A DNA stretch of 64,000 bases from Okamejei kenojei (GCA_035221665.1 CM069140.1:28148001-28212000); one strand, 5' to 3'; shown: positions 1 to 64,000, counted from the stretch's first letter. The notes: generated from the sequence alone by a model not told the origin. Program-made: numbers and translations.

Positions 1-551
1 CCAGTTTATTTACACAGATTTCAAATTCAAGCTTTTGTGATAATTTCCTAGATTCAGCATGCATCTGCACGCAAAATCTTATTGGGTGACATTGCATTTT
101 CTTTGCAGATGAAAAGGTGTGACATGGAACAGTAATGATAAGTCCTTTGTAATCTGAATCAGCTATAAATATTATAATGTTTCCCTTATTCATTATTCTC
201 TTATTTCATTATTCTAGCTTTTTTTCTGTACCTACCGAGGTGTGACAATAAACTACACGTGACAATAAACGTAACTGAACTGTTCTCATCTTCCAGTGGG
301 AAACAATGAATATTTCAAAATGGCATAGCTGGGAGAAGCAGTTTTATTATTCATCAGAGTAAAGTATTATTTAGGTTAGTGACTAAGTTATATGCCTCAG
401 GCATTTGTTGTGACTCTAAGCTTTGTGGTCTAACCATAATTACATGAAGAAAATGCTAATTTTCCCATTGGAAGTTTTGCAACTACATTTACTGTTTACT
501 TTAGATTCTCATACAAGTGGAAGTATTTTTGGCCATATCCAACCCATTTGG

Positions 552-876
552 GTGGGGGTTCACGGTGGTGCAGCGGTAGAGTTGCTGCCTTACAGCGGAT
601 GCAGACCCGGAGACCCGGGTTCGATACCGACTACGGGTACTGTCTGTACGGAGTTTGTACTTTCTCCCCGTGACCTGCGTGGATTTTCTCTGAGATCTTT
701 GGTCTCCTCCCACACTCCAAAGACGTACAGGTTTGTAGGTTAATTGGCTTGGTAAATGTAAAAATTGTCAGTAGTGGGTGTAGGACAGTGTTAATGTGCG
801 GGGATTGCTGGTCGGTGTGGACCCAGTGGGCCGAAGATCCTGATTCCTCACTGTATCACTAAACTAAATTAAACTA
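552..876 (+). mobile_element. tRNA-derived V-SINE (HE1-like), full length
   Basis: A box TGGTGCAGCGG (566-576), B box GGTTCGATACC (618-628), V-domain-like core, CR1-type 3' tail ending in (TAAAC)n, 11-bp TSD AACCCATTTGG at 541-551 and 877-887. Confidence 0.85.
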
Positions 877-1280
877 AACCCATTTGGTATTTTGTAGACT
901 TCAAGCAGATCACCTCCAATTTTCTTCTCTAAAGTGAAAAGCTTCAAACTATCAACTCTTTCCAGATAACTGTAATCGTCTGGAACAAGCATATAAAATG
1001 TACACTATTCCAGTATTTTAATGTCCCTTTTAAGGCCATGGAAACAAAAGTGCTCCAAGTGCAATGATTCAGAACATTGTTAGCTGCTGATCATGGTTTG
1101 TTCACTTCCATCCCTAGATTTAAATAACGTAAAATGATATCTATTGATGCTGTAGTGTTGTGCTATTCGATTACCCCATCTACGACTTTTCTATTTCCTA
1201 TTTTTATGCTGAAACTTCTTAAAAGGGAAGGCAATTAACTGGTCCAGCCAATACATGAAAATATAATTTATATCCTCTAA

Positions 1281-1375
1281 GATAGGCACAAAATGCTGGT
1301 GTAACTCAGCGGGACAGGCAGTATCTCTGTGGAGAAGAAATGGGTGATGTTTCGGGTCAAGACCCATCTGCAGAC
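1281..1375 (-). mobile_element. Penelope-derived short repeat with degenerate hammerhead motif
   Basis: Similar to 58461-58557, which is attached to a GIY-YIG ORF. Confidence 0.75.
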
Positions 1376-2286
1376 CTCCATTTAAAGCAATTAATTCCAG
1401 AAAAGTTAAATATGCACAAATAAAGTGTGTCAATGTAACTGCTAATGCAATGGAACAGAGTCATTTAGCTAACTACTGATTAGAATACTGAAGTGAAAAT
1501 ATTTATCCAATCAGACTGGGTGAATGTAAACACGCAAATTTATTTTTACAAATGAATGGGAATTTTCTTTCACAAATTGTCACACTTGTCAGGCTACTTG
1601 CAACTCCAATGGCAGTCTAGACACTCATAAAGGCCAAAGCAGCCTACTTAATTAGTGCACTATCCACCAACCTAAATATTAATTCCCTCCATTACTGGTG
1701 AAATTCGGTTGCCGTGTGTACCACCTACAAAATGAACTACAGCAAGTGTCTGATCCTGTGCCGCTATTCAAAACTTTCTTATCCTGACAAGAGTGGTAAG
1801 GTAAGCTAACAAAGGACAGTTCTCTCCCAGGCCAACATCGCCCAGCATTGGGGCTTTATTTATACTCGGTTGACTCCAATAGATGCCAGGACCTACATCA
1901 GAATGTCCAAAAAACTCCAACTGCCAGCAATATCATAAGCCTGCTAATGATCTCTTAATACAACAAATACATGAAACAACAGATAAGAATGACACAAAAT
2001 GCTGGAGTAACACAGAGTCTCAGATGATACATTCCTGGTCTGATGCAAAGGGAAAGGATATTTCAAATTGGCTGCATAGAATTTTAGAGAAAGGTGGGTG
2101 AATTGTCTGATGAAAAGGATCTTTAACCTGAAGCTTTAATTCTGTTTCTCTCTGCAGATGCTTCTCTTCCTTGACGTACTGAGTATCTACCACATTTTCT
2201 GTTTCATTGTAAATTGAGCATTTGTAATTTTTTTTGATTTTCAATAAATAACGATTGCTTTTCTTTTTTCCTATGGAAATGCCCAA

Positions 2287-2365
2287 GGAATGTAAGAGGA
2301 TGAGAGAGTGGTGGACTCAGCCTGGTCCATCACGGGTACAGCTCAGCCCACCACAACATAATAAG
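2287..2365 (+). mobile_element. Old Rex1/Babar LINE fragment, continues at ~4596-4665 after a CR1 insertion
   Basis: RVVDSAWSITGT ... ASIIEDPFRLGHTL resembles the Rex1 ORF C-terminus; CATTA occurs at both CR1 junctions. Confidence 0.55.
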
Positions 2366-2450
2366 CATTAACCATATAACCATATAACAATTACAGCACG
2401 GAAACAGGCCCACTCGGCCCTTCCAGTCCGTGCCGACCATTTGTTTTCCC

Positions 2451-4517
2451 CTAGTCCCATCTACCTGCACTCAGACCATACCCCTCCATTCCTTTCACGT
2501 CCATATACCTATCCACTTTACTTTTAAATGTTAAAATCGATCCTGCCTCCACCACTTCTGCTGGAAGCTCATTCCACACAGCCACCACCCTCTGAGTAAA
2601 GAAGTTCCCCCTCACGTTACCCCTAAACTTCTGTCCCTTAATTCTCATGTCGTGCCCTCTTGTTTGAATCTTCCCTACCCTCAATGGGAAAAACGTATCC
2701 ACGTCAACTCTGTCTATCCCTTTCACATTTTAAAGACCTCAATCAAGTCCCCCCTTAACCTTCTGCGCTCCAAAGAATAAAGACCCAACTTGTTCAACCT
2801 TTCTCTGTAACATAGTTGCTGGAACCCTGGCAACATTCTAGTAAATCTCCTCTGTACTCTCTCTATTTTGTTGACATCCTTCCTATAATTAGGCGACCAA
2901 AATTGTACACCATACTCCAGAATTGGTCTTACCAATGCCTTGTACAATTTTAACATTACTTCCGTACTCATATATTCAATGCTCTGATTTATAAAGGCCA
3001 GCACACCAAAGGCTTTCTTTACCACCCTATCTACATGCGATTCCACCTTCAGGGAACTATGCACAGTTATTCCTAGATCCCTCTGTTCCACAGCATTCCT
3101 CAATTCCCTACCATTTACCATGTACGTCCTATTTTGATTTGTCCTGCCAAGATGTACCACTTCACACTTAACAGCATTAAACTCCATCTGCCATCTTTCA
3201 GCCCACTTTTCCAAATGGCCCAAATCTCCCTGTAGACTTTGAAAATCTACTTCATTATCCACAACACCACCTATCTTAGTATCATCTGCATACTTACTTA
3301 TCCAATTTTCCACCCCATCATCCAGATCATTGATGTACATGACAAACAACAGTGGACCCAACACAGATCCCCGAGGCACCCCACTGGTCACCGGCTTCCA
3401 ACCTGACAAACAGCCATCCACCATTACTCTCTGACATCTCCCATTCAGCCACTGTTGAATCCATCTTGCTACTCCGCCATTAACACCCAAAGATTGAACC
3501 TTCTTAACCAACCTTCCATGGGGAACCTTGTCAAAGGCCTTACTGAAATCCATATAGACAACATCCACTGCTTTAACCCTCATCAATTTTTCCCTAGTTA
3601 CCGCTTCAAAAAATTCAAGAAGGTTTGTCAAACATGACCTTCCAGGCACAAATCCATGTTGACTGTTCCTGATCAGACCCTGTTTATCCAGATGCTTATA
3701 TATATTATCTCTAAGTATCCTTTCCATTAATTTGCCCACCACTGACGTCAAACTAATAGGTCTATAATTGCTAGGTTTATTCTTTGAACCCTTTTTAAAC
3801 AATGGAACAACATGCGCAGTACGCCAATCCTCCGACACTATTCCTGTTTCTAATGACATTTGAAATATTTCTGTCATAGCTCCTGCTATTTCTACACTAA
3901 CTTCCCTCAATGTCCTAGGGAATATCCTGTCAGGACCTGGAGACTTATCCACTTTTATATTTTTCAAAAGTGTCAGTACTTCCTCCTCTTTGAATCTCAT
4001 AGTTTCCATAGCTACCCTACTTTTTCCCCTTAACTCACAAAGTTCAATATCCTTTTTTTTTAAAGAAGGAACTGCAGATGCTGGAGAATCGAGGGTACAC
4101 AAAAAGCTGGAGAAACTCAGCGGGTGCAGCAGCATCTAAGGAGCGAAGGAGATAGGCGACGTTTCGGGTCGAGACCCTTCTTCAGATAAGTTCAATATCC
4201 TTCTCCTTGGTGAATACTGAAGAAAAGAAATTGTTCAATATCTCCCCCATCTCTTTTGGCTCTGCAGAGAGCTGTCCATTCTGGTTCTCTAATGGTCCAA
4301 TTTTATCCCTCGTTATCCTTTTGCTATTAATATAGTTGTAGAAACCCTTTGGGTTTGCTTTCACCTTTCTTGCCAAAGCAACCTCATATCTTCCTTTAGC
4401 CTTCCTAATTTCTTTCTTAAGATTCTTTTTACATTCTTTATACTCCTCTAGCACCTCATTTACTCCATGCCTCCTATAATTATTGTAGATATCTCTCTTT
4501 TTTCGAAACGTGTCCAA
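2451..4517 (-). pseudogene. CR1 ORF2 reverse transcriptase, disrupted
   Basis: KSPGPD, NYRPISLTS, QHGF, YMDFSKAFDKVPH, YINDL, KYADDTK motifs; split by the 4055-4187 insertion and a frameshift near 2723. Confidence 0.93.
4055..4187 (-). mobile_element. Penelope-derived hammerhead micro-insertion with A-tail
   Basis: 15-bp TSD AAGTTCAATATCCTT (4040-4054, 4188-4202); minus strand reads CTGAAGAAGGGTCTCGACCCGAAACGTC. Confidence 0.9.
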
Positions 4518-4664
4518 TTTCCCTTGAAAACCATGGCTCTTTCCAATTTTTACTATTTCCTTTCAACCTAACAGGGACATAAAGATTCTGTACTCATTAC
4601 ACGAGATGCCACATCAAAATGGTGGCATCTATCATTGAGGATCCATTCCGTCTGGGCCATACAC

Positions 4665-5000
4665 TCTGCAGATGTTCAGGAGAAGTGATGTGGTAGATAG
4701 TGAGAAACTATATCCACTGGTTTGGAGTTTTGGATTTAGGGAAACTATTGACAAATTTGATCTACATCTTTCAAGTTTGGAATCCTGCAGACAAAGGAAG
4801 CTTAATGTTTGGAATACCCCTCCCACAAAGGGAATTGATTCTAGATTTATTTTATACCTGAAACGGGATTTTTATTAACCAAAGCTATTAAGGGAAATGC
4901 AGCTTAAGCAGATACATCGAATTAGGTCACAGATCAGCCACAAGCTCATTGAATGATAAAGCACATTTGAGGGACAAAATGGCCTAATCTTGTTCTTCCA
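4665..5000 (+). mobile_element. Old CR1 3' fragment
   Basis: Degenerate VDSEKLYPLV / VWNTPP peptides and CR1-like 3' UTR. Confidence 0.55.
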
Positions 5001-5609
5001 TGTTTTCACATTTTTATATTTTAGAAACTAATGTTCAATTTTTATTTTGAAATCCTGACTAAAATGCAAGGACCAGCATTGATTATGGAAGGGTGTTTTT
5101 CCTAACTTGAACCTCGTATAATAACTCAATATCATCTCTGCAAGTCTCCGAAATTAGTAATTAAATAAAAACAGTACCACATTCCTTCTCTATTTGATTT
5201 TTTCCACAGTGGTAAACTTCACTGGGCGATCTGTGCTTCAAGGCTTCTTAATGTTTAAATATAACTCGATACAAACAGATAAAATGTTCTATTCAAATCT
5301 ATAATTACAGAAATCTGACAAAACATCCTGCATTCACTTTCCCTGAATTAAAGTACTTCACATCCAAAAGATACACATTGTTCAAATAAAGCCAGAATAC
5401 ATGCATTGCAAGTACTGAATACTCAAGTATGTTTATGCCCAAGGCCAACTTCCCAACAAAAAATAATGCATAGGAATCATATCTTCAAGGTCAGCATCTG
5501 CCAATTTACAAGGGAAAAGTCTAAATTTGCAATTAGTATTCATTTGCCACTCTTCAGAAGACATTTATTAACCCTCTTTGAAAGGTTGCACATTTATTTA
5601 AATGATTAA

Positions 5610-6158
5610 TGTATCCTGACTGATTGGATCATGGCATGGTGTAGCAACGACAATGCTCAAGAATAAAAGAGGATGCAGAGAGGTGGACCCAGCCCCGTTC
5701 ATCACTGGAACAGCACGCCCCACAATCGAAAGATCTACATGAGGTTCAGCATCAAGAAGGCCATCAAAGATCCCTACTATCTGGGCTGTGCTCTTTTCTC
5801 GAGGTTAACATTGGGCAGGAAGTACAGAAGCCTGAATTCCCACACCACCAGGTTCAGAAATACCCGTTTCCCCACATTCACCAGGTCTTGAACTAACCTG
5901 CACAATCCTAATCCTACATCGCTAACACAACAGTGGAGTACCATAGACTTGCTTCAGAATTGTGTTTGGCATGAATGGTTGTTTTTTTGCAGTCTCTCCC
6001 CCCCCCCCCCCCCAACTGTCTCTACGTGTAATTTATGTATAACGTATGCATGATTTATGTTTTTTTGTTTGTTGTCCAAGTCTCTGTGAAGCATGATAAC
6101 TGGTGTACCTGTACCTCCCTGTACTAATGCCTTTGACAATAAACTCAACTTGACTTGA
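5610..6158 (+). mobile_element. Rex1/Babar LINE 3' fragment
   Basis: IKDPYYLGCALFSRLTLGRKYRSLNSHTTRFRN; tail GACAATAAACTCAACTTGACTTGA. Confidence 0.75.
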
Positions 6159-6239
6159 AATCAATTCTAATCTCAAACATACACACAACACAAACATGAT
6201 GCAGACAGATTAACTGTGGAAAATAGATTTGCAAGCTAC

Positions 6240-6500
6240 AAAAATAAATCAACCCAAATTTTATTGGCAAAACAATGGTAAAAGCTTCATGTACATGCCA
6301 GTACATGCACCTCGCATTATACGAGGGGGGAACACGCTTGAGAAACAATGCGTAAATCAAAAAGCGCATAAATCAAACTTATGTCAGGCACCGCATGCCA
6401 TGCATAAATTTGAGTGGATTATTCCAAAAATAGTAGAGCGTAAATTAAACCAGTAATAATTAGACAATCACGTTATTCTAAAAATGAATAAATCAAGCAA
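6240..6500. promoter_or_regulatory. Candidate enhancer / conserved non-coding element
   Basis: Four minus-strand TTGATTTAY sites, two AACAATG and one TGACA in unique sequence; function not shown. Confidence 0.35.
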
Positions 6501-7361
6501 GCGACAAACTCAAGGTGCCTGCATTTTGTTTATTCATCCTCTACTAGTTCACAGGAAGAGCTAACAAATGAACTGTGAATTGCTACAGAAAGTTAGTGTC
6601 ATTATTCACCAAGGTATATGTTTCTTATTCACAAGGATAACGTTTCAGAAACATCACAGTCTCTCACCAATCAACACAGGCAAGAAAAGGAAACTATGGA
6701 AGTTATATTCCTTTAGAAAAGTGTTCAAAAGTTTAAATTCTTTCTCTTCCATTTTTTTTTCTCTCGGCAATTGTGCTGACTCTCATTGCTTTTTATCCCC
6801 TTAATTATTAGTCTCATTTCATTGCAATTGTTTAACACTCTACGATTAAGAATTAAAGGACCCAGACACTCTCTAGGCCTCATAACATTCTTAGTTTATA
6901 TTTATAGGAATTTGTAGGGCACAAATTGAGCCACAAGTTGACAGAGTCTTGATGGATGGTCTCAATATGAAATGTTGACTATCTCTTTGCCTCCACCGAA
7001 GTTGCTTAACTCATTGAATTCTTCTGATAATTTGTTTTATGCTCCAGATCCCAGCACCTGCAGTCTCTCGTTTATTTAGAAGACAGAAGAAATTCAACAC
7101 ATCATGTATGTTCAAGATATCCTCTTCTCAATGTAATTGGGCCAATACATAACGACCCAAGAGCCTATTAGAATTCACTGTGCAAAGACACAAATGTTGA
7201 AATGGTTGTCAAGAAATAAAGAAATCTTAGTCAGTCAATCAAGAAGAGGCACATGATTATCCATTCAAACAAATGGGTCAAATAATTATTGCAATAATTA
7301 GATTATTGTCACCAAGATTTGAAATAATGTTTTGTGAATGGTCTTACTTTGCAGCTATCAT

Positions 7362-7718
7362 TTAGTTTAGTTTAGTTTAGTTTATTGTCACGTGTACAGA
7401 GGTACAGTGAAAAGCTTTTTTGTTGCGTGCTATCCAGTCAGCGGAAATACTATATGTGATTACAATCAATCTGTCCACAGTGTACAGATGCAGGATAAAG
7501 AGAATAATGTTTAGTGCAAGATAAAGTCCAGCAATTAAATATAGTCTGAGGATCTCCAATGAGGTGATGGTAGGTCAGGTCTGTTCTCTTGTTGGTGATA
7601 GGATGGTTCAGCTGCTTGATAACAGCTGGGAAGAAACTGTCCCTAAATCTAGAGGTATACTTTTTCACATTGCTGTTCCTCTTGCCTGATGGGAGAGCGG
7701 GAGGAAGAGGGAGTGACG
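7362..7718 (-). mobile_element. Rex1/Babar LINE 3' end
   Basis: TSRFRDSFFPAVIKQLN; tail GTGACAATAAA(CTAAA)n. Confidence 0.8.
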
Positions 7719-7831
7719 AAGCACTTCATAAAACCAATTTGTTTTTCTGTCTGTTTTAATAACCAGGCAGAAAAACAACTTGGTTTTATGAAGTGCCTTC
7801 AAACAAAGTTAAAACAAAATCCCAAGATATA

Positions 7832-8515
7832 CAAGCCCACAGCACTAGGTTTAGGAATAACTACTTTCCTACATCAGGTTCTTGAACCAACCTGTACTCA
7901 ACCCCAATCTTACCTCAGCAACTTAACACAATGGACCATCTCTTGCACTACCACGGACCTGCTTCTAACCAAAGATCCTATTGCGAACAAGATAGTCCAC
8001 TCGACGAAAAAGACGTAGTACAGTCAAGGGCAGATTCATAGGTAATTTATGGCCCCATTTTCGTAACCGGCTTCCGTCTCCGCACCAAAGATCCCATAGG
8101 ATAATAGTGCAGAGACGGTTACGGAAACATCCTCGTAAAAATAAAAGTTATTTGGGAAAAATCTTCTCCTCATTTTCAGAATTTTAATTTATTAACACAA
8201 ACTGTTCCCCCGCAACGTTGATTACACTGCGAGTCGGGTCGGGTCCGGTTACGGAAATGGATGAAAAAAAGGCCCACGTTCCATTCCGTTGCGTACTAAA
8301 CATCAGCCCATTGCATTTAGCAGGAGTGGTCTATCTTGCTTCGCTATAGGATCTTTGCTTCTAACTGTGTTTGTATTGATGTTTTCTTTTCACTGTCGTG
8401 CGCAACTTGTGTACAGTGTGCATCGTCTGACTCTACCTGCCTGTGACATTGCTGAAAGCAGGCTTTCATTGTACCTGTACTTGTGCATATGGCAATAAAC
8501 TTGATTTATGTTGAC
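7832..8515 (+). mobile_element. Old Rex1 3' end split by a MITE
   Basis: Rex1-like C-terminal codons and GGCAATAAACTTGA tail on either side of 7970-8357. Confidence 0.55.
7970..8357. mobile_element. Non-autonomous DNA transposon (P- or hAT-like MITE)
   Basis: ~33-bp TIR CAAAGATCCTATWGCGAA(G)CAAGATAGWCCACTC; 8-bp TSD CTTCTAAC (7962-7969, 8358-8365). Confidence 0.88.
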
Positions 8516-8987
8516 TAGGCGATTGTAAGATGGGACACAATTGCAACCATTTCCTGATCACATCGTGCTGCTTGAAAATTCAGCTGCATAATACTCTAAA
8601 GCAATGCCGCTGAAATGGTCATTCACATGTAAATAACAAATGGCAGTTGGTAAGTGCAGGACTCTCTGGAGCCTGTTTGCACAGATTGAATATATATATA
8701 GAGTAGGAAGGAACTGCTGATGCTAGTTTAAACTGAAGATAGACACAAAAAGCTTTTTGTGTCCATCTTTGAGATAAATAGAGCTCTATTTAACTGCTTT
8801 AACAGTGATTCCACAGTAAGTGATTTATGTGTTTTAAATGTTACAGGTGGCAAAGGCAAATTTGTGAATCAACGCTTGTATCAAAAGATTCTGTTCCCAC
8901 AGAGTTCACAGGGACGCATGTTCCTATCTCAATGCCTCCGAAGAGCGATTCCTCAGGTTACACATTACCAATATAGTTATCACGGAG

Positions 8988-9080
8988 GGTACACAAAAAG
9001 CTGGAGAAACTCAGCGGGTGCAGCAGCATCTAAGGAGCGAAGGAGATAGGCGACGTTTCGGGTCGAGACCCTTCTTCAGA
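8988..9080 (-). mobile_element. Penelope-derived hammerhead micro-insertion
   Basis: 15-bp TSD ATAGTTATCACGGAG (8973-8987, 9081-9095); identical to 4094-4186. Confidence 0.9.
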
Positions 9081-9222
9081 ATAGTTATCACGGAGACACG
9101 TGACGCACTCAATTCATTCCTTCATGTTACCACAACTATATCAGGATTCCAATGCAGAATGCCGCTGAGCATCTCAATCTGAGATTTTTCCCTCTGCACT
9201 AGTCCGGGGTACACATCAGTAA

Positions 9223-9907
9223 AGGGCCTGTCCCACTTACGTGTCCTTGGCACGCAAATTACGCGACCTCGTGGTCGCGTTGCGCCGCAACTGTCCCACG
9301 AAGGTCGCGCATGATTTCATGCGTACACACAGCCGTCTGGAGCGCGTGACGTCATTTGAAGATGGACGCAAAATGCCGGAGTAACTCAGCGGGACCGGCA
9401 GCATCTCTGGAGAGAAGCAATGGGTGATGTTTTGGGTCAAGACCCTTCTTCAGTCTGAAAGAAGGGTCTTGACCCGAAACGTCATCCATTCCTTCTCTCC
9501 AGAGATGCTGCCGGTCCAGCTGAGTTACTCCGGCATTTTGTGTCTATCTTCAATTTTCTTGGCCCCGCTCTGGGAGTAGAAGTGGGGGTGGATCCGGACC
9601 GCAATGGCCGTGAGCCCCAGGCTGAGCTCGGTGATCATTTGCTTGCTTCTGCTGCTGTTAGAGGTGAGACGTTGCGTCGCGCCAGGGTCTTGGGCCTGTC
9701 CAACTTTGGCCGTCAGTTCCGCGACAGGCCGTTGGCGCGCAAAGATTTTGTTCGCTACAAACATTTCGGAGTCGCGCACAACTACATTACCTCTCCACGA
9801 TTCTCAGTGGGAATAGCCCCGCGTGGCCATACGATGCCAGCGCGCCTCAACACAACCACGAGGTCGCGTCATTTCCGTGCCAAGGACACGTAAGTGGGAC
9901 AGGCCCT
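9223..9907. mobile_element. PIF/Harbinger-like MITE
   Basis: ~55-bp TIR starting AGGGCCTGTCCCACTTACGTGTCCTTGGCACG; TAA TSD (9220-9222, 9908-9910). Confidence 0.88.
9356..9553. repeat. Head-to-head Penelope hammerhead palindrome (~100-bp arms)
   Basis: Near-perfect inverted repeat centred on TTCAGTCTGAA. Confidence 0.9.
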
Positions 9908-10134
9908 TAAGTGTGCAGAGGCATGCATGCTAAATAAGTCAATTTGAGTGTCCCCCAACCAAACAATGATGACTAGGAGCACAGGCAAGAAAACAGAATG
10001 CTTAGTAGCATGTTATAAAAGAGAACAAGCTGTCCATCAATGTCATCAAAATGAAGGCGCTGGTCATGGTCAGGAAGTAGGATGGACTAAATGCTTCAAT
10101 GTGCATCTATATTGTTGATGTGCAGATGATCATG

Positions 10135-10420
10135 AGGATCAAGTTATGAGGTGTAAATATCACCAGTAATTTGACTTGGTTCAAACACATCGATGCTAAG
10201 GCCAAGAAACCAGACCAATTCCTCTGATTCCTGAGAGAGCAAGGGAAATTTGGCATGTCTCCAATAACTTACCAATTTCTGCAAATGCACCATCAAAAGC
10301 ATCTAATCTGTATGCATCATAGCTGGGTACAGCAACTGCTCTCCCCACAACTACAGAATAATTGGCAGAGAATTATGGACGCAGCCATCACACAAACCAG
10401 CCTCCCATCCATCAACTCTC
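10135..10420 (+). mobile_element. Old Rex1 ORF fragment
   Basis: Degenerate GVNITSNLTWFKHID..KKPDQ and SI..CI.AG.SN segments. Confidence 0.6.
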
Positions 10421-10705
10421 TGCAATAGGAAACGTCACCAATCTTTTGAAAAACATTCCTCAAAGTTCGCGTATGTGAAATGGTAGGTTGAACTGCTGTA
10501 TAAGTTTCCATGAGGTTCCCCCTCATCCTTCGAAATGATCCCGGTGATCACGTGTGTCTTTTCACCCCTTTTGTCTCAAATTCCTCCTGCCATCCCAAAA
10601 AGGTTACTTGGCTGTGTAACATGTAGGTTGGAGGCAGGAGAATTGGGGAGATTGATGGTTGGCATAGACATGCTGGATAGAAGGGGCTGATTCCGTGATG
10701 GACAA

Positions 10706-10790
10706 CTAAAGAAAGGTCTCGACCCGAAACTTCACCCATTCCGGTCCCTGCTGCCTGTCCGCTGAGTTACTCCAGCATTTTGTGTCTATT
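10706..10790 (+). mobile_element. Penelope-derived hammerhead repeat, degenerate
   Basis: GGTCTCGACCCGAAAC...GCTGAGTTACTCCAGCATTTTGTGTCTAT. Confidence 0.75.
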
Positions 10791-10905
10791 TGCTGTATAA
10801 GCTCATCTTCCAACATCTTTAGGAGTCATGTGAAAAATTATATATGCTAAATGAATACAATGTGATTTCTTCATATAGTAGGATGGTACGTAGACGTTTG
10901 CCTTA

Positions 10906-11868
10906 CATGGCCGTCCGAAGGGGGGGTGCGTTGGGTGCGACCGCACCACTCTTTTTTCCCCCAGAGTAAGAAAAAATCCCGAGGGAAAAAAATAATTATT
11001 TTTAAAAAATTGAGAAAAAGAAAAAATTCGGAACAAAAAAATCAGCGTTTCCACTTTGTCGGAAAAGCACCCAAAATTCTGGTTCCGACCGCTGGATGAG
11101 TTGGGAGAAAAAAATGCGACCATCCGTGCCTGCGCAGTTGGGGAAGTGACGCAAAATGATGCCGTACCTCCGCGTGTGCGCAGTGTGCTCAGGCGGGATC
11201 AGACTGCCATTTGCACTCCACACATTGAGCTCGATGCCTCATGTCGTCTACTCCGGGTAAGTAGTGGAATATTGTGTTGCAGGAGGGGGAATGTTTTTTA
11301 TCCTCGGTTCAAACTACCCATGAGGGGGTCTAATCTGGTGTGAGACCGTTCTCCCGTCGCCGGGCAGGAGTGGCTGAATCTCATCCCAGCGGCTGTAACC
11401 ACAACACCAGACGCCGCTGCGGCGGGGCCCGCTCCCCTCGCCTCCTCCCGCCGCCGGGGCCCAAGCCATCTTCCCCCCAAGGCACCTCCGCTGGGCCCAC
11501 GCCACCCTCGCTGGGCCCACGCCAGCTTCATAGCCCCCCCGCCCGCTGGGCCCACGCCACCCCCGCTGGCCCCGCGCCACCTTCATCTTCGCCCCCCCCT
11601 CGCCAGAAAGAGGGGGGGGATGTGGGAGGGGGAGAGAGAGAAGGGAAGGGAGGGGAGAGAGAGAGAGATGGGGGAGGGAAGAGGGAAAGGGGGATTATCT
11701 GTGGTGAGTGCAAAATTAAGATAGGTTTTAGAGCTATTATATTTTCTCCTCCATATGAATAATTGTAAACAATATCAAATAATATCAAACAATTGGAATT
11801 GCTTTCTTTTCCTTGATAACAATACTGAAAAATATGAATTCTATAGTTTGTGACATAAACTATGACAA
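10906..11868 (+). mobile_element. hAT-like element, left arm
   Basis: Starts CATGGCCGTCCGAAG after CCTTA; GC-rich with CGCTGGGCCCACGCCA repeats at ~11489-11580; pairs with the end at 19506. Confidence 0.5.
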
Positions 11869-12730
11869 TTGTCCAAAGCCCCCCGCTCTTTGGACAATCA
11901 TCAGCTGACGACCAAACTGAATGAGTTGTACTGCAGGTTTGAAAATCAGAAACGTAACCCTGGTACCCCCTCCCCAACAAACACAGCCAGACCCCAGTCT
12001 GCAAAAAATGGACCCTGCACTCTCTCCTTCCCGTTCACCACTTCATACCTACTTAAGGCAAGACTCCAGTATGAAAAGAGTGGACCCTTTCCCACCCCAA
12101 CCAACACTTCACACCCAATTACTCATTTTTAACCAGTCCCTGCAAACATGTACTGTCCCTGCCTGCTTCAAAGTCTCCACTATTGTCCCTGTACCGAAAA
12201 AGGTAAGGATTACTGGTCTTAATGACTACAGGCTTGTCGCACTAACCTCTGTAGTCATGAAGACCGTTGAAAGGCTTGTGCTGGCCAAGCCGAAAAATAT
12301 CACAATCCCTCTGCTGGACCCTCTGCATTTTGCATGTTGGGCCAATAGATCTCAGGATGACGCAGTCAATCTGGGCCTGCACTTCATCCTCCAGCACCTA
12401 GACCGCCAGGGGACCTATGCGAGGATTTTGTTTGTTGATTTTAGCTCTGCATTGAACACCATTGTGCCAGAGCTACTATGCTCCAAACTTTCTGAGTTGA
12501 CTGTGCCTGAACCCCTCTGTCGGTGGATCACCAGCTTTCTGACAGACAGGAAGCAGCATGTGAGATGGGATAGCATATCTCGGACCCTCAAACGCTCAGC
12601 ATAGGAGCACCACAAGATGCGTACTCTCCCCTTTCGCCACACCAATGACTGCACCTCCACAGACACCTCTGTCAAGCTTCTCAAGTTTGCGGACGACACA
12701 ACCCTGATTGGACCGACCCAGGATGGGGAT
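11869..12730 (+). pseudogene. Rex1/Babar reverse transcriptase fragment
   Basis: [50 protein letters not shown]. Confidence 0.9.
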
Positions 12731-13046
12731 CTCTGTACTCTATTCAGTTTGACATATTTCCTATAACGTGGTGCCCAGAACTGAACACAATATTCTAAAT
12801 GCGGCCTCACCAACGTCTTATACAACTGCAACATGACCTCCCAACTTCTATACTCAATATAGAAACATAGAAAATAGGTGCAGGAGGAGGCCATTCGGCC
12901 CATCGAGCCAGCACCGCCATTCATTGTGATCATGGCTGATCGATCCCTATCAATAACCCGTGCCTGCCTTCTCCCCATATCCCTTGACTCCACTAGCCCC
13001 TAGAGCTCTATCTAACTCTCCCTTAAATCCATCCAGTGACTTGGCT
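12731..13046 (-). mobile_element. Two CR1 fragments (ORF2 piece and 3' tail)
   Basis: [17 protein letters not shown]; (TTTCTATG)n tail. Confidence 0.8.
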
Positions 13047-13088
13047 GAAAAAATAAAGTAGTATTTATTAACACAAATCAAAAACCCC

Positions 13089-14028
13089 TCACTCGGGGAT
13101 AAATGTTTCTTGGTGACCAGTACTTAACACTGTCTCTGCAAACGTAGCAGGAGCGGCCACAGGTTTATTATAAAACCGCTGGAATTGTAGCTTCACTGGC
13201 CCAGCCTGCTGTAGTGAGGATATGGTCCATGGGAACCTCCATGGTCCTCGCCGCTGATGTGGATGCAGCCCTAGTAGAATGGGATTTAAAGATATTAGTA
13301 TCAATACCTGCTGCATCCAATACCACCCTGAGCCACCTGGAGATCGTCTGCACCGTCACCCTGTGATGGGGTTTCTTATGGCTGATCAGCAGTCCTTTCT
13401 CCATTTTCCTGATGGTATGCGTCATTTTTATATAGTGACGTATGTAGGTGGCTATGCAGAGCCTCACATCAACGGGGTATGCTGGAAATATTAATTGCAG
13501 CCCTGTAGTCCCAGGTCTGTGCTGCTTGAGTAACTCATCAATAAAGAAAGTTACTCTCTCAGGGGTAGAGACCATGTTATCCAATTTTATCTTTTGCAAA
13601 GTCTGGACCTGCTGAGCCGATGTTAGCGCCATTAATATCACCATCTTCAGGGTGAGTTTATCCAACGGTAGTCCAATCATTGGCGACCAACTCCTGAGTA
13701 GGGTCAATACTATCCCTATGTCCCAGGTGATGTTGTATCGTGGTCGGGGAGCGTTCGAATTGAAGATACCCCTCATCAATTTGGACACGAGCTGGTGAGA
13801 TCCTACTCCTATACAGAGGTAGGATGACAGTTCACTCCTGGCACTGTTGATGGCGCTGTAGTTGAGGCCCTCATCATGATGCAGCCCCATGAGGAATTCC
13901 AGCACATGGGGAATCATGGCGGAGTCATACGTGATGTTAATCCGGCTGCAGTAGACGTCCCATTTCCTGATTTGGGTGAGGTACTGTCGTCTAGTGGATA
14001 CTCTGCACGATGCTGCAATGGTGTCCAT
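13089..14028 (-). pseudogene. DIRS tyrosine recombinase
   Basis: YSAINSARS, PRPRYNITWD, LMALTSAQQ (catalytic R lost), HSTRAASTS, AGW, then frameshift to FQRFYNK. Confidence 0.92.
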
Positions 14029-14066
14029 GGTCCTTGGTGTTAGTCCATATTGCAGGAGTGGCCTCT

Positions 14067-15995
14067 TCAGAACCTGCAGGCCAACAGGTTCAGGTGACTA
14101 TGGCACGGATGGTATTCCCCTGTAGTGCGGTTAGTCACCAAATCCGGGCAGCTGTTAATATGTGCCCATGGTTCTTTAATCATCTCAAGGACCACCGGAT
14201 ACCATGGTTGTGTAGGCCAGTCGGGTATTATTAAGATGCCTTTTGCAGAATCTGATTTTATTTTCTGCAACACCCGACTGATGAGGCAAAATAAAGGAAA
14301 TGCATAGAAAAACCATTTCCCCCAGTGCAGCGAGAAAGCGTCCATCACTACTGCCCCACGAGCTGGTTCCCAAGATACATATGTTGGTATCTGATGGTTC
14401 AATCTGGACGCAAAAAGGTTGATTTCTGGTGTTCCAAATTTGGCAATAATTTTAGCAAATATTTGGGGATTCAACATCCATTCAATGTTATCATTGAACA
14501 CACGTGACCTGGTGTCCGCCACTGTATTGAGCTTACCTGGAAGGTAGGTAGCTGATTTCCAAATATTTCTTTCTATGCACCAGAGTCAGATTGAGTTTGC
14601 CAATTCATCACAAGATATTGACTTGATACCACCCATATGATTTAAGTATGTCACCACAGTGGTGTTATCTATTTGAAGACGGACATGCGTATGACGTAAA
14701 TTCATGCAATAAGCTCGTAGTCCGTGAAATGCTCCTAGCATCTCCAAATAGTTTATCCCTTGTGATAATAGAAGGGTCGATTTGTGTAAATCCCATCTAC
14801 CGCCACAACTGGAAGTAGTGTCGATAGCTCCCCAGCCTTGGGCGCTTGCGTCGGTTTGTACCACGTCTGACGGGTTCGGTACAATAATGGGATTGAATAA
14901 GTCACGAATATTATCAATCCACCATTGTAGCTCAACTTTTGCCTTAATTGGCAGCTGCATAAGTCTATCAAAATGTCCAGCATTTGTTTTTAATGCTGAA
15001 AATTTTGTTCTTTGCAAATTTTGATAGTGTAGAGGGCCAAATCGTGCAGCTGGAAATGTAGCTACTAATTTCCCAATTACCTTAGCAGCATGTCTGATTG
15101 TTGGTTTCCTGGCGCAAACAAGGTTGTTACATGCTTCAATAACATCCATTACCTTGTTATCTGGGATGGTAACAATCATTTGATTGGTGTTAATTGTGAA
15201 CCCCAGATAGTCCATGAGCTGTGAAGGGTAGAACTTAGATTTGTCTGGATGGATGACAAACCCTAATTTTGGAAACAATGTCTTAGTAGCTGTTACTGCT
15301 AAATTGGTCGATTCCATGGTCTTCCCCACAATCAAGATGTCTTCTAAATATGCCATGACAATATGGTTTTGTTTCCTCAGGGATGCCAATACTGGTTTCA
15401 AAATTGTTGTAAATAACCTAGGGGCTGTTGTAAGCCCATTAGATAGGGCTCTATATTGCCATAGCTGATCCATCCAAACAAACTTCAAGAACTTTCGGTG
15501 ATGTTTCCGTATGGATACTGAATAGTATGCATCTTTTAAATCGATGCATGCCATAAAGCACCCTTTGGAAATCAGTGATTTAGCTGTTTCAAATGTGTCC
15601 ATTTTAAAATGGGTATATTTTACAAAAGTATTCAAATGGGTTAAATCAATAATAATCCGACATCCATCTTTTTTAGTTTTGGTAAAGATGTTGGATACGA
15701 ACTCAAGAGGTTCGTGCATCGTTTTCTCTATCATCCCTTTTGCATGTAGCCTCAAAATTTCCTCATGTCCTTCCGCTATTTCCTTATGGGAAAGTGCAAA
15801 TTTCCGGTCTGGTACATGTTGAGGCGGGGGAAGTTGTTCATTTATGAATTCAATTTCATACCCCCGAATACTTAGTAAAACAAACGAGTCTGAAGTTATA
15901 AAGCTCCATGCATCCCAGAATAAACGTAACCTCCCACCAACTTGTGAGGTTAAACATGCAGCACTTGCATGAGAACCAGCCCCCCTTACCTACAC
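14067..15995 (-). pseudogene. DIRS pol: RT - RNase H - adenine-methyltransferase-like domain
   Basis: One frame with TAG at 15990-15992 and TGA at 14586-14588; VGGRL, IDLKDAYY, AYLEDIL (YLDD mutated), TDASAQGWG, INYLEM, IDNTT, NLFASRLN, YAFPLF, PDWPTQPWYP. Confidence 0.93.
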
Positions 15996-15997
15996 GG

Positions 15998-17820
15998 TTA
16001 CCGGCGGGCCCTGATGTTCTGGATTTTGGTGCTCCGTTGTGTTGCTGGTTTATGGTGTTGGCGCATCTTCCACGCCGGTCGCTGTTGGCCCTGCCCTAAA
16101 AATTTATTTTGTTGTTGGGGTGCGGCCGGCGTGTAGATTCTTGCTGATCTTTCAGGTAGCCCCCGAGGTCTTAATATGGTGTTTGTCTGCGCGCTGCCGG
16201 CCTGCTGGAGGGAGGTGGTTTCATTAACCCGACTCCTCGTCCAGGTCCTTGACCTGTTTGGGCAGGTCCTCACCGAACAGCTGTCTCGGTGGTGGCGTTG
16301 CAGATGCCTTGCACAACCCCGCGAACTTGGGGTTGAGAGTCGGCTTGATGGAAAGTTTCCGGAAAGCGTTGATTCCGTATTGTGTGTTACACAATAACGC
16401 AAGAGCATCTTCCTGCTCCTCCGTCATCTCCGTGCCGTCAACCGATCTGGCAAAGGCAGTGATGCCCGACGTCAACAGTTTCAGGATTTTTTGTAGTTTG
16501 AGTTCCTGTGCCTTTATTCCTTGACTGATGTTGCCCCAGATGGGCGTGTTGACTGTCGGTACATTCAATGATACACAGTTGTTCGGGGGCTTGTATTTGT
16601 TCATAGTCTCGCTTAAGACATGATCCTGCAGCTGGTGTGTAGTGAGGTAGTCAATGCTAGCCGCTAGATTGGGCTGCAATGGCTGTCCTGAGTGCGTTGG
16701 TTGGGCAAATTTGGAAACCACATCCAGAAGTTCCTCTTGGGGTTTCTCAGGTGTTGCAGGTCCCTGCGCCATCCCTTCTTCCACGTCAGCCAGTTGCTGA
16801 CCCCTGGCACTCCCCACCGATGATGGGGACATGCTGGGTGGCCCATATGCATGTCTCCTGGAACTGGAGGACATCCGGTCCTACTGCTGGAGATTTAGCT
16901 CTAGGAGTCGCTCCATCAAGCGCTCCATGCGGGCCATGCGACCGCCGCCGCTATCTGCGGACAACAAGTCGACTTCCCAGGTTCTCCTGAACTACTGAGG
17001 CTTCTGCCATCGGCCCGCACCTCGTCGAGGTGATGTCTAGGGTGCCTAGGCAGGATGTCGCTGCCTGCCGCTCCAGCGGGGCTATGCGACTCCCGCGCGG
17101 ACATGCCGCTAGTCTGCGGTCTTCTGGACTGTGGCGGCCCGCCTGTCTGGAAAGACATGAGCGGTGTGGAGTCGGGTCCAGCCGCCGAAGCGGGGTTCAC
17201 CGACATCCGCACGGGCTTGCCGCCTGTCCTCCCCCGGGACAAAGGCGACGTTCGGTCACATCCAGCCGCTAATTGCGGGGTGCGGTGACCGAGATGATAT
17301 ACCGCCGGCCCGCGATCTGGCAGGCTCCCCCGGTGATGAGTCTGAGCCGGCCGCACCTGCGGGGCTCCCAGACTCAGGCCTCGATTCCTCACCGCGATCT
17401 GGTGGACTGCTCCAGTGGCAAGTTGGCGCCGGCCGCTGCAGCGGGGCTCTCCGACATTCGTGCGGTTCTTCCCCTAGTTCGCCCTCTGTTGACCTGAATA
17501 GTAAGGGAGACAGAACGTGCCGCAGAGCGGGTAACACGTTTGCGCACCTTTTTTCCACTAACCCTATGCTTAGGTGACAGTGGTAGGGAGTCAGGGTCTA
17601 CCCTACCCTGCTCCTGCGCGGTGCTCCTACCACTATCCGACTCCATGGATAGCCGTGGTGGAGAGTCGGGTCCTGGTAAAGTAGGGCTCCCCGACTTCCG
17701 CGTCCTGTTCCCGGCCCGACGAGCGGGTGCTGCCGTGGTAGCGGGCAGCTCCGGGGAATGCAGCCGCTGACTGCTGGCGGAAGTCCTGCGGCTGGAGGTA
17801 TTTTTCAAACTCCTTTCCAT
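15998..17820 (-). pseudogene. DIRS gag/ORF1, frameshifted, long repetitive N-terminus
   Basis: ATG at 17820; PPNNCVSLNVPTVNTPIW and QLFGEDL motifs; stop at 15998-16000 just before pol. Confidence 0.75.
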
Positions 17821-18024
17821 CGTCCCTGTGAACACAAAAATTATATTCCCAGGAACTAACCAACTCAAGGTTAGTTCCTCTTACCTGAGCGGTCCTTTTT
17901 GAAGGGCTGGTGGAGGAGCGCACTCCCCCCCCCCCCAGCCGTCAACTGTCAGCGACGATACGTCGCGCATGTGTGCTGGCGGGGTCTTCACGAAATCACT
18001 TACGTGACTCCGAAATGAAATAAT

Positions 18025-18350
18025 GATTTGAATAGATATGGTTCAGTCTTTTGCTCAGAGTAGGTGAATCGAGGAGCAGAGGACATAAGTTTAAGGTGAA
18101 GGGCAAAAGATTTAATAGGAATCTGAGGGGTATGTTTTTCACACAAAGGCTGGTAGGTGTATGGAACAAGCTGCCAGAGGAGGTAGTTGAGGCGGGGACT
18201 ATCGCAACATTTAAGAAACAGTTAGACAGGTACATGGATAGGACAGGTTCGGAGGGATATGGATCAAACGTGGGCAGGTGGGACTAGTGCAGATGGGACA
18301 TGCTGGGCCGAAGGGCCTGTTTCCACACTGTATCACTCTATGACTCTATC
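18025..18350 (+). mobile_element. CR1 3' end
   Basis: SRGHKFKVKG..FFTQRLVGVWNKLP..FKKQLD; CTCTATGACTCTAT tail. Confidence 0.85.
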
Positions 18351-18359
18351 TATCTTTCC

Positions 18360-18625
18360 CTCTCAAACCCATTCTCCTGCCTTCTCCCCATTACCTCTGA
18401 CACCCGTATCAATCAAGAATCTATCAATCTCCTCCTGAAAAATGTCCATTGACTTGACCTCCACAGCTGTCTGTGGCAATGAATTCCACAGTTCATCACC
18501 CTCTGACTTAAGAAATTCCTGCTCATCTCCTTCCTAAAGGAATGTCTTTTAATTCCGAGGCTGTGGCCACTGGTCCTAGACTCTCCCACTAGTGGAAACA
18601 TCCTCTCCACATCCACTCCATCCAG
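18360..18625 (-). mobile_element. CR1 3' fragment
   Basis: DVERMFPLVGESRTSGHSL. Confidence 0.8.
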
Positions 18626-18806
18626 GTTTTTACCAGGCTGGGACAGATGGCAACAGCTTCACACCGTGTCCCAAAGCTTGTGTCCTGTCCTGCATCACCC
18701 AAGGCAGCAGAGACGTTATAGGAGAGGGCAAGCACCGTAACAAAGTAGCTCACGATGGTTTGGGTAACATTCAGGAATGTCTATGCATGTCACATCATGA
18801 ATATTA

Positions 18807-18900
18807 CTGAAGAATGGTCTTGACCCGAAATATAATCTATACCTTTTCTCCAGAGATGCTGCCTGACTCGCTGAGTTAATCTAGCACTTTGTGTCTATTT
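18807..18900 (+). mobile_element. Penelope-derived hammerhead repeat, degenerate
   Basis: CTGAAGAATGGTCTTGACCCGAAA plus conserved downstream block. Confidence 0.75.
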
Positions 18901-19044
18901 TCCCTTCACCCATCTGCCCAAGCCCACTATCCCCCTTCCTTTCCTATGTTCCTTTCCACCCATAAACCTCTCTCTGCCTTTACATTTCACTCCTCTTTCA
19001 AATCTGCTCTACTTATCTACATGCATTTTTCTTCTTAACTTTTT

Positions 19045-19295
19045 AGACATAGAATGATGCAGTGTGGAAACAGGCCCTTCAGCCCAACTTGCCCACACCG
19101 ACCAACATGTCCCATCTAAACTTGTCCCACTCACACGCGTTTGGCCCATATCCATCTAAATCTGTCCTATCCATGTACGTGTCCAAATGTCTCTTAAACA
19201 TTGGGATAGTCCCAGCCTTAACTACTTCCTCTGGCAGCTCGTTCCATACACCCAGCACCCTTTGTGTGAAAAAGCTACCTCAGATTCCTGTTAAT
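19045..19295 (-). mobile_element. CR1 3' end
   Basis: Reverse complement of the 18120-18345 type tail. Confidence 0.8.
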
Positions 19296-19304
19296 TTCTG
19301 AAAT

Positions 19305-19506
19305 ATTGGTTGTAAATTTAGTGCAAAAATGCTCCAAAACAGGGCTCAGAATGCATCAGATAGCATCTAAAACCCCAGAGCTTCAAGGCATCAAGGGACT
19401 TCATGCTTCGTGCTCGTGATGTGCGCAGCGCCCACATTATTTCACATTAAATTTTTTGTAATCCTGACATGCGACCCCTCATTTTGGAAAGCTTCGTATG
19501 GGCCTG
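19305..19506 (+). mobile_element. hAT-like element, right arm
   Basis: Ends CTTCGTATGGGCCTG followed by CCTTA. Confidence 0.55.
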
Positions 19507-20059
19507 CCTTATACAGCATAAAATGCATATATAACTTGTAAACAGCTGTACAGACACATCCTGGTGTACAATACCATATGTTGTTAGTACATCTCTACCA
19601 CCGGTGTAACTACGTAATATGTGAATTGAGTGTTAATATAAAGTGTACAGTAAGGTGGAGCTAGTGTTAGTACATTACTCTGATTGGTGCACATGCACTA
19701 ACCAATCTGCATAACTAATTCTGTTCTGTAGGTATACATCAATCATATAACCACTGCTCTCTCTCAGAAATTGTGTTGGGATTCTTGAGATAGTTTTGGT
19801 TGATTCTGACAAGATCTACTGACGGCAGTCAATAGGTCAACTGGCCTCCTCTGAAAAAGTCTAAGAGGAGACTTCAAGATATATGAAATATGAAAAAAAA
19901 AAGATTATAAGAGATATTGTGTCCAAATGTTCAGGTGTAAGAATCTTGTGGTAAATGATTTATTTAAAACATACAATGTTCGTAAGATATTCAAAAATCC
20001 TCCAAAACCAGATTGTTAGTCATTGGGTATTTCCCCCATCCAAGTTATTTGTAGATTAC

Positions 20060-20382
20060 ATAAAAGGGGCTCACCAAATTATGGATGATCCGATTTAAGG
20101 AAATTCAGCTTTGCGCAAATTGTCCCACATATTTATAAATCATTTTTTGATTTAATAATAAAATTGTTTGTGCAATTCATTGAATGGATACATACATATT
20201 CCAGTAGTTTAATTACGAGTAACGTTAGGGAGCACTTTCAATGAAATGGAAACATTATAGCAAGTATATGTAGAGCAATTTGATACGTATATATTTAAAG
20301 AAATGGATATGTCCGATTTAAGGAGAAATGGGTTGCAGACAGTTCTTGGAAAGGAACCCTTATTTAATCTGTGGACTGCCTG
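20060..20382. mobile_element. Possible ancient Tigger/pogo-like MITE
   Basis: Right end AATCTGTGGACTGCCTG, degenerate left end, internal direct repeat TCCGATTTAAGGA. Confidence 0.3.
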
Positions 20383-21314
20383 ACTAACCTATTAATATAA
20401 TTTAAAAATCCTATAGGGTTAGAAGGAGCAGCAAACCTTATAAATGCCCATAGGTATCACACTATCAATGCACAGAAGCAACTTAATGTATTTACTAATA
20501 ACTACAGTTAATGTTAATCAAAGCATATCAGATCAGCATTTTCAGTCATTTATACTTGCAAGAGCTGTAAGAACATTGGAATTTGGAGCAGGAGTAGGTC
20601 ATCTGGCCACAGCATTCATCAACATCATGGCTGATCTCACTCAGCTTAAATTTCCTACACTATCTCAAAATCCATTGATTCCTTAATATCCATCAATGAA
20701 TCTCTCCATTTTGTATAAACTCAACAACTAAGCATCCAAATTCCTCCAGAGTTAGTGTTAGGGTAATTTAGCTAAGTCCAAACACGAGTCTCTAAAATCA
20801 ATGACACCCATATATGTCATGATCTTCTCCCAATATTTCAACCGAAATGAGAAAGTCATATATACAATTCCAACAGAAAGCAGAAAACAGAAATACAACA
20901 CAGAATATCTGGCACTCAAAAAAAAACTAACATTTGCATCAGCAACCTTTGGGTTCTAGGACACATGAAGACCTTTAAAAGCCTTCCAGTTTAAAAGTTG
21001 CTTACTGACATTTTGATTCTGGTGACAGTATAAAAGAAAAATTCAATCCCGCTGTTGTGACTTTTGAATTGAACAACTTGGAGACTGAAACTGGTTGATA
21101 TAAAAGTATTCATTCATCTTTTGGGTTTTAACTTTTGTTTTTTTTTTAAAAACACAGATACGACAATAAACAATTAACAACAGTTTCAATTGCACACAAA
21201 AACACCCTAATGATTACCCACATTTTAATGATTTATCAACTAAACATTACATTTTGTGTGTAGACAAGTAACTTTGCAGAAGTACATATTTTCATTTGGA
21301 CCATATTGTTTCAA

Positions 21315-21996
21315 GGTTAGTTTATTGTCACATGTACCAATTAAGGTACAATGAAATTTGAATTACCATACAGCCATACTAAAAAAATAGCAACAAGACA
21401 CACAACTACATAAAAGTTAACATAAACTACCACCAAAACGGATTCCCCACGTTCCCCACTGTGATGGAAGGCAATAAAGTCCAATCTTCTTCCTCTTTTA
21501 TTTAACCATCTGCAGTCGGGGCGATCGAAGCTCCCGTAGCCGGCGGTCGAAGCCCCCGTGTCAGGGCGGTCGAAGCTCCTGCGTCGGGGTGATCGAAACT
21601 CTCTGCGGCTTCGGTTCCCGAAGTCGGTCTCTAACCAGAGACTGCGATGTTAAAGTCCGCAGGCTCCCGCGGTTGGAGCAACAAAGTCGACCCCCGACAG
21701 GGATCGTGAGCTCCGTGATGTTAAGTCCACAGGCTCCCGCGGTGGAGCTCTCGAAGTTGGTCTCCAGCAAAGGCAGCCAACTCCTCGATGTTAGGCCGCA
21801 GTGCTGATGGAGACAATACGAAAAAAAAAAATCGCATCTCCGTCGAGGTAAGAGATTAGAAAAAGTTGGGTTTTAGTGTTCGAGCTAAACAAGCTAAAGA
21901 AAACTAAAAACATACATTTAACACATGCAAACAAACAAACAACAAAGGAAGGGACAGACAGACTGTTGGCGAGGCAGCCATTGCTGCAAAGGCACC
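21315..21996 (-). mobile_element. Non-autonomous retroelement with Rex1-type 3' tail and internal tandem subrepeats
   Basis: Minus-strand tail CATGTGACAATAAACTAACC as in Rex1 copies; GC-rich repeated core; no ORF homology. Confidence 0.6.
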
Positions 21997-22770
21997 TCTG
22001 ATTATTCAAAAACCCTTGCTGGGACATAGTATTTCATATAAATGCTCTAGACGTTTCTAAGGATAAAGATTCCAGATGCCTGAAATTAGTATTGTGAGGG
22101 CTGACTCTCTTGAGTAGACAAATTCCCATTTATTGATAGACAGGCAAATTTGCCAGTGGTCATGTTTGATATGCCAAGTGATAAATAGGTCTGCTTGGAC
22201 ACCCACAAATCAGTACATTTAATTCAACAAATATCCATCGGGAAGTTTGCAGAGAGATGAACAAATTGTTCCATTCATGCGAGTAGGATTAGGAGATCCC
22301 ACTGGCTATAAACATTTGCATGTCACATTCAAAGTTAATGTAATGCTGTCTCGAAAACGTATTTAATTGTGATTATGGTGTGTTCCAAACCAGTCTATGA
22401 AATTTATCAGCTCTAAAACTGCCAGATCAGGAAAGGTCTTGCTTAAATTCAAAATGTATGAAACAGCTTTTATCTCAACATAGAATCTTAGAAGGAAAGT
22501 ACTTTATGATTCCCCAAACAATTGCAGTTACTTGTATTTGACTTGATCTGAATACCACAGCAGCTTGGCATATTGGAAGGATTTGCACTGTGTTCTCATG
22601 ATAGTAACACCTAAGGCATTCATGCTTCCGTATCCCAAAGTAAAGGTATCTAAGATACCAGTCTGTGTTAACCATTGCAATACCACTTTACTGGGGCAAC
22701 TGCAATCCATTTATTTACTGAGGTGAATAACTAGTTATAAAAAATTTCACCATATCCAGAGTGTTCCGGA

Positions 22771-22828
22771 TACAGTTCTTCATTGTTACACATGTCATTG
22801 TACAGTTCTTCATTGTTACACATGTCAT
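22771..22828. repeat. 30-bp-period tandem duplication
   Basis: TACAGTTCTTCATTGTTACACATGTCAT twice. Confidence 0.95.
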
Positions 22829-24074
22829 GATAGTTATACATTTAAAGGAATTATTATCATATAGCCCAGCTATGAACTAAAAGGAAAATGTTTGGGTTTT
22901 CTTGTAGTTTACGTGTGCATTCATAGAAAATGTCAACATAAAGTTTGAAAAAGTGAGTTCTGTAACCATTTTCTGATTTACTGTACCGGCTAGTTCCGGA
23001 ATTTAATATCAGCAAAAATTACACTAGATAACATCTGTCTCTCAGGTGAAAGATAAAGATCCAATAACCTGCAGCATTATTTTAAGGCACAACAGAGACG
23101 TTTTTCATTGTACTGGCTGGTATTTACACAAGCAATATCACCAATTTGTTATTATTTTAAGATTTTTTTAAGTATTTGGTATGGTGTTTCTTAAATTACA
23201 ACTGTGACTCCACTTCAGAAGCACTTTACTAGTTGTAAAACATTGTGTTATTCTTCAAGGTCATAAATGAAAGAATACACATCCAACTCATCTTTCTTTT
23301 CATTACACCAAACTCAATGAAGCCAGGCAGGAGGGTGGTTTCCAAACAAATATTCAGCTCTTGCCCCCAAAAATAATTTCCCTCTGCTCATCTTCCCTCC
23401 TGCTCACTCATGAAATGTAATCAACTCTTCAATTTGGGTGCTAAATTAATATCTTAAGCCTTTGTTATAATAATTCAGGAAGGTGATATGATCTGTTGTT
23501 TTTGTTCAAAGAGGAGCAGGTGGTCTGGAAATATGTACAAGATACATGCTAACTGCTGATAAATATTTGTGGAAATTGTTGGTACAGAATAACTGCCCTA
23601 GATCATTTATTCCAATTCAAACAGTGAATCAATATGTGTGAAGACCATGGAGAATTTGCAATGTGATAAATTATTCATCATTTAAATGCATGTATTGCAA
23701 CATCATGTGTAATAACCTAAGTGACTAATAACCTGCAACAACACGTTGGTAATCATTCCTAGAATTCATAAAGGTGTGCTTTAGCTGTAGTTTAAATTAT
23801 TACGTAAAATAACATGATATAGACATACAAAGGTTGAAAGACATGAAGTTGAATGTTGAGTTAGGTCTTGGTCAGGATGGCAATGGTGAATTTTTTTATT
23901 GATTCTTTGGGTTATTGAGGGAAAATTAATCATGCTTCACCAATCACTAACCAATGACCTTTGTTAGAAGGATGATATGTGGGATTATAAATTATACGAC
24001 AGTGAAAAAAAAGTGCGCAAAACAAGACGTTACTGCAAAACTACAATCATAAACAAGTCTATGATTGTATTGGT

Positions 24075-24700
24075 ATGGGTTTATTATAGGCACATGTACC
24101 AAAATACAATTGGTTTGTGTGCTATCCAAGTAGATCATACCACGAGTAAAAAATATAGTGCGGAATATAGTGTTAAAGCTATAGTAAAACTGCAGATTAA
24201 AAAAAAGTGCTGCAAGGAGTTAGATTGGAAATTCTTCCTTTGTCTAGGGGAGATCCGTTCAAGAAAACGATAACAGAGGGAAAGTGGCCGGTTCTTGAGT
24301 CTGGTGGTGTAGGCGTTATACCTTCTGCCTGATGGGGGAGGGGAGAAGAGAGAATGACCAGGGCATGAGTGGTCCTTGTTTATGTTGACTATTATCCCAC
24401 AAAAGCATGAAATATAGATGGAGTCAATGGGAAGGGTGTGTGATGAACTGGGCTGCATCCACAACTCCCTGCAGGTTCTTGTGGTCTTGGGCAGTGAAGT
24501 TGCCAAACCAAATAAAAGAGGCAGTCGCTAGTGTTCCATTACTGAGAGAAGGTCAAGGTTGTGAGATCAGTTCAAGAATCTGATTAATGTAGGAAAGTAA
24601 CTGTTCTGGAACCTGGTAGTGTGCAACCTCAGACTTCTGTATGGCAGGAGCAAGAAGTGGGCATGGCCTGGATGGTGAGGATCTTTGATGATGGTGGGAA
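24075..24700 (-). mobile_element. Two Rex1 3' fragments
   Basis: INKDHSCPGHSLFSPPPSGRRY..TTRLKN; second TTRFQNSYF segment. Confidence 0.75.
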
Positions 24701-25274
24701 GGACTGCAGCCTGATGTATTCATTTGTTATCAAGTGAGTCAAGAGCAGAATGAGGACAGTGAAATAGCACCTGTTCTTGACCTGTTATAGCAATAGACAA
24801 ATTGAAACATATCTAGGTCCTCTCTGAGGCAGGAGTTGGTTTGTGCCTTAACCAACCTCTCAAAGCATTTCAATTATGGCAAAATAACTTGCAAGTAATT
24901 GATTCTTGAATTTAGCAGCTGTTGGTCACGTTGCAACATTTTTATATTTCTATATTACTTCTATCCTATTTTCAGGAAGCAAGAAAACAACGAGAATATG
25001 ATTTTATTTGTGGTGTGAATGTGGTCAAAACAGCATATTTTATGTCTTTTAATTACTAGAAATAAATCACACAATTCCTGGGTTAGTGTTAGGTATAAAA
25101 CATTTCCCTTAGGATATAAACAGTTGAAAAGTGCTAAAGCAAGTCATACTCTCATTAAAGTTTATCACTTCTCAGTTAGTTTACATTAATTTGATGTCAC
25201 CAGATGTTTCCAGTTGAAATCATTAATAAAGTAGTACAAGCTCCTGTTTTATAACAGAACACAAGTTATCATAG

Positions 25275-25640
25275 TTTTAAGAACAAGTAAGGAGGCCATT
25301 CACTTCATTACATGCATGCTGGTTCCCAGGGAAGCCATGTCCTTTTGCTTTTCTTACTTGTGAACTTCCGAGCAACTCATTCTCCCTCATACATCCATCA
25401 AAGCATTTTTTATAATTATTTTTGCCATTTGCCAGAGGTAACCTAACCAAAGGTAATTTGAAATAGCCAAGCAACCTACCAGAACTGTTTATGGAGGTGG
25501 GAGTAAATCTGAACATGCATAGTAGGATATCCACAAAGTTACGGAGAGAGCATGCAAACTCTGCAAGGAAGGCAGCCACGGTCAGATCGATTCAGGGATT
25601 TTGAAGCTGTGAGGAGAACTTACTTCTGTGCCACAATGCC
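25275..25640 (-). mobile_element. Old V-SINE with CR1-like tail
   Basis: Degenerate GAGTTTGCATGCTCTCTCCGT core. Confidence 0.5.
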
Positions 25641-26993
25641 ACTCAAGGATAATGCCTCAGAATTGATTGTGTAGTGATTTCTCAAATAATTCTGGGCAGC
25701 ACAATGGTCAGACTCTCAGCTCCAGCCACCCAGATTCAATCTCTGATGCTACTGTGGGAAGAGCAAGGAGATGGGATTGATTGAATGTAGCCTCCCGTGA
25801 TACAATGATTGTGTGATTTCATGGTCAAGCCAAAAACCCACATGCCAATCAACCTATTAATGGAGTTGAAAGTACTGGAGGAAACAATCAGTGATAAAAT
25901 AGTTTTCATTGGAAATTCATGAATAAAATAAAGAGAGCCAGCATGCACTTGTTATTGACAAAGCAAAACCTGGTTAAGTTTATGGAATTTGTAAATGAGG
26001 CAACAGAAAAATCGGCCATGATACCAACCTCACAGGATTGCATGCATGTGTCAAACAGATGCAGAATGCAATAGACACAGCTACGTAATGGCTCAAACTT
26101 GGGATCAATTTTAAGTTCTACAGCCTTTCTGCATCCAGTTATAAATGCTGGCAGACAATTTCACAATAACAGGAAGGAGATGTTCCACCATAACCTCATC
26201 TTCAGTGATAGGAGTCCAGCAAATAAATGTGAAAGACCTTCACAACCATCTTCAGTCAGGAATGAAATTCAGAAGTCCTTTCTGCAGTTCTATCTTAACA
26301 TCCCACTGATAGATCTATGAACTCGGAGTATACAATACCAAAGTAATTTCAGTGCAGACCAAGCCTGCAACAAATGTAATTGAGAAGCTATGATACTTTA
26401 GGAAAAAAAATAATGGTAATGAATCAACAAAGCCTAGAAGTACAATGATACTGCTGTAGATTTCATTGGGGATTTGAGGATTTCATTAAAGATGACAGTC
26501 AGCGCGAACATGCTAATTATTAATGTTATTCCTGCTTGATTATACCCTTATTTATGAAATTGCACAACTGAGGAATAGAGCAATGTAATCTATCCAATAA
26601 CACTGAGAGACATTCAAAGGGCAATGAGGTAAATTGTGTCTGCGAACTCTGATGACACACAATTGCTTCGAAGCTATGAAAATGACAACTTGTTTCCGGT
26701 AGTGAGCTTTCCCAATAGATAAACCAGCAATATTGAGAATGTATCAAAAGTATGTATAGGCAAGTGAGATGCAGATTTCTATTCCATTCCAATTATTATT
26801 AACACGGCCCTGCCTACCATGTACAATGAGCCTCAACAAATTGCAACTGACCGTGGACTAAACAAATTGAAGTTAAGTAATATTGATTTCTTATTCTTGC
26901 AATTAAGGGCTAGTTTCCATGCTGTATAACTCTACAACTCTTAAAAAATAGAGTGAGCCTTAGGCACTGATCCTGAGGTAGGCTATCCTATTA

Positions 26994-27087
26994 TTCAGTC
27001 TGAAAAAGGGTCTCGGCCCGAAACGTCACCCATTCCTTCTCTCCAGAGATGCTGCCTGTCCCGCTGAGTTACTCCAGCATTTTGTGT
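26994..27087 (+). mobile_element. Penelope-derived hammerhead micro-insertion
   Basis: CTGAAAAAGGGTCTCGGCCCGAAACGTC; imperfect TSD CTATCCYATTA. Confidence 0.85.
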
Positions 27088-28843
27088 CTATCCCATTAGG
27101 CTGTTGACCTGATCTCTCCACTGTTTCCATGCTTCTTGGATGCCTGAATAGAGAATGTTAGTGTGTGCAAAGGAAAATAACAGAACAAAAAAAAAAACCG
27201 TGAGTGAGGAAGAATTTGAATGATTGAAAAGGTAGCAAATTGACACTCATGACTTGGGTGCAAAAAATTATGGCAGAGACCAATTATTGTGAACGATACG
27301 ATTTACATAACATTACTCCAGGTACACACCTGTGCTTTGGCTATCAGTATCAATGTGGGTAATGGTGCATAGTAGAAATTGGAACAGATGAAATCAAATG
27401 GCCATTGGGGAGTGGTACATGCTAACCCCAGTAAAACTACACTACAAATGATAATTTCCAATCAAAAATGTACTTGGATGTTTAAAAAAGGGCAGAAAAC
27501 TCAGAAATTGCAGCTTTTGAACAGAAACAGAATTGTGTATCATGGCAGTTTCACAAAATTGTATGTAAAATCTGCAGAAGGACAGGAAATTGTAGCCTAT
27601 CTATTAAAGGTTAGTGCATGCCCTTCCATTATTATTTCTGGGCACTTTTCCATCCCTTATCCTATTCAAAAAATAATCAACATCTTTTAGACGATATATT
27701 CAAATGATTGAAAAACAAGTCAATGATCCACCGGCTAGCTTGAAAATGTGTTTTCTCCTGTTAAGCTTCTTTGTTCTCCAGACCACAATTCTTCTATTAA
27801 TACGAGTCATCATTTGAAATTTAAAAAAAAGAAAGAATGGGGTAATACCTTCACATATGCCCTTCAGAAATGTTGGACAATAGTATTTCCACTTTGGAAA
27901 CCACTGAGATTAACTGAATATTTCAGAAATTAAGATGTCAAAGCAACAGCTGAATGTTATCGGAGAAAGACCCTGATGCAATAAAGCAAACGAAAGAGAA
28001 AGCAAATTCTGAATGCAGATGCAAATAGAGACCCCGCGCGCACTGGCCACAATTTGACAAAGAATGCAGTTTATGGAATCTGGGAAGAAAAATAAATCTG
28101 CCAGGAATGACAATTCCCAGCTGCATTTAGCTTAATTATTTCACTAAATGCTGCTGCCATTCGCAATAAGAGCACAGAAATTATGAATTTTGCAAAATGG
28201 TCTTGAGCAACATTTAATATGCATTATTGTAACACAAGTTAAATCAAAGGTTCACATGCTCTGCCAAATAATATCAGCTAAAAAATTCTCACGGGAAAAA
28301 ATCACTTTAATCTAGCACGATATCTGATAAATACAAAGGATGGTGCTACATTTGCATTAAATAGATATTGCAGCTTCAAGTTACACTATTTGTTGTGTGC
28401 TTTTATTAGCAGGCAGGTAACAAAATCAAGCCTTATCCGTCTTTTAAACCTTAAACTACCTTCCTGCCTTTGACAAATATCATGGCCTTTGTCTGATGAC
28501 CAGTTATTTAACAGCCAGCACAACTTTCTTGTTTCCACAAGAGATTACAACTTGAATGGAAAAAAATAGCTCCTTTCTTTCTTAGTGATAAATAAACAAT
28601 GAAAGCACACGGTTTAATCTCTGGTTTATGAAATTAGATGGGTGGTAGAAGGCTTGGTGTCCTTAGCTTACTGAACAGAAAGGGGAGGATGAAAAAGCAT
28701 TGTTTCTTTTGGTGATACAGTATGTTGTCTGTTTGAAGTGGATGCCAACTGTGCAAAAAAGAGTCTGCTGTGCAAGTCTAATGCATTCAATTCCATCAAA
28801 AATAATGGTCAAGAACCACATACAAAATAATGATCAAGGATTA

Positions 28844-28967
28844 GACACAAAATACTTGTCGAGACCCGAAACGTTACCCATTCCTTCTCTCCAGAGATTA
28901 TGCCTGTCCCACTGAGTGACTCCAGCATTTTGTGTCTACCTTCGGTTTAAACCAGCATCTGGCACAC
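28844..28967 (+). mobile_element. Penelope-derived insertion (collapsed inverted pair)
   Basis: 15-bp TSD AATGATCAAGGATTA (28829-28843, 28968-28982). Confidence 0.85.
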
Positions 28968-29242
28968 AATGATCAAGGATTACTTGGACAAGATATCATA
29001 GACTGCCTGGTGTCAATGCATCTGTAAAGGCACCACGTGAAGTACTTCTTAACTTACAATTAAAATAGTGGATTGACAGTTAAACCTGAACATTGAACTT
29101 AGTGCTTTGTAACGGGGAAATTAACTAAGTTTTAGTTTTACCATGACGATTGATTAGCTCCTTTGTCCTGTGTTGAAGGAAATGTTTGGTACATACAAAC
29201 AAATTACTATAATTGAAATAACATTTACCTGTGTCAGGGCAT

Positions 29243-29460
29243 AGATGGACACAAAAAGTTGGAGTAACTCAGTGTGACAGGCAGCATCTCTGGAGAAGGA
29301 ATGGGTGACGTTTCAGGTCCAGACCCTTCTTCAGATGAAGGGTCTCGACCCAAATCGTCACCCATTCCTTCCCTCCAGAGATGCTGCCTGTCCTGCGGAG
29401 TTACTCCAGCTTTTTGTGTCTATCTTCGGTTTAAACCAGCATCTGCATTTCCTTCCCACA
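29243..29460. mobile_element. Head-to-head Penelope hammerhead palindrome
   Basis: Inverted arms 29243-29425 centred on CTTCAGATGAAG. Confidence 0.85.
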
Positions 29461-29539
29461 CAATGACTTGCCATATTTGAGATTGGTCTTCACTGAGAAT
29501 TACTCTGTCTTAGAACCATTAGTTACTCATATTTTGCAT

Positions 29540-29772
29540 GCCATTGTGAGAAGAAAAGAAAACTTCTAGTTCCTATTAAATATTTCCCCTCTTGCTTTAA
29601 ACTTATGTCTTCTTGCTCTTGATTCGTCTATCTTGGGTAAAAGACTCTGTGCATTCACCCTATCAATTTGCCTCATAATTTTATACATCTCGATAAGATT
29701 ACTCCTTAGCCTCCTGCACTCGAATCAGTAAAGTTCTAGCTGGCTCAATCTCTCCCTGCAGCTCAAGCCATC
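29540..29772 (-). mobile_element. CR1 3' fragment
   Basis: Similar to 45400-45610. Confidence 0.7.
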
Positions 29773-30269
29773 GAGTAATGAGTAACAAAGATTATTGATG
29801 CCAAATGAAATTGCACCTGATTACTGCGTTATAATAGAGGGACTGCGGAAATATTCCAGGATACAGTGCAGACAAATGTCTGCAAATGTAACTATAATTG
29901 TGATGAATGAAGCATAATGCAACTGTTATAAAACAACATTAAATTAAGTTTGCAGATACAATTTGATTTGCCACTGCCTTTTTCTGTAATTCCCTAATAT
30001 TGAATTACTTTCTTTTTATAGAGATCATTGATAAACAAGAATATGCAACTCAATACAACCAGAGCTTCCAAATACGATTTCCAAAATATCACTTGAATGG
30101 TATTTCAGAGTCTCTGCCGAGTTAATTACGTAACTTGCGACAACAAGCAATATACATCCTCTCCTGTGGTAAGCGGACAGAGACCTGGAGCAGCGTTGGA
30201 GGTAGGTGAAAATATTAGCCATTCATCAAAAGGGGGAATTAAAAGTTTTAAATATTTTAAACTTCCAAC

Positions 30270-30467
30270 TTTAGAGATACAGTGCGGAGACAGGCCCTTT
30301 GGTCCACCACCAAATCCATGCCGACCAGCGATCACCCTGTACATTAACCTACACATTCTAGGGACAATTTTACAACTCGCCGAAGCCAATTATCCTAAAA
30401 ACCTGCACGTCCTTCCAGTGTGGAAGAAAACTGGAATATCCGGAGAAAACACACGTGGTCACAGGGT
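30270..30467 (-). mobile_element. V-SINE 3' part
   Basis: Reverse complement of the ~665-860 portion of the first SINE. Confidence 0.75.
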
Positions 30468-30808
30468 ATGGAAGGCCCTGCTGCCACAAGCAGTGACAGG
30501 TAGTAGATAGGACTGTTCGGTGACAGTTGTAACTTTGTCGGCACCAAACGTAGCGATAATTGTGTACTGCCTTTGTGAGGTTTGCCATATGATTTTACCG
30601 GGTTGCATGAAAAACAAAGCATTTCTGTACCTAGGTACGTATGGCAATAAAGTATCATTGAATCACTAAGGAAATAAGGAGACAAAACCATTCCTTCAAG
30701 GTTTTATTAAACTCTTCTTCCTTTTAAGACATTGTAGATTATGAAGAAAGGTTGTTATGGGATGCAAGGGAAGAGGAAATATTAAAATGATGACATTAGG
30801 ATGCAAGG

Positions 30809-30990
30809 ATCTATGGAGCGAAGGAACAGGTGACGTTTTGGGTCGAGACCCTTCTTCAAGAATGCTGAAGAAGTGTCTCGACTCGAAACGTCACTCATTC
30901 CTTCGCTCCATAGATGCTGCCTCACCCGCTGAGTTTCTCCAGCATTCTTGTCTACCGTCGATTTTTCCAGCATCTGCAGTTCTTTCTTAA
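30809..30990. mobile_element. Head-to-head Penelope hammerhead palindrome
   Basis: Inverted arms 30809-30915. Confidence 0.85.
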
Positions 30991-31009
30991 ACATTAGTTT
31001 AATCTCTCT

Positions 31010-31268
31010 TTCCGCTGAGACCGTTCCCTCCGCAACTCCCTGGTTAACTCTGTTTGCTTTGTTGTTACCTTCTCCTAGATAACAATGATCTATTCTACAT
31101 TTTCCTTGATCTCCACCACCTTCTCACACCTTACATGTCCTTATCTCTGTATCTCCCCCTCCCCTGACTCTCAGTCTGAAGAAGGGTCTTGATCCGAAAC
31201 GTCACCCATTCCTTCGCTTCAGAGATGCTGCCTGTCCCGCTGAGTTATCCCAGCATTTTGTGTCTACT
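31010..31268 (+). mobile_element. Penelope fragment (ORF piece fused to 3' pLTR with hammerhead)
   Basis: FR*DRSLRNSLV codons, then CTGAAGAAGGGTCTTGATCCGAAACGTC at ~31176. Confidence 0.8.
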
Positions 31269-31280
31269 TTAGGAATACTT

Positions 31281-32670
31281 ATAGACAATAGACAATAGGT
31301 GCAGGAGTAGGCCATTCGGCCCTTTGAGCCAGCACCGCCATTCAATGTGATCATGGCTGATCATGCCCAATCAGTACCCCGTTCCTGCCTTCTCACCATA
31401 TCTCCTGACTCCGCTATCTTTAAGAGCCCTATCTAGCTCTCTCTTGAAAGTATCCAGAGAACCGACCTCCACCACTCTCTGAGGCAGAGCATTCCATAGA
31501 CTCACAACTCTCTGTGAGAAAAAATGTTTCCTCGTCTCTGTCCTAAATGGCTTACCGCTTATTCTTAAACTGTGTCCCCTGGTTCTGGACTCCCCCAACA
31601 TCGGGAACATGTTTCCTGCCTCTAGCGTGTCCAAACCCTTAATAATCTTATATGTTTTAATAAGATCTCCTCTCATCCTTCTAAATTCCAGAGTGTACAA
31701 GCCCAGCCGCTCCATTCTCTCAGCATATGACAGTCCCGCCATCACAGGAATTAACCTTGTAAACCTACGCTGCACTTCCTCATTAGGGGACCAACACTGC
31801 ACACAATACTCCAGGAGTGGTCTCACTAGGGCTCTGTACAACTGCAGAAGGACCTCTTTGCTGCTATACTCAACTCCTCTTGTCATAAAGGCCAAAATGC
31901 CATTCGCTTTCTTCATTGCTTGCTGTACCTGCATGCTTACTTTCATAGACTGATGAACAAGGACCCCCAGATCCAGTTGTACTTCCCCTTTTCCCAATTT
32001 GACGCCATTTAGATAAAATCTTCCTTTCTGTTTTTGCTACCAAAGTGGATAACCTCACATTTATGCACATTAAACTTCATCTGCCATGCATCTGCCCACT
32101 CCCCCAACCTGTCCAAGTCACCCTACATTCTCATAGCATCCTCCTCACAGTTCACACTGCCACCCAGCTTTGTGTCAACTGCAAATTTGCTAATGTTACT
32201 TTGAATCCCTTCATCCAAATCATTGATGTATATTGTAAGTAGCTGTGGTCCCAGCACCAAGCCTTGCGGTACCCCACTAGTCACTGCCAGCCATTCTGAA
32301 AGGGACCCGTTAATCCCTACTCTTTGTTTCCAGTCTGCCAATTTTCTATCCATGTCAGCACTCTACCCCCAATACCATGTGCCTTAATTTTGCCCACTAA
32401 TCTCCTATGTGGGACCTTATCAAATGCTTTCTGAAAGTCCAGGTACACTACATCCACTGACTCGCCCTTGTCCATTTTCCTAGTTACATCCTCAAAAAAT
32501 TCCAGAAGATTAGTCAAGCATGATTTCCCATTCGTAAATCCATGCTGACTCGGACTGCTATCCAAATGTGCGGCTATTTCATCTTTTATAATTGACTCCA
32601 GCATCTTCCCACCACTGATTTCAGGCTAACTGGTCTATAATTCCCTGTTTTCTCTCTCCCGCCTTTCTTG
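31281..32670 (-). mobile_element. CR1 LINE, 5'-truncated, frameshifted RT
   Basis: YLDFQKAFDKVPH, GVPQG, YINDL, KFAVDTK; (TCTATTG)n tail. Confidence 0.93.
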
Positions 32671-32910
32671 AGGTTGAGGCTTGAATATTGGAAGAGCAGA
32701 AACTAAAAGTTACCAGAACTCCTGCATTTGCATAGAAAAAGCATCGATAGGTTAAGAAGACTTGGGCAAATAGGACATTAATTACTTTAACTTATTTACT
32801 CGGTTGATGTCAGCTGTTATAATGCTTTCAACAAAGATAAACTCCGTACATAACGTCAATCTTGGTGATCACCAAACCTGATTAGCAAATAAAACACCCA
32901 AATATTACCA

Positions 32911-33142
32911 TGTAGCGACACCTGGTGGTGACTTGGGGTAGTCAAACCATCGGATTGGCTGCACCAGTCACGTGGGCGCGGAGGGCGATATTCGCGTGCG
33001 TTTTACCAAGTTGTATCAGTCTAGCGCCACACTTGTGGAAGTAGCATCGTTTTGTGGCTGTATTATCACTCTGAGTTTATTCGTTGTTTCACAGTTGCAA
33101 AATAAAACAATTTAAATGCACTCACTGTCTCCACTCGCCAAA
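32911..33142 (+). repeat. 5' LTR
   Basis: TGTAGCGA...TCGCCAAA with AATAAA; matches 34767-34969. Confidence 0.9.
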
Positions 33143-33177
33143 AGGGTGACCCCGACGCGTCGACTCATATATTGGAA

Positions 33178-33844
33178 ATGCAAGCCACTGCCATTCCCGA
33201 CGCTCAGCAGAATGCCGTTGGCCTCAAGCTGCCCATGTTCTGGGCCGAACAGCCACAGATTTGGTTCACCCACGTAGAAGCGCAGTTTCATCTCCGCAAC
33301 ATCGTGGTAGATGACACCAAATACTTTCATGTCATCGGCGCTCGCAAAATACGAAGGCCTCAAGGCCCTCTTCCTACGCACGTTCGGGCTCAGTCGCAGA
33401 GATCGCACCACCCGCCTCTTACACATGGACGGGTTGGGCGATCGCAAGCCGTCCATGCTGATGGCCGAAATGCTCGCCCTGATGGACGACCACCGCCGTG
33501 TCTGCTCTTCGAACAGGCGTTCTTAGAGCAGATGCCTGACAACATCCGCCTCATGCTCGCCGGTGCCGATTTCACTGACCCCATGCAGCTCGCGGAGAGG
33601 GACGACGAACTCTGGCTCGCGAAGCAGCAAGATGGCGGCTATATCAACCGGGTCTCTGCGCCAGCTGCCTCGGCGGGATTGCGGGGATGCCACGCCCACT
33701 GCTTCAATCGCAGAGCCGCAGCCATGTGCCGTTGACCGGGGTAAGCACAAATGGTGCTTCTACCATCTCCGCTGGGGTGTTGAGGCTCGACGCTGCCGTC
33801 ATCCCTGCTCGTTTCAGGGAAACGCCTCGGCCGATCGTCTGTAG
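33178..33844 (+). pseudogene. Gypsy gag, frameshifted
   Basis: LKLPMFWAEQPQIWFTHVEAQF; WCFYHLRWGVEARRCRHPC. Confidence 0.88.
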
Positions 33845-33879
33845 AGGCGATCGCGATCGGCCCAAACAACCATCTCTGC

Positions 33880-34766
33880 GTCCGTGACCGTCATTCCAGC
33901 AGGCGTTTCCTCGTTGACTCCGTGGCCCAGAGCTCCTCACTCCCCATTTCAGTGCGGCGACCCCCAAGCACGGGGTCGTCCATCACATCCCCACCATGGG
34001 CCCTCTGGTACACGCCTGGGTGAGCCGTCTTCCACCGGACAAGCTGCGCATCGCCCGGGAGGAGTTTCAGCTCGTGGAGGACATGGAGATCGTCCAGCGC
34101 TCGGACAGACCGTGGGCATCTATGCTACACATTGTCCCCAAAACATCTGGGAGGTGGTGACCATGTGGGAACTATAGGCATCTGAACGCCATGACAACTG
34201 CGGACCGCTACCTGGTGCCCCACATCCAGAACTTTTCTGCCCACCTCGAGGGTGCCACCTTCTTCTCAAAAGTCAACCTTGTCCGTGGCTATAACCAGAT
34301 TCAAGTCCACCCGGACGATGTCACCAAGACCACGACAATCACCCCATTCGGGTTGTTTGAATGGCTGCGTATGCCCTTAGGATTGAAGAACGCCGTGCAG
34401 GTGTTCCAAAGACTTGTGGACAGGGTCAGGAGGGGTCTGCCGTTCATCTTTATCTAGCTCGATGACATCCTGGTCGCAAGCCGCACCCAGGACAAGCACA
34501 TCGAGCACCTGCGTACTCTCTTCCACGCCTCCTTGACCACGGCCTCATAATCAACCCCGCCATGTGCCAGTTCGGCCTCCGTTCCATCTCCTTTCTGGGG
34601 CACAGTGTGACGCCTCAAGGCGCCGCCCATTTACCCTCGAAGGTGGAGGGCCCTTTGCAGTTCCCCCGGCCTCACACGGTAAAGACGTTGCAGGAATTTG
34701 TTGGCATGGTAAACTTTTACCATGGTTTCGTGCCGGCAGCTACCAACATCATGCGCCTCCTTTTGA
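33880..34766 (+). pseudogene. Gypsy pol remnant (protease stub and RT)
   Basis: RRFLVD, TTADRYLVPHI, TPFGLFEWLRMPLGLKNA, *LDDILVAS, FVGMVNFY; no RNase H or integrase. Confidence 0.88.
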
Positions 34767-34969
34767 GTAGTCAAACCCTCGGATTGGCTGCACCGGTCAC
34801 GTAGGCGCGGGGGGCGATATTCGCGCCCCGTGCCAAGTTGTATCAGTCTAGCGCCACACTTGTGGAAGTAGCATCATTTTTTGGCTGTCTTACCGACCTG
34901 AGTTTATTCTTTGTTTTACCATTGCAAAATAAAACAATTTAAATTCACTCACTGTCTTGACTCGCCAAA
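34767..34969 (+). repeat. 3' LTR, first ~27 bp deleted
   Basis: Direct repeat of 32938-33142. Confidence 0.9.
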
Positions 34970-36245
34970 ACCATTGCAGCTGGCTATGGCATTGTCACTA
35001 CATGCAGACTTTCAATGCAACCCATGCACCAAATGTTCATGAATATAACTACAAGTAATTGTAAATGCTTAACTTACATTCACTGTGAAACAGCCTGGGG
35101 TGAAGGTGTCCCTGTGTTACTTTTCAATGTGGATCTGACAGCAAGCACATTAGCAGTCTTTTTTTCCCCTCTAAATCAAAAGCATTTGAACCCTTGCAAG
35201 AATATAAATAGAGATAGAAATAAACACCATTTAAAAATGCAAACTTGATTCAGGATTAGCACACTGTCCGTGACTCTAGGGATTTTGCACTTTAGTCCAT
35301 TTTAGCACAAGGGAAACACAGAGAATGCAGATACTGGAATTGGGAAGCAACATACATACATTTGCTGAAGGAACTCAGTGTATTAAGAAGCATTTAGGGG
35401 TGGAAAGGAATGGTCAATGTTTTGGGTTGAAAACCTGAATCAGTCTTTCACACCCAAACATGCTGCTCGACCCACTGAGTTCCTCCAGCAGATCTTCTGC
35501 TGCTCCATTTTACCACACAATGTCAGGGGCACCATTTTTTTAAAGTAATACCTTAAAACAAATCCTGCCTGCCTGTTCAGGTAGACATTGCATTCAATAG
35601 GTGCCTTAAATCCTTCCATTCGTAATTCAGATATAAAGATTTTAAACACAGAAATACAAATAATGGCTCAATATTGTCTGCAACTACAGATTTGTTGCGC
35701 TAAAAATTGTCTTTCCATCAATACTTGCAACTTGCAGCAGTATTATTAAGTGATATAATTCCAAAAACAACATGGAAATACTCTCAAGAACTGGCAAGGG
35801 AATCTTGTTGTGCGTGTAACAGGTGGGAGTTGATGGCTCCATCTTGAATTATTAAGCTGCAGTCCAAATGTAGACATGTTACTTGGGAGTTGTACAGCTT
35901 AGGTTCACAAGATTGATTCCTGAGATGACAGGACTGTCCAATAAAGGCAGACTGAGTACGATTGGCTTATGACCACTAGGTTATTTAGAAAATGTAAAGA
36001 TCAATGAATCAAAGTTTAGAACATTCTTAGAGAAATCTGCAAGGATGTGATTAAGCAAGAGGGCACAGAAATGATTCACGGGAACGATGGTGGGGCAGGA
36101 GTGCTTAGGTTATAAGGAGAGATCAGATAGGTTGGGACTGATTTCATGGGAATGATCGGCTGAGGGGCAATCTTCTTGAGGTTTATACAATTATGAGGGT
36201 CATAGATAGAATAAATTATTTTTCCCTAGGGAATCCAAAAGGTCA

Positions 36246-61800: not shown

Positions 61801-63442
61801 CAGTGCCCTCCATAATGTTTGGGACAAAGACCCATCATTTATTTATTTGCCTCTGTACTCCACAATTTGAGATTTGTAATAGAAAAAAAAATCACATGTG
61901 GTTAAAGTGCACATTGTCAGATTTTACTAAAGCCCATTATACATTTTGGTTTCACCATGTGTTTATACATAGTCCTTCTCCCCACTTCAGGGCGCCATAA
62001 TGTTTGGGACACAGCAAAGTAATGTAAATGAAAGTAGTCATGTTTAGTATTTTGTTGCATACCCTTTGCATGCAATGACTGCTTGAAGTCTACGATTCAT
62101 GGACATCACCAGTTGCTGGGTGTCTTCTCTGGTGATGCTCTGCCAGGCCTGTATTGCAGCCATCCTTAGCTTATGCTTGTTTTGAGGGCTAGTCCCCTTC
62201 AGTTGTCTCTTCAGCATATAAAAGTCATGCACAATTGGGTTCAGATCGAGTGATTGACTTGATCACTCTAGAATTGACCATTTTTAGCTTTGAAAAACTC
62301 CTTTGTTGCTTTAGCAGTATGTTTGGAATCATTGTCTTGCTGTAAAATTAACTGCCGGCCAATGAGTTTTGAAGCATTTGTTTGAACTTGAACAGATAGG
62401 ATGTGTCTATACACTTCAGAATTCATTATGCTACTACCATCAGCAGTTGTATCATCAATGAAGATAAGTGAGCCAGTACCTTCAGCAGCCATACATGCCC
62501 AGACCATAACACCCCACCACTGTGTTTCACAGATGAGGTAGTATGCATTGGATCTTGGGCAGTTCCTTCTCTCCTCCATACTTTGCTCTTGCCATCACTC
62601 TGATATAAGTTAATCTTCGTCTCATCCGTCCACAAGACCTTTTTCCAGAACTGTGGTTGCTCTTTTAAGTACTTCTTGGCAAATTGTAACCTGGCCATCC
62701 TATTTTTGCGACTAACCAGTGGTTTGCATCTTGCAGTGCAGCCTCTGTATTTCTGTTCATGTAGGCTTCTGTGGACAGTGGTCATTGATAAATCCACACC
62801 TGACTCCTGAAGAGTGTTTCTGATCTGTCGGACAGGTGCTTGGGGATTTTTCTTTATTATAGGGAGAATTCTTCTGTCATCAGCTGTGGAGGTCTTCCTT
62901 GGCCTGCCAGTCCCTTTGTGATTAGTAAGCTGACCAGTTCTCTCTTTCTTCTTAATGATGCCCGAACAGTTGATTATGGTAAGCCTAAGGTTTGGCTAAT
63001 ATCTCTAATATTTGGCTAACAGTTTTATTCTTGTTTCTCAGTCTCATAATGGCTTCTTTGACTTTCATTGGCACAACTTTGGTCCTCATGTTGATAAATA
63101 GCAATAAAAGTTTCCAAAGGTGATAGAAATACTGGAGGAAAGACTAGGTGCTGAGAGCTCTCTTATACCTGCATTAAGGAGGCAACTAAACACACCTGAG
63201 CAACTACAAGCCATGTGTCCCAAACATTATGGTGCCCTGAAATGGGGGGGGGGGGGTGGACTATGTATAAACACAGCTGTAATTCCTACATGGTGAAACC
63301 AAAATGTATAAAGAAGGCCTTTAATAAAATCTGACAATGTGCACTTTAACCAGATTTTTTCTATAACAAATCTCAAATTGTGTAGTACAGAGGCAAATAA
63401 ATAAATGATGGGTCTTTGTCCCAAACATTATGGAGGGCACTG
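61801..63442 (-). mobile_element. Full-length Tc1-like transposon (IR/DR)
   Basis: TA TSD, CAGTG termini, long TIRs with outer and inner CATAATGTTTGGGACA direct repeats. Confidence 0.96.
62044..63089 (-). pseudogene. Tc1 DD34E transposase, frameshifted
   Basis: MRTKVVPMKVKE, WTDETKI, VMVWACM, QQDNDSKH, SLDLNPIV (E lost), KGYATKY*. Confidence 0.92.
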
Positions 63443-63875
63443 TAACTCTCGAGGCTGAGAGGAGACCTAATAGTAGTTTCTAATATTTTGGGACAAATAG
63501 ATAGGGTAGACGGTCAGAATCCGTTTTCCTCCCAGGCGAAATAGTGAAATACACGAGGGCATAGTTCTGAGGTGAGAGAAAGAAAATTTGAAAGAGATGC
63601 ACATGGTAAATTTCTCTCACAGAGAGAATGGTGTCTGGAACGCATTGTTAGGGGTGGTAGTGGAAGTAGATATGGTAAAGGTGTTAGTGGCTTTTAGATA
63701 GGCACATGAATATGTTGGAAATGGAAGGATATAGAGCATGCGCAGGCAGAAGAGTTTAATTTGGCGTCATACTCAGTGCAGTCATTGTGGACCACAGAGC
63801 CTGTTTCCATATTGAACGGTTCTATGATATGATATGAATAAGTTTGTGATATGAATAAGTTTATTGGCCAAGCAT

Positions 63876-63955
63876 CGACACGAAACGTCACCCATTCCTT
63901 CTCTTCAGAGATGCTGCCTGTCCCGCTGAGTTACTCCAGCATTTTCTGACTATCT
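63876..63955 (+). mobile_element. Penelope-derived repeat fragment
   Basis: CGAAACGTCACCCATTCCTTCTC...GCTGAGTTACTCCAGC. Confidence 0.78.
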
Positions 63956-64000
63956 AGGGTAGTCGACATAGTCTACATGGATTTCCATAAAGCCTTTCAT

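Follow-up and report, generated by a model that had tools for sequence, protein, structure and literature searches.

A variant of Penelope-like insertion architecture in Okamejei kenojei: short end modules with a 5' edge beside the hammerhead core

The window analysed here, a 64,000-nucleotide stretch of the Okamejei kenojei genome (GCA_035221665.1 CM069140.1:28148001-28212000), contains long copies of a Penelope-like element (PLE) and many short copies of its end module. Using the copy at 4097-4187 as query, we found 32 matches in the window, which were resolved into 22 loci totalling 2477 bp, that is, one per 2.9 kb or 3.9% of the window, a count that leaves out an older related family at 35364-35490. 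These loci consist of 10 short singles, four long copies retaining upstream sequence and eight head-to-head pairs. The end-module copies measure ~95 or ~130 bp and belong to at least three sequence subfamilies, in which the same 5' edge recurs. A pattern scan of metagenome, viral and prokaryote collections returned no loci. Throughout, +1 is the T of TCTGA (58556 in the long copy, minus strand), the preceding base is -1, and the hammerhead C17 is +29. The long copies and their parts are:

58467-59073, minus strand: 5'-truncated long copy with a GIY-YIG fragment, a pyrimidine-rich UTR and the hammerhead unit; no target-site duplication (TSD) found
58791-59073, minus strand: C-terminal GIY-YIG endonuclease fragment with Neptune-type relatives, 89% to a Leucoraja erinacea protein
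58528-58555, minus strand: minimal hammerhead core (CUGAAGA, extra A, 5-bp stem II, GAAA, palindromic ACGU, C17 at 58528, +29), by the descriptor in the available text of PMC4209133
58554-58560, minus strand: positions -4 to +3, matching an initiator and a YAG splice acceptor, with the A at -2 at 58558; a genome-wide junction cluster lies at 58557-58559
31000-31270, plus strand: long copy retaining native upstream UTR plus a short remnant of the ORF linker
41415-41775, minus strand: long copy retaining native upstream UTR; lacks the 3' hairpin by deletion
60591-60828, minus strand: long copy retaining native upstream UTR; lacks stem II to C17 by deletion

Several of these copies are rearranged. 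In the plus-strand copy (30992-31270), which lies directly behind the tail of the pair at 30806, the ORF-linker remnant is fused to the UTR by an internal deletion. The deletion of stem II through C17 at 60655-60656 (minus strand) has its junction at the hammerhead cleavage position, and the 3' hairpin is similarly missing at 41422-41429. Hammerhead-unit families that are older and more divergent, likewise with inverted arrangements, lie at 35364-35490 and ~57110-57230.

The long copy at 58467 identifies the source of the module. The intervals 4097-4186, 8991-9080 and 58467-58556 are identical at 90 of 90 positions, confirming the identity over about 90 bp near 4097, 8991 and 58467 reported in a preliminary description of the sequence. 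That description had also traced the unit to a Penelope pseudo-LTR (pLTR), and indeed the 58467 copy carries upstream UTR and a GIY-YIG fragment on the same strand, with true homology confined to 58794-59073, less than the full 127-aa frame. The fragment displays two cysteines between GIY and YIG (IRCSRC..IYIGET), as in canonical EN+ PLEs. Its Pfam GIY-YIG match (E 0.0067) falls under the curated cut-off, while its relatives reach E 5e-46 with RT upstream. There are 36 matches among 208 candidate proteins, the best in Leucoraja erinacea (89%), followed by shark and ray proteins. Among nine relatives examined, eight have a CX2-5CxxC linker before the endonuclease and seven an RT YxDD motif upstream, both regions being missing from the 5'-truncated window copy. 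According to the available text of PMC8557442, this linker marks Neptune/Nematis and is missing in Penelope/Poseidon. The source element is thus likely to be Neptune-type, by proxy from the linker in its relatives rather than from an RT tree. In a read-through protein of the zebra shark, the C-terminal end is a translation of the same core, following a serine/proline-rich stretch, and the ORF-core arrangement is therefore common to both. A hammerhead-bearing pLTR, an optional 30-40 nt tail and inverted copies, which also belong to canonical EN+ PLEs, are present here.

Old, decayed Penelope-like ORF pieces at 57440-58030 and 59074-59110 (minus strand) flank the young 58467-59073 copy on the same strand, which is likely nested in an older Penelope-like element. 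A candidate splice donor within the GIY-YIG codons was dropped because the base that creates it differs in 99% of the run depth at 59040. Elsewhere, the window holds DIRS-like remains at 13168-17880 (minus strand), with an RT frame at 14586-15989 (RVT_1 E 1e-17) and a tyrosine-recombinase-like frame at 13168-14097 showing a weak Phage_int_SAM_4 match, Tc1/mariner transposase fragments at 62426-62995 (HTH_Tnp_Tc3_2 E 3e-19) and 37505-37918 (minus strand), and an assembly gap of 271 N at ~51115-51385.

All elements of the minimal type I core descriptor of the hammerhead (CUGANGA, GAAA, NUH, G10.1-C11.1 and a palindromic remnant of helix III) are found at 58467, 4097, 8991 and 31175, while the core is mutated at 26994, 59593 and 41480 and missing at 28844 and 60360. 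Helix I has two contiguous pairs in all three native contexts and 0-2 in five micro-copies, short of the 4-5 bp of the descriptor. The earlier designation as a minimal type I hammerhead with a palindromic stem III thus holds for the core but not for helix I, which is only 2 bp. No longer partner for helix I was found in the 150-250 nt upstream, where the best duplexes (-3.3 to -8.1 kcal/mol) lie far from the core. At gathering level, Rfam gave no match across the window, nor was any hammerhead recovered in 58400-58700 at E<=10. In the literature, minimal motifs are inactive as monomers and cleave weakly as dimers (PMC4209133, available text); one of nine Xenopus dimers cut (bioRxiv 10.64898/2026.07.22.740005, available text); and cleavage by the hammerhead of PAc, the Poseidon element of Anolis carolinensis, is described as needing protein in the available part of PMC11167929. 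Judging from sequence, the ribozyme is probably inactive here, and the explanation that we favor below would not need its activity.

The single copies define the 5' edge. Those with annotated ends are:

4055-4187, minus strand: tailed family A micro-copy; 5' end at +1 plus one extra base, 3' end an 8-nt A run
4056-4096, minus strand: ~40-nt tail, a partial repeat of the 3' hairpin arm
8988-9080, minus strand: micro-copy without tail, family A; starts at +1, TSD overlap 3 nt
26994-27087, plus strand: micro-copy without tail, family B; starts at about -4/-5, overlap 5 nt, imperfect 11-bp TSD at 26983-26993/27088-27098
59593-59688, minus strand: micro-copy without tail, family B; match from -3 plus 4 extra bases, overlap 7 nt
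1277-1375, minus strand: older single copy; starts at -1, no TSD found
10706-10791, plus strand: older single copy; starts at +2, no TSD found
18807-18901, plus strand: older single copy; starts at +2, no TSD found
39008-39138, plus strand: single tailed copy; starts at -4 to -7, no TSD found
63875-63955, plus strand: single copy, exception to the fixed edge; start inside stem II

Eight of the 14 single-orientation loci start between -7 and +2, two start at ~+16 and +66, and the other four are the long copies. If truncation were uniform over 170 nt, such clustering would have P ~6e-7, so that a uniform spread of breakpoints, which had been named beforehand as refuting a fixed edge, is very unlikely; four of the 14 loci have edges without TSDs that are set by homology only. 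The TSD-bounded singles all lie at the edge (4/4, P 2e-5) and all begin 1-8 nt before CUGA, as had been proposed. Equally, the boundary is distinct from the GUC cleavage site, as first described: it lies 28-32 nt upstream of it, and GUC cleavage as the cause of the edge is ruled out by that distance. Two of the six inserts listed in the preliminary description, at 28844-28967 and 60360-60522, are inverted head-to-head pairs with neither this edge nor a CUGANGA core, and the core is mutated at 26994 and 59593. The sequence at -4 to +3 is YYAGTCT in all four long copies, after a tract of 73-93% pyrimidine, and we take it to fit the initiator consensus (YYANWYY, A at -2) and a 3' splice site equally well.

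The head-to-head pairs are:

28844-28967: pair whose short inverted arm and tailed arm meet in stem II, without CUGANGA core
60360-60522: pair without hammerhead core, short arm plus tailed arm
9358-9551: pair centred exactly on T(+1), arms with common private variants, no TSD found
29244-29460: pair centred on +1, short arm plus tailed arm
30806-30993: pair joined at +2/+3, truncated arm plus tailed arm
8705-8770: pair centred on an AGCT palindrome at ~+78
56495-56612: pair joined near stem II
39882-40010: rearranged inverted pair, sense arm starting at -2 and preceded by G

Three of the eight centres fall on the near-palindrome at +1 and others on stem II or AGCT. In five pairs the arms end at different 3' sites.

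TSDs were scored against the same search run on random 110-bp spans, which reached a score of at least 13 in 1 of 148 cases and at least 8 in 15 of 148; all TSD-anchored statistics concern the 64-kb window. Five inserts have perfect duplications:

4040-4054/4188-4202: 15 bp, perfect, flanking the 4055 insert
8973-8987/9081-9095: 15 bp, perfect, flanking the 8988 insert
28829-28843/28968-28982: 15 bp, perfect, flanking the 28844 pair
59577-59592/59689-59704: 16 bp, perfect, flanking the 59593 insert
60347-60359/60523-60535: 13 bp, perfect, flanking the 60360 pair

Six inserts had initially been credited with clear TSDs, the one at 26994 being noted as imperfect, and for these five (13-16 bp) this is correct. 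The sixth, at 26994, is flanked by 11 bp with one mismatch; since this score is common among random spans (matched by 15 of 148), its support comes from exact adjacency to the junctions. None of the other 17 of the 23 loci searched had a convincing TSD, including with 1.5 kb of upstream sequence added. The duplication at 4055 is independently confirmed: it repeats the KDIEL codons of a LINE reading frame, which runs on for 470 aa and includes an RT domain.

The 3' ends are bimodal. Among 29 arms, 17 end at +88 to +100, eight at +115 to +131 (one of these, at 18807, being a gap-extended alignment that by eye stops near +95) and four elsewhere, and the ends are therefore not simply variable, as had been thought. 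Counted from the start of stem II, the two clusters lie at 83-88 nt and 116-122 nt, and the interval between them corresponds to the known optional 30-40 nt tail. When six copies were folded as single strands, they did not outperform shuffles (z -1.14 to +1.06), and an alignment fold gave one 4-bp stem with zero compensatory changes; given these results, we claim no conserved 3' structure. A reversed orientation, in which the fixed edge would be the priming end, was rejected since the long copies have a common GTGT/tail end and differ upstream.

At the short 3' site, the insert overlaps its target by 3, 5 and 7 nt in the single copies and by 2 and 2 nt in inverted arms, the overlap being at the short arm in both TSD-bounded pairs. 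The sum of 19 nt over five junctions compares with 1.7 expected (P 2e-8), placing the originally reported microhomology, at the short end, beyond chance; excluding the imperfect TSD leaves 14 nt (P 2e-6), and the two primary ends with perfect TSDs alone give 10 nt (P 1e-5). With a free junction offset, the chance per site is ~0.06-0.08 for 3 nt, 0.003-0.006 for 5 nt and 0.0002-0.0005 for 7 nt. The tail ends show little scorable overlap. Thus, of the overlaps listed previously, those of 3, 5 and 7 nt are real, but that at 4055 amounts to two A only. At 8988 the overlapping bases are those of family A, at 59593 and 26994 those of family B; in a tiny sample, this favors pairing over a fixed cut motif, but the overlap could instead reflect a sequence preference of the endonuclease.

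To look beyond the window, four of 24 listed public runs, from three studies, were mapped on 58440-59180, as contigs throughout; X1 and X4, which come from one study, are probably DNA, X5 is RNA, and the kind of X21 is unstated. Loose ends after -1, -2 and -3 (58557, 58558 and 58559) number 535, 446 and 809 contigs in X21, while those after -2 and -3 number 75 and 171 in X1 and 74 and 167 in X4, all counted among the 24 rows listed of 1521, with +1 and +2 outside the rows listed. These ends are long (median 68-248 nt) and of low agreement (0.31-0.41), i.e. the flanks are heterogeneous, which excludes a common upstream exon. The -1 and -2 classes resemble unique AT-rich flanks, whereas the -3 class has a purine-rich consensus and includes subfamilies that diverge upstream there. 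Summed depth in X21 is 13-22 million over the unit versus 1-5 million upstream, a step that stems partly from sharing of the unit among subfamilies and is not a copy number. The 5' edge is therefore real beyond the window, as seen in three public runs. Separately, several X21 joints at 58520-58559 return from -2 to about +32 to +37 with a single C in between, which suggests that the core has been duplicated elsewhere in the genome, as short tandem or mirrored repeats.

The source element, the TSDs, the two 3' clusters, the 5' edge cluster and the 3-7 nt target overlap at the short end are established. To explain them together, we propose, with a probability of about 0.52, that the short copies are TSD-flanked solo pLTR ends, with or without tail, of a Neptune-type PLE, whose reverse transcription starts internally at one of two sites and likely runs off the 5' end of an RNA beginning at the initiator-like A at -2. 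Endonuclease nicks staggered by 13-16 nt would prime the cDNA, at the short site (+92 to +97) with the help of target base pairing and at the tail-end site largely without it. An RNA starting at -2 would place both initiation sites only 95-130 nt from its 5' end, and the run-off product would then have a fixed length. Long copies would require a read-through RNA or a downstream repeat. In head-to-head pairs, either both nicks would prime, with the two cDNAs meeting and annealing at short palindromes, or one cDNA would fold back. The ribozyme would not make the edge by cutting and is probably inactive in these copies, most of which would be dead-on-arrival by-products.

Three causes of the edge had been suggested beforehand (a transcription start, an RT stop or a template switch), and a transcription start fits best. 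Run-off accounts for singles and pairs together, and the X21 counts for -2 (446) and -1 (535) argue for it, being too even for -2 to represent chance extension from -1. A C directly follows 58558 on the cDNA strand in five of the 12 inserted-letter rows listed (of 246) and in none of the four native upstream copies. This hints at terminal addition or cap copying, the geometry of the joint being ambiguous. Several observations count against run-off at -2. The only RNA run contains an unspliced 484-nt contig through the site, support from the runs comes from contigs and not reads, and both young family-A micro-copies begin at +1, just after YAG, and not at -2. Other subfamilies and inverted pairs inflate the -3 peak, and the extra C is also seen at 58550, 58553 and 58557. 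The initiator match is weak (probability of YYA. before TCT 0.07 in the window). In the available texts, initiation by PAc involves no homology to the cut DNA, in contrast to the short site here, and the Drosophila virilis start lies upstream by 46 nt plus a 75-nt intron (PMC2377424) that ends at helix I (PMC4209133). A TATA-like TATAT, present upstream in two of the four long copies and near -29 in just one, was set aside as too weak.

The run-off reading has a bolder form, which we regard as possible if rather doubtful. The skate Neptune may integrate its own 'strong-stop' cDNA, with an initiator lying two bases upstream of a 5' hammerhead that is deliberately crippled, 5'-proximal initiation, run-off at the capped end and a dimeric enzyme joining two cDNAs head to head. 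If true, this would explain at once the pLTRs with their tails, the inverted pLTRs and why partial tandems are needed, and run-off products would be among the commonest repeats of the genome.

A somewhat unlikely alternative is that the template extends further upstream and that the enzyme stalls on entering the pyrimidine tract, the cDNA end then folding back or annealing at the near-palindrome CAG-T-CTG; trimming of the hairpin would give singles near +1 and extension would give pairs. The upstream sequence is indeed 73-93% pyrimidine, three of the eight inverted pairs are centred on +1 and others on different palindromes, the copies at 26994 and 39008 begin with 5-6 nt mirroring the core, the arms of 9358/9551 have common private variants, and palindromic inverted junctions in rotifers are read as self-priming in the available text of PMC3846280. 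However, the palindrome has merely 3-4 bp per arm around a 1-nt centre, and mirrored bases are missing from most singles. The palindrome of stem II, which is stronger and met first by the enzyme, is seldom the edge, accounting for only two of eight inverted junctions and one of 14 single edges. Two primings would fit the pairs as well, since arms end at different 3' sites in five of eight and the short arm overlaps the target in both TSD-bounded ones.

We consider it distinctly unlikely that the edge is a 3' splice site, the templates then being either splicing intermediates or spliced RNAs whose first exon is very short or heterogeneous. All four long copies show YAG after a pyrimidine tract and 77-114 AG-free nt, but this AG-free length is close to the composition expectation. 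Both young micro-copies start at +1, and the D. virilis intron ends at helix I (PMC4209133, available text); on the other hand, PLEs transpose with introns retained, as described in the available parts of PMC4209133 and PMC2377424. The heterogeneous loose ends include a large -2 class and lack a common upstream exon, a splice-type joint at 58556 is absent among the 15 listed of 169 joints, the RNA contig (484 nt) is unspliced across the site, and the TSDs lie 0-7 nt from +1. Searching proteins for exonised units yielded four unnamed predicted ORFs, which are uninformative on splicing.

The preliminary description had viewed these copies as a SINE-like unit. It is quite improbable that they form a true SINE-like family, in which truncated masters, transcribed by themselves and possibly from an antisense polymerase III promoter, pass on the edge. 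Non-autonomous PLE derivatives do exist, by the available text of PMC8557442 and bioRxiv 10.64898/2026.07.22.740005. The X21 depth of 13-22 million over the unit against 1-5 million upstream would be in keeping with such a family, again not as a copy number. Both strands of the unit were scored with A-box and B-box motifs that we take to represent polymerase III promoters. Antisense matches, noted post hoc, reach 8/9 for each box. At 59593-59690 (plus strand, antisense) these lie ~50 nt apart, a result equalled in 2 of 2000 shuffles; for the young family the number is 11 of 2000. Sense-strand matches (A-box 5/9, B-box 6/9) were equalled by 1572 of 2000 shuffles, with no tRNA; no tRNA-like gene was found, and what matches the B-box is stem II read in antisense. 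At least three subfamilies show the same edge, with differences of several bases between copies, two young micro-copies show 0/89 differences from the ORF-attached long copy, and the long copies, with common 3' ends and varying 5' ends, fix the sense orientation. The SINE-like label is thus not supported, since neither a micro-copy lineage nor a sense-strand promoter was found in this one window, and repeated by-products of autonomous elements are simpler than a master micro-element. Three identical copies with intact CpGs, one of them interrupting a LINE with a 470-aa open RT frame, at most suggest present mobility; identity and intact CpGs are marks of youth, not of current activity.

Finally, a retrozyme route, with units made by ribozyme cleavage and circular or tandem RNA, is very improbable indeed: the core is intact in eight copies (by a motif scan for CUGANGA spacing plus GAAAC, one match being unrelated), same-orientation core repeats appear as joints in the public runs, and retrozymes are said to stem from pLTRs in the available text of bioRxiv 10.64898/2026.07.22.740005, but the edge lies 28-32 nt upstream of C17, none of the 22 loci is circularly permuted or forms a head-to-tail tandem hammerhead array, and helix I has 2 bp natively and 0-1 bp in three micro-copies.

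Much of this architecture has precedents, compared here with the available texts. EN+ PLEs are described with a pLTR, an optional 30-40 bp tail and inverted pLTRs (PMC3846280, PMC8557442). Like the copies here, their pLTRs are TSD-flanked, have a tail on one end only, occur as solo pLTRs and are frequently 5'-truncated; they also occur head-to-head with junction palindromes, and an initiator-like motif has been noted in one pLTR. Rotifer pLTRs measure 181-218 bp with TSDs of 8-10 bp (PMC3846280), against ~95-130 bp and 13-16 bp here, and the density of one per 2.9 kb and the 5' edge pinned to the hammerhead set the skate copies apart from the pLTRs described in those texts. For PAc, PMC11167929 places the beginning of the ORF at stem II and the onset of reverse transcription 111-118 nt further in, with the tail enclosed by two start sites; the enzyme extends both DNA strands, and insertion is normal with mutant ribozymes. 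The two internal starts bounding the tail are matched here at nearly the same distance from stem II (116-122 nt). PAc differs in that it starts without homology to the cut DNA, versus an overlap of 2-7 nt at the short site here, in its clade (relatives of the skate element have the Neptune-type linker), and in that the available text reports no fixed 5' edge for it. The metazoan PLE hammerheads of PMC4209133, mostly single dispersed motifs ascribed to truncated PLEs, similarly have CUGANGA, an extra base before stem II, G10.1-C11.1, GAAA and a palindromic 15.2-16.2, but a helix I of 4-5 bp versus 2 bp here (as in D. virilis), where no Rfam model matches. Non-LTR retrozymes (bioRxiv 10.64898/2026.07.22.740005) are also short, non-coding, pLTR-related hammerheads found as dispersed monomers, including in a cartilaginous fish; they differ in forming tandem units with at least two hammerheads, whereas units here are single or head-to-head with fixed ends.

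pLTR hammerheads, dispersed single motifs, tails, solo and inverted pLTRs, and internal initiation are thus already in print. A hammerhead-fixed 5' edge and target overlap at the short site were not found in the literature searched, outside of which lay Repbase, Dfam and most subscription papers. What the window contains is a real, quantifiable variant of a known Penelope-like insertion architecture, with one unexplained feature. For the questions of how PLEs make pseudo-LTRs and inverted ends, and of what the hammerhead does, a genome with one end module per 3 kb provides a very large natural record of cDNA start and stop sites. If the edge is an RNA start, these insertions would map the promoter and tie internal initiation in vitro to genomic architecture; if it is not, they would still mark a clean stall or switch site.
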